Below, one piece after another: positions 1 through 64,000 of a stretch of DNA of 64,000 nucleotides. The notes beneath the pieces were generated by a model, which did no database searches, had not been told where the DNA came from, and was given only the letters and a program-made list of their open reading frames with translations. Within the stretch, counting starts at the first letter, position 1. Each line of letters starts with the position of its first letter. Source of the stretch: Octopus vulgaris (taxonomy: Eukaryota); contig OX597819.1 of assembly GCA_951406725.2 (NCBI GenBank), forward strand, positions 4,464,001 to 4,528,000, written 5' to 3'. The position numbers and the translations under genes are program-made.

Positions 1-975
1 TGTCAGCCAAACTGAGTATTTTAGGATCTGTTTCTGTGTATTTATTTTTAATTTCCTAATTTCTAGCTTCGTCTACGAGCGTCTTGTGTTGTGTTTAAGC
101 TTATCGTATTATAGGACCAAATTAGTCACAGAATTACTAAAACTATGTTTATAACTTTACTTAATATCACTCGATAAAATATTTAAAATTCTGCTCAGCC
201 TGTTGCTGATGCTGGTGCTGGTGGTAGTCTCAAAAATGTCTTGTATACAAAATGCTGGTTATTTTGATAAAAACTATTTGTAAACTCATAACTGAAATTC
301 TGAAATAATGTGCAAACGAACAAACATAATGTTTTGGGATAAATATTTATATGTTTGTCTCTGTTACGAGGTGTGTTCATACGTACGCATATTCTCTCAC
401 AAATTCTTAATCTGATCTCTGTATTTATAGTCTAATTGCAAAAGTTATGCAAAAGGAAACCTATTTGAACTATTGCGTTTGATAACTGGGCTCATTAGTC
501 TCACAACAGTTGTCTGATTTTAATTTACATTCATCAAAAGCTTGCTGAGTTCCACAAATTTTACCCTCCCGTTTGGGCTGACATAACAGACTATGACAGT
601 CTAATGAGATGAGGAATTCGGTTTAGCTGGTGAAATACATTGTCCTTCGTTAGTGAATGTACTTGATCACCTCGCACACAGTACTTACTAACCAGTGCTT
701 TAATCTATCATCTTTATTCTAATCTACAGAACTTTGTCCTCTTCCACATTCCCCTATTTTCAGTTCATTTGAAGATTTATAAACAATTTCGAAAACGTGA
801 TTAATATATTAGTCCTAAATGCTGTCTTTATCTACAAGAGTAGAAAATATTCTGTTGCAGATTGTACTTCATTTAGCCAATCTTCTCAACTGCCTTCATA
901 CCAATATCTGATTCGATATATTCATTGTCATTCATATAAAATGGAATACTCAAAACACCCTTTCTCTCTCTTAAC

Positions 976-1101
976 CAGTCTTCGTAGGCTCGAAACGTGA
1001 AAGACTTTTTCTATTTCTATTCCTGAGCGCTATACTAATACATTTGTTTGTTTGTACTCCACCTGCCTTCGTCTTTTGTTTATTTTCGTAAACTTTCCCA
1101 T
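976..1101 (+). mobile_element. 5'-truncated copy of short hammerhead-bearing Penelope-like element (family P1)
   Basis: Near-identical to 5558-5680 (CGTAGGCTCGAAACGT..AAGAC..CCTGAGCGC..GTACTCCACCT..CTTCGTCTTTTGTTTATTTTC). Begins inside stem II of the hammerhead and ends at (TA)n. Confidence 0.75.

Positions 1102-1155
<54 letters not shown>
1102..1155. repeat. (TA)n microsatellite
   Basis: Direct reading. Confidence 0.95.
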
Positions 1156-1470
1156 TTGGAATGACCCATTTTAAATTCTGTTGGATTTTACTCATAAGGT
1201 ATTGGAATCTTACATATATACCATTCTACCTAAAAAATGGATCTACAAATTCAGTATGAAAAGAGATATATATACATATCTCACATCTATTTTCTTTCCT
1301 CCACCTCCTATCTAAATTAACTATTTCTTAACCATCCTCTCACACCGTCTCCGATGAAGGGGTATAATTAATAAATATCTTAGAAACAACTGTAAGACCT
1401 TCTATCTATAAATGTTCTAATATCTCCACAGCCTTGGTTTTTTATCTCATTACACAAAAAATTCTTATAT
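1156..1470 (+). mobile_element. Short non-coding Penelope-like element carrying a hammerhead motif
   Basis: Contains the motif at 1347-1398 and is bounded by TA-rich tracts on both sides. Confidence 0.55.
1347..1398 (+). ncRNA. Minimal type-I hammerhead ribozyme motif
   Basis: GTCT-CCGATGA-[AGGGGTAT..ATATCTT]A-GAAA-CAACTG-TA-AGAC: stem I GTCT/AGAC, near-palindromic stem III, predicted GUA cleavage site. Confidence 0.7.
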
Positions 1471-1746
1471 ATAATATGCATACATATAAGAAGAAAAAAA
1501 ATGGGATTAAAACTCCAGGCTAATATCAAGTAATCACTCAGTATAAAGGAATAGGGTTAACGTTCCAGCAAGTAGATACCAGTAAATGTATGTAAAATAC
1601 AAATCCCAGGTAAATCTTCATGTGTGGCAAGTAAATCCAACAATCCTATTGCAGAATTTTAGTTTTCTGTTAAGCATAACGTAGAATACTTGTCTGCAGT
1701 TTTTGTTCTTTAGATATCCAGTGACGTCAACAATTTTAGCAGATAT

Positions 1747-2020
1747 TTGAAGCACTCCGTCGGTTACGACGACGAGCGTTCCGGTTGATCCGAATCAAAG
1801 GAACAGCCTGCTCGTGAAATTAACGTGTAAGTGGCTGAGCACTCCACAGACACGTGCGAAAGAGTACAGCAGGGATCAGCACCATCCCCTGCCGGAGCCT
1901 CGTGGAGCTTTAGGTGTTTTCGCTCAATAAATACTCAATAAATACTCGGTCTGGGAATCGAAACCGCGATCCTATGACCGCGGGTCCGCTGCCCTAACCA
2001 CTGGGCCATTGCGCCTCTAC
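1747..2020 (-). mobile_element. tRNA-derived SINE family A (OR-like), internally deleted
   Basis: Matches 32991-33373 in reverse. A/B-box-like head (TGGCCCAGTGG, GTTTCGATTCC). Flanked by 10-bp direct repeat TAGCAGATAT (1737-1746, 2021-2030). Confidence 0.85.
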
Positions 2021-2307
2021 TAGCAGATATATACTTGTTTTCTACGTTAGGTTTTTTTTATGTAAATTTCAAATTATCGAACTAGTGTGGTCATTTTTTA
2101 TATTCTATTTGTATAAACAAAATTAGTTATACAATGACGTCGCTCTTGGTTGAACGAATGAAAGTCTAACATCAAATTTCGTTCGGCGTTTCTTTTTGTT
2201 AGTGTTTTTTAACAACTAAAAGTTTTTTAGATGTTCAGTTAGTATTTCACCATTTGAATTACCTTAATAATGTGTTGACATAAATTTTCGTACATATTAT
2301 TAATTTC

Positions 2308-2343
<36 letters not shown>

Positions 2344-2434
2344 TTTAAATAATGAGGGAGATAAATTGAATATTAATTTAATTAATATCTATTTAAAACC
2401 AGTAGCCTAGCATACACAAATATTAGCCCTTTAA

Positions 2435-2490
<56 letters not shown>

Positions 2491-2924
2491 TGATTGATTG
2501 ATTCTAGTTTCAGCTCATGAGCTGCGGCCATGCTGGGGCACCGCCATTATATATATATATATTGAATTAGAGATAATACCACTATTATGCAACTCAAAAA
2601 GTGATAGACATGAACCAATACATAAATAACAAATATATATATATTTTATATTTTATTTTTAATTTTATTTTTAAAATATATAACTGATAACTAGATCTTG
2701 AAAGGTATAAAATGAACGATAAATGTATGTATGTATGTATGTACATGTTAATTCGATTGAAACAATTGTTGGATTTTTAAGGTGTGATCTAAAATAAAGA
2801 TACGCGACTTTCTTCGTACATAAAATTGATTGTTACCTTTTCCGTAATTTAAAAACTGTTATATTCGGCTGCAGTCAAATTTTCTTTACAATCATCTGCT
2901 GTGATTCATATAACTACTATTACG

Positions 2925-3060
2925 ACTAATTTTTCTAAAGTCAACTTTAGGTTTCGTCTCCTCCTGGGGTCGATGAAACAAGTACCAGTCAAGCGCTGAT
3001 GTTGATTGTATCATCTCAATTTTCCTCTGAAATGGTAACCTTCGCCCAATGTAAGAGAAC
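2925..3060 (+). mobile_element. Degenerate SINE family C fragment
   Basis: GGGGTCGATGAAACAAGTACCAGT resembles the family C core. Confidence 0.5.
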
Positions 3061-3084
3061 AATTTATATTTACACCAATCCATA

Positions 3085-3260
3085 ATTATGTGTATAAGTA
3101 TGCATACTTGTATGTATGCATGTAAGCATGTAATTCATGTATGTATGCATGTATGTGTGTGTGTATGTGTGTATGTGTGTATGCATGTATGTATCTATGT
3201 ATGTATGTATGTATGTATGCATGTATGTATGTATGTATGTATGTATGTATGTATGTATGT
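3085..3260. repeat. Imperfect (TATG)n microsatellite
   Basis: Direct reading. Confidence 0.9.
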
Positions 3261-4687
3261 TAGGACCACTTTCATCAAACAAAAGCAGAAAAGGAAACCT
3301 TTGCAAATAAAGCTGTCACTAAATTCACTGTTCTTGAAAGCGAAAATATTAAAGTCGTTCTATTATGCAGCCATGGAACAATGCACATCGAAAGGCAATC
3401 TCACACTTCGTTGTCAGCTCCAAAGGTAATTCCTGTTGTTTACATTTTTAGTCTTATGAAGATTTCTTTTTATGGCATCTTCTAATGATTTCGAAATACA
3501 ATGCAGCAGGAAAACGTTTGCAATCTCGCTGCAAGGTGTTCAAGTATCGCATTGTAAATATAAATGCTGTTGCATCGTGAGACGCATATTTCAATAATCT
3601 AAACTCTAAATCTGTGTATGTGTGCATGTGTATGTATATATATGTGTGTATGTATGTGTGTGTGCGTGCGTGTGTGTTATAGCATAGCTTAGTATTCTTT
3701 TCTATATATTGTAGGTTAAGCGTAAGTATGGTTTTATTTCAAATGTATCTAAAATCTATAAAAGTAAATACTGTTAAATATAATTATATTCAACCTTTAG
3801 TTGCAACTTTAATTTCACAAATGCCTGCTCTGTCCGACGGCCTATAATGAAAAAACATGCCTTACTTCATGAAGGCTTCGAGATCTCACAATGTTATGGG
3901 TTAATATGATAGTATACGATAATATTCTTATCATAAGGGAACATTAGAATATTGGTTCAAGGCTCGAGTGCATCTCCAAGGTGTTATACATTTATAACAG
4001 AGGCGATTTCTTAATATTAGCATAAACCTGTGTGTCTGTCAAGATATTTAAAGATGGTAGCAAATCCGATATTTGAGATAATACGGAAAACTGATATAGA
4101 TGCGATAACAAGACAGTCTAAAGGCATTATTGAAGACGTGTGATAATAATAAAACTGCGAAATGTGTTGTCTTTATTATGACTTTGATAACGGTATCCTT
4201 GTAGATATAAATTTCTACACGGTTTGCATTCTACTCAGTATGTATACTGTATTAGGAAAACCATACTTAAATATATGTGTGTATATGTATGTAAATATAT
4301 AAACATGCATACGAAACACGTAAACACATATACACATATACTCATATATCAATATAGATATAATGAGTATATAGGGATAAATTATTCAGGCAGGTACCGT
4401 ACGAGCACTCAAGTACAGACAGGGTTCAGACTAACTGCATCAAACGGAAGGAAGCACCTAGGATTGCTTAGGGTAAGCAATCCCATTGTAATTCATCTGG
4501 TGAGTAAATCCTGGGTTCACGTCACTGGATTATGAATATTTACGGGAGTGGAAATCAAAGACAATTATAAAGAATACAAAGACTGTTTTTTTTTTTTCTT
4601 TTAATAATTTATATATAATTAACTGTGAAAATAAAAATTAAAAGAAAATAAGCATGAAGATGTACCAGTGTACATAATATATGTATG

Positions 4688-4747
<60 letters not shown>

Positions 4748-4773
4748 TGTGTGTGTGTGTTTGTGTGTGTGTG

Positions 4774-5075
4774 TGGAGGCGCAATAACCCAGTGGTTAGG
4801 GCAGCGGACTCGCGGTTGGAGGATCACATTTTCGATTCCCAGACCGGCCGTTGTATGTGTTTATTGAGAGAAAACACCTAAAGCTCCACGGTTGGTGGCG
4901 AACCCCTGTTGTACTTTTTCGCCCCAACTTTCACTCTTTCTTCCTGTTTCTTGAGTAACACTGCGATGGACTGGCATCCCGTCCAACTGGGTGGGGGGGA
5001 CACATACGCCACAGAAGCCGGGAAACCGTGCCCATGAGCCTGGCTAGGCTTGAAAAGTGCGAGAAAAAAAGAGAA
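4774..5075 (+). mobile_element. SINE with family A head and an alternative tail
   Basis: Head matches 32991 onward. Tail CTGCGATGGACTGGCATCCCGTCCA..GGGAAACCG..CCATGAGCCTGGCTAGGC differs from the other copies. Confidence 0.8.
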
Positions 5076-5486
5076 AAATATATATGTATATGCGTGTGTC
5101 TGTGTTTGTAATGGTCTTGAGAGCGTAGAAACTCAGAGTATTTCCATTGCAGTACTCAATCTATACTCTGGAATTAGAGTTTCGAGGAAGATCGAAATTT
5201 CGCTGGTGAAGAACATTCAAGTACTACAGGTGCAAATCTAATGTGTGGGTCAAGTGAAGAGAAAAATATAATCCAATTAAGAGACAGAGAAAGATATAAT
5301 TGTTTCGGTAGCACCCTGTTTCTTACGACATTACACAAAAGTTCCGTGCGATAAGTTGCCTAATATTTGTGGTTTTATATATACATGAGCATGAAACTTC
5401 ATCAGGCTTGAATAAATAGCTCAGAAACAATGGCAACCAGATATTAAAATCATTCGTTGTTTATTTATTTGGATCTTTCTCTCTCT

Positions 5487-5680
5487 GTTGAATCGCTAGC
5501 TTCTGCACGCATTGTTTCTCTCCGTGTTTCTTTTCTGTGTATCTTTCTGTTGAAGAGCGTAGGCTCGAAACGTAAAAGACTTGTTTTATTTATATTCCTG
5601 AGCGCCATACTAATACAATTGTTTGTTTGTACTCCACCTACCTTCGTCTTTTGTTTATTTTCATAAAGCTTCCCGTTATA
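5487..5680 (+). mobile_element. Family P1 short Penelope-like element
   Basis: Near-identical reverse complement of 15878-16085. Ends in TATA(CATA)n. Confidence 0.8.
5542..5579 (+). ncRNA. Minimal hammerhead motif, CUGUUGA core variant
   Basis: TCTTT-CTGTTGA-A-GAGC(GTAG)GCTC-GAAA-CG-TA-AAAGA. Confidence 0.65.
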
Positions 5681-5909
5681 TACATACATACATACATACA
5701 TACATACATACATACATACATACATAACAAGAAATGGCTCTGACGAAAGTAGCATTAATCTTTTTAGATCGTTCAATTTTTCTCAAATGATAAATAGACC
5801 AATTGAGTAAACCTACCAGTACCGTACCTTTAATGGCTACTGGAAACAACTGTGAATCAATTTTACTCTAATAAAGGAAAATATGTAATGACCTTTATTC
5901 ATATCTTGT

Positions 5910-5976
<67 letters not shown>

Positions 5977-6019
5977 ATATTCGGTCTAAATTTGACAATC
6001 GTTTACGTCTTTTTTTTTT

Positions 6020-6771
6020 CAGGAACAAGTTGATGTATTGGTGAACAGTCGATGGCGTTGAACAGTCTAAAGATTGAAGTTGTTGAGAAAAAATTAACTG
6101 ATGTGAAGGACAGATGCCATCTGAATATTGGAAAAGAGTTGCCGGTATCATGATGATTTACGCCGGATATCAAAATACTGTCATCATGAATGCTGCTCAA
6201 TAACCTGTGAATATTGTAAAGCGTGTATGACGTGAAATGGAAAGCTGCAACGAAGACTACGAAGCCGTGACCTGCAGATCTTTAGGTGTGTCGCCAGTGA
6301 GGGTAAGATGCCGCTCCATATCTTTGAAGAAAGCCTTAGGCTCAATTCAGACGGCTATGAGAGGCTGCTGGAGAGGGTTTCTGCTGGAAGGCCATATGTG
6401 TGTCAGCAGGATTCGGCTCTTTGCCATACCTCCGAAAAGAGTCAGAAGTGTTGTCGGAGAATTTCTACGACTTCAACAGCCCCAATTTGTAGCCTCCTAA
6501 CTCTCCCGATTTGAGAAAAGGCCGAGCTGGTGTTCAAAGAGGTGTTCGCAGATCTTTCCAGGGGCACAGTGAGCAACACATGCACCAGGTTCCGCAACTG
6601 TTTTGGGGCTGTAACGGAAGCTGAGGACGGCTACTTGGAGTAAACTGTTATCTCTCAATCATAATCTCGTAGATATTTTTTGATTTAAAAAAAAATACTT
6701 TTGTTTTTGGATGGGATATTGTTTTTTTTTTCCCCTTTACATAAACTGACAAAATCTAACTCGAACACCCT
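6020..6771 (+). mobile_element. Decayed Tc1/mariner-superfamily (maT/DD37D-like) transposon
   Basis: Frameshifted peptide MPLHIFEESLRLNSDGY..RPYVCQQDSALCHTSEKSQK..SENFYDF..P.NSPD. TIR-like end TCGAACACCCT. Confidence 0.75.
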
Positions 6772-7038
6772 TTCTATACTGCAAAGCTCTTTACTCAACA
6801 TTTAAAATTTTCTTTTGCGTCTGAGCAAGTTCCGGAAAGGAAAAAAACTATGAAAAGAAATAGATCTAGAATATATAAATATATACTTATGCTTTACGTA
6901 CTCATATTGCTTACAACTGTCAAACTTGAAGTCAATAAATCTAAATATAATGGCGCATAAATTTGGGGTTAAAAAACTTTGGATAGAAAAGTGGACGTCA
7001 ACAATACATACATGCGCGTACGCACACACACACACATA

Positions 7039-7086
<48 letters not shown>

Positions 7087-7150
7087 GTAAATAAATGGTA
7101 CAACGAGGCACGGATATTTACTGGAAAATAGCAATCGTAAAAAATATATA

Positions 7151-8300
7151 TAGGGTGTTCGGAAAGTAATTGCATCTTACCAGGAAGGATATAAAAACGA
7201 ATGTAAACTACGTTTATCTGAATAGAATGTAATCACCATCGTTTTCAACGACTGCAGCCCAACGGGAAAGTCACTTTTTTTTATGCCACATTCAAAGAAA
7301 CTTATTTCTTTTCCTGTAAAAATATCTAGAAGACTGTTTTCAACTTCTCTGTTTCTGAATGTTTTACTTCTCATAAAGTGTTCTAGTGTTCCGAACAGAT
7401 GGAAATCCGTATGTGCTAAGTCAGGTGAGTATGGAGAATGTGGAAGAACTCCCGATTCTAACGACCTTGTTTTGAAGAGTGTTGATGTGCATTGTCATGC
7501 TGGAGAATAACGCCTTTTCTGTTTCCCAAAGCTAACCACTTTCGACGTAATTTTTCATTTACATGATCAAGTTGATGACAATAGACATCTGCATCGAAGG
7601 TCTTTCCATGTTCCAGGAGTTCGTTACGGCCGATACTTGTCATGTTCCACCGAGCACAGAGCAAGAATTTTTGTGGATGGAGGTTTGGTTTTGGTCTTAG
7701 CACTGCTCTCTCATTACATGATAACCATTGTCTTTTTCGTTTTCTGTTGTAATGCAAAACCTATTTTTCATCACCTGTAACAATGCACTGCAGAAATGAA
7801 AGGCTGTTATTACTGGTTAGAAGACTACTGCAGATGGTGAAACGTTGTCTTTTTTTCTCAAGCGTAAGCTCATGCGGAACCCAAATTCCCCCTTTGCATG
7901 TTTTCCCAATTTGCTTGAGATGTTCATGGATAAATGAACATGAAACATTAAATTTTTGTGCCAAATATCTGGTCCTTTGACATGGATCTGATACAATGGT
8001 CTCATTTAAAATGTAGTCATTCAGAGTGGATGGTCTTCAAGAGCGACGCTTGTCGGATATGTCATAATCACCATCTCTAAACATTTTAAACCACAACTGA
8101 AATGTACGAGCTTTCACTGCATCTGGATACACTTCACAAATGTTTTTCATTGCTTCTGTAGCAGTACTTATCTTTCGAAACTACCGGATAGAAGAGATGA
8201 TATACTATTCCTAGACAATTCCCGGCCATTCGACCTTGGCTCTGACGTGATTGATTCATATTTCATATTGGTGAAAAACGCAAATAATTTCCGACACCCT
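7151..8300 (-). mobile_element. Mariner (DD34D) transposon with pseudogenised transposase
   Basis: Motifs WVPHEL, IVTGDEK, ILQHDNA, PYSPDLAHTDFHLF. Imperfect TIRs AGGGTGTTCGGAAAGTAATTGC / GCAAATAATTTCCGACACCCT in TA context. Confidence 0.93.
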
Positions 8301-8301
8301 C

Positions 8302-8350
<49 letters not shown>

Positions 8351-8795
8351 GGGTGTTGAAAACAATTCATTTCACAGCGTATATGTAAATCTAGAGACAA
8401 AATCAAAATTCGGAGAATTTATATTACAGAAAATCTCTGTTTTGTTTGCCACTGAAACTCAGTATCGAGCAAAAGGGACGAAATAAGTTTGAATTGTCGA
8501 CAGGTGCCTACATTCTAATACTTTCATGTCAAAAATATATAGTACATGACAGCTGATTTTAACCATTTAAATTATTAACTGTCTATATTTTATCTAACTA
8601 CTAACATGAAGGTGACCGAACTATCGAATAAAACGAAACGTATTTCAGATATGATTTTTCACACATATATCGACATAGCTCGTCAAAACATTTGTCTTTC
8701 GTACAACAAAAAATAATCAAAGATAATACACACAAGCGCACATGCATACATATACACATATATATATCATAAATGTAGAGAGAAAGAGAACTAGG

Positions 8796-8880
<85 letters not shown>
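8796..8880. repeat. (AGAT)n microsatellite
   Basis: Direct reading. Confidence 0.95.
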
Positions 8881-9902
8881 CCACTCTTTATACATATATA
8901 TGTATTTACGTGCATACATATATCATTCATCAATATATACCTATGCATGTATGAATGCTTGTACATATTTAATAGTATATACTTATGAATATAGAAGTGT
9001 TTGCCGTTATTTTGCACAAATAAGCATATATTAAGAAAAACATGAATAAATACTGCAATTTATGCATTTATGCACGTGCCTTCTGGATATGTTGCCTCTA
9101 ATAATTTGATCATTAGTCATTGCAACTTAATTGTTGCCAAGCAACATCTCCACTCTATTGTTTGGCCTGCTACATTAGCCTTCGCACTGAATTTCGCTGT
9201 AAGATATAGCAAGTTTGTTGTAATATTCGCGTTTTCACATTTATTATCACATTTTCACGAGAAAATTTCGCTTTCGAAGTGTACAAAATATCGTGGATTA
9301 TTAGAGTTGTTCTGCGATCAAGTATTGTGCAATGAAATTATATAGGCTGCCATCATATGCAAAGATTACTGGCCTCTGTGGTGTATTGTAATCAGGAGAT
9401 GAAAGATTGAGTTTCAGAGTATCTTTCATTGGAATAGAGAATAGTTTGTATTTGATTTTTCGGAGAGGAACTCAAAGAAAAGTAACTGACATATCAACCA
9501 ATTACAGCATTAACCAAGAACCTTTTCGTTTATCTCAGTATCTAGCACGGATGTAGAGTTGATAAAATTCCTGCGAAACAAGACTGCAAGTAATGACAGA
9601 CATAATCCATCGCCCAGCAGAAGCAACAAGATTACTTTTGATGCCTTTCGATTAAGTCTCTGGTCTGAAGACACCTTCCTCCCATCATTTTTCATATCTT
9701 TGAGGTCTTCTAAGAGATCATAACGCTATCTTTTCTCCTTATTGACAGTTCCATGAAAAAATTCTGGTTTCAATTTCCGGTTGAAGCTAAATATTTTCAT
9801 TTATGCGTATGATGCTCTTGGTTTGCTAATGATCATCATTTATTTCTCATGCTACGCCTACTCAAAAGTAACCGACTTCATCTACTCTCTTTTAATCACT
9901 TA

Positions 9903-9903
<1 letters not shown>

Positions 9904-9963
<60 letters not shown>

Positions 9964-10071
9964 TCACACACACACACACACGCACACGCACACACACACA
10001 GTTATACAGCAGGAAAAGAGGACTCAATGCTGAAATTTTTACATTTAGAATTACTTGGCATTAATCTTCTA

Positions 10072-10109
<38 letters not shown>

Positions 10110-10131
10110 CATTATTATTATTATTATTATT
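9904..10131. repeat. (CT)n(CA)n and (ATT)n microsatellites
   Basis: Direct reading. Confidence 0.9.
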
Positions 10132-11231
10132 CGCTTTAGTTTATTCAGTTTCTCTATTAGTATTTTTTTCTCTATTACTTTTTTTTTAGCTTCCTCAACA
10201 ATATAAAGGGGTGCGTTGAATGGCTTGCACACGCAGGGAGATATGAAGAGACAAGAACAAGGTATAGAAATGCTGATTGAGAGAAAGAAAGAAAGAAAGA
10301 AAGATGGAAATGAAAGATAAGAGGAAAGTGGTGAGACGGTGACAAAGAGAGGACAGATGTATGTGAAATATAAAGGAAGGCTTTTGAGATGTTGAGAGAA
10401 AGACAGGCAGAGAGAGAGATTTGTGAGATATTCATATAGAAGAGGACAGGCAGAGGGAAAGACATAGACAGGCCTGTGAGATGTTGATATAAGGAGAGAA
10501 AGAGAGGAAGGATGAGAGATAGAGTGGGAGGCTTGTGGAATATTCACATAAGTGAGCGTGAGAGAAAAAAAGCAGGCTGGTGATGGGAAAAAACGAAATG
10601 ATAGTAGAGAAACTTACTACTTGATAGTTTCCAATTCATTTTTCTTAAATTTATATTAGTGTCTACCATGGTGATACATTAAATAACATGACGAAAAAAT
10701 CAGCTTTTGTCTGTGAAAACAAGGAACGTATTGTAAAAAAAATATCTTGAACTAAGATTCGTGATTTGGAATGGCAATCTTATTTAACGTCGCTGTAAGA
10801 ACGTTCTAGTATGGTGAGTACAAAAAGAACTTTAGAGCACTCACTATACAAAGCCACTTAGTACAATTCACAGAGTGCAATAACAATGAATGGTTTGCAA
10901 TGTCATTGCCGTGTTTACCAACATGAAATAACCTCTCATTATAAGTGGGTTTTAAAGTGCCTGACGACAGATCAGTTGGAGAGAAACAGAAATCCGCATA
11001 AACATCTCTTTCATCAAGAAACCACAGAACAAATTGATATTTACTTCATATATCAGCATAAAATAATGTTTATCGTTTAAGAGAAAATTTCTTATGATAA
11101 TCAGTTCTGCAACTAATAAACTTACGTTATAGAGTTTCATACCAGCACTCATGTTATATAATATCAAACAGCGTCTGTTAAATTTGTTTCGTGTTTATGA
11201 CATATATATGTCTATATATAGATATACATAC

Positions 11232-12480
<1,249 letters not shown>

Positions 12481-12489
12481 ATGTGTCGT

Positions 12490-12975
12490 CACAAACTTGG
12501 CAGACACGTGATAATGGACTGAACTGAACCGTAACTAATCTGCACATCCACTGATAACTCACGGATGGTGATTCAACGATTTCCCCTCACAGTAGCACGC
12601 ATATCCGCGATGTCTTTCTCAGTTCTACTGGTTGAGGGTTTCACAGAACCCTCGTCAATATCATTCGGTCATCTTGGAAACGTTTAAACCACTCGTACAT
12701 TTGTGTGTGGCTCATACACTTTCTGCAACATTGCGTAGGCTTTTAAGCAGGTGTCCCCATGACAAATTTCTCTATGATGGTCAATGCGACGGTCACACGC
12801 TACACACCTTCCTTCCAAGCACTGCTGTAAACAGCGGAAGTGAGCTAAAATGTTAAAACTTAATGCGCATGCACAGCAGAGTTCAATGTCAATCAGTGCC
12901 ATGCGGCTTTACTCTGCCTGCTTTAGCTTCGTTACTATAGCAACAATCCGGATACTTATTGTTCAGTCCCCGTAC
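12490..12975 (-). mobile_element. 5' part of a mariner element
   Basis: Minus-strand peptides GDTCLKAYAMLQKVY, MYEWFKRFQ, ITIRELSVDVQISYGSVQSII, VSAKFV. Terminal TACGGGGACTGAACAATAAGTATCCGG resembles a mariner TIR. Confidence 0.8.
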
Positions 12976-13599
12976 ATGCATGCACGCACACATACATACA
13001 AAGAAGAAATAAACTCATAAACTTGGTGAGACGACTGTAGCAAGTAAAATTGACCCTGCACATGTCTGGGGGTTATTTCATTGATAATAAGTAAAATAAA
13101 TTCGACTATACACTGGACAATAACAGTGAGAGGATTTCAAATACTGTAAAGTATCCATTTTTTGCTATTTCTACATAACCTACACCTGCATTAAACTAAA
13201 ATGCAGTCTGAGTATCAGTTTTGAGTGATACTCTCACCACTACCACCCAAAATATAATCGCCATCTCAGAATTTTTGTCAAAAAGTTCAACTGTCTAATT
13301 ATTTTAAGTTACTGTTGGGAAATATATTTGATATACAACGCTTCTACCCGGAAAGGAAACGGATGTTTACAGTCTTTTTTCGCTTATTTACAGATGAGAC
13401 TTCAGTTCCCAAACTATTTGGCATGGATGGAAGCGAAGCGTGAAAAATTATACTAAAAAGCGAACTATTAATTTATCTACTTTTCTTCACTGTAAGGAGT
13501 TTTAATCATATTTAATTAGACCAAATTAATGTTTCAATGAGAGAATGATTTATACAAATGTCAGTTTAATTCTACTTGTAAAACTTAGTTTTAAGATTA

Positions 13600-14560
13600 A
13601 ATAACATAATACATTAACCTTTTGATCGTTCTGTAAACCATACATGCTATTTTTAACAATACTACTATTTTCTAAGGAAAGACATAAACAATACTCCTTC
13701 ACCTTTCTTTCTCCCATTGAAGTACTATACTTTGCTCTGCGTGGGGAGGCCAGTGCTCATGAAGTGTTTAGGCTCTCTCGGATTGATGTGTTTAATGTTA
13801 AGCTTGTGTAGAAAATGTGATCTCAGACGAGGGTGCAGAGCAGGTTATAAAAAGTATAAAACTGAGTATTTAGAGTGATGTCTGAGGTGAGACACTTCAA
13901 GAACGATTAAAGAAAAAGAAGCTACAGCATGTTGTGCAGGTGTGCATGAACCGTTGTAGGATACAGTGCGCCAGTTTGTTAAAAACAATGATATCTTACA
14001 AAATGAGTTTACCAATCTTACCAATGAACTTCGGTTTGACGGTCTCTGGAGTATTTACTAATGTACTAGCTGCACCAAAGTTGACAGAACTAGCACCCAA
14101 ATACATGTAATTTTGTCTAGAAGTTCAGATGCAGTCGAGATCTTGATCAAGCTTCACAATATGATATGTCTTTTTGCAGAAGTTCTCATAGGCTAGTTGT
14201 GTAATATAGGAGAACAAATGTGCGAATGATTTAGTTTTACTACAGCCAAGTACTGGAGTCCAGTTAATGAAACCTTCGAACACCCACTAAGCCTTTTCAG
14301 ACAAGAGAAAATTCATTTAATTTCAAGAATATTCTACAAGAAATCAGCCGAATTCCGACAAGGATGAAGATGAGGGGAACTTGAAATCAATATGGATTGT
14401 ATTTTCTTGATTAACCAGTAATTAGACGATCCATCCTACACGGTGAGATGGCAGAGAACTCAGGTTTAAAGCTAAGAAAGGAATTAAAGATGTTTGGAGT
14501 GTCGGTGAGCCTCCAAGGGATATGGACTAAAGTGGTTTTGTTTTTACTTTTAACGATCAT
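13600..14560 (-). mobile_element. Possible highly decayed CR1/L2-like LINE remnant
   Basis: Composition and weak resemblance only; no clean motif read. Confidence 0.25.
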
Positions 14561-15846
14561 CAAACGTTCATCTCTGGAAACTTTAGAATCTTATCTCTGC
14601 AAAAGATAAGGATATAAATTATATATAATGTTCATTAAACATTTTATATAGAATTGTCTGCATTTCATAAGGGGCATGTCAGTATAAGTGTTAATATTAA
14701 TATATTATAGATTCAACTGTAATTTGAACCGCTATCGCGATCTTAAGACGGCCAAGAGTTTTCATTTTCACCTACAGTGCTTTCTTAAGTATTGTTGCAG
14801 AATTGACAAAAATTACCTCTTGTCGATTAAAGAGATGCTAGTATATATTGTTGGTACATTCTTAATGACATCAAAAGATAAGGCGAACTTGACCCTGACT
14901 GTGTATAAATTGAGAACATGAGAAAGGAAACTGTTTTATTACTTCAGACGCTTCCTCTGATATAATATTAACGTTTATTAACAAGATAGAAATGCTCTCT
15001 ACTTTTTAGGAAAGAGAGTTTAGTGTAACATTTATGCTCTTCCCAAACTTGCTGCGAATATAGAATCAGTAAAATGTTATACTGGTAGAGTGTCGATTAT
15101 CTCTGCTTCAAATGTTCTCATTACATATTTTTTGCTAAGTTTTCAGATTAGTAGGGAACACTATAGTCGAATGAAACGATAGTGTATTTAGGCGCTACAG
15201 ATTTTATTGACATCATAGTGGGGATGACAGGCGAAGTTGAGCCAGTAGGTAAGAATGGATGGGAAACCACGTGATCCAATGTTCTGTTTTGTGAACTCAC
15301 AGTCAAAGCCATGTGATGAATGATGGAATATGCAGTAGTAATATAAGCTTCTTGCATCTGCTTAGTCATGTAAACATTGTCTTTGGTTCGTATCCAAAAC
15401 TGGGAGTGTTTGAAGAGTTCAAAGTAGATTCAGATGAATGGGTTTTAAAATTATACGTTTTAGCATATTGAAGAATAATGAATTATCAAAGGATTAGAAA
15501 CCAACAATGACACAAAAAAGAGACGCAACAATTGTTATAGATATAATAATCCATAAAAACAGTCCGCCCAATGCATAGTTGCTATACGCAGCGTTAAGTT
15601 GGCGGTTGAATATTGTACTAATCCTGTGTAATAGTTAACGCTTAAACGTTAAAAGCTAGAGAGAAAACATAGCTCTTTTGAAACAATAACATTTTTTCTG
15701 TTAAATGTACACAAACCAAAACTTATAATGTATCCACGTACACTCACAAACACACACAATGTTTGCATTTAATATCATTGAGAGTATGATTCTGATGTTT
15801 TCAGTCTCTTTGATTATCTTCCAAATCATTAGGTTTGTAAAGTATG

Positions 15847-15877
<31 letters not shown>

Positions 15878-15882
<5 letters not shown>

Positions 15883-16270
15883 GGGAAGCTTTATGAAAAT
15901 AAACAAAAGACGAAGGCAGGTGGAGTACAAACAAACAATTGTATTAGTATGGCGCTCAGGAATATAAATAAAACAAGTCTTTTACGTTTCGAGCCTACGC
16001 TCTTCAACAGAAAGATACACAGAAAAGAAACAAGGAGAGAAACAAGGAGAGAGAGAAAATGCGTGCAGAAGCTAGCGATTCAACATGGCGATCTGATTCC
16101 GGCCAGAAGTCAGAGATCAAACGTGAGACGCAAGAGCGAAAATAGGGGAGATAACAGGGTCAAATGACTTCGCCCCAACATAAGGGTGCGTGGGTGTATG
16201 AGAGAGTATGTAGTGCGTATGAAAGGTCTGGACGTGTGTATGTATGTATGATGTGATGTGTAATGTCGTA
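15878..16270 (-). mobile_element. Family P1 short Penelope-like element (longest copy)
   Basis: Matches 5487-5680. 3' end abuts (TA)n at about 15851-15877. Confidence 0.8.
15978..16015 (-). ncRNA. Minimal hammerhead motif, CUGUUGA core variant
   Basis: Identical to 5542-5579. Confidence 0.65.
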
Positions 16271-16277
16271 TATATAT

Positions 16278-16543
16278 CAACGTTGGTCACAATGCACTTC
16301 GCATTGTTTTAGCAATCAAATTGACGCACCCTGCTGGCTAAGTGAGCAGGTCAACAGAAGAAGGAGTGAGAGAAAGTTGTGGAGAAAGAGTACAGCAGGG
16401 ATCACCCCCCCCCCTGCCGGAGCCTCGTGGAGCTTTTAGGTGTTTTCGCTCAATAAACACTCACAACGCCCGGTTTGGGAATCGAAACCACGATCCTACG
16501 ACCGCGAGTCCGCTGCCCTAATCACTGGGCCATTGCGCCTCCA
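16278..16543 (-). mobile_element. SINE with family A head and a third tail type
   Basis: Head as 32991. Tail GACCTGCTCACTTAGCCAGC..GCTAAAACAATGCGAAGTGCATTGTGACC. Confidence 0.8.
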
Positions 16544-16593
16544 CACACACACACACACATACACACCACACATACCATACACACACACACACA

Positions 16594-16649
<56 letters not shown>

Positions 16650-16689
16650 TTACATATATACACATATATATATGTGTGTGTGTGTGTAA

Positions 16690-17007
16690 AATCGCGTAGT
16701 TTAGTAGTTAGAGTATTCGGCCCCGATCGAAACGTGGTGAGTTCAATTCCCGTTGTCACGTTGTGTCCTTGAGCAAGTCACTTTATTCCACGTTGCTCCA
16801 GTCCGCTCAGCTGGCAAAAATGAACAATACCTGTGTTTCAAAGGTCCAGCCCTGTCACGCTGACTCTCCCCGTGAACTACGTTAAAGGAACGCGTGTCTG
16901 TGGAGTACTCAGCAACGTTACGTTAATTGCACGTTAATTTCACGAGCAGCCTGTTCCGTTGACCGGATCAACAAGAACTACCGTCGTTGTAATCAACGGA
17001 GTGCCAG
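16690..17007 (+). mobile_element. SINE with a different tRNA-like head and family A tail
   Basis: TAGTAGTTAG..GAGTTCAATTCC, CORE-like TCCTTGAGCAAGTCACTT, then a tail shared with 33195-33370. Confidence 0.75.
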
Positions 17008-17063
17008 TCAGTCTGTCAGTCACACACACACATATCAATCTCTCTCTCTCTCTCTCTCCTCCC

Positions 17064-17146
<83 letters not shown>

Positions 17147-18479
17147 ATCTATCTATCTCCATATATATATAATGTATTAACTTTTACAAGGTTGACAGTG
17201 ACTTCGAAATGTTGGTTTGCTTTACTTTGGTTCTTTTTCGATTGGTGAATCTTTTTCATTCTTTTTAGTGGGGATGGCGTTAGTTATGGTGTAGGTAGAC
17301 CGAGGAAGTAGTAGTAGAAAGAAAAGTATAGAGACGTAGAGGGGGAAAGTATGTGTTTGTAGTGTGGAAGTTGAAAGAAAGTTTTAGCGAGGGCAGTTAT
17401 TTTGGTCGGACATTGACATTTTTTTCTTTTAAGGCATGTAAGTAAACGTGTAAACAGACACGAAAAGTTTTGTATAGAAAGTTGGTTTTTGTGTTGCGTT
17501 TTAGGGTTCAACTAAAATATTATGTAAAATTTAATAAAGATGCTTTCAACTAAAAAGTATTGAGCAATCCTTCAGATTAATCTTCAATTGTTTAAATAGG
17601 AAACTTGACATAAAAACAAAAATGTGTGTGTGTGTGTGTGTGTGTGTATAGTATACATATACCTTGTGACTATATATGCTGTATATCGCTATAACTGATT
17701 AGTATTACGAGAATATATTTGTGATGGATGCAAGAAATGCACAATATAGTGTCTGTTTCTGTAGCTATCTAGCAATATATCTTCAATATGCCACATTGGG
17801 TGAGTGTTTTGCTCATGTGCAGATGTGAGAGCTACTACAAAGCATCTCTGTAAATTTTATTCAGAAAACCTGGTACGATATAAAGAAAGTGAAAAAGAAA
17901 TTTTTTGAATGATACAAAGCTAATTTGGCTTTAAAAAAACCTGCTCCTCACCATTCTCCTTAAACGTATTATTTTCTATAATCCACCGACTAACTTCGTT
18001 GACAATCAAAGGAAGATTATTTTCTCTTGGGAGTCGAATTTCCTGGTAAAGAAACGAGTTCTTAATCAGGACAAGACAATGAAAAACAAGGAAAAGCAGA
18101 CAAAGTCAGACACAAAGAAACCAGATTATTAAACAAAAACGAAATTTTATCAATTAAACAAAATAATGAATAAATAAACAAAATAGGAAGTAAAATTTCA
18201 TTAACGATCGGAATAGAATATTCCTGTGATATGAAGGGATATAGCAATCTTGGAAGACCGAGTTATTTTGTCCAATAGCTTCCGAGCTAAAACGTGGCGA
18301 AGCAGTACTATTGTTAAATAAATATGGAAGCAACTTTGTGTCACAAAATTTGTATGAATGTTCTTATGCTATGTTTTCACATGCATATTTCTGTCTTCAT
18401 TAGCATGTGTATAAATGTACACTATACATATGCGTGTGTGCGTGTGTGTGCGTGTGTGTGTGTGAGTGTATATATGCAG

Positions 18480-19480
18480 ATCACGGTATCATTGAATCAC
18501 CTGACCATAGGATGGTGCTATAAATCGATGGTCACATTACACTTCCAACTTTTTCTTGATGGCGCCATTATTTTCCATCTTGGCCCAAGTCATTTAACTA
18601 AATTGTCTGCCCCTCGTCGTAGAGGCCTTTCGAGTGTCCTTTTCTGATCTCTTGGATACCACTCAGCAACTTCACGGGTCAACCTATTGTCTGTGAACGT
18701 TATCTGACTCGGCGGAACTTATGCTTTCAGCAATCTGAAATCACATCATTCACACCACTGCGTTCTCAAATTATTTCATTTCTGATGTGCTCCTGCAATT
18801 ATATTCCTAGCATGAATCCTTCCACGGCCCTCTTCGTAGTAGCCCACGTCTCATTTGCGTATAAGACAGAATTTAAGACGGTGCAATTGAAGAGTCTGGC
18901 TCGTATGGTCTTGTCCAGCTTTTCTTTGAGCTCATCCTTTATTGAGATAAGTGCCTTCTATTCTTACTTTGTATTCTTCGGGATTTCATCGTCCGTGCCT
19001 CGACCTTATTCACTGAGTGCCCTAAATAGAGGTATTCCCTTATCTCCTCGATTTCATCGTTTCCCGCCACCCCTATTCGGCCTCCTGTTGCGTCTTCAGA
19101 CCTCATGAATTTTATTTTCATGCGATTCATTTTAAGGCCTACTGCTAAGCTATGGGTGTCCAGCTTTGTTAGCATGGTATGCAGCTGGTCTAAGGTCTTG
19201 GTGATGAGAACAATGTAATCTGTGTATCGTAAGAGTAGCTCGCCGTTGATATTCACGCCACCTGTCTCTGATGACCACTTCTAGACATGTAGTGAAGAGG
19301 TTTGGAGAGATGGTATCTTCTTCTTTGACGTGCTTCTCCACTGGAACGCTTACTGGTGGCGATAGCATCCAGAGTTCACATTTGTAAGTAGCTTGGTGTA
19401 ATGCGACTCGACATCTTGCATATACAGAAAGTTCAGCATTGCGTCCATCTGGACTCTATCGAAGGCCTTTTCGTGATAGA
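18480..19480 (-). mobile_element. RTE-clade LINE reverse transcriptase remnant
   Basis: EKAFDRV, VKEEDTISPNLFTTCLE, LRYTDYIVL, VGLKMNRMKIKFM, EYLYLGH, with frameshifts. Confidence 0.9.
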
Positions 19481-19490
19481 TGTGTACATA

Positions 19491-19562
<72 letters not shown>

Positions 19563-19599
19563 TGCGTGTATGTTAGAGAAAGAGAGAGATTCGTTGGTA

Positions 19600-21228
19600 G
19601 AGGTACACACACACACACACAAACACATGTCAACTGCCCAGACGAGGTCATTCAATGAGTATACCGACTCGAACCACAGACGTGTAGATATATTTTCAGC
19701 TAAAAGGTTGTCTCGCTCAACACCTCAGTTCCTGCTCTTCCCACGGTCGACCTGAAGACAGAATGCGTCGTCTGCTTGGACTATTTCGGACTTGCCACCT
19801 TCGATATCCAGCAGCTACTGTCAGTCACAATTGCCGACACACACCTCCGTCGGTAATACATACAGAGTGTTCAGGTCTGTCTATAGAGTCCTATCTCACA
19901 GGCCTTCTCGCTAGAACACTCAGTACCCGCTGCTCATGCTCCCTTTTTCACCACGTTTATGGTCGATATCCTCTGCTCACTTTATGCCTTGAGGATGCCT
20001 CTACAATAATAGAAATTTTCAATGATATGGACCAGTACATCGATCTCCCCATCGAACACCCGAACGACAATGGTTCCCTCTCCTTACTTGACTTTCGATT
20101 AAGCATCATGAATGGGGAAGAATCGACACAATTCTACCGAAAGGCAGCATGCCAACACTTCGTCCATTATAAGTCGGTCCTCCCCATCAGTGTTAAGACC
20201 GGCTACATACATATTGAGATCACCTCTATACACAACAGATGCAGTGACAGCGCCAGTAGGGACACCAGGTTGCATACTTCCTCAAAATATTTGGAATCAG
20301 CAGATTCTCAGGATCCGTTGCAAATACCTTACACGGATACAAGCTAAATAAACGTTCCAAGAATAATCTCTTTGGACTACCTTTTGCTATCCGTAAGGTC
20401 ATCCGCGGGAAAAATCTTGCCATCGTGCATAAACATCCGTCAACGAGGAAATCCCACGCGGAATAACAGCCCTGCACACTTGTAAACTGTGTCTTATCCG
20501 CTACACGAGCAAAAGTCTGCAGACATACGTGATGTACCAGATGTGGTGTTCCTAATGCGGAAACTATTACATCGATAGTACGTTCCGACCGTTCCACATC
20601 CGACAGAAGGAATACCTGACTACCAACGGGTTTTCTTCTGCAAGCACTTAATCAAATGCGGTATTACCACCAAGGGGATAGACGCTTCAATGTTGGCCAC
20701 GGAGAGAAATAGAGGAAATCTCCGTATCAAGGAAACCTTACTGATCCACCGACTGTCCACCGACTGATCCACCGAATGTCTCCTATAAATTCCCGACTCC
20801 TATAAAAAAAAACTATAAATTACCGACTGCCCCTACATCTTTGTGACCACGATCAGCGTCATCGTCACTACGATAGTGATTAGCATTGTTGCCTACTAGC
20901 ACTATGTTCACAGCCACCAGATCTACCACCACTGCCGTCGCTTGCCGTGATTGAGGCTTGTGGCTGTTACGGCCACCACCTTGGCAAGGACTACTAAGAG
21001 AACAAATAACACCAACGCAATCAACGACTACTACCCCGACATTTACCACCATGAACAACTACCTTCACCACCACCGTTCCAGCAGGATCTGTGTAGACAC
21101 CCATTTTTTGACTGTACATTTTTGATGATGATCCTTTGCACCCGAAATATATAGAGGTTTTTCAAATTTCATCTATACATTATTAGAAGCTGTCCTCATT
21201 TCCCTTTTCATGAATTATTCTACTTCAT
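19600..21228 (+). mobile_element. Decayed Penelope-like retroelement (RT plus C-terminal GIY-YIG)
   Basis: IEHPNDNGSLSLLDFRL..FYRKA..HYKSVLPISVK..NRCS (PLE RT C-terminal region) and VMYQMWCS*CGNYYIDSTFRPFHIRQKE..LRIKETLLI (GIY-YIG). Degenerate TTGATGATG..CCGAAATATATA at about 21121-21153. Ends at (TA)n. Confidence 0.9.
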
Positions 21229-21238
21229 ATGTGTATAT

Positions 21239-21272
<34 letters not shown>

Positions 21273-21273
21273 A

Positions 21274-21968
21274 TAATAGAAATATTAAAATTACTAAGTC
21301 TCTCTAAAGAAGATTACAGCAGCATTACTGGAAATTAATAGTTATCGCCATACTAATATGGTAGTCTTATAAATATAAGACTAAAGCTGTCGCTGATTAG
21401 CTCCAAGAGGCCACCGCCTCAAGCTAGCTATTTGACACACAGCCTGCGTCCATTATAAACCTTCGAACAGGGGAGGTCAGCCGCTTCATCCTGCCAGTCA
21501 GACAGCTGCAGACATGTTTCAAGGTATTTGCCCTTTATCAATGCAGCGTAGTCAGACCCAGCAGGTGTCGCTACTGACTGTCCCTGTTCGAAGAATCTAT
21601 TTACCTAGTTTCAGTGGAATACATCCACTTGTTTTCAATAATAGAAATTTTAAAATTACTAAGTTTCTCTAAAGGAGATTACAGCAGCATAACTGGAAAT
21701 TAATAGTTATCGCCATACTAATATGGCAATCTTATAAATATAAGACTAAAGCTGTCGCTGATTAGCTCCAAGAGGCCACCGCCTCAAGCTAGCTATCTGC
21801 AGCTGTCTAACTGGCAGGATGAAGCGGCTGACTTCCCCTGTTCGAAGGTTTATAATGGACGCAGGTTGTGTGTCAAATAGCTAGCTTGAGGCGGTGGCCT
21901 CTTGGAGCTAATCAGCGACAGCTTTAGTCTTATATTTATAAGATTGCCATCGTAGTATGGCGATAACA
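21274..21968 (-). mobile_element. Hammerhead mini-element: about 363-bp monomer, partial tandem copy and inverted segment
   Basis: 21274-21431 is repeated at about 21638-21796. 21797-21968 is the reverse complement of about 21341-21511. Confidence 0.85.
21505..21547 (-). ncRNA. Type-I hammerhead motif with mutated core and extended stem I
   Basis: GCTGCA-TTGATAA-AGGG(CAAATA)CCTT-GAAA-CATG-TC-TGCAGC. Distal pairings CCTGC/GCAGG, GTCAG/CTGAC, CTTCGAACAGGG/CCCTGTTCGAAG. Confidence 0.7.
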
Positions 21969-22411
21969 ATTTATATATATATATATGTATATATATATAT
22001 ACCATGGTTCGTTTTGTTCTCTTACTTTATTATCATCTTATAATCATCTCATAATAATCACTTTTATGACTCATATTGACCTCAGTCAATCTAAATGTAT
22101 ATATTTGTCACTACCTGTCATAAATAGGCTTTTTCTATTTGCAATGTGCATTTTCGTTGATTTTTCATATTTTACTCTTACATTTCAACGTGTATTTTAT
22201 ATTTTCTTTTCGTAACATATTTCTACTATATATATATATAAAGAGAGACAGACAGACAGAGATATTTACATATATCTGTGTATGTGTATGTGTATGTGTG
22301 TGTGTGTTTGTGTGTGTAACATACAACACTGCGTAAATCAGAATAGTTGGAATAAATGTAAACACTTCGGAGCCAACTATGAGTTGAATGAGAATGCAAC
22401 CACATTCTTTC

Positions 22412-22838
22412 TATTTTTCTCCACGGTAACTGCAGTGTAGGTGACTTTAGCAGCTGAAATATGTGACGAACATATTTCAACTAACCTAAATTCTGCTCAT
22501 ACCTAAACACTGCTTTGCGCTTATGCTCCGTTAATTAATTAGATCGGGCGATCTACTAGCGCAAATCAGTCGACGTGTTGACTGAATTATATATAAAGCT
22601 ATAGCTTTATTAAGTTCGTTCAGAGTTGCTCCTCTTAGGTACATCTCGTTGACAAGAGTCAAAAAATTTGAAACATCGATGTTTGAAATTCCCGAGAGTT
22701 GGCGACATTGAACGAACTGGGTGTTTTCACACCTTTTTACCATAAGAGAGATTTATTTTTTCTCCATGGTAACTGCTGTGTATTTGCCTTTAGCAGTTGA
22801 AATATGTGACAAACATATTTCAACTAACGTAAATTCTG

Positions 22839-22844
<6 letters not shown>
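22412..22844 (+). mobile_element. Hammerhead mini-element with 90-bp terminal direct repeat (period about 343 bp)
   Basis: 22412-22501 resembles 22754-22844. Decayed motif TTGACAA-GAGTC..-GAAA-CATCGATG-TT at 22649-22683, inside the stem AGTTCGTTCA/TGAACGAACT. Ends at (TA)n. Confidence 0.65.
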
Positions 22845-22885
<41 letters not shown>

Positions 22886-23853
22886 GTGTAAATGTATACG
22901 CATGTGTCTATATATATATCCATATATCCTTCAGTTTGTATTTATGTACATGTGTATGTATATGCGTAAATTATATATATATATATATATACACACATGC
23001 ATGTGTATATGTGTTTATGTACGAATGATATGCATATATGTATGTGTTTATGCATACACACCCACACAGAGACATACACAAATTCACAGCTAAAAGTATT
23101 ACATTGCAAGAATGACTACTGCATACATAGACACTTGGACTTTATAATCCGTGACACATATACGATGCTATTTCACATTTATACAAATAGTGACATTACA
23201 GATTTAACTATAGTGCATTTAACACTCACAAGCCAAGATCAAGAGCTTTCTCATCACCATTCTGTCTCGCTTTCTCTCCCTCTCTCATTTTCTGTCATTC
23301 TTCTTCACACACATACACCCCGACTCTTTTTCTTCCTTTCCTATTCCCTCCTTTCTTTTTTCTCATTTAGTGTCACTAGGACCCAGATCGTGTCTCAACT
23401 TCCGATCCTTCTTTTCCATTATCCATCTGCCGTTTTACCCCAGGCTTGCAACGCAAGTAGACATCCTACATTTAGTGTCATTTCTATTTCTTTCTCACTT
23501 ACCATTTTATTTCTTTTGTTGTATTTGATATAACTTGAAATGCTAGATCATCAGCTTCTTCTTTCGTTTGGTATATATACTGTTATTGCACATATTCTTT
23601 ACTATATATATATATATATATGTTTGCGTATTTACATATGAGTGTGTGCATATGTGTGTATGGAAATATAAAAGACGTTCTTGCTAAAACTGTCCATCTT
23701 TACTTTATATGTACACACTGTCCTGGGATTTAGAATTTATATAACGAATTTGATAACCGAATCAATCACAGCATTGTGTGAATATGTGTGCGCACATTTG
23801 CATACCTGTCAGCCTGTGTCCATGATTTTCATTATAGTAATGCTTCATTTATA

Positions 23854-24739
23854 TTGGGTTGGCAAGAATATAATTTCGTTTTTCGCAAATAGGTAGCGTT
23901 ACGACTTTTTGAATGACTTTTGTCAATGTCATGATTTTGCAGAGAGGTTAAATGTATCGCACACAAGAATTGAAAATCACTTAAAATGTCTTAGACTCAT
24001 TAAGAAGCTCGATCTTTGGGTTCTACATAAATTGAAAGAGATTCACTTGACCCAACGAACCAATATTTGTGATATGCATCTCAAATGTAATGAAATCGAC
24101 CTTTTTTTAAATGAATTATCACTGGTGATTAAAAATGGATTGTCTACAATAATATCAATCGAAAACAATCATGGTCCAAGCATAATGAACCAGCACAAAC
24201 CACATTGAAAGCTGAATTGCATCAAAAAAAGGTAAGGCTGTCAATTTGGCGAGATTACAAAGGTTTATGCATTTTGAGCTGCTTCCAAGGAACCAAACGA
24301 TCAATTCAGATGTTTACTGTCAACAACTAATGAAACTGGAGGGAGCGATCAAGATAAAAAACGGCCAGGGTTGGCAAATCGTAAAGGAATCATGTTCACC
24401 ATGACAACGCTAGACTACACACGTCTTTGCTAACTCATGGAAAATTATTGGAACTTGTTACATCCATCATATAGTCCTGACCTTGCACCATCAGATTACC
24501 ATTCTTTGAATGGCAAAACTTTCAGTAATGATGATGACCTGAAATCACACTTGCTTCAGTTTTTGGCTGATAAGAGCTAGACGTTCTATGAGCGCGGAAT
24601 CAAGGCGTTACCAGAAAGATGGCAAAATGTCATTGAACAAACTGGAAAATATATATTTGATTAAAGTTCATTCTTTGTATGAAAACAAATGACTTTTATT
24701 TCACACTAAAAAAACGAAACTACTTTCTTGCCAACCCAA
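23854..24739 (+). mobile_element. Internally deleted mariner element
   Basis: TIRs TTGGGTTGGCAAGAA / TTCTTGCCAACCCAA with TA on both sides. Motifs LWVLHKL, ITGD*KW, HHDNAR, HPSYSPDLAPSDYH. Confidence 0.95.
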
Positions 24740-25302
24740 TATATTTATGATATTTTATCTATCAAGCTAGCTGGCAATCTGTTTGTCTGTCTGTCTATAG
24801 ATACTAATAGATACTAACTGCAATATTACCTATATTCTGTTAATACAAAAAGCCCTTGAAAGAAGTGGAAACAATTTAACTCTACTTCTATTTTCAGAAC
24901 AAAATGCTATATTATTGGAGGGGAGGGAGTTATTGGATAAATTGCTGAAATTTAGGCTGTCTTTTCCAACGAAGTCTAAGTGATCTGAACAATCCTTTAA
25001 ATTTGTTTAAATAAAAAACATTTATTTAAAAATTATTTTATTTCACATCATGCAACTCCTACAAACAATATTTGCATTTATTTCGACGATTTCTCTATAA
25101 AGAACGTTTCTAGTTAATGTTCCGTTTTCAGCATTATGGTGTGTATTTCTGGCTTTTGAGGGAGACATGACTACTATCTCTTGTAGGTCGATCAATTCAT
25201 AAAAGCTTTCACACTTGTGAATATATTTGTGTATATTAGTAATAAACGTGGCAGTCGATTAATGTCAATAGAAATTATTTTTAAAATAATTGTGTTCAAA
25301 AT

Positions 25303-25500
25303 ATTGGTTTCAAATATTGGCACAAGGCCAGCAGTTCTGAGGTAGGGGTTAAATCAATTACATCGGCCCCACTACTCAACTGGTACTTACTTTATAGTCC
25401 CCGAAAGGATGAAAGGCAAAGTCGACCCCGACGGAATTTAAACTCAAAACATAAAGACGGACGAAATGCCGCTATGCTAACGATTCAGCCATCTCGTGTC
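25303..25500 (-). mobile_element. SINE family C
   Basis: CCCCGAAAGGATGAAAGGCAAAGTCGACC core. Confidence 0.8.
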
Positions 25501-25759
25501 CAAAACATTAAGTTAACATTTTAGTGAAATTAATAATGTTTCAGTAAATTATTTGTATTCATGACAAGAATGATGTTATGCCTATGTTTTAATTTCACTA
25601 AATATGTGAGTATAAAATAATGTATTCACCTAACAAGCAGTACAATTGTCTGTTTTAGTGATTGAAGGGATTTGTAATATACTTTAATGACTTTAAGAAT
25701 AAGTAGTTTCAAATAGTAGAAGGGACTGCTTTGAAGAAATCAAAATAGATTTACGCCAA

Positions 25760-26258
25760 AGTCAACTGTTTTACTGACTCGCTATCTCCAGTTAGGTTTT
25801 CCTGCCTATTCTCACCTTTGATCTGACGTAAATGTTGGGTAATGACCAAAAGAGTACGATTGCGAATACAAGCAGCCGAAATGAATTTCCTCTGAAGGAT
25901 TTCTGAAATAACGTTAGTCGAAAGGCTCATATCTCGAAGACAAGTGAGTCTATCCACGTTGAGCAGCTACTTTTCTGCATTGGGAAATCACAGCTCCAGT
26001 ATTAAAGATATGCTATTAGAATGTTGCAGGAAAGAATCGCAAGAAGGATTTTGCAAGAGAGGAGACCTAAAGGTAGAACAAGAATAAGAGTGTTGGATAG
26101 CCTCGGTTGATCATTTCGGGAATCCAGCCGAGACGTATAATGACGGTTGCGTCTGAGAGGAGGACCCTGTTGAGGAAGTGATTGAGGACCTCCACGACAA
26201 TCCCCGCAAATATAAGTGTAGAAGATAGATGGATCGATCGATCGATGAATGAATGGAT
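25760..26258 (+). mobile_element. RTE LINE 3' fragment
   Basis: WVMTKRVRLRIQAAEMNFL*RIS, RMLQERIARRILQ, RRPKGRTRIR, and a (GATG/GAAT)-like tail. Confidence 0.8.
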
Positions 26259-26280
26259 ATTTTTTTTCTTTTTTGTCATC

Positions 26281-26437
26281 AGGAGTGGCTGTGTGGTAAG
26301 TAGCTTGTTTACCAACCACATGGTTCCGGGTTCAGTCCCACTGCGTGGCACCTTGGGCAAGTGTCTTCTACTATAGCCTCGGGCCGACCAATGCCTTGTG
26401 AGTGGATTTGGTAGACGGAAACTGAAAGAAGCCCGTC

Positions 26438-26487
<50 letters not shown>

Positions 26488-26710
26488 ATGTTTGTGTGTC
26501 AGTGTTTGTCCCCCTAGCATTGCTTGACAACCGATGCTGGTGTGTTTACGTCCCCGTTACTTAGCGGTTCGGCAAAGGAGACCGATAGAATAAGTACTGG
26601 GCTTACAAAAGAATAAGTCCCGGGGTCGAGTTGCTCGATTAAAGGCGGTGCTCCAGCATGGCCGCATTCAAATGACTGAAACAAGTAAAAGAGTAAAAGA
26701 GTAAAGAGTA
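26281..26710 (+). mobile_element. SINE family B, full length
   Basis: tRNA-like head TGGCTGTGTGG..GGTTCAGTCCC, CCTTGGGCAAGTG box, internal microsatellite, tail GGCGGTGCTCCAGCATGGCCGCA..GAAACAAGTAAAAGAGTA repeats. Several copies in the window. Confidence 0.9.
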
Positions 26711-26803
26711 ATCTCTTCTGGTCCCCTCGTCTTTATCCTTTACTTTTCCGTCTATTAATGTAGTTGGGAGTGAAGTATTCTTGAACATTTGATTTTTGGT
26801 GTC

Positions 26804-26856
<53 letters not shown>

Positions 26857-28592
26857 CTCTGTGGCATGCAAGGAAAAAACATAAAATCGTTGACCAAAAA
26901 TGTAAAAACAGCCTTGGTTTCTCTTGTATAGCAATTGGGAATTCAATGGAAACATTGAATAAAATGACATTTTTGGCGGGTGGCTGAAATTTGCGTTTCA
27001 TTTTTTTTTTGTTTTTTTTTTTGTTTTCAAAATATATTATTTGAAAATCATTTATAGCGAAAATCGGTAAATCATGATATCAAATAGAAATTTACCGAAT
27101 TTTTCAAATGAAATATAGAACAAAGGGAAAATATTAAATCTATTACCTCCCTTGAATTTTAAAATAAATATTTATTTATATTTATCTATAAATACTTATT
27201 TAAAATAAATCTATTACTATATATACACACTCGCGCACGCGCATATACGTATGTATGTATATATGTGTAAATATAATTGCAAATATTTCATAAAAACTCG
27301 GTGTATATATGTGTGTGTGTGTTGTGTGTGTGTACGTGTGTGTGTGTGTGTGTGTGTTTGTGTACGTGTGTGTGTGTGTGTGCGTGTGTGTATGTGTGTT
27401 ATTTCTGTTTACCAATGCTTGCACTTAAGAAAAATGAACATTTCACATTTGTTGCACCGCCATGTAATATAAATTTGTGTGTTCGTGAGTGTGTGTTTCT
27501 GTGTACGTACATATGTGTACATGCGTGTGTATGTGTGTGTACCTATGTACATGTTTATGGACGTATAGCAGGACTGTGTATTTTGAGAAACAATTTACAC
27601 AGTAAATATGCCAAGCACAAAGAGAAATAAATATATTAAGTCGAAATTTTACACTTCAGTTTCCTAAAATTATATTTTTGTACACCAACTCTCACATCAC
27701 TTTGATATTCTCAACACTTCTGAATCATTTATTTCCTCTTTGTTTCTGCTTAAAAGAAATTAACGAAACTCAAACTCATAAATAAAAGAAATTCATTCAA
27801 ATTTAATGGATTAAATTTTATTAGAATTTCTCTTTGACTGAAAATAAATGACGTTTTAGTACCGAATCAATCTGAATATCGTTCGCATATTTGTGCGAGA
27901 AATATAATTGAACATTGCACGAAATGTAAAATAAAAAATGGAGGTATATTTTGAAATATGCAGTATATTTCCTTGGTTTCATACACTGTGTTTCATGATT
28001 TTTGCCTATATTCCATTCTTCAAATCGATTACTCTAATCATCACGACTTGAATTTATGTAGATGGCGTAATAAAAATAAGGGATAATGGTGTTCATGCCT
28101 CTACTTGTGAAATAAGTCGTGGATGTGAAAGGAAAATGTTGCAAATATTGCTTGAAATTGTAATACTGTATTCACCGTATTCATCGCTATTCTCAGAATT
28201 AAGAAAATGTGTAGTCGTTGTGTATGAATATGAGAATGTGTGTGGGGGGGTCTCTGTGTGTGTTGGGGATTCAGTTCATCCTTATTAAATGTGTAAGCGA
28301 TTACTGAGCATTCTGTTAGCACGTGTAGTCTTAACATAGATCTCTGGTAGAATCACTATGAAACAGTATGTTGTGAGAAAGCTGTAACACTCCGATATAA
28401 AGGTATAATCCACCTGCCAGACATTTATGCAGTATCCTTCAACCCAATTTTAATCACAACGTATAAGCCGATTGCCCAAGATTCCACATAGTGCGATCGA
28501 ACTTGGGTTGCGAAACGAACCTCTTAGCTATTCGACCATGCTGCGACTAATGTGTGTATGTTCGCGTGTGTGTGTATGTATATATATATAAA

Positions 28593-29295
28593 CAGGGTGA
28601 TTATAAAGTTTTTCTCTGATTCTGAAATATATCTTTGTTGCTATTTCAAATTAAACATTTTCGTTGTTAAAGTTTATAAAATCGAAGTCTAAAATTTCAC
28701 AATTGATTATTGATATGTGCTGTTTCATTTTTTAAAAATCACATTTTCTCTTTTTTCAGATAAAGTTAACATATCAAAACGGAATCTATGAAAGAGAAAG
28801 CACAATGTGTTTTGTGGTTTTATGAAACTAAGTCGGCAATTACTGTTCAAAGAAATTTTAGAAAAGAATACGGCCGAAATCCCCCAGGTGTTAAAAGCAT
28901 CAAGAACTGGTAAAACAAAATCAAAGATAGTGGCAACGTTGGTGACCTCGAAAGAACTGGCTGGCCACGATAAATGAAGAGATTGTTGATGCTGTGCGTA
29001 CTGCTTATCAACGTAACCTTAAGAAATCGACTCACAGAATTTGAAGAGAACTAGGAGTGCCCCAACCAACCATTTTCAAGATTTTGCGCAAATGCCTGAA
29101 ACTGTGTGAATACAAAGTGCAAATCGTTTAGTCTTTACAACCAAACGATCTTCCCCAACGTGCTACTTTGCAGAAGAAATTCTTAACACAATCGATACGA
29201 ACAATGAATATCTTCAACGTATCGCGTTTTCTGACGAGGCAACTTTTTACATATCAGGAAAAGTTAACAAACGCAATGTAAGGATACGGAGATTT
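28593..29295 (+). mobile_element. 5' half of a Tc1/mariner-superfamily transposon (DUF4817-type HTH)
   Basis: CAGGGTG start. MKEKAQCVLWFYETKSAITVQRNFRKEYGRNPP from 28788 and IAFSDEATFYISGKVNKRNVRI. Truncated at the element starting 29296. Confidence 0.88.
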
Positions 29296-29538
29296 GAGGC
29301 TAGTTTTCGTCAGTAGGGAGCCTACTGACGAACACTAGCCTCGGTAAATATTTTTTTACTGGAATGTGTTAGAAACCATGGTCTAGTAACTAAATTAGAT
29401 GGTAAACGTTTTTAATTTTCAATCCTTTCGAGAATTTATCCATAATTAGTGGTTTGAGTTTTCTACTGCTCTTTCTAGCACAGGGCTTTCCTATTTGGAA
29501 GTCTCTTAATGTATTCTAATGTACACGATATTTTTATG

Positions 29539-29543
<5 letters not shown>
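29296..29543 (+). mobile_element. Hammerhead mini-element with 22-bp 5' fold-back
   Basis: GAGGCTAGTTTTCGTCAGTAGG-gag-CCTACTGACGAACACTAGCCTC. Ends at (TA)n. Confidence 0.75.
29322..29386 (+). ncRNA. Minimal hammerhead motif
   Basis: CTA-CTGACGA-ACAC..GTGT-TA-GAAA-CCATGG-TC-TAG, palindromic ACCATGGT stem III. Confidence 0.7.
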
Positions 29544-29580
<37 letters not shown>

Positions 29581-29708
29581 TAAAAGAATTCCAACCTTGT
29601 CTGATTTTCACGTTTTATTTACAATCTTATAATGATATATTATAAGATAATATATTATAATTGAATAAAATAAAATGAAATAGTAGAATGTTAAATATTC
29701 ATTCTGAT

Positions 29709-29753
29709 TGAACTAGTACTTTCATGCATTGAATTCTGCAATCTTCGGGTTCA
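29709..29753 (-). ncRNA. Minimal hammerhead motif (left arm)
   Basis: TGAAC-CCGAAGA-T-TGCA(GAATTCAA)TGCA-T-GAAA-GTAC-TA-GTTCA. Confidence 0.7.
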
Positions 29754-29787
29754 TGTAGTAGTGTTGACGACTGTCAACACTACTACA

Positions 29788-29831
29788 TGAACCCGAGATT
29801 GCAGAATTCAATGCATGAAAGTACTAGTTCA
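29788..29831 (+). ncRNA. Minimal hammerhead motif (right arm, one core A missing)
   Basis: TGAAC-CCGAGA-TTGCA..TGCAT-GAAA-GTAC-TA-GTTCA. Confidence 0.55.
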
Positions 29832-29997
29832 ATCAGAATGAATATTTAACATTCTACTATTTCATTTTATTTTATTCAATTATAATATATTATCTTATAA
29901 TATATCATTATATTGTAATAAAACGTGAAAAAGTTGGAATTCTTTTATTAATATATTCTTCTATACACAATCACACACACCCATATATATATATATA

Positions 29998-30031
<34 letters not shown>

Positions 30032-30337
30032 TACAGACAGCGCACAATCAAACATAAACACATACTGTTGGACCAAAAATAATAAAAAAAAGCGGACATA
30101 ACTTTTTTATTAATCAGCGAAAGTTTATTTGGATATATTCGTATCTTTCTGTGATAACTCTTTTTGTTATTCTTGTTACAGGCAATTAATGGATTCCACA
30201 AAGCATTCTGTTCTTAACGAAGGATATGTGCATGCCCTCCAGCACCAACATAAGGCTACATATTGTTTATAGACATGATACCATTGTCAAGAGCAATGTG
30301 CATATATGAATGAAGTTTAAAGAGGAAGAAAACAATA

Positions 30338-30721
30338 TCTTTATATATAAAAGAGATGTGTACTGTCTGTCTCCTACGATTTAGATTCCTAACTACTCCC
30401 ACATTTTGCGGTGCAGTTTAACCAAAACCGGGTATCTTATAGTCGTCATTCATATCGAGCCCTTCTGGGTATTACCGCGCGTCTACGATGAGTCTACGAT
30501 TTTAAAAAACATTTACCATCAATTTTCCCATTTTTAATGCATTTTTGGCATATATAAGGGAAGTAACTCTCTAAAAATTTATTATTAAATCTCAGAACGT
30601 AAAAAGCTACATTAACCTTGTGGTTAGCCATATTGAGATGGCTATTATACTTTACATATCTAAAAATGTTTATATAGTTATTTCCCTTACAAACCCGAGC
30701 AACGCCGGGCGATACTGCTAG
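30338..30721 (+). mobile_element. Non-autonomous Helitron
   Basis: A|TCTTTATATATAAAAG 5' end, subterminal hairpin CCCGAGCAACGCCGGG, CTAG|T 3' end. Confidence 0.88.
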
Positions 30722-30729
30722 TTGAAGAT

Positions 30730-32390
30730 AAATCACAAAGCTGGAAACCATCAACTGCGACCACTGACAGAAATCTCCAACGAATAGAAGAATTTATTCG
30801 CTTGAACAAATGAGTCAATATCCTTCAGTTTATGTACAACTGGACTCGCATCAAAATGCCTTACAGCAGATGTTGGAAGAATTTGCGTATCGGAAAGAAT
30901 TTGCAAGGTGAGTACCTTGACAGTTGATTCTAGATTTGAAAGACAGACGGGTACAATAGTGCACCCCGGAATGTATTTCCTGAGGATTCCAGATTTGGCT
31001 TCAAAGATGGCCAAAATGCATCACTCGTGATGGACACTATGTTGAGCAGTGCCTTTGTTTAGAGGAAGAGTTACTCTATCGAAATGTGGAACTTGAACGA
31101 CCTGTTATAACCACTTGTGCATTATTTGGGGTAGAGCCCTCATATATATTGCATTTGATTGTATGAAAAAAGACAAGAACGAAAGAAACTACTCTCCGTT
31201 GTCTTCTACGGTCAAGAAAAAGGCTTTTGACGAAGTACCAAAAGAGGCCATGTAGATGATAAGGTTTTGCTGCCGAAGCTACTCAACCTCATTACTTCAG
31301 GCAACGCAAAATGATATGTTCAGTGATATTCTTTAAAACAAATTTTGTGAATAATTGTTAATTACATGATGTATTGAATTAGGTCTGCATTATTACATTA
31401 TTACTTATATTTACCAGCAACGCTTTTTTTTTACATTCCCCCAGATACTTCAGGTGATACCATCGAATACATTTTTGATGGTGAACTATTTAGCTTAGCC
31501 ATGTTTCGGTCTCATTGACCTACCAACAATGCATTGCAGAGCGACAATACACAGATGACCATGGTGCTCTCTGTCACGCTCGTTTGGAACTCCAAAAATA
31601 ATTTCACCAGTGCATATGTTCCCTTTGGCGTCAAAATGGTTATCAAGAAGACTAAAGTCTTTATCGAATCTGCAGCAATTACTAATCTCGGTTTCAACAG
31701 CACCAACTCTGATTCATCTCTCGAGTACTGTGATCACTTTCCTTTATCTAAGAATTCTTCTTTCCTACAAATGTATATCGAAAAATGATGTGGAACACTT
31801 TGGAAAACTGACAAAACGAGTTTTTAAATCTAACCCCAAAACAGGAAAATATAAACCCCACCTCCATAAAAGAAAAACGAATATCTGACTCAAAAAACGA
31901 AACTGATGCATTCATCTGTTGTCACCTCTACAATATTATACGGTTGTGACGCATGGAGATTCTATTGTCTGGATGTCAAAAGGATGGAGCGTTTCCATCA
32001 ACATATGCTCCACGTCACCTTAAAAAAATAAGTTATACATAACTTACAGTACCTATTCTCTAAAAAGTTATCATGGTGAACAACTAGTTATTATGGCCAA
32101 ATATGTAGTAAGAATAAACGAAGACAGATTTTAACGTCATATCCTTTATAGCGAATTAACCACCAGCAAAAGATCATGAGGATGTACACTCGCCTTATTC
32201 ACTCTTCAAAGTGGTTCTGATTGAGGAAAGCAAATACGGGGCAAATGAAGGTCGGAACCGTTCCAACAATTGTTACTCTATCTCCACCAGAATTGATCTT
32301 TTTGAAATCAGATGCAACAACAACTATCACGGCCTTCGCATCTTTTGCTTCTCTATTATCAACATTATTAACATAGCGTTGATGACTGGC
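30730..32390 (+). mobile_element. Decayed RTE-BovB-like LINE
   Basis: KKAFD, AYVPFGVKMVIKKTKV, FGKLTKRVF, VVTSTILYGCDAWRFY..MERFHQH. Confidence 0.8.
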
Positions 32391-32399
32391 GCTGGTATA

Positions 32400-32403
<4 letters not shown>

Positions 32404-32430
<27 letters not shown>

Positions 32431-32457
32431 TTGAGTGACTATATGTATGCTTACATT

Positions 32458-32489
<32 letters not shown>

Positions 32490-32604
32490 TGTGTGTGTGT
32501 GTGTGTGTCTGTGTGTCTGTGTTTGAGTGACTATATGTATGCTTACATTTGTGTGTGTGTGTGTGCGTGCGTGCGTAGGTGCGTGTGTGTGTGTGTGTGC
32601 GTGC

Positions 32605-32635
<31 letters not shown>

Positions 32636-32680
32636 TGCGTGCGTGTGTGTGTCTGTGTGTGTGTGCGTGTGTGTGTGTGT
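32404..32680. repeat. (TG)n/(TGCG)n compound microsatellite with a duplicated spacer
   Basis: GTTTGAGTGACTATATGTATGCTTACATTTG occurs twice. Confidence 0.9.
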
Positions 32681-32990
32681 ACAATGATATTTGCATAAGT
32701 TTGTGTATGCATTTGTGAAAGAATGTAACTGGAATCAACTCGTCAGATGTTTTGATCTAATAAAAGAATGTTAAGCTGACATAAAATTGACGAAGTTGTC
32801 TTGGAAAGCTCAAGCTTTGTAATTGATCTGTGGAAATCCAAAGTAATGTAATCGTGCAGTTTTACTTACACCTCGGATTATTTTATGTTCACTCAACTCA
32901 AATATTGTATGTAATACGAAAGAGTAATCTTTCTAATAGAATAATGTTTTGTTTTTCGTTTCGTTTTGTATTTGTGGATGTGGTTACTTT

Positions 32991-33373
32991 GTGGAGGCGC
33001 AATGGCCCAGTGGTTAGGGCAGCGGACTCGCGGTCGGAGGATCGCGGTTTCGATTCCCAGACCGGGCATTGTGAGTGTTTATTGAGCGAAAACACCTAAA
33101 AGCTCCACGAGGCTCTGGCAGGGGATGGTGGTGGTCCCTGCTGTACTCTTTCACCACAACTTTCTCTCACTCTTTCTTCCTGTTTCTGTTGTACCTGTAT
33201 TTCAAAGGGCCAGCCTTGTCACTCTCTGTGTCACGCTGAATCTCCTCGAGAACTACGTTAAGGGTACACGTGTCTGTGGAGTGCTCTGCCACTTGCACGT
33301 TAATATCACGAGCAAGCTGTTCCGTTGATCGTATCAGCTGGGATCCTCATCGTCGCAACCGACGGAGTGCTCC
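32991..33373 (+). mobile_element. SINE family A, full length
   Basis: tRNA-like head with A/B boxes. Tail ends ACCGACGGAGTGCT. Confidence 0.9.
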
Positions 33374-36349
33374 TAAGCTATGTAGTTACTTAAATACAAG
33401 AATCTTCGTCCGATGTTTCATTGTTTCAGCTACGCCATTACATTTGTATTTAAAAATAACTTGAAATTAGTGTTTATGGTACCCAGCAGAGTTTTAGCTC
33501 ATGATTCTGTGATGCAGCTATTTCACTTCATCTTCATTGATTTCATTGGGAAAGGCATGAATCTCACAACATCTATTTTTTTTTTAAACATGAGGTGTCA
33601 CACGAATAAAAAATAAGTTGGAGCTCAACTTAATCATAGCAAATTTAGGAGACCAAATAGATATATCCGTTTGGAATAATAAACTACCGGCCGTTACAAA
33701 GTTGTAGTTCGTATCATGTGACCATTAATATGCTGTGATCCTAACACTAAAATTTCAGTCCCCAAGATGTTAAATGATATGGTCACGTCCATAGATAGCA
33801 AGCATTGGTCAGTTTTCTTCTCCATCACGCAGTATTGGTTTTAAACTACCCTATAGTAAAGTAGCATAAAGTTATTACAAGAAGTAGAAGTGTATTTACG
33901 GCTCAATAAAATATCACGGTGAGATAAGTTATAATAGATTCCCTGATTACATTCCAATTCTTTGATAGAGCTATTTCACTCAATTTAAGTCAGAAATATA
34001 TATTAGGGAGTTAGGAATATTAAAACTTCCCATTTTCCTTCGCTACGAAGTTGTAATTTCCTTACTACGTAATACAAATTTAGCAACTTCAAATTCTACA
34101 CATTGACCTTAAAAGTTGGTGTTGTCTTCGTTGACACCGATGCTACCGTTGCCTTTGTTATTGTTGTTAACTGTAGTCGGTCCAATCCAGCAGACTTATA
34201 GTCATAAACATTCATTCAAAACTAAAAATAGTGTACTCAGACCACAATATGTGAAGACGGTAGAGTGTGTTTTGAAGATCTGCCAGCTATTAGAGCGACC
34301 GCGTGTAGTCTTACTCAGTTTTTGATTCGGTTTCAAAGGTATGTGTTTACCGCGTTTGTGTGACTCAATATCCAATTAGTTGGTTGGAACAATTAACACC
34401 TCCCAACAGCAAGAACTTATTTATTAATATGCAGGCAAAAGCTACACTTTTCAATCAACGGAACTTTCTCACGATCAACTGATTCCTGAATTTTCAAAAA
34501 TGTGGTATGAATTAATCTTATCCTCTCTTTATGGATAAGCTAGGGCGATCGATAACACATATTTTATCAGCAGGAATAAACGAAAATTCGTGAAATTCAT
34601 ATATTTTCAATGGATTAACAATGTAAATAAAGTGAATTATTTAACATTTGAAATGAAGACAAGTTTGGAGAATTTAGTTTTTCACTGTAAGGCGCCATCT
34701 ATGGTATTATTATTTATTGTATTTTTTCATTACATAGGGCACGTATTGTATTGGTTTGTTTCATTATATAGAGAAATGTGACAAGTGATATTTGTTTAAT
34801 AAACAGAATCGTGTCAGATAACCTAGGATATAAAGTGTTTGTGTGGTCGTCTCCTATCGTGAAATAATTTGACACAAATACTTAAGCTTAGGTAAATATA
34901 TGTATTATGAAATTTTATCTTTACTATACTTTGCTATGAACTTAATCTTATATATGATTGTATACATATATTTACTTATTTAGGCAAATGGTCACACTTG
35001 ACTAGCAGTAGCACTGACATCCGCTTTTTACATTTGGTTTGAAGAACCTTAGATGTAATTCACTGAATAGCTCAGTTGGTGGTTTCATAGTCTGTATGTG
35101 TGTGTTCTTATGTATGTAAAAGGTTATTCAGTACATTTACTACGGTAAAATTTCCTGTATTAGCCATTCCAATGGCGCTGCAATTTTAAACGATAACCCC
35201 CTGGCCCGCGCACAGACAACTGACAAGTTTTGAAACTACATCTGCAAACATTGGACTGAATCCACTTAATCAAATACGAAACTATCTTTTGTTGGCAATA
35301 TATACCCCACAATCATATATACTTTCTCAAGAGTTCAACTTCCTTTCAACAGACTTTTGTTATCTTAATATGATATGGCGGAGAGTAAAAATATTTTTAG
35401 ACAAAACTGCCAATTAGTATAGATAACAGCGTACGAATTTTATTACGAATTGTTCAGTTAGTGATAGAATTAAAGTGTTGCATTGCAAAGCTTCAATGAA
35501 ACAGCACTGATTTATAGCGGAGTCGTTTGGACCATAACAGAAACATTAGCAGAAAGAAACATTGGACATTTCTCTGTTTACGATTTGTTCTTCGAGTCCA
35601 TTTTTCTCAAAAGAGTGATGATAATGAACGGTTAGACATTTGGATTGTATTTCATAACAGCCCATGAAGCATACAAAAAGTATCCTATTACGTTGGAAAA
35701 GAGTGGTGCTACAGAAATGAGAGATTTGCAATATTGTCACCATGTACAAGAACAAAGTGAGTAACGACTACAGAGAAATCTCTTAGATGAACATAGTGGG
35801 AACATATCGCCCGCGTGATTGATTGCAGAAAAAGGCGGCATTAGCATATATGATTAAAATTCCATATTACAGCATTCTGTTTCTTGATTTCATATCCCTA
35901 GTGACAGATTTCTCATCGTGAAGAGAAAATTCCTACCCAAAATGACCGTTCTAAAAAGTCGAATTACAGTAGAGAAAATTAATTAATCAAGTTTTATATT
36001 ATGTCTTTATAACCATACATAATTACCTAACTACTTCTGTCTACTGTGAGGATTTAATAAAATGAATAGTAGGATTAGATAAAACTAGTAATGCTCCGCG
36101 TCAATAATCAGTGAATATAAACTACAGAAAACTGGAATAAATTGTTTTACCGCGAGGAAAAAATAAACGTTTAACGCTTCGTGCAGAATCAATGAAAGCA
36201 GGTTTGTGTTTATAGCAAATGAATGTATAGAGAGCGCGTGAGTGAGAAAAGAAAAGAATTGTAAAGAATAACGAAGCGAGGGTTACCAGATGAAACATGA
36301 GTTTGTAGGGAGGACGGCTGTCAAAATAGAAATATACTGATAAAAACGC

Positions 36350-37800
36350 TAGAAAATTTGAAAGACTTTAAAGGGGGGAGTTAAGGTTAGAAGTAGCGGA
36401 GACAAAGTATAATAGTTGCAGAAGTTCGAAGTTGTTCAAGAGCTGGGGATGAACTCGGTGAATAAGATGTCTTTACTGATGCTCGCATGGGAGGAAATTC
36501 CAAGACTAAAGTTAAGGAACGGTGATGCAGCAAACGGAGAACGAGTCAAGGCATTGTCCGACAAATTAAATGCTCAACGGGTTTGAAGTACGCCAGGAGT
36601 TCTCACAGCAACAATCAACTTGACCTCCGATTTCACTCACGAATAGAGATTTGTACAGTTTACATGTAATGTATCAACTAAACTTAGCTAAGGTTAGGTT
36701 AAAGAGATAAATTACTTACAATAGGTCTTAGAGGTCAGTTATGAGTCTACTGTTGAAGGTAAAAGGAAAATAGCGGCATATAGAGCGGAAACAATTGATG
36801 ATATCGAGGTGTAAGTTGTTGGCAAGAGAGCCTTTGACAAAAATGTTGCACAATCTTTTGTCTCTTTTGAAAGAGAAGAAAAGAGTGTAAAGGATATGAG
36901 TTGTACGAGAGCAAAAGGAGAGGGAGTGAAAATTGCTGGGGATAGTCTGTTGAAATCGTAAAGCGTACGGGTAAAATGTAGAAAATTGAAACTTATCTTC
37001 ATAGTAGGAGGTCTGTCAGGGACCAGGGCTAGGTGGAGTACAGCTGCTGATTGCCAATGATTCAGAGTAACCTCATGCGTGGAAGAATTGTTCCGTTGCT
37101 TCGAATTTAGAAAGTATCCAAATCCTAGTTATACAGTGAACAGAATCGAAAAACAAAATGCGTGACATGGGCGATAGTTTAGTGTGTAAAAATGAGTAGA
37201 TAACAGGCCGAGATAGAAGTGTAAGTCAATAGTTTTATTGTATACCGATGTTAAACTGTGTTGGTTCTCCATAGTGATGAAGATGTGTAAGAAAGTGAGA
37301 AAAGTTTCAAAAAGGCCGAGTAAATTATAGAGCAGGGTAGATGTTGGCGTAAGAGATCATGATAATGAGTCCATCCCTTGGGGTGAAGCAGCACACAGAT
37401 ATATATTAATCGGTGGATTGGGAAAAGGTCTGGCCCTTTATATTCCTCAAATTGGTCAGTGCAACTGGAAACCATCTTTGCACCCAGAGTCACACCAATT
37501 ATTTAATAGCAGGAGGAACAATTCAGAGAAATGACGAGTTTGAGAAGGCAGAGAAAAGCAGTGAAGACCGGAGATTGAAGAAACGCTGAATAGCAAAGAG
37601 ATATTGATTATGGAAGGATGACGGTGCATAGGGATTTTATATCCTCGGTGAAGGGCGTACAGAAAGGGAGCAGAGAAACTTAAGGGCACCGTTAGTATTC
37701 TTTATATTGGATACTGAGATATAGCTACAGAGGAGATCGATGAGGCGAGATGCAGGCAGAGACGATAGGAAGACCAGGCTATGATCTTATGCAGCTTTGA
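36350..37800 (-). mobile_element. Possible decayed CR1/L2-like LINE (endonuclease and linker region)
   Basis: Purine-skewed, coding-like segment with weak resemblance to LINE ORF2. No intact motif. Confidence 0.35.
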
Positions 37801-39736
37801 AAAAAAACAAAATCATGGAAGTTTGAGCTGTGTTTATTAGGTTTTTAGCAGCGGAATACACAGAAGAAAAGATAACTAACTTAACAGTTCGTGATAAAAT
37901 GTTTTGGTTCTGGTGTATGTGGTCTCTGAAAAGAATATTTAGCTTATCTATAGTTATTCGAAACTATATCAGTTTTGGTTCAAATTTAATAATCAGCAGC
38001 AGCTGATTTTCCGACATTTGTATATTATTCCCTGATATGGTATTCATATTCCATTGTATTATAGTATAAATATGTTACTCATATATATTATGGTTCTCAA
38101 ATGTTATACTATTATGAATTTGATAAGAAAAAAATGAAGCCTGAAAGTGTTGATATCTTATAATATATTTGCAACTTTGTATGTGAATCTATCGTTGAGG
38201 AAGTCTGGCGCCACTTGACTGACTTCACTTTACTGATTGGATTCTATGTCAGGTGTCAAATGATGGCTCCAGGCTCTTTGCTATTACTTCTTAGATTGGT
38301 CTGTTGCCATAGGCAATATGGCCAAGTATTCTTATATGTCTTCCTCGTATATATTACTGTCTTCCCACTTATTTGTGCCATCACTATGAGCATCCGGTAT
38401 GTTTTTCAGAAAATTAACATTTACTGTATTGTATTTATGATAAAGAAAGGCAAAAAAAGAAAACAGTAAAATACGGGGACAATCTGAAGGGAGAGACATC
38501 TAAATAAATTAAACAGTTAATGTTACCCTGTTTAATCAATGCTTCATCTAGTTATAAATAAATAAAGATAGATTAATTTCTTGGAGACAAACTCTTCGCG
38601 CATGGTTATCTCATTATGCTTTTTTCTGTCGAGACAGAGAGCAATGGCGTCTGTATGTCTGTGTGTTAGTGGTTGATATGATATAAAGCTAAATACGCCG
38701 GACACGTTAATAACTCACACACTACCACTTTGCCGAAAAGCAAATAATTAAGATTTTTGTTAGTTGAACTTTGCTCTATGGCCATCTAACATTACTTAGT
38801 TTTTACCTTCTTAGATATCTAGCACATATATAATCACACAACACACCATAAACACGTTTACACACACACGCACACATACACTCGTGCGTATACATATGTG
38901 TGTGTGTGCGTATGGTTATATCCTTATATATTTAAGGCCCCATGAGGGTCTTTTAGATAACTTGGAATGAGAATTGAACCGACCAGTTTGTTTAGACAAA
39001 TAAATATGAGTTGTGTCTAGCACAAATTTGTCTGCTTTATCTCAACATCTTAGAAAGAATCGAAAGAATCCTTGTGAGTTTTTCTTTGGGTGGCGGTGCT
39101 TTTTCTTTAATAAGAAGGGTACTTTTAGCTTTGATAATCATCTAAAGCAAACCAAAAAATCCCCCGTGGGGCAATTTTTGCAATGTAACTAAATACACTT
39201 ATTTATTCAAAATCCCCGCCGTATTGATACTATGTAGATATATAGCTGAGTGTGTGCATGTGAGCGTATAGCTAGATATGTGCGGAAATTTGTGAGGACT
39301 TCTCAACACTGTCATAAGCCTCCAATTTAGAAAATTATAGCAATTCAAATAGTAACTATTCATGCTTTCTAGAGTATCATTAGTGTACGATGTACTCATT
39401 GCTACTATTTTATTTCTGGTACTATTTAATCAATATCGGGGAACTTATATTTGAACTCAAATATAGATGAAGTTTTTACGCTCAACTGTTTTTTGACAAT
39501 TTGATCTTACTGTATTTTACGACATACAAGTCGACATAGTATATTATATAAACATGAAATATAAGCATTCAAACATAGTCGCTATCTTTTCAAATCTTGT
39601 TGCATTTCACGTGGAATTTTTGGTCTTCAAAGTATCTTGGTGTATAAGTCAACCTACCTTTTATCTTGACTGTAAATTTTGGTTTGAAAAACCGGACTTG
39701 TGTACCAAAAAATACCGTATGTCATTTATAAATGGA

Positions 39737-40165
39737 AGACTGGCAGAATAGATACAACATCGGATAAAATGCTTCGTGGTATCTGTTATTGCTCTTTATC
39801 GTTTGTGTTCAAATCCTGTCGAGGTCAACTTTGCTCTTCCAGAGTCGATGAAACAAAGTACCAATTGAGTACTATGTTTGATTGAATTGAGTAATTCCTT
39901 TCCGAAAATTTCTAGTCATGTACCTATGTTGGAAACAAGTATATTTTTAGTGTGGTGGATTGGCGACGAACAAAATGTCTTACGGTACGTGTTCCGGTTA
40001 TTTATGTTCTGCGTTCAACTTTATCTTTCACCTCATGACAATTAATAATCGCTGCCGAAGTTGACTTTGTGTTTTATCTTTTCGGAGTCGATAAATCAAG
40101 TTCAGCACTTGGGTCAATATAATCGACCAGTCCTTTTCTCCAAAATTTCAGCCCATGTGCCTACA
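39737..40165 (+). mobile_element. Two old SINE family C copies
   Basis: TGGCAGAAT..AAATGCTT..GTTCAAATCC..GAGGTCAACTTTG..GTCGATGAAACAAAGTACC, followed by a similar second unit. Confidence 0.6.
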
Positions 40166-40630
40166 TCATCATCAATATTAGTTTTAGTACTACTGCTAAA
40201 AATAATAATAATTCTTTCTGTTATAGGTACAAGGTCTGAAAGTGTAATGCAGGTATATATTTATTTATGTACACTTTAGTTTAATTCCCACCAGTCTCAA
40301 AGTGGATGGCATTAAACTAAGAACACAGACGAAATTAAATACTGCAATGCATATATTTATACTAGCGCTACTTCTTTCCTTATGTAATATCGAATGATAC
40401 ATGACAGTGACAGACGAATAAACATTTAGATTGATGAGCGTAGTCAAGTTAATCGATATCAGTATTTCACTGGTATGCATTTCATCTGTTCTGGCAGCAT
40501 TTTCAGGAAGATATAAAAGAGGAAATCTAACTGCCATAAAACGTATAGTCGTTCACTTTACCGTTTCTGTCACTCCATTATGCCGTCTTATATGAAATAA
40601 TAAATAGTTATTACATTAAACGGAGTGAAT

Positions 40631-40850
40631 AGTCTTGCAGCATCGGCTAAAAATATTAAGTTTACCTTAACACACCTTTATAATTTTTTTAGCCGATGCT
40701 GCAAGACTTGGCTAATGTAAACAAACGTAAACAAATGACGGCTGTTATCTTTTCCGCGATACAAGATACGAGAATACAACAGTCGTTTGTTTATAGATGT
40801 CAAAATTTTCACAGTGTCGGTTAAAAAGTATTAAGTTTACCTTAATACAC
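40631..40850. repeat. Nested inverted and direct repeat (MITE-like)
   Basis: Perfect 23-bp inverted repeat AGTCTTGCAGCATCGGCTAAAAA at 40631 and 40686. TATTAAGTTTACCTTAA.ACAC is repeated directly near 40654 and 40829. Confidence 0.7.
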
Positions 40851-40985
40851 ATCTAGAAAATAAAGATTTCGAGCAGAGGGTAGTAGTAGTCGATTGAATT
40901 AATGAAACCAGTACTTTATTGTATGGACCTTAGAGGAATAGAAAACTAAGTTTACCTCGGTGAGGTTTAATCGAAGTGTTGCTGA

Positions 40986-41043
<58 letters not shown>

Positions 41044-41061
41044 GGTGGTAGTAGTAGTAGC

Positions 41062-41108
<47 letters not shown>

Positions 41109-41130
41109 CAGCAGCAGCAGCAGCAGTAGA
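40986..41130. repeat. (AGT)n/(GGT)n/(AGC)n triplet tract
   Basis: Direct reading. Confidence 0.95.
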
Positions 41131-41144
41131 AATAGTTGTAGCAG

Positions 41145-41540
41145 CCGCATTATTATGTCATTACGTTCTGAGTTCAAATTCCGTCGAGGTCGACTCTGCC
41201 TTTCATCCTTTCAAGATCGATAAATTAAATACCAGTGAAATACTGAGATCGATGTAATCGACTTGTCCCCTACCCCCAAATTTCAGGCCTTGTGCTTATA
41301 GTAGAAAGGATTATTATTATTATTATTATTATTGACAGAATAATTATTATTATTGACAGAACATGCTGGACGAAATGCTTAGGGGTACTTCGCCCGTTGC
41401 TACGTTCTGAGTTCAAATTCCGCCGAGGTCGACTTTGCCTTACATCCTTTCGGGGTCAATAAATTAAATACCAGTGAAATTCTGGGGTCGATGTAATTTC
41501 AGACCTTGTACCTATAACAGAAAGAATTATTATTATTATT
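41145..41540 (+). mobile_element. Two tandem SINE family C copies with (ATT)n tails
   Basis: TACGTTCTGAGTTCAAATTCCG..GAGGTCGACT..CATCCTTTC..AAATTAAATACCAGT occurs twice. Confidence 0.85.
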
Positions 41541-42262
41541 GTTATTTTGTAATGCTTCTGATCTCTTTTGCTTTTGCGAACAACATTGAAGTATTAATTG
41601 TTGCTTTGTTTGTGTTTGTCATTCTTGTTACATTTGTTGTTGCACTTTTTTCTGTTATTTTTGCTGTTCTAGTTTGTGTTGTTATTGTTGTCTATCATCT
41701 GGCATCTCTTCTATTACTCTATGTAAGACAGTTTTCGGGTTTAGCGATTTTTCTCCCTTAATTCTGATCAAAGCTAGATTATCTGATTCAACTTTGTTTT
41801 TAAATTAGGTGTTCAATGAACCCAAATAGAACAGCATAAACAAGGGAGTTTTGTGTATTTTCACTGTTTAAGAGAGGGCATCCCCTGAAGATGTTTGCTT
41901 GAGATGCAGAGTTGATCGTGTTATGTTCTTGTTTTGTTGATTTTCCTTTTGTTGTTATAGTTGCTGTTGTTGATCTGAATATTGTTATTGTTGTGATAGT
42001 ATCAGAGATACCACCTTCATACTTGTTATTATATTTCTCTGAAAATTCTTGAAATAAAACTGATTTTTTTGCTTTGGCTACCATATTTTCATGACAGACA
42101 ACAGATTTATCGTTACCACTATCACAGTCTCCCACCACTCCTCCCTATTCAAATCTTACATTTATTGACACTTTTCATAACAAAAAAATAAATTTGTCCT
42201 CTGGCTGCCGGTGACGGAGGAACGTAACCCCACTCCCCGAATTAGAGAACAATTTAGTAGAT

Positions 42263-42471
42263 GTTTACTCTTTTACTTGTTTCAGTCATTTGACTGCGGC
42301 CATGCTGGAGCACCGCCTTTAGTCGAGCAAATCGACCCCTGGACTTATTCTTTTTGTAAGCCCAGTACTTATTCTATCGGTCTCTTTTTGCCGAACCGGT
42401 AAGTGACGGGGACGTAAACACACCAGCATCGGTTGTCAAGCAATGCTAGGGGAACAAACACAGACACACAA

Positions 42472-42504
<33 letters not shown>

Positions 42505-42670
42505 CATATATACGACAGGCTTCTTTCAGTTTCCGTCTACCAAATCCACTCACAAGGCATTGGTCGGCCCGGGGCTATAGCAGAAGACACTTGCCCAAGA
42601 TGCCACGCAGTGGGACTGAACCCGGAACCATGTGGCTGGTTAGCAAGCTACTTACCACACAGCCACTCCT
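42263..42670 (-). mobile_element. SINE family B
   Basis: Reverse complement of 26281-26710. Confidence 0.9.
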
Positions 42671-42949
42671 CTCCCTTTTCAGTGAATATCTTAAAAACAA
42701 TTAAATGACAAAAATTCCAACTTTCGTTAAAGACATTTATGAAAACAGGCGTAAACATACGCAAATCAGCTCGCAGATGATGATGATGATGATGAGGAGG
42801 AGGAGGAGGAGGAGGAGGAGGTCGAAGACGACGACGACGACGACGATGATGATGATGATGACGATAACAGCAACACAAAAATAAAGCAACCCCATCCCTA
42901 TAAGTACAAGGGATACTTATTATACTATTATAGTACTACGTGTGATTAT

Positions 42950-45900
42950 TACACGCAAAATATTTAAACATCATGCACCCATACAGAAAGAAGAAACGAA
43001 TGAACGCTCGGGACAAAACCAAATAAATTGTTCTACACAAAATATAAAGGTAAAGGAAACAAACTTAAAATAAATTTATAAATATTATTTTTAAAAAAAA
43101 CAATGTCCTATGACTAAATCAGGCAGCAACAAAAACGACCAACCGACTCAGGATGAATAATGAATTCCATAGCGAAAGATTATTGCAATCACGATACGAA
43201 AGTAACGCAAGACGTGGTTCAGAAGTCATGTTCTCTCGAAATGTTCTCTCACCGATCAGGAAGATCCAACTCATACTGCGAGTGTCCTTCATAAAAAATT
43301 AAATTAAAGAGAACTTTAGACCAATGAATATTGTATTGATGCGTTCATTCCCATTACACATCAACAGCATGTCCACTACACTGCATTATAAAAGAGCAGT
43401 GGAGCTGCGAAGGGAAAAATAAATGAAGTGAGAAAAAATATCAATCCGTGTGCACAATGTGAATGTCCGAAGATTTGTAATAAACAATAACAAGGTCTAA
43501 AAACACTGAAATAGAACAAACTCATAAAAAGAATTTACAGTAAAAATAAAATAAAGCAAACGAATACACATAAAAAAGATGTCCTACCACAAACCAATAA
43601 AAGCCTCACAACATAACCCATCACACACAAAATGCGTAAGACTTCACAAAAATGAAAGCTATACAAATGAGACGACTATACATGCAATAAATCAGTCTTT
43701 TAAAATACCGTGATAATAATACAGAAACCATCACACACAAAAAAACTGATCAGGCATTACAGTGAAAAAAAAGGCACAAAGGAAAAAAAAACCTAAAATC
43801 CAAAATGGTGATGAAGACCATAGAAGTCTCCAGGGAAATATTTAACCAATTAAACAACCACAATAAAAGTATAGCTTCGACCCTACCCTTAGCAACAAAC
43901 AGAATAAAAATATACACCACAATAGATCAACCAGAGTTAACATTAAGGAGGACATAACATAAACAATAAAGAATATAAAAAGAACATAACAAAATCAATG
44001 AAGAGGGATCAACGCTGCTAATAGCCTCACACGAACAATCAACTCCACCAAAGAATGAATAAATGTAATAGGGCTCTGCAAGTAATTCTATCCATGGAAA
44101 TAAACTACCTGAACGTCAACAAACTGAATGATCTGATGCATTCAGTAGCAAGGGTAATATCGAGGGGAAACTGGGTTTGATCTTAATAGAGTCAAATTGT
44201 CCTCAGCGCCACATAAAAGAAAACAAACTACTTAACATTGGATGAAAAAGAAAAGGACCTATACTTAGCAAACTGGAAAAGGGACGGATTCAACGTGACA
44301 AAGAAAAGAAATAAGAATCCAAACTGCTAAAACGTATAATACTAATAATATAGAAAACGGAAGGAAAGCTCCTATAAACAAAACGATGCCGGATAAAGTG
44401 CTCCTTCCAAGAGAAAACGGCATTTGAATTAAACGTGAAACGATTTTACAGAGACATAAATAAAACTAAAACAACAGTCGATGGCACACCAACGCAAATC
44501 CGAGCATGCGGCAAGAGAATACAGAACAAAAATATTAAGCACAATGGATTAGAAAGAAGGAGGAAAGAGCACATATAATCAGCAAGAAATTCACCAAAAC
44601 ATTAGGAACTGAATGCTACTGGTAAGCATTTGTGATTGACAAGGTCCCATATCTTTAGCTAAAGCGTCTAACTAGAAATGTCTGACATGAATTGATGCTG
44701 GAGGAAAACAACATTAATACTCAAAAACAAAGATACCAGAGACCACCAAAGTCTTTATATCTATAGTCAACAAAAGGTTGATCACTTGCCTAAAGACTAC
44801 CAGAAATAGGTGCATGATTGTAAAGAACAGCTACATTTGAAACGAAATATTAAACTAGAAGCAAAAAGCCGAAGGCATAACTTTACATGAGCTGAGTATT
44901 TACTGAAAAGCATTTGATAGTATACTATTGTTTTGGAGACTGGAGACGCTCCACTTAAATACAAGCCGTCTCAATCGTAACAAAGTTCAACAAGCATCCA
45001 ATGTCAATATGGAAAACAACCAAATCAATGCCAAGTGAAGAGAAGATAACTAAAATCAATTCTAAATCCATACGAAGAGGAATCTTCCAAGGGGACTGTT
45101 TACCTCTTTTCCTCAGATCTGATTATGAATAAATCTGTTGATACTTGGACAAACTATAAACTGTATGCACCATATGGACGACTAGAGAATATTTACAAGA
45201 GGTTATATCCAGTTGGAAAACCTAGTGAAAGTTGTTAAAAGTTACTTCAGCCAAAACATAAAAAGGAGTATGAGAAAAGACAAGTGTGCTCATGCTACTC
45301 ACAGAAAGGGTAAGTTATCTAAGACTGGGAACAATAATAAGATACAAATGGAATTAGAGAACAACTAGAATTAGACCGAATATAATTAGACGAGAACCAC
45401 CAATAATAAATATGTAGAAGTTACTGTAACTGATAAGATACAAAACGGAGAAATGAAAGGAAAAATTAGAATAAAATATTAAATACACTAGCTATTGAGA
45501 ATTGTAACTTCGACATAATAAACTAAAAGTTAAGTCAAGGAAAGAGCTTTGACAGAATAATTACTTAAGTACTAATAATAAACTGAAGCTAGTGCACCAA
45601 TACTGTATTCCTATTCTGCACAAAAGGTAGTGGACCTGATACAAATAGAAAACTACTTCAAAGAATTTAGAAACAAGCAAAGAGAAACTGATTCATGTAT
45701 TAAGGAAACGCGAAGAAACATTCTTTTTTTCTCTATGCAGTGGGAAACAATACACTATAAACTGAAAAATACGCCGGAAAAAATATCTTGGTAACTAAAC
45801 AAACGACAGGAAAGATTACTAAAACCAAAGACAAAAATCAACTATATCCTACAATATACTAAAGAAAAAATACAAAGAAAAAAATCAGTCAAAAATAAAT

Positions 45901-46880
45901 AAACTGAAAAACTCGACAGAGTACTGAGAGAAAGCCAACAATGATCAAATGCTCAGGTCTAAAACCTGAAACAGATCTTATTTAACTTGTACAATTCCTA
46001 ATCACAGACAACTACAAAAGAAGAGTGAAAAAAGATGCTAACATCAAATCCAGACTAAGCAACCAGAACAATGAAACAGTTCACTACATCGTTTCCAGCC
46101 AGCATCCCTTTGCCAAATCCAGGCATATTTACAGACACACTCGAATGGATAGCTAGGTTCACTTGGCAATCTTCCAATGATTCGACCCGAAAACAGAATG
46201 AGAATTAGTAAAAACATGTAAGAAACAGGGTACACGATAACGTCGTATCCACAGTCATGTGGTGCATACCAACTTAAACTGACAAGGAAAGCGACTCGAT
46301 ATAATTATCAAGGGCTAAAAAGAAAATATCAATATTTTAAGCAAAGTAGCCAGTTAGAAAATCTCTATAAGAGACGAAAGTAGAAACTATACTAAGAAGT
46401 AATGCCTGTCGCCATTTCAATATAGTGTTTCCGTACAAACCGACGTTTCTGCCATTTTTAACCCTGAGAGGAAACCTCTTCTAGCTGGCTGTCGATGCAA
46501 TCTGCGTCCCGACATATATTGCAAGCAGAGCAGTGAGCCCCCAACCCTTTTCGCCTCTTGCAATATATGTCGGGTGCAGATTGCATCGATAACCAGCTAG
46601 AAGAAGCTTCCAATTAGGCTTTAAAATGGCAGTTACATCGGTTCGTACGGAACAGCCATACTGAAGGGGCGACAAACATATCTATATTTTAAAACAACGT
46701 CTTGATCTCATCTGGAGAAAGTATTTCCCAAAAAGGAGGCGGAGAAACTGTCAAAGTACAAAGATCTAGAAACTGAAATAAGAAGGGAGAAGCGCTTGAA
46801 AAAACTGGAGTAATAGGTATGATAAAAGAAAAATAATAAGGATACTTAATCTACCTCAAATAGAATATGTTAAGCAATGT
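42950..46880 (+). mobile_element. Decayed R4/Dong-clade non-LTR retrotransposon
   Basis: Collinear motif remnants: NVKRFYRDI, CKEQL, KAFDSI, IRRGIFQGDCL, DKCAHATHRKGK, LIQIENY, LKPET, YIYRH, DIII, KEAEKLSKYKDLETEI. Many stops and frameshifts. Confidence 0.85.
46402..46679. mobile_element. Fold-back MITE-like element inserted in the Dong endonuclease region
   Basis: Imperfect arms of about 120 bp (TCTTCTAGCTGG..TCGATGCAATCTGC..CCCGACATATATTGCAAG and its reverse complement). Confidence 0.8.
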
Positions 46881-48544
46881 GGTCTTATATTCCCTACACG
46901 CGAAAACATGGGATGGTCCCGACTGGAATGACATAGGTCTGCTCAGTTAAGGAGAGTTGACCTGAGATTAAAAAACTACAACGCTTTTTCGGGAAATATG
47001 CTGAAGAACAGCCTATCCCCCTCCACTTTTGAGATGATAGGTAAGAATGTTAATGAAGGGAATATTCTGTACTGAGTCCTCGCAATCTCGTCCAGCGTAA
47101 TACCTTTTTTTTGTCATAGCTATCAGGCAAAAGAAATCTAATTGCTATTCCTTGCTGAAGAAAGCAGTGTGGTAACCTTTGCTGATCATTGATCTGTCCA
47201 ACACGCAATAACAAGAAAACAAACAAAAAATAACCTTACTTGGAATAGCTTCGGGTCAGGGACGAGAACATATTTCCGTAGAAAATTTGACAGCCTATAA
47301 AGTTTATCTTGAGCTGGCAATGCCTTCCGGTATCACTGCCAGTCCAGAGCCGTGTTGAAGTTAATCATTGAAGTTAATCACAATCCCTGACCAGAGAGTA
47401 GTACAAAAGATACCGTTGTCTTTCATTGACGCCCAATGCATCACCTAGAGCATCGTCGTCCTGTTCTACGGTTAATCATTTAACTCATGTGAGGATTGAC
47501 GATCCGCTGATCGGATTGGCGCCTGGTAAGAAGAATGTGAGCAACTAGGAATATTGAAGGTGTCAGAAGTCTAACCTTGATCTTCATTTCTCTCAGGCCT
47601 CAATCAAAGATACGAACTGAGAAAAAAGTATATAGAATAAACGACTCGGTTTACTTTCCAGGAATAAGTCCATTTGTCGCTGCCTCAACGCGCTCCAGCG
47701 CGTCATAATTCATCGCATCCTGTGATGATTTTTATAAAAATTACCAAAGAAAATACCTCTGGCATCACCAGTCTGTCACGGATAACGTTTTATGATTATT
47801 ACAAGTTAGACGAACGGAGGCGTGTGGGTTTTGAACTTATGACCTAGGAGAAAGTAATACATCCTGTCATCCACTCGACCACTTTACTTCCATAAACTTT
47901 TGTTAACCAAAGAATTCTAAACATTTGATGCTTAATATCCTTTGACAATAAATATGACAGTTCACAAAATGTTACACATTTGACTATTTATCATTCTGGT
48001 ACATAGCAAAGATAAATAACAGTCATTTTTCATTATTTTTAATACATCTTTCTCGGTTACTTGTACAGATGAAAATATATCATCAGATTAACTTATTGCT
48101 TAAAATGGTTGGGAATTTTCTTTTTACAGAAATTCGATAACAAATAGAAAATACTAGCTAACTTTGAATGCAGCAGAACTGAAAGTTAAGTCGACGACAT
48201 ATACCTTAATATTATTTACACAGTAAATATTGAATGGCTGTGTCAACATGTTTTAGGTCAGCAAGTCACAATCTATCACTAAAAATACACGTTATGTCAG
48301 TAACCAATGCATTTAATTGTCAATGGCGCACACAAACATACATTGTTGCTGTGCACAGTGGAGACCTTGTTTATTTGTCGAATGTTTCATTAACTCATTT
48401 TAAACTTTACTACTGCATTAACAACACAGCTGCACCAATTGAACTATGACGGAGGTGCTAACAACACGGCTGCGTTAACTGGACCACAGTTGCATAAGTT
48501 AAACCAAACCTATATAAATAATTCTTTATAAGTTTGAAGCCTTT

Positions 48545-48765
48545 ATTGGAGGGGCCAGGTCGATTACATCTATCCCAATAATTGACTGAATTTATTTTAT
48601 CGACTCCTACAAGTCCTGAAATTTAGTGGGATGGGATTAGTCGATTTTATCGACCCCGAAAGAATGAAAGGCAAAGTCGGCGGAATTTGAACTCAGAACG
48701 TAAAGACGGACGAAAAGACGCTAAGCATTTCTTCTGGCTAAATATTCTGCCAGCTAGTCGCCTTA
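48545..48765 (-). mobile_element. SINE family C copies
   Basis: GACCCCGAAAGAATGAAAGGCAAAGTCG..GGAATTTGAACTCAGAACGTAA. Confidence 0.8.
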
Positions 48766-48776
48766 ACTAGGCGTTA

Positions 48777-48898
48777 TCTATATATATATATAAAGACATT
48801 CTGTTGGTTTGTGCGTTTGTTCGTTTGTCTGCCCTCCAAAATGAAAGTAAATGGTTCAAGGGAACTATTATGCCTTTTCTTCTTTATCTTATATCTTA

Positions 48899-48975
<77 letters not shown>

Positions 48976-49692
48976 TTATTCCGTTTGTGTGTTCGTTTGA
49001 TTGTTCGTCCACCAATATGAAAGTAAATGGTTCGAAGGAAGTTATTATGCTTTCTCTATATTTCCTATTATGCCTAAAATAGCATAATTTAGCATAAAAT
49101 AGCATAAAATAGCATAATTTAGCATAAAATAGCATAATTTAGCATAAAATAGCATAAAATAGCATAATTTAGCATAAAATAGCATAACAAAAATTATGCA
49201 CTAACTGTACACAAACCCACGAGGAGCTAACAAACCCGAGGAGTCCATTGAGGTAAATATTCTCACTGTTTTGGTAAAAGGGACACCACCTTCGTTCCTC
49301 GCATACCAGTTATACCAGTTTCTGGAGAGATTATATATTTTCTTTGGTGTCATATTTTTTCAATATCGTAAACCAAAAATTATGAACATAGAAGAAATTA
49401 TACAGTAATCTCTATTACTGTAAGCAGTCGTATGTATGTGTTATATATTTGCAGTTACTGTATTAATAAATAAAATAACACATACGACTCATTTATTATT
49501 GTCAAATAATAAACAAACAGAAGTTCATGTATGAAATTGATCTTTTTTCTACTTCAATTATTACATATCTTTCTCTTATAAAAACACACACATACAGGAG
49601 GAGTAAATTATATATATAATAATAATACTTTGAATGTGTCTCTCGCGAAACAGTAAAATTAATTACCCGATCACGACGGGTATTACTGCTAG
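48777..49692 (+). mobile_element. Non-autonomous Helitron with duplicated 5' module and 10-bp minisatellite
   Basis: A|TCTATATATA..AAAG start, CCCGATCACGACGGG hairpin, CTAG|T end. (AAAATAGCAT/AATTTAGCAT)n at 49076-49187. Confidence 0.8.
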
Positions 49693-49698
49693 TGATTA

Positions 49699-50313
49699 AT
49701 CTTTTCTACTTTAGTCACAAGGCCCGACATTTGGGGGAAGGGGGACTAATCGATTAGATCGACCTCAGTACGCAACTGGCATTTAATTTATCGACCCTGA
49801 AAGGAGGAGATGCAAAGTCGACCTCAGCAGAATTTGAACTCAGAACGTAATGACAGACGAAATACCGCTAAGCATTTCGCCCGTGCTAACGTTTCTTGTT
49901 TCTTTACTGCTCACAAGGGGCTACACACAGAGGGGACAAACAAGGACAGACAAACGGATTAAGTCGATTATATCGACCTCAGTGTGTAACTGGTACTTAT
50001 TTAATCGACCCCGAAAGGATGAAACGCAAAGTCGACCTCGGCGGAATTTGAACTCAGAACGTAGCGCCAGACGAAATACATATTTCTTTACTACCCGCAA
50101 GGGGCTAAACACAGAAGGGACAAACGAGGACAGAGAAACGGATTAAGTCGATTATATCGACCCCCGTGCGTAACTGGTACTTAATTTATCAACCCCCGAA
50201 AGGATGAAAGGCAAAGTCGACCTCGGCGGAATTTGAACTCAGAACGTAACGGCAGACGAAATAAGGCTACGCATTTCGCCCCGCGTGCTAACGTTTCTGC
50301 CAGCTCGCCGCCT
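49699..50313 (-). mobile_element. Three-unit nested SINE family C array
   Basis: Units at about 50081-50313 and 49897-50080 (both with Tx1-type tail) and 49699-49896 (standard tail). Confidence 0.9.
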
Positions 50314-50846
50314 TACTGTTAGTAATTAATAACAGCAAAATGCTAAATTTCACTCTAAAATAAAAGTAAGAAATTATATCTGTTACTTGAGGAGATTCAG
50401 TGATAATATAAACTTTTGATGATATCTTTGGGTACAGTTGACAATTAGATATTGGTTTCACGATAGAGTTTTCATACACTTTCCTACCAAATTTGATTGA
50501 ATATATATTTTTCAATTGTAAATCCGTTAAAAATAATTGTAGGGTCAATAAAATAAACGTTATTAATGTATATAAATAAATGTAGATATTGCGATAGAAC
50601 AATAGGTAATCTTCCAACAAATCGAGGCATATGCGTAGCTTCGTTTGCTATTTGAAATCTTTGGAAATTACAGAATATCAAAATTTCTATCTTCTCATCC
50701 CTTGATATATGAAACTTTTGTATGAAACACAAGAAATCAAAACATAGGAGTAAGTGATCAACATTGATAGGAATGATACCAATCTTTATCTCTCGTTTAA
50801 AATTGTAAAGCGTGAGGTCAGCTTCGCCGAGGTCGTCTGCTTTGTG

Positions 50847-50929
50847 TGTTATTCATCACAATAGGATAGAGCATTACCATCCATTAGACTAATGGATGGT
50901 TATAGTCTACCTTCTAGTGATGAATAACA
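50847..50929. repeat. 83-bp imperfect palindrome
   Basis: TGTTATTCATCAC..ACCATCCATTAG-a-CTAATGGATGGT..GTGATGAATAACA. Confidence 0.85.
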
Positions 50930-52037
50930 ACTCTCAGGATATTTACATTTCCTGCTGTTCGGAGAAAATGATGTAAATTGCGCCGGAGAAGCAAACGGAA
51001 ACTAATTTTAAGAATGTTAAAGTTGAAAGAATGTTTCTTCATAAACAGGCATAAAAGAAAGAGACATCTAAGTATATAATAAAATTATAATAAATCTTTC
51101 TTGAAAAGCAAAAAAAAAAAAAAAGAAAAGAAACCTTAAAAAATTCTAACAATAACTGAACATTTCAAATTGTAAAGAAAACGTTCAAAGTAGATTTTTT
51201 ATTTATTGTTGGGAATATACTGTCTTCAGAGCAAACAAAACAGCAATAAAACAACACTACAGGAACAGACAAGTAACAGCTTTCTGTTTGAAAAGATAGA
51301 CACACAACTGGCAGAGGACAAGGGAAAACTAACTTTACTTTTATTAAGGAACATACTATATTTTTCACTTCTCCTATTAATTCAATATTATCACTATTCT
51401 TATTTGTATTTTCAAGTTATTGTTGTGAAATGGCAACCGAAGAGAAGGGTTGTAGATGAGCTGATGTTTAGTTAAATAAATATACATTTACTTGTTAGTG
51501 AAATACATATTGAATAAAATTAAGAACGTAATTGGTGGTAAGGAATATTCTTTATCCATGATACGATAATTTTGTGACAAGCTTCTAAATGTAGAAAGTG
51601 AGCCGCGAGCTAGTGTTCGAGTTGTGGTTGAATCACTTTATTTATATTAAAATGTTTTCTCCTCTAATTGTACTTGTCTACTTAAATATACAGAGAATTA
51701 TATTAATATGTGCTCCAGTCTATACTTTAAATAAACTGAGTGGTCCTAAAACTGGGTTCTATGTGGACAGTTAACTTTATTAAGAAGGATCTGTTAAGCT
51801 ATTCAATCCTCTCAATATATCTCGATTATATGAAAAAATCAAGTCCTATGTGTGTTTTATAAAACTTCCTAGAACATTTTAAAAGCTAGCAGTTTCCAAA
51901 TTCACCCATAAAGAAATGCTACAATTTTGATAGAAAACTGAAAACCTAGTAATTTCTCTATAGTCTCCTCGTGGAGAGATCAAACATCATGATAACCTCA
52001 AAGCGCCTACATTATTTTTGTTTCTTATAAGCGTTTC

Positions 52038-52480
52038 TAAGGTAGCGAGGGAGTAGAATTATTAGCACGCCGGACAAAAATACTTAACGGCATTTCTTCT
52101 GTCTTTCGGTTATGAGTTCAAATTCTACCGAGGTCGACTGTGCCTTTCATCCCTTTCAGGTTGATAAATTAAGTATTATTAGGTTATGAGTTCAAATTCT
52201 GGCGAGGTCAACGGCCTTTCATCCCTTTGCGGGTCGATAAACTAAGTATCAACTAAGCCCTCACCACCAACATTTCAGGTCTTGCGCCTATAGTAGAAGG
52301 GATTATTTATAAATGTTTTTAATTTAGATACAAGGCCAGCAATTTTAAGTGAACATGTACTTTGTTTTTATCGACTCCGGAAAGATGAGAAACAAAGGTA
52401 ACCTCGACGTGGTTAGAACCAGAACAAATATCACAAGGCATTTTCCTAATGCTCTAACGATTTCTACCAGGTCCACTGCC
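52038..52480. mobile_element. SINE family C copies (plus-strand copy with internal duplication, then degenerate minus-strand copy)
   Basis: GGTTATGAGTTCAAATTCT..GCCTTTCATCCCTTT occurs twice; reverse copy from about 52330. Confidence 0.7.
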
Positions 52481-53478
52481 CTCTCTGTTATTTATATTAA
52501 TATCCAAAATACTAACAAAAATGGATGCAGCTGGTAAAATACCATAATTATGTGATGCGACCTGATCTCGCTTCACATTTCAAACTATTTCATTACTACA
52601 TTTGAGTTAGAGATGCCTTTTGAAAGTAGCCCGATTATCACGAGTTCCAATTTTTTCTGTCTCTAAAAACATTGAATTTTATCCCTAAGTTATAAACTAA
52701 TTCATTAAAGAACAAAGCCCAGAATGTTACACTTGCACTGCTACAACATTGTAGTTAATCTACTTCATATATATTCATTGCCTTCTCCTTCATTGACTTC
52801 ACTTTAAAAAAAATCATTAAGTTTGCAAATGATCTTGTGGCTCTAATGTCACTTTCAAATGAAATGAATAGCATTGCCAGCGGTTTCTTTTAACATATAT
52901 ATATATAAGACTCCATTTAAAAGTTTCACCCAAGCGTAAAAACTGTGATAACGAAATGAGACCTTTTCATTGACATTGCATTGATTTATATTTTCCAAGA
53001 GTGTGGAAAATGAAGGGGAATGCGAGAGAATTTCTCCGATTCCCTGATTAATTGTTTCATTTCACTTACGCCGGCAATACACTTGTGAAAGGCATAAACA
53101 TTACAATATCCTGTTTTCTTGCACCATTGTAAGACAGACTTCTATGTTAAAAGTAAAAAATGTAGGTTTATGCTAAATGTAGCGAGTATCTTTGTCGATT
53201 GGTGAACTACCAAGTAGTTGAGTCAGTTTAGTATACTGTTAAGGCTAATGTATTTATACAGTTTAGTATACTGTTAAGGCTAATGTATTTCGTGTAATAC
53301 TAACTTTTATAACACAACAGAACTTAAAATTTTGTGTCAAAGTTGGAAATCAGTTTCTTTATGACTGGACCTTCGGTCATCTCGTCATATTTTTATAAAC
53401 ATCGAACATTGCTGAAGATTTAAAAAACATGTAATACACGAATTTTTTAAATGTATACTCGTACACATACATACATAG

Positions 53479-53557
<79 letters not shown>

Positions 53558-53559
<2 letters not shown>

Positions 53560-53948
53560 GTCACTAAAGCGACTAAGGGCGCTAGTTAGCAACAGTACTG
53601 ATAGAAATATGAGTCAAAACTACGCATAAGCACTATCTTAATGACTGACAAGGGAAGTAATCTCTCTCAGCACCGAGCATAGCCAGATCACCAGTGATTT
53701 CGCATTTACATTAATGCTATTCAGTGGCTCTTACCGGCATCTTGGGTTAAATTCAACTCGTAAGATCACCGTAGAAATCATACGCTGATTTCATAATTGG
53801 TGTAAGTGAAAATTATAAATGATAAGGGTGACTTGTTACCAATTTTTCAACCGAAAGGGAAAAATATATACGTCACTAAAGCGAGAAAGGGCGCTAGTTA
53901 GCACCAGTACTGCTAGAAATAAGAGTCAAAACAACTCATAGTCACGAT
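53558..53948 (-). mobile_element. Hammerhead mini-element with about 77-bp terminal direct repeat (period about 312 bp)
   Basis: GTCACTAAAGCGA..AGGGCGCTAGTTAGCA.CAGTACTG.TAGAAATA.GAGTCAAAAC at 53560 and 53872. 3' end at (CA)n(TA)n. Confidence 0.8.
53681..53729 (-). ncRNA. Type-I hammerhead motif (G8 substituted)
   Basis: AGCCA-CTGAATA-GCATT(AATGTA)AATGC-GAAA-TCAC(TG)GTGA-TC-TGGCT. All three stems pair perfectly. Confidence 0.78.
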
Positions 53949-54127
53949 AAGCGAAATGCTTAGCGGTATTTTGTCTGTCTTTACGTTCTGAGTTCAAATG
54001 CCGCCGAGGCCGACTTTCCCTTTCATCCTTTCGGGGTCGATAAATTAAGTACTAATTGCGTACTGGGGTCGATCTAATCGACTGGCCCCCTCCCCCAAAA
54101 TTTCGGGTTTTGTGCCTAGAGAAGAAA
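53949..54127 (+). mobile_element. SINE family C
   Basis: GCGAAATGCTTAGCGGTATTT..GGGGTCGATAAATTAAGTAC..CCCCCAAAATTTCGGG. Confidence 0.88.
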
Positions 54128-55108
54128 CGCATATATTTGGTGATTAAACTATTATTTTTTCCCTTTCTATGATGTTCTACCATACTGATCATATTATGAA
54201 TATTTGTAATGGCTTTCATGTAAGTAAATCTCCTAGAAACTATAAAATCATATAAGTAACAACACCTGTAATATTGCAACTTATAAAATCTCCTCGGCCT
54301 GATTACCTCTAATTACCCTCAGTACGCCCATACCTACTACCTCCTCTTTTCGGGTTACCTTTATCTCTTCCCTACCTCAAATTTTAATACCCTGTCTCTT
54401 TAAATATAGGTTATATATATTTCTTATTATTTTCTATAAATTCTTATTATTTTGTTTTCTGACTTTGATATCCTTACCTATTAACCTCTAATCCCTTATA
54501 AGTTGTTACTGTTCTGAAATAGAGATTGTTCAGCTACTGAGATCTGTGCAGAATGGTTATACTATATCCATATAAATGTATAAATATTTGTACGTGTATA
54601 TATGCATGCATGTGCATGACCTATTAAGCTCTTATCCCTTATAAATTGTTGTCTTTCTTGTTCGTACATGGATACTTTTTAGTTACTCAAGTCTATGAGA
54701 GATGGTTAAACTATATCCATATAAACGTATAAATATTTGTGTATATGTGCATGTATGCACATAGTTAAATATGTGTGTGTATCTGTACACATCTTTATTT
54801 TTTCTGATTCTTGGCTAATAATTACTATATAGATAGCATGTTTGTCTTTCCAGTATTCCATAAGTAAATGCCCTGAGCAGTCTTTATAGAAACGATTCTG
54901 CCATCTCGCTACCTTATACTGTCGTTTGGTACACCGTACACTTGTTCGGGCAACGTCGATTTGAGAGAGGGAATGAGCTAATATACAGCACATACATTTG
55001 AGCACTATAAGCTAATCATTTGTGCAGGCCGTTCAGCAAAAACTGAACACTCATACGTAGTTTTCGACCGGAGATTCCATCATATAAGTCGCTTATAAAG
55101 CTTGAAAA

Positions 55109-55474
55109 TCCCTCTATATATAAACGGCAAAATGTGTGTGTGTGTGTATCCTTTATACAAATGCACAATTTTTCAGTTAGAGGGCTCGCACTTTCTATGG
55201 TCATTCAAAACCATCCAAGGGTGGTCGTGCACATCTTTACATTTCCCCAGTCACCCCGCAAAGCCATTAAAAAATCAATAGAAGTGACTTTTTTGTGAAT
55301 TTTCTATCCAAAACCCAATCAAAATGCCCGAAACTTGATACGCCAATTGAATGCCAGCTAGCTGTATGTGATTGGTCGGAGGTTTGGACAGTACTCGCGT
55401 GTATGTGTGCACGCATGCAGCTGTATATGCATGCACAAGCACTATAACCCGGCGTTGCCGGATCATAGTGCTAG
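55109..55474 (+). mobile_element. Non-autonomous Helitron
   Basis: A|TCCCTCTATATATAAA start, CCGGCGTTGCCGG hairpin, CTAG|T end. Confidence 0.85.
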
Positions 55475-55542
55475 TACTAAATATTTTCTGTATCGTACTA
55501 ATCCCCACTCTGTGTGTGTGTGCATATGTGTGTATGTTTGCG

Positions 55543-55588
<46 letters not shown>

Positions 55589-55811
55589 TGTGTGTGTGTG
55601 TGTGTTGTATCTGTTGGGGTGGGTGTAAAAACCATAGAATATTCATCATGAGTATCTAATTTTGAAAGCAAGATATTTTGAGTGTATATACTGTATGTGC
55701 CGAGCTACGTTTCTATGCTTATTTTGAATATGTGTATATATGTCAGTTTCAATAGCGACGTATATATACTTGTAGACACTCTTACACATAGAAACACATG
55801 CACGCACACAT

Positions 55812-56211
55812 ATACTCTTTTACTCTTTTACTTGTTTCAGTCAGTTGACTGCGGCCATGCTGGAGCACCACCTTTAGTCGAGCAACTCGACCCCGGGACT
55901 TATTCTTTGTAAGCCCAGTACTTATTCTATCGAACCGCTAAGTGACGGGGACATAAACACACCAGCATCGGTTGTCAAGCAATGCTAGGGGGACAAACAC
56001 AGACACACAAACATACACGCACACACACACATATATATACATATATACGACGGGCTTCTTTCAGTTTCCGTCTACCAAATCCACTCACAAGGCTTTGGTC
56101 GGCCCGAGGCTATAGTAGAAGACACTTGCCCAAGGTGCCACGCAGTGGGACTGAACCCGGAACCATGTGTTTGGTAAGCAAGCTACTTACCACACAGCCA
56201 CTCCTGCGCCT
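55812..56211 (-). mobile_element. SINE family B
   Basis: Reverse complement of 26281-26710. Confidence 0.9.
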
Positions 56212-56364
56212 ATTCATATACATGAATTCTGTATGTATCTGTGTATATATATATGTGTGTGTATGCAAGCGCTATATGTTGGCATACAGACACGCGTCGG
56301 CATTCACGCATCTTTTTGTTTTGGGGTTGTTTTTTTCTATACATATGTACAAATACTTTGTATG

Positions 56365-56760
56365 CATGTCGTCTATCTTTATGTTCTGAGTTGAAATATC
56401 GCCGAGGTTGACTTTGTCTTTCATCCTTTCAGGGTCGATAAAATAAGTACCAGTTGAACAATGGGGTCGAGGTATTCGACTATCCCCACCTTCCTCCGAA
56501 ATTGCTGGTCTTGCACCAAAATTTGAAATCAATATTCATTTCACCTTAAAAGGTAGCGTGCTGGCAGAATCATTAACACGTTGAGCAAATTGCTTAGCAG
56601 CATGTCATCCGCCTTTATGTTCAGAGTTCATATTTCGCCGAGGCCGACTTTGGCTTTCATGCTGACAGAATCGATATAGTAAGTAACAGATGAACACAGG
56701 CGTCGACTTACCTCCTGCCCCGAAATTGCTGGCCTTGTGCAAGGGTTTGGATCTAATATT
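56365..56760 (+). mobile_element. Two SINE family C copies
   Basis: CGCCGAGG..GACTTTG..TTTCAT core twice. Confidence 0.75.
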
Positions 56761-56849
56761 TATTTTATCTATCATGTAGATAAAGAGTGGGAACATTATT
56801 GGACTACGATTAAGGTATCCGTTGGCATTAAACAGACTTTATAATGATG

Positions 56850-57155
56850 GTAGGTCTCCGTCGTTCAGTGATGAAGATACCGCGGTTCGATCAACTGAAT
56901 TGCCTGTTCTTGAATTTACTTGTAATTGGTTGAGCAATCCGCAGCCACATGGAGCTGTAATGTGAGTCTCAGGCAAAATCAGTGGAATACAGTATGTGAC
57001 GGAGCTTCTGCACAGTTTCCGTCAACTCAATTTTACTTACAAGACTCGTGTTTGACCCTAGGCTACAAGAAATAACAGCTGATCATGCCATACAGTAGGA
57101 TCGAACCCGGAATGTGGTGGTTGCTAACCAAATCTACTAATCATTCGGCCATACT
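56850..57155 (-). mobile_element. Old chimeric SINE (family B-like head, family A-like tail)
   Basis: 57000-57155 resembles the family B 5' half. 56850-57000 resembles the family A tail. Confidence 0.5.
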
Positions 57156-58317
57156 ATCCCTGAAATTGGCTGTGTGTGTGAACGTATACATGTTTGTATG
57201 TGTATGTTTGTGTATGCATGTTTATATATATATATGTGTGTTTGTGTGTGTGGGTCTCGTGTTATTGTGTGTGTATTCATTTTGCTATGAATTTGTGTGT
57301 ATATATTATACGCAAATGTTTAAGCATGTAGATTGTGTACGTATGAAAGTTGGTATAAACAGCAACCAAGTACCATAGCAAGATATTCTGTGATAAGTAG
57401 CAGACTACAGGCGTTCCTTTGCTTACATTAAGAGAATTAAGAAGCCATCAATTACATTTTCTTTTGTATGGAATAAATCACAGAACAGCGTCGCTACATT
57501 AGTGAGAGTCGGATAAGAAAAGGTCACTCACTGACTCTTTCAGTCGAGTTAGTAGCAGACCACCAAAGATGCTTCTCTTAAGTTCTCTCTCATTCTTCTA
57601 TCTCCCATCCTCTCTCTCCCTCCCTATACATATACGTGTATGTGTGTGTGTGTGTAACGAACTATCACAGCTAGATGGCTTTGTTTTATTCTGAAGAAGA
57701 GATTACTAATGTTAGTGTATTTAGTGTGGAATGTCTTAACTAGTCTGAAGTTGTCAGAATGCCAACTTGTTAGTAAACGAAGACACTTCTTTCTTTTCTT
57801 TTTATTTATTAGAAGAAAAAAACCAAATATCTTCTACATTAATTAAAACTTAGCAACGAAATGCTTGCCTGAGTAAATTGATCACAAATATTACCCTTTT
57901 ATCTATTTAACCTTTGTTTTTTTTTCTTTCTTTTTTACAAACGCATAAAACTACCCAACTCTAATTTCACATATCGGTGTGCGCCTGTGTGTGTTGGTGA
58001 GTAGCAAGCATGACATTGAGGTTGAAAACTCGTTACGGTGTATTGAAGTTCCAAGTTCGATCTCACAGCATGACATATTGAGTAAGAGTTTTCTTTTTTC
58101 TTATCGCCTCGGATTTCCCCAAGGCTTCTGATTGAAATTAGGTAAACGGAAAAATGACCTATTTTGTCACATACACTGCACCACATTGATTCTACCTAAG
58201 GATTCCATGAACAGTACAATAATGCAGCTACTTTACGTTAAGTAATTGAAGATGTTTGTCATTCATTCCATCGAACAGGTAGAATGGTCGTCATCGAGCA
58301 GTGATATATTCTATTTT

Positions 58318-58601
58318 TTTATTTTACTTTTTCCAGTCATTAAACTGCAACCATGCTGGAGCACCGCCTTGAAGAATTTACAGTCGAATGAGTCGATCCC
58401 AGTACATATTTTATATTTTAAAAGCTTGGCACTTATTCTATCGGTCTCTTATGCCGAGCCGCTAAGTTACGGGGACATAAACACACCAATACCAGTTGTC
58501 AAGAAGTGGTGGGGGACAAACACTGAAACAAAGACACACACACACGCACGCACGCACGCACGCACACATACACATGGCTGTGTGGTAAGAAGCTTGCTTC
58601 C
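58318..58601 (-). mobile_element. 3' half of a family B SINE followed by a short plus-strand family B head
   Basis: CCATGCTGGAGCACCGCC..CCGCTAAGTTACGGGGAC, then TGGCTGTGTGGTAAGAAGCTTGCTTCC. Confidence 0.75.
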
Positions 58602-59720
58602 GCGCATGCGTCACCCAAAGTGAGGCGATGTACTCAGACTTTGGCAGGTCTTCAACAGAGGGAGAGCTGGTAAAGGCGGTCATAAAGATGGACGGAGTAT
58701 TGGAGAAGACAAGGAGTTTTGCTGAGGCCACGGAACTGAAGCGAAGAGAGCTGGACTTGGCTAGTTTGAAGGTGTATGAGAAGATGGTACAGAAGGTGGG
58801 AGGTGACGTGAAGTTGTCGCCCCCCAAAGGAATTATGGAGAGGATGGAGAGAAAAACGATCACCTATAAGGTGTTCTCGTTAAAAGGAAAAAGGCTGAGG
58901 AGGTGGAAGCTGAAACGGAAAACGCGCAAAGGGAGCGGTCAAAGGAAGTGACGTTATATAACCAAAGTAAGGAGACATGGGACTATGGTCGTCCAATTTA
59001 GGAAAGTAGAAGAGGCGAGGAGGATGGAGAGTATGGCGGTGAAAACAGAGGAAGTAGTGGTTCTGCCCACATACCTTGGAAGTAAGACTTCCAAGGTAAG
59101 GGTAGAAGCAACCCCACCTGATATAGAAGTGGCTTTGGTGGGGGGCGGCTGTCTTTCAGGCCACAGAGACGGAGGAAGGAGGTTGGAAAGGGAAGACATT
59201 GGAATTGATTATACAGACGGGGGAGGAACAACTAGAGAGTTTGGCAGAGACGGTGACGCTGGGGGAAATTGTGCTGAGAGTGTGGGTAGAAGGCAGAGTA
59301 CCACGATGTTTTAAATGTGGCCAAAAGTGCCACATTAGAGCGTACTGCCCTCTACAGAGGACAATAGTAGAGGAAACAGTTGTGGAGACGGAGAGAAAAG
59401 AGAAGAAGAAAAGACAGGCGGAGGAAAGTAGGAAAAGGAGGAAGAATGGAGAATAACCGAGAGTAGAAAGAAGAAGAGAAAAAAGAAAGAACACTGAGTG
59501 TGATTAGTGTGATGTGGTACCCCAATGCAACTCCATCCCACCCAAGACCACTCAGACCTACCCTTCCCATACAGGCATCAAACCCACCCAACCCATTTCC
59601 CCACAAGAAAAAAAGAAGAAAGAGCAGACACCTTTTTTTCATATTTGTGTTTTTCATACTGGCCCCACACACTTGTATCGTCCCTTCAATGTTTGGTCCC
59701 CTGTGAGCAATAAAGAATTA
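58602..59720 (+). mobile_element. Tx1/L1-type ORF1-only element (HAL1-like), frameshifted
   Basis: Overlapping ORFs 58628-58951, 58985-59314 and 59199-59456 end in zinc knuckle CFKCGQKCHIRAYC (CX2CX4HX4C). No ORF2 follows. Tail TGTTTGGTCCCCTGTGAGCAATAAAGAA. Confidence 0.8.
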
Positions 59721-59721
59721 A

Positions 59722-60084
59722 AAATCGTTAGCACGCCGTTCTGAGTTCAAATTCCGCCGAGGTCGACTTTGCCTTCCATCCTTTCAGGGTCGATAAATTT
59801 AATACCAGTTACGTACTGGGTCGATATAATCGACTTAATCCGTTTGTCTGTCCTTGTTTGTCCCTTCTGTGTTTAGCCCCTTGTGGGTAGTAAAGAAATA
59901 GGTATTTCGTCTGCCATTATGTTCTGAGTTCAAATTCCGCCAAAGTCGACTTTGCCTTTCATCCTTTCGGGGTCGATTAAATATGTACCAGTTATGCACT
60001 AGGGTCGATGTAATCGACTTAATCCGTTTGTCTGTCCTTCTTTGTCCCTTCTATATTTAGCCCCCTGTGAGCAATAAAGAAATA
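59722..60084 (+). mobile_element. Two tandem SINE family C units with Tx1-type tail
   Basis: Each ends TTAATCCGTTTGTCTGTCCTT..TTTAGCCCC.TGTG.G.A.TAAAGAAATA. Confidence 0.9.
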
Positions 60085-60085
60085 A

Positions 60086-61408
60086 ATATTCTTTTTACTT
60101 TAAGCACAAAGCCCGAAAGTTTGGGGGAGGGGGCCAGTCGATTAGATCGACCGCAGTACGCAACTGGTACTTAATTTATCGATCCCGAAACGATGAAAGG
60201 CAAAATCGACCTCGGCGGAATTTGAACTGAGAACGTAACGGCAGACGAAATACCAATTTCTATATTGCCCACAGGGAGCCAAACACAGAAATGATCAAAA
60301 TAACTTATTGGGATCAGTAATACGCTATGATTTTACATAAAATATGAATATAAAAACTATATAAAATATTAAAATTTGAATGTAATTAACAATACAAATG
60401 TAGCGATGATCAGGCCACGCTCCGACCCCACAAGCCCCGATCTATCGCTGGTGCCTTTTTTGTTATTCTTTTATAGCCCATTCACACAGTTTCTTGCACG
60501 CACAACACTCGTGCAACATGCTTCCATCTCTTTTTGAACATACTCTCCGACAGACACCTCTTCTCCAGCCACACCTTCCTTTTCAAATGAATAGTAAAGA
60601 TGATCGTAAATCGTGGCCGGTGATAAAGTTGCCTGTCTTAATCTCTTTTATCCTAGTCTTCCATACTACCTCTTTCGCTATTGCTACAACCGTGAGAAGA
60701 CAATTCTTACCTTCGTTCGTTAAAACTTCCGGTGGATCAATTTTTATAACTGACTTAGTCGACAGCCGTACTCTTCCTTCGCCGGACAACAGGTGTTCAG
60801 CATAAACCCACATTTCAGATATCTGTCCCTCAATAGCATGAGGGACGGTTTCCCTGTCTCCCCCGTATCTTGCGAGCTTATCCCAAACGGGCAAGTCACC
60901 TCTCTAACAACACCGTCTTCAATTGTTATCTTATCTTCGTACTTTATCAAATCATTTTTGTTTGTCGATAGCCGCCAACGCAAAACCTTTTTGTTTATTT
61001 TCTTCTGTTTGAAGACTTTTCACGTCAATATTCCTCTTTGCAACAGTACACATTGATGGCTGAGGAAATTCACTTTCAGAAGAATCCAAAATATCACCAA
61101 ATATTAAACCATCAATCTTTTTTGCCTCCGTATCGGTTGACGACTCTTCGCCAGACGAAGTTACACTTTTTGGCATCTTGCCAGCAATTAATGTTTCCCC
61201 CACAGGGGAAAACACACGATAGTTTTCGAACGAAGACTATCACACAAATAATTATAACAGGAAATAACACAAAAACAGTCAATAGAAACTTGCACTTACT
61301 ATACAGACGCACTCCAATAATAATTACCAATAAATCCAAACTCACACAGACGAAATATCGCTAAGCATTTCGCCCGGCGTGCTAACGTTTCTACCAGATC
61401 GCCGCCTT
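60086..61408 (-). mobile_element. Family C SINE split by a LINE insertion (SINE parts 61347-61408 and 60086-60254)
   Basis: The two halves rejoin into one consensus-like SINE. CAGACGAAATA(C/T)C is duplicated at 60242 and 61347. Confidence 0.88.
60255..61346 (-). mobile_element. Internally deleted Tx1-clade LINE
   Basis: ORF2 C-terminal-like peptide PVWDKLARYG..ETVPHA..VAIAKEVVWKTR. The 5' part resembles a UTR plus ORF1 start (MPKSVTSSGEESS..). Tail CTGTGTTTGGCTCCCTGTGGGCAATATAGAAAT. Confidence 0.8.
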
Positions 61409-62309
61409 TCTCTCTGAAAATATTAACAAATTTTTTGATATTTTTACCGAAAATGCTCTTCCCATCGTCTTGAGGAGCAAAAAAAAATTGGCCAAAATAG
61501 ATCCGGAGTATGATGATGTGGGAGTGGGGTGTAAAACAAAAGAGTTTTCAAAAAGTTTTTCAACCCCATAATTTCGAAGGCTGTGGCTTCAAAAAAAAAT
61601 GGGAAAATTCCCCGAAAAAAATTTTCCCCACAAATTTCTTTATAATCGTAATTTATGCCGTTTGAAAGAGATTTGCATAAATTTTCATTAAAAGATACCC
61701 ATCTTCCTGAAAGGGAAAAAAAGTCAGATCGTGTGAATTTTCCGAAACTCCTCTCTCACCACCCCCTCGGAAAAATTATTTCCTATAAATCCCTATATAC
61801 TCTGAAGTCACAACATCTAAGCGGTATTTGTAGAAAATTTTGCGAAAAAGTAGCCATTTTTTGGATGTTATGAGGCAACAAAGTCGGGGACGCATACATC
61901 TGTAGTAAAGCGTTTTTATTTTTTCATTTCATGTTTATTTCATTCATTGTTTGAAATGCTCTCTCTCTATCTATCTATCTCACGCACGCACACACTGCAA
62001 AGCTTACAAATGGGCTACTAAATTGGAATCTTTATGTTGCTTTGAGGGGAAAGTAAAACTTGACAAACTGCATCTCTCTATTGTTGGACTACTGTGATGT
62101 TTGTTTAAAAAAGAGAGATTATGACTGTGATACAATAATGAAAGCAATATTTACTAAAAGCAAGCGAGCACTATTATACAAAAAAAAATAATTAGACGTA
62201 AAATATAAAAATTATTAGAATTGGGGATCAAATGTGAAAATATTATCAAGGGGCTAGCAGAAAACCGCCCTCCGGGCAGTCTTTCTGCTAATCTTATTAA
62301 CTATTATGT

Positions 62310-62490
62310 AGCAGCGAACAATGCCCTTTGTCATATTTCGGCATTTCCTCTGGCTCGCTTTGTTCTGAGCTCGAATCCCACCGACGTTAACTTTGCACGT
62401 CATCATTTCGGGGTCAATAAAATAAAGTACCAGTCAAATACTAAGTCGACCTTTTCCTTCCACAAAATTTACTAGCCTTGCGCCAAAATT
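62310..62490 (+). mobile_element. Old SINE family C copy
   Basis: GTTCTGAGCTCGAATCCC..TTTCGGGGTCAATAAAATAAAGTACCAGT. Confidence 0.65.
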
Positions 62491-64000
62491 TTCTTATCTA
62501 TTAACATAAAAAAGGGGGAGATACCCCGCCCCCGTCATTTCCCAAGACATTGGTGATGGCGCCATCGCAACTTCCTGTGTGTCTCATACATTTAAACCTT
62601 GCGATAGCCATCCCTATCCACCTAACGCCTACCGATTACTTCCAGAAGGGAAAATCGCTCTCAGTTTTAACCACGAACTGTTGAAAGACACAAGTTAACA
62701 TCATAGGTATTTGACCGTACAGATCCAAAAGCAATATGTAATGTTTTCTATCTGCCGCTCCTAACTTCGTGGCCAATTCGCTGCTGTATAAAACGCGATG
62801 ATAGTACAGGTGGGGGGATTGTATTAAAATTTATTGAGCTAAAGGCTGGAATTATTCCTAATTGAGACACAAGCCCTTATTTATTAAGTACATGTGAATC
62901 CAAAGATGTGAAGATAAGAATTGTTATAGAATATACTATAGTAATACTGCTGTAACTATTTTAGAGATGAAAACAGCAGAATTATTTGTAATAAGATATT
63001 TAGAAGCGTTGCTCTCTGTCGGGAATTCAAATTTCGTCTTTCATTCTGCAACAAAATATTTAACAAATTCATTCGAGTTGTTCATTCTTTCAAAAGTCTG
63101 ACATTGTTCGTTTTCTTGGGAATATATTTTCAGTGTTACAGGTAAATAAAGAAAATAGCTTCATCTTCCCTTATCAGATGCATTCCGCCTGCAACTGATT
63201 AGTTCTACTTTTTGATGTATCAATCAGTGGGTGGTTAGTTGTATTGTCTTCGGAGTGTTTTGAATTCAGTATCACATCGAAAGCCTAATGAATTAATTAA
63301 AATGAGATTTCACTCCTTATTGTACCTCTCAATGGAGAAATTATTTATGGCAAAGCATATTAATCATTAGAAGTTCAAATTTAGTGTAAGCTTAAACCGT
63401 GCCTCGCACTGCTAGCTGTGTATGAACACATGTTTAAATATGCAGACTATTTTAGAGGCGATATGTTTCGAGTGTCAGCAAAGAAAGAAAGCTACGTAGG
63501 TTCATAGCTGTCATACACTTTGTTATCAGATCAGAAATCTATTGTTCTATGAGAAGAAATTGAATTTTGTGGGAAGATTAACACGACTAAATAAAATTAC
63601 TGTTAGCTTTCAGGCTTAATAAGGTTCACATTCCTATGTGAATCATTGTTACGTTGAACTAGTTTTCATTTACTTCATCAGATAAAGCAACACAACTTGG
63701 CTGTTTACATGAGTGAAATCTCTAAACTCCACCCCAACGGACATTAACTTCAAAGATACACACCCATTAAGTTCTAAAACTTTATGAAGAATTATTAACA
63801 GTAATTAGCAAATAGAAACAATAAACAGTGTTCTGATCGTTATATACAGATAAACTATTTTTATAATAAATTTACAGTAACGATTGAAAAACTATTCTTT
63901 ATATTCATGTATTTGCTACTTCCAAAGAAAAGAAAGATTAAACCGTCAAACATTATTAGATAATAAGTATCGCAAATATTTTGTTGAGTGAGAGTAAATA

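What the first reader, a model, noticed from the sequence alone, without database searches (positions are those of the whole stretch)
58602..61408. Tx1-type LINE derivative, ORF1-only element and SINE variant share a 3' tail and join the same SINE head
Seen: tails TGTTTGGTCCCCTGTGAGCAATAAAGAA (ORF1-only), TGTTTAGCCCCTTGTGGGTAGTAAAGAAATA (SINE variant) and TGTTTGGCTCCCTGTGGGCAATATAGAAAT (LINE derivative). Five of six such tails in the window are followed at once by family C head sequence, at either (G)TATTTCGTCTG or A(G/A)AA(A/T)CGTTAGCACG. Known: Tx1-clade LINEs are often sequence-specific, and SINEs borrow the 3' tails of partner LINEs. Inference: a SINE-targeting Tx1 lineage whose dependent SINE carries its own target site, so it can amplify itself.
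Basis: partly seen in the sequence, partly recalled or inferred. Interest (0 to 1): 0.85.

Follow-up and report, generated by a model that had tools for sequence, protein, structure and literature searches.

The report
LINEs that target SINE heads
A family of long jumping genes in this animal genome inserts at one fixed 13-base spot inside a very common short jumping gene, and a form of that short element likely rides the same machinery into its own copies, a nesting habit not found in the papers searched.

Summary
In detail: five of six tails in the window run straight into the same SINE head. Genome-wide, the LINE (family A, about 5.2-5.35 kb, ORF1 with CCHC; ORF2 with APE endonuclease, RT and zinc finger) is site-specific. 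38 of its 40 best DNA hits end at one position of the SINE-1 head. Nine young full-length copies (99% alike, three with unbroken ORF2) each split a different host SINE (90-92% alike) with a 13-bp target duplication. The SINE variant V (52,328 exact tails) is followed by that site in at least 45% of cases; single V insertions into the site with target duplications were seen. 'Self-amplifying' needs limits: V is non-autonomous, often lands elsewhere, and about a third of neighbouring array units are local duplications. Tx1 membership is inferred, not tree-tested against named families. The closest known system is crocodilian Tx1-Mar/SINEU-3, which targets a Mariner. Verdict: new variant of a known kind.

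The parts
58576..58601 (+). Remnant of the head of a second SINE family (SINE-2), ending in the 15-bp target duplication of family B (58587-58601)
   Evidence: same 5' junction in 24 of 29 other B copies
58602..59633 (+). Family B, ORF1-only non-autonomous element, broken ORF1 with CCHC knuckle; own 3' end lost
   Evidence: B ORF1 39% identical to family A ORF1 over 190 aa, E 1e-50
59634..59720 (+). 3' tail of LINE family C, joined to B by a deletion (inferred)
59721..59900 (+). SINE-1 variant V entered at head position ~17 (family C site), with a deletion inside the head; V1 tail
59901..60084 (+). Second V unit starting at head position 52 (family A site); terminal, V2-type tail
60087..60254 (-). 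3' part of the host standard SINE-1 (position 52 to tail); 60254-60242 is the 3' copy of the target duplication
60255..61346 (-). Family A LINE copy with a ~4 kb internal deletion joining ORF1 (about base 480) to the end of ORF2 (about base 4445 of the 5151-base copy in L080)
61347..61408 (-). 5' part of the host SINE-1 head; 61359-61347 is the 5' copy of the 13-bp target duplication (one mismatch)
49697..50316 (-). Array outside the given span: full V, V from position 52, standard SINE-1 from position ~17

Best explanation
Family A is an autonomous L1/Tx1-type LINE that inserts at one position of the SINE-1 head with a 13-bp target duplication, and the SINE variant V, which has the lineage's 3' tail and contains that same site, is likely carried by these LINE proteins into other SINE-1 copies. 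Shown: LINE anatomy, fixed junction, duplications, host SINEs older than the insert, single V insertions at the site, looser V insertions at GGTAT/GATAT/TATAT/AGAA-like sites. Inferred steps: (1) the APE endonuclease nicks the head and RT starts at the shared tail, probably helped by read-through RNA that pairs with the target; (2) because V cDNA contains the target, its 5' end joins by homology somewhere in the first ~64 bases, so no spare head is left and a whole promoter plus two sites result; (3) the direct repeat so made is later expanded by unequal exchange into longer arrays; (4) sibling families with the same tail type use other sites (C: position ~17; ORF1-only B: SINE-2; D: a mariner).
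For: LINE junctions: of the 40 long hits, 38 end at the site, 1 is masked after GGTATT, 1 has lost its tail; of 30 loci chosen by ORF2 protein 28 do, 1 is cut short, 1 is off-target (five overlap the first set). Nine of nine young full-length copies have the duplication at both ends; LINE ends 99.1-99.3% alike, host halves 89.7% and 91.7%; hosts 8 V, 1 standard; L364 shows nested inner and outer duplications with a private base shared by both inner copies. Intact 1134-aa ORF2 in L359-L361 with PF03372, PF00078, PF13966; ORF1 PF00098; best solved relatives L1 ORF2p. V: 23,672 of 52,328 exact tails continue AGGTATT; in 400 kb of evenly spaced DNA 13 of 25 V tails meet site 52 and 2 site 17, against 1 and 1 of 21 standard tails. 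Direct V-in-site events: L098 (23-bp duplication with private bases), L121, L287, 5'-truncated L124. 34 of 112 arrays end in a standard SINE, which unit duplication cannot make, with several downstream subtypes. V also sits in the unrelated SINE-2 site (355 junctions); there the host head stays upstream in 23 of 30 and the joins often show microhomology, whereas in SINE-1 only 4 of 142 full-length first units keep a site remnant.
Against: Seven of eight A copies lacking their 5' end have no SINE head at the 5' junction (later deletions are common here but not shown for these). 34 of 97 neighbouring V-V pairs exceed the 99th percentile of random pairs, so junction counts overstate insertion events. 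Family A is rare (5 exact 31-mers of one tail form; some tens of copies seen) beside more than 52,000 V, and V's tail is no closer to A than to siblings, so another driver is possible. 5 of 27 V-standard arrays begin with a V-specific head form absent from 24 solo standard SINEs: the join is not always at the duplication, and dimer masters would also give this. The shared-variant test on duplications was weak (7/49 vs 21/344 in bodies). Upstream units are younger with p=3.5e-5 only in a biased set; unselected 22 vs 8 of 35, p=0.06. V2-type tails meet a SINE-1 site in only 7 of 30. No biochemical test.
Confidence: 0.78

Rival explanations
1. The LINE is site-specific, but V arrays come mostly from a few dimer or multimer master copies reverse-transcribed as units, plus local duplication; self-targeting by V is rare.
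For: 86 of 112 arrays start with a whole head and few keep a site remnant; the V copy used as reference has no run of four T, so read-through is plausible; V-V dimers sit inside SINE-2 sites in 3 of 30 loci; near-identical 5- to 10-unit arrays; V-specific heads before standard SINEs.
Against: Four direct insertion events; mixed head forms and several downstream subtypes in V-standard arrays; 63 of 97 neighbouring pairs are not near-identical; lower frequency of the C52 head in first units of V-V arrays (4/43 vs 29/100 solo, p=0.01).
Confidence: 0.15
2. Targeting comes mainly from RNA-DNA pairing: transcripts run through the tail into the flanking SINE head and prime at matching DNA, while the endonuclease has only a short preference.
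For: The beta-hairpin loop region of the endonuclease is nearly the same in family A3 and family G, which use different targets; the young A3 copies nearly all have C at position 52 on both sides, even in a standard-SINE host; off-site V insertions share only a 4-5 base motif.
Against: The same A3 pattern fits an endonuclease that reads C52; V enters the non-homologous SINE-2 site and ordinary DNA with clean duplications (41 of 88, one an artefact, vs 4 of 260 controls). This rival changes the targeting step, not the target.
Confidence: 0.3
3. LINE and SINE travel as one composite element, so the fixed junction is inherited, not chosen.
For: Most 5'-incomplete A copies lack an upstream head.
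Against: Host halves are far more diverged than the LINE and of two SINE types; each host has its own flanks and some have their own outer duplication.
Confidence: 0.03

Closest known systems
Crocodilian Tx1-Mar LINEs with SINEU-1/2/3 (Kojima 2015, PMC4494074; passages and part 3 of 5 of the text read)
   Same: Tx1 LINE and partner SINE share a target inside another transposon; two preferred positions used by different families; tandem SINE insertions separated by a target duplication.
   Different: There the target is Mariner-N4 (others: LTR elements, Harbinger, microsatellites) and the SINE has an snRNA head and does not contain the target. Here the target is a SINE head and the mobilised SINE carries it.
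Xenopus Tx1L in Tx1D; Keno (U2), Kibi and Koshi (microsatellites) (as described in passages of PMC4494074 and PMC1950540; the primary papers were not read)
   Same: APE-type non-LTR elements with sequence-specific insertion; siblings D (mariner) and H ((TC)n) here repeat these target types.
   Different: Targets are a DNA transposon, an RNA gene or simple repeats, not SINEs.
SINE tandem arrays in bivalves and squamates (PMC11481361, passages; Vassetzky 2023 seen only as cited there) and Alu-in-Alu-tail insertion (recalled)
   Same: Head-to-tail SINE arrays; unequal recombination between target duplications proposed as a source.
   Different: No site-specific LINE was named there; here the unit boundary is a LINE insertion site in the head.

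Membership tests
L1-group non-LTR retrotransposon | ORF1 plus ORF2 with APE endonuclease, RT and C-terminal zinc motif | tested here: met
L1-group non-LTR retrotransposon | RT and endonuclease closest to L1 among solved structures | tested here: met
   L1 ORF2p E 1e-33 vs R2 E 3e-20
Tx1 clade | RT tree groups with named Tx1 families | not testable with these tools
   No named Tx1 protein was returned. Trees show one local clade (support 1.0) sister to unnamed P0001-type proteins, then limpet, sea cucumber, lancelet and fish proteins
Tx1 clade | ORF1 with CCHC zinc knuckle (consistent with Tx1 per PMC5203782 passage) | tested here: met
   PF00098 above cut-off
Tx1 clade | Sequence-specific insertion with target duplication | tested here: met
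Tx1-Mar/SINEU system | Target is a Mariner; SINE head from U1/U2 snRNA | tested here: not met
   Family A targets a SINE head; no snRNA match in Rfam. Sibling D does lie before a mariner ORF
Tx1-Mar/SINEU system | SINE shares the LINE's target and forms tandems across a duplication | tested here: met
tRNA-derived SINE with partner-LINE tail | tRNA-like head with A and B boxes | tested here: inconclusive
   Box-like motifs seen by eye (recalled consensus); ARAGORN and Rfam found no tRNA
tRNA-derived SINE with partner-LINE tail | 3' ~45 bases shared with a LINE | tested here: met
   75-82% to families A, C, D, F, G

The most novel reading that the evidence does not exclude
A radiation of Tx1-type LINEs has divided SINE promoter heads into private landing sites, and one SINE closed the loop: it borrowed their tail while carrying their target, so each insertion rebuilds a promoter and doubles the sites. 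This feedback would have helped drive a SINE burst of well over 50,000 copies from only tens of LINEs, and the intact young ORF2 is a natural site-specific integrase for a multi-copy safe site.
Probability: 0.4. Interest if true: 0.85.

Novelty: new variant of a known kind. Interest (0 to 1): 0.7.

Why it matters
Known target-specific LINEs use RNA genes, simple repeats or DNA/LTR transposons; a SINE head as target, and a SINE that carries its own target, did not appear in searches. It gives a concrete origin for SINE tandem arrays and SINE-derived satellites, warns that repeat libraries for this genome will split or fuse such arrays, and supplies sibling endonucleases (72% identical ORF2s) with different targets for testing what sets specificity. 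Copies with unbroken ORF2 make it directly testable.

Tried and rejected
Empty-allele test with four public runs on L364: joints that skip the LINE are explained by any intact SINE copy and no piece bridged the unique flank, so uninformative. Expression: no RNA holder listed. Flanks of the nearest public relatives: none found. Autonomous partner of family B: none in 30 tail-selected loci, 5 pattern loci or 30 tail-plus-site loci. One search's query included ~50 bases of the target and one search's 11 bases, so their 3' tallies are biased; B counts use loci, and family C is called only a preference (5 distinct copies at site 17 among about a dozen). Tail hairpin: a 3-4 bp stem with 4-5 base loop recurs (91% of cells paired) but shows no compensatory change and no z-score below -1.9: not established. 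Head-from-target test by divergence: no correlation. Maximum-likelihood tree timed out; FastTree used instead, with L177 left out for short cover. Earlier scan notes: none. Repbase and subscription papers could not be searched; no supplements were read, and those of PMC13282606 or PMC4494074 may list target data.

Full report
Setting. The window lies at G000:C6:4464001-4528000 in a 2.8-Gb genome. That it is an octopus is my inference from recalled SINE types; no call names it.

Observation. The three tails are exact and five of six window tails run into the SINE-1 head, three at position ~52 and two at ~17; chance for the position-52 rule is 24 in 20,000.

Family A. The element at 60255-61346 (-) is an internally deleted copy flanked by a 13-bp duplication inside one SINE-1. 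Of the 40 long DNA hits, 38 end at the same site, one is masked after six matching bases and one has lost its tail. Of 30 loci picked by the ORF2 protein, blind to the flank, 28 end there, one is cut short and one is off-target (five overlap). Full-length older copies (about 5.2 kb) have the motif at both ends. A young subfamily, A3, gave nine full-length copies of 5.32-5.36 kb, three with unbroken 1134-aa ORF2. ORF2 has endonuclease, RT and zf-RVT domains and ORF1 a CCHC knuckle; L1 ORF2p is the best solved relative. The nine LINE ends are 99% alike while the host halves are 90-92% alike, of two SINE types, with their own flanks; L364 has nested duplications. So the LINE entered existing SINEs. 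Against: seven of eight copies without a 5' end show no head upstream.

Variant V. The exact V1 tail occurs 52,328 times, 23,672 of them followed by AGGTATT. In 40 evenly spaced 10-kb stretches, 15 of 25 V tails but 2 of 21 S tails meet a head site; the first 30 exact hits gave 17 of 30. The V2 tail (7,909 exact) meets site 17 in 6, site 52 in 1 and other DNA, often TATA runs, in 23 of 30. V at ordinary sites has 12-23-bp duplications (41 of 88, one an artefact, vs 4 of 260 controls) that begin mostly GGTAT, GATAT, TATAT or AGAA: a loose form of the two head sites. Direct events of V in the site are L098, L121, L287 and the 5'-truncated L124. Among 112 arrays, 34 end in S, 86 start with a whole head, and only 4 of 142 full-length first units keep a site remnant. 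Where V enters the non-homologous SINE-2 site (355 junctions), the host head remains in 23 of 30 and joins often use microhomology. I read this contrast as homology-led 5' joining (inferred). Limits: 34 of 97 neighbouring V-V pairs are near-identical, up to a 10-unit run, so local duplication adds units; age and shared-variant tests were weak; V-specific heads precede S in 5 of 27 arrays; dimer masters are not excluded; the tail does not single out A as driver, only the junction position does.

Family B. All 45 other hits stop at or before base 1032 of the window's 1116. The family is about 1.5 kb, ORF1-only, homologous to A's ORF1, with a diverged form of the lineage tail (25/48 to A1). It lies in the SINE-2 head: 24 of 29 5' junctions and 19 of 22 retained tails, with ~15-bp duplications that share variants within a locus (L024, L031, L040). 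The window copy is joined to a family C tail. No autonomous partner was found.

Radiation. Families A, C, D, G and others form one clade (support 1.0) with a common tail type and different targets: mariner start for D, (TC)n for H, other repeats for F and G, each of the last two accompanied by B-like elements. Tx1 membership rests on anatomy and behaviour; no named Tx1 sequence was available.

Known work. PMC4494074 (passages and part 3) describes Tx1-Mar with SINEU-3 sharing a Mariner target and forming tandems; PMC8869645, PMC3747384, PMC5203782, PMC1950540 (passages) list Tx1 targets and features; PMC11481361 (passages) reports SINE tandems and unequal recombination; PMC13282606 and PMC8967140 (passages) list L1-Tx1 and abundant SINEs in octopus, and the passages seen give no target data; PMC4824008 (passages) gave only the names of octopus SINEs. 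Eight searches showed no SINE-head-targeting LINE; Repbase and supplements were not seen.

Verdict. Real and largely as proposed for the LINE (about 0.95) and, with limits, for the SINE (about 0.7); wrong for the ORF1-only element. New variant of a known kind, interest 0.7.

Noticed in passing
L368-L378 (e.g. L370:1559-6817); one search list: Very young, high-copy sibling family G with unbroken 1132-aa ORF2, often in ~5.27-kb tandems, inserted at a fixed site of an unidentified repeat; two target variants; ORF1-only elements share the site.
   Followed up: partly
L056-L058, L060, L191, L192, L202, L203: Family D tails sit just before the ATG of a broken mariner transposase, echoing Tx1-Mar.
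   Followed up: partly
L092:2160-2240 and 6338-6410: Family F LINE and a B-like ORF1-only element both end at the same unidentified target.
   Followed up: no
L225:778-860; L166 (minus) tail near 7529-7581: Sibling LINE tails followed by (TC)n and (ATT)n microsatellites.
   Followed up: no
L359-L367: Young A3 copies have C at head position 52 on both sides, a head form found in about a fifth to a quarter of V and none of 25 S; L365 and L366 suggest donor sequence overwriting the host head.
   Followed up: partly
L266 (G000:C1:4676257-4677960): Ten V units 99-100% alike ending in a standard SINE: a nascent SINE-derived satellite.
   Followed up: partly
L023, L036, L038: Head-to-tail tandems of family B separated by the SINE-2 target.
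   Followed up: no
L147:2861-5116 (-), L094:629-1894 (+), L079:3740-4903 (-): Long open frames of other retroelements (another LINE-type RT; RT with a GIY-YIG-like end, label recalled).
   Followed up: no
window 60084-60087: The V array on + and the host S on - meet tail to tail, forming an inverted pair.
   Followed up: no

Follow-up and report, generated by a model that had tools for sequence, protein, structure and literature searches.

A decayed LINE derivative inside an octopus SINE, and a probable preference of its family for SINE heads

Several LINEs of the Tx1 clade insert into other repeated sequences. As described in the relevant part of PMC4494074, Tx1L goes into Tx1D in Xenopus, Keno into U2, and Kibi and Koshi into microsatellites, and target choice set by the endonuclease is the established basis of this specificity. 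The same part of that paper describes crocodilian Tx1-Mar and SINEU, which insert into Mariner-N4_AMi in two regions and form tandem insertions. ORF-less bipartite LINEs are another kind of derivative, reported, in the portion of PMC5786205 drawn on here, only from the RTE, Ingi, Vingi, and R2 clades; HAL1, HeT-A, and Ag-Sponge are given there as ORF1-bearing non-autonomous derivatives. Repeat-targeting Tx1 elements and bipartite LINEs are thus both already known. In octopus, SINEs make up about 40% of transposon content, the main ones being tRNA-Deu and tRNA-Core, and L1-Tx1 elements have expanded in coleoids (PMC8967140, in part). The octopus SINE account in that part makes no mention of target preference, tail exchange, or dimers, and a SINE-targeting LINE in cephalopods is not mentioned in the available parts of PMC8967140, PMC4758252, PMC3747384, PMC4824008, and PMC10294476. 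Among openly available papers, judged by title and the opening of the abstract, we found no report of a SINE-targeting LINE; an octopus Tx1 entry with an annotated target may exist in Repbase or Dfam. Within the same literature, a search for internally deleted Tx1 elements returned only the SINEU paper (PMC4494074), and an ORF-less bipartite Tx1 did not appear.

We analyzed a 64,000-nucleotide stretch of the Octopus vulgaris genome (GCA_951406725.2, contig OX597819.1, positions 4,464,001 to 4,528,000, forward strand), which we call the window. It is AT-rich, with a GC content of 0.30 to 0.45, and dense in microsatellites; ARAGORN found no tRNA genes in it. One SINE family qualifies as a short dispersed repeat, with 22 pieces that add up to 3,137 bases and cover 4.9% of the window. 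We take the SINE types of the window to resemble octopus SINEs. A copy of this family, on the minus strand, is interrupted by an insert of 1,092 bp that runs from 61346 to 60255, likewise on the minus strand. The parts of the locus, read along that strand, are as follows.

61347..61408, minus strand: host SINE head (5′ part), with the upstream copy of the target-site duplication (TSD) at its end, from comparison with other SINE copies
61347..61359, minus strand: upstream TSD copy, with one mismatch to the downstream copy; this is site A of the SINE, at about SINE position 50-62
61174..61346, minus strand: T-rich leader of 173 nt, a putative 5′ UTR, with two hairpins ahead of the ATG (fold z = -2.7)
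60955..61173, minus strand: ATG ORF of 73 codons, a putative ORF1 N terminus, from an ORF scan and shuffles
60905..60935, minus strand: internal junction between the 5′ part of the insert and the ORF2-derived part, from alignment and profile
60494..60918, minus strand: decayed ORF2 C terminus, residues ~952-1103 of a 1111-aa relative, from protein alignment and profile
60255..60481, minus strand: 3′ UTR, whose last ~50 nt (60255-60305) are a shared tail; no poly(A)
60242..60254, minus strand: downstream TSD copy (site A)
60087..60254, minus strand: 3′ part of the host SINE, with a B-box-like motif, the body, and the SINE's own tail

The initial annotation had proposed that a 13-bp TSD places a LINE derivative inside a SINE and that removal of the insert restores a contiguous SINE. 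Indeed, both copies are present, the downstream one reading CAGACGAAATACC at 60242-60254 and the upstream one CAGACGAAATATC at 61347-61359. They agree at 12 of 13 bases, with 11 in an unbroken run, and the similarity stops at both ends of the 13-mer; a match this good, with no more than one mismatch, has a chance probability of about 5e-7 per position. At the same tolerance the 13-mer occurs six times in the window. Every occurrence lies within a mapped SINE copy, which makes the duplicated stretch part of the SINE's own interior. When the flanks are joined, they form a SINE without gaps that is 87.3% identical over 189 nt and 88.7% identical over 177 nt to its two best copies in the window. 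Both proposals therefore hold. The locus thus combines a TSD with a restorable empty site, as non-LTR insertions do, and the insertion likely proceeded by target-primed reverse transcription.

The host SINE carries A-box-like and B-box-like motifs that we recognized by eye; a search of Rfam over 58400-61600 gave no tRNA match. The body presumably resembles the Deu/Nin domain. With the insert in place, the two promoter-like motifs are split by 1.1 kb, and this would likely silence the host SINE.

We then considered where the 3′ part of the insert comes from. We searched 1.84 billion representative proteins with the frame 60903-60586 and retrieved 63 at E <= 0.001; three of these (P0003, P0052, and P0060) have repetitive sequences and appear to be unrelated. 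Looking up the clusters of the matches yielded two near-full ORF2 relatives, P0065 (Argonauta GAB1606090.1, 1096 aa) and P0068 (1111 aa), both of which align to 60909-60494. All the named relatives are from Argonauta hians. P0065 and P0068 each contain an Exo_endo_phos domain (APE endonuclease), an RVT_1 domain (reverse transcriptase), and zf-RVT. Their best PDB match is human L1 ORF2p, at E values of about 1e-50 to 1e-53, with R2 at 1e-22 to 1e-24. A word-index search of the ORF2 piece against longer proteins confirmed 0 of 117 candidates. By homology to P0065 and P0068, which have the makeup of the L1/Tx1 group, the LINE of the insert is placed in that group, the insert itself keeping only the ORF2 C terminus. 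Within the group, the Tx1 clade would be a tentative assignment. An ORF2 C terminus had been proposed for the insert beforehand, and we find it at 60918-60494, followed by a 3′ UTR of about 225 nt. The 3′ part thus derives from the 3′ end of a LINE, as in a bipartite element. The insert closes on a short, A-rich shared tail that abuts the TSD and lacks the 3′ poly(A) of a mammalian-type L1.

This ORF2 remnant is heavily damaged. It has one stop, one or two frameshifts (one near 60605), and two in-frame deletions (~11 and ~2 codons) that cost it the zinc-binding cysteines. The ~11-codon deletion is absent in all eight relatives that span that stretch, which means that DNA loss takes place at the insert locus itself. 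The remnant lacks about 950 codons of ORF2, and no intact endonuclease or reverse transcriptase coding capacity is left. The insert is a dead remnant of a LINE. Elsewhere in the window, the same LINE group has left an older ORF2 fragment, which is heavily decayed:

47088..47709, minus strand: ORF2 fragment, no tail detected

Other possible traces of old repeats are seen in the window. By eye, 46380-46680 holds an imperfect inverted repeat (arms near 46440-46520 and 46560-46650) within what looks like another old repeat. At 19688-20651 and 18623-19105, frames of 141-219 codons without stops and with higher GC are probably remnants of old transposon coding sequence.

The 5′ part of the insert is of a different nature. 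ORF2 homology begins at 60918-60909, and upstream of it we found none: a profile of upstream ORF2 did not match 60905-61346 (best E = 0.09), and tblastn with the two near-full ORF2 proteins gave no hit between 60910 and 61346. On that profile result we rejected diverged upstream ORF2 as the source of the 5′ part. Since ORF2 homology does not continue past the junction, the insert is not a plain 5′-truncated copy, in agreement with the initial annotation, and the junction that it had put at about 60900 falls at ~60905-60935. We give a range because a few bases at 60920-60935 might still derive from ORF2. The junction has one copy in the window.

The same annotation had read the 5′ part as a 5′ UTR joined to the start of ORF1. 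That reading draws on the T-rich leader and the ATG ORF, for which the searches described next gave no homologue. The 73-codon ORF was equaled or exceeded in 40 of 2,000 shuffles, and its stop-to-stop frame in 21 of 2,000, a length modestly beyond chance (p ~0.01-0.02); beyond its stop, a second frame stays open up to the junction. Just upstream of the ATG, two adjacent hairpins at 61190-61241 (minus strand) have no Rfam match. Neither the leader, compared with the rest of the window, nor the 5′ ORF, aligned to the first ORF of the second LINE derivative (58600-59720, described below), produced a homologue. Protein resources gave a similar picture. Pfam on seven window frames found nothing above cut-off, NCBIfam on three found nothing, and exact look-up of seven window translations in a protein collection returned 0 of 7. 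For the 5′ ORF, a word-index search confirmed 0 of 109 candidates among longer proteins, with no candidate of similar length, and the ESM Atlas gave no usable match. When 74 fetched proteins were compared with the coding strand of the 5′ part, none aligned credibly and none read into the SINE; four weak protein matches at the 5′ part (E ~0.01-0.02) fell on the opposite strand or in unrelated frames. Scans of bacterial and archaeal genomes for stray cephalopod DNA found nothing, as expected. A copy of the 3′ tail within the leader was also considered and rejected (157 and 653 of 1,000 shuffles). It is plausible that these 430 bp include the ORF1 start of the insert's LINE family.

Next to the host SINE lie two further elements, and a relative of one of them is found about 10 kb away:

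59721..60084, plus strand: dimeric SINE with two LINE-type tails, the internal one of which meets site A at exactly the nucleotide where the insert does
58600..59720, plus strand: second LINE derivative, with a broken ORF1-like reading, no ORF2, and a related 3′ UTR and tail; the tail is at site B
49897..50314, minus strand: second copy of the dimeric SINE, with the internal tail at site A and the terminal tail joined to site B

In the arrays 49897-50314 and 59721-60084, a 65-nt tail takes the place of the ordinary SINE tail. The SINE that adjoins the terminal tail of the first of these, at 49702-49896, is ordinary-tailed. The two arrays share unit-specific diagnostics and so are copies of one dimeric master. 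In the array at 59721-60084, a deletion of ~30 nt at 59737-59738 (plus strand), just past site B, removes site A from the first unit. This array and the host SINE abut tail to tail at ~60084-60087, and its tail at 60035-60084 (plus) forms an inverted repeat with the insert tail at 60255-60305 (minus), ~170 nt apart. An Rfam match to MIR160 in this region (E = 0.25) is due to the two inverted tails, and we dismissed it as chance. In the second LINE derivative, a CCHC knuckle lies at ~59300-59350, and its 3′ UTR is related to that of the insert (0 of 1,000 shuffles). An ESM Atlas search with its ORF gave only leads below 0.9, which we discarded. On its 5′ side the derivative is bordered not by a TSD but by 25 nt of another SINE head (58575-58599), which has 24-25-nt matches at 42642-42665 and 56176-56200.

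The tail is what these elements share, and its recurrence, which the initial annotation missed, points to target specificity. Its instances were first found by BLAST and motif search, and a profile was then built from those six. Over the window, the profile gave six strong matches (E <= 1e-12), and the next best had E = 3.1. Four of the six tails belong to the two SINE arrays. Five of the six are followed directly by a SINE head on the same strand, and always at one of two fixed positions. Site A, which is the TSD sequence, comes directly after the tail in the insert and at 59900 and 50081. Site B comes directly after the tail at 49897 and 59720; it is at SINE position ~17, ~33 nt closer to the SINE 5′ end than site A. 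The sixth tail, at 60084, has no SINE head after it; what it borders is the end of the host SINE, read on the reverse strand. We rejected the two site-A junctions of the dimers as independent events, since the shared unit-specific diagnostics make them one. Five independent events are then left: two at site A (same nucleotide), two at site B (same nucleotide), and one elsewhere, so that four of five are in SINE heads. Under uniform insertion, the probability of at least four of five falling in a same-strand SINE head is 3.4e-8, and that of two pairs coinciding within 1 nt is ~0.003; both figures are post hoc. Without the insert, which was picked for lying in a SINE, the count is three of four. 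Two of the four SINE-head events are SINE-into-SINE, where the 5′ junction and the TSD length are invisible and which recombination could make.

Some further features of the junctions were noted. By eye, T-R-G-C precedes the 3′ junction at both sites. The tail variant "GGG" is found at site A in three of three cases and "GAG" at site B in two of three, with tiny n. A conserved stem-loop in the tail was set aside as weak (-3.4 kcal/mol, with an unfavorable covariation term), and Rfam detected no ribozyme or known RNA in 58400-61600. The yardstick for target preference in the relevant part of PMC4494074 is more than 20% of flanks in one repeat; the figure here is five of six tails, or four of five events, far higher but at small n and in one 64-kb window. 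Taken together, these data make it probable that the LINE family of the insert targets the SINE. Recurrent insertion at two fixed sites in the SINE head is better supported than a bipartite family.

How did a LINE lacking its middle come to lie in a SINE? Our preferred reading, held with moderate confidence, is that the insert belongs to a non-autonomous LINE family whose middle had been deleted before insertion, and was moved by a partner LINE that cuts SINEs. The TSD, the restored SINE, the ORF2 remnant, the shared tail, and the recurrent junctions are directly shown, and the steps between them would be these. The RNA copied into the SINE would already have lost ~4 kb of its middle, which is the weakest step, and its 5′ 430 bp would be the 5′ UTR and ORF1 start of the LINE family. 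The ORF2p of the partner would recognize the tail in trans, nick the SINE at site A or B, and reverse-transcribe. The same ORF2p could have moved an ORF1-only RNA and a tail-bearing SINE in trans, and when such a SINE landed in site A of another SINE, a dimer would result. Deletion before insertion is favored by argument: a 5′ end that looks intact, with another truncated derivative nearby, would be met more readily if short derivatives are amplified families. The data suggest that a SINE-targeting Tx1-like lineage also mobilized an ORF1-only derivative and a self-inserting SINE dimer. As a tentative extension, octopods may harbor a whole SINE-homing system, with a Tx1-like LINE, two cut sites in the tRNA-like head of a SINE that ranks among their most abundant, and site-tied tails, which spawned an ORF-less bipartite family, an ORF1-only family, and a SINE that acquired the LINE tail and, by inserting into its own kind, builds dimers and arrays.

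Deletion need not have come before insertion. A full-length SINE-targeting LINE may have inserted here and shed its middle in a single event, either while being reverse-transcribed or afterward in the genome; the junction would then be unique, and a bipartite family would not exist. The decay of the insert (a stop, frameshifts, and the ~11- and ~2-codon deletions) and the ~30-nt deletion after site B in the neighboring SINE fit such a history, and neither the junction nor the 5′ ORF turned up a second time in the window or in the protein sets, although protein searches are weak for decayed repeats. We regard this as rather unlikely, because two rarer events, insertion at full length and the loss of 4 kb, would have had to coincide at this locus, and because a second, differently shortened derivative sits 500 bp away. 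The two halves might also have been joined by template switching, with the 3′ end of a 5′-truncated LINE and an unrelated RNA, a repeat or the 5′ end of an mRNA, copied within one TSD. For L1 this has been described, and for Tx1/SINEU it has been proposed (PMC4494074, in part); moreover, homology does not tie the 5′ part to a LINE, and the resemblance between leader and tail motifs is not significant (157 of 1,000 shuffles). Yet a T-rich leader, an ATG, and a purine-rich reading on the ORF2 strand would be the layout expected of a LINE 5′ end, and we judge a chimera improbable.

The preference for SINEs itself could be illusory. With 4.9% of the window covered by 22 SINE pieces, the insert may have hit an abundant repeat by chance, the other junctions arising from tandem duplication or SINE recombination. 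The sample is small, the insert was singled out for its position in a SINE, one tail of the six lies elsewhere, and the second LINE derivative has no upstream TSD copy but a different SINE head at its 5′ flank. Against this, each site is met at one identical nucleotide by elements of both kinds, site A by the LINE-derived insert and the SINE dimer, site B by a LINE-derived element together with a SINE dimer; duplication gives no reason for SINE junctions to match LINE junctions. We consider it unlikely that targeting is absent.

A LINE that homes to SINE heads would have a huge safe harbor in them, and its insertion would split their Pol III promoter. SINE dimers and arrays would be products of targeted insertion rather than duplication. 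The SINE would join the known Tx1 targets, and L1/Tx1 would possibly join the clades that yield ORF-less bipartite elements. There would also be a sequence-specific APE endonuclease with a defined target of 13-15 nt, and relatives with near-intact ORF2 exist. Should the junction prove unique and the targeting not hold up, what lies here is a decayed, nested LINE of the ordinary kind.

The comparison with bipartite LINEs is a partial one. Like RIME/Ingi, NARTc, the Vingi-1_EE derivatives, Bov-A/RTE, and the R2 derivatives, in what the available part of PMC5786205 says of them, the insert joins a putative 5′ end to a 3′ end, has no intact ORF, and is ~1 kb or less. Unlike those listed there, it would belong to the L1/Tx1 group, keeps coding remnants, gave no ribozyme match, and is known from one copy only. 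Nor is it of the HAL1 type as outlined in that source, since it has a 73-codon putative ORF1 stub and an ORF2 piece rather than a complete ORF1; it is the second LINE derivative at 58600-59720, with an ORF1-like reading, a 3′ UTR, and no ORF2, that has a HAL1-like layout by internal deletion.

The likeness to the Tx1 clade, as far as the relevant part of PMC4494074 describes it, is closer. The LINE of the insert has an L1-group ORF2 and went into another repeat, and its 13-bp TSD falls within the 10-16 nt of Tx1-clade systems. As with Tx1-Mar, there are probably two preferred target regions, and the non-autonomous partners would use the same target and build up tandem or dimeric insertions. 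The target differs from those described for the clade, being a SINE head and not a DNA transposon, an snRNA gene, an LTR element, or a microsatellite. The passenger differs from SINEU as described there: the SINE here contains the target itself and shares its 3′ tail with the LINE, without poly(A). By analogy, Tx1-Mar and SINEU may serve as the closest working model for the system that produced this insert.
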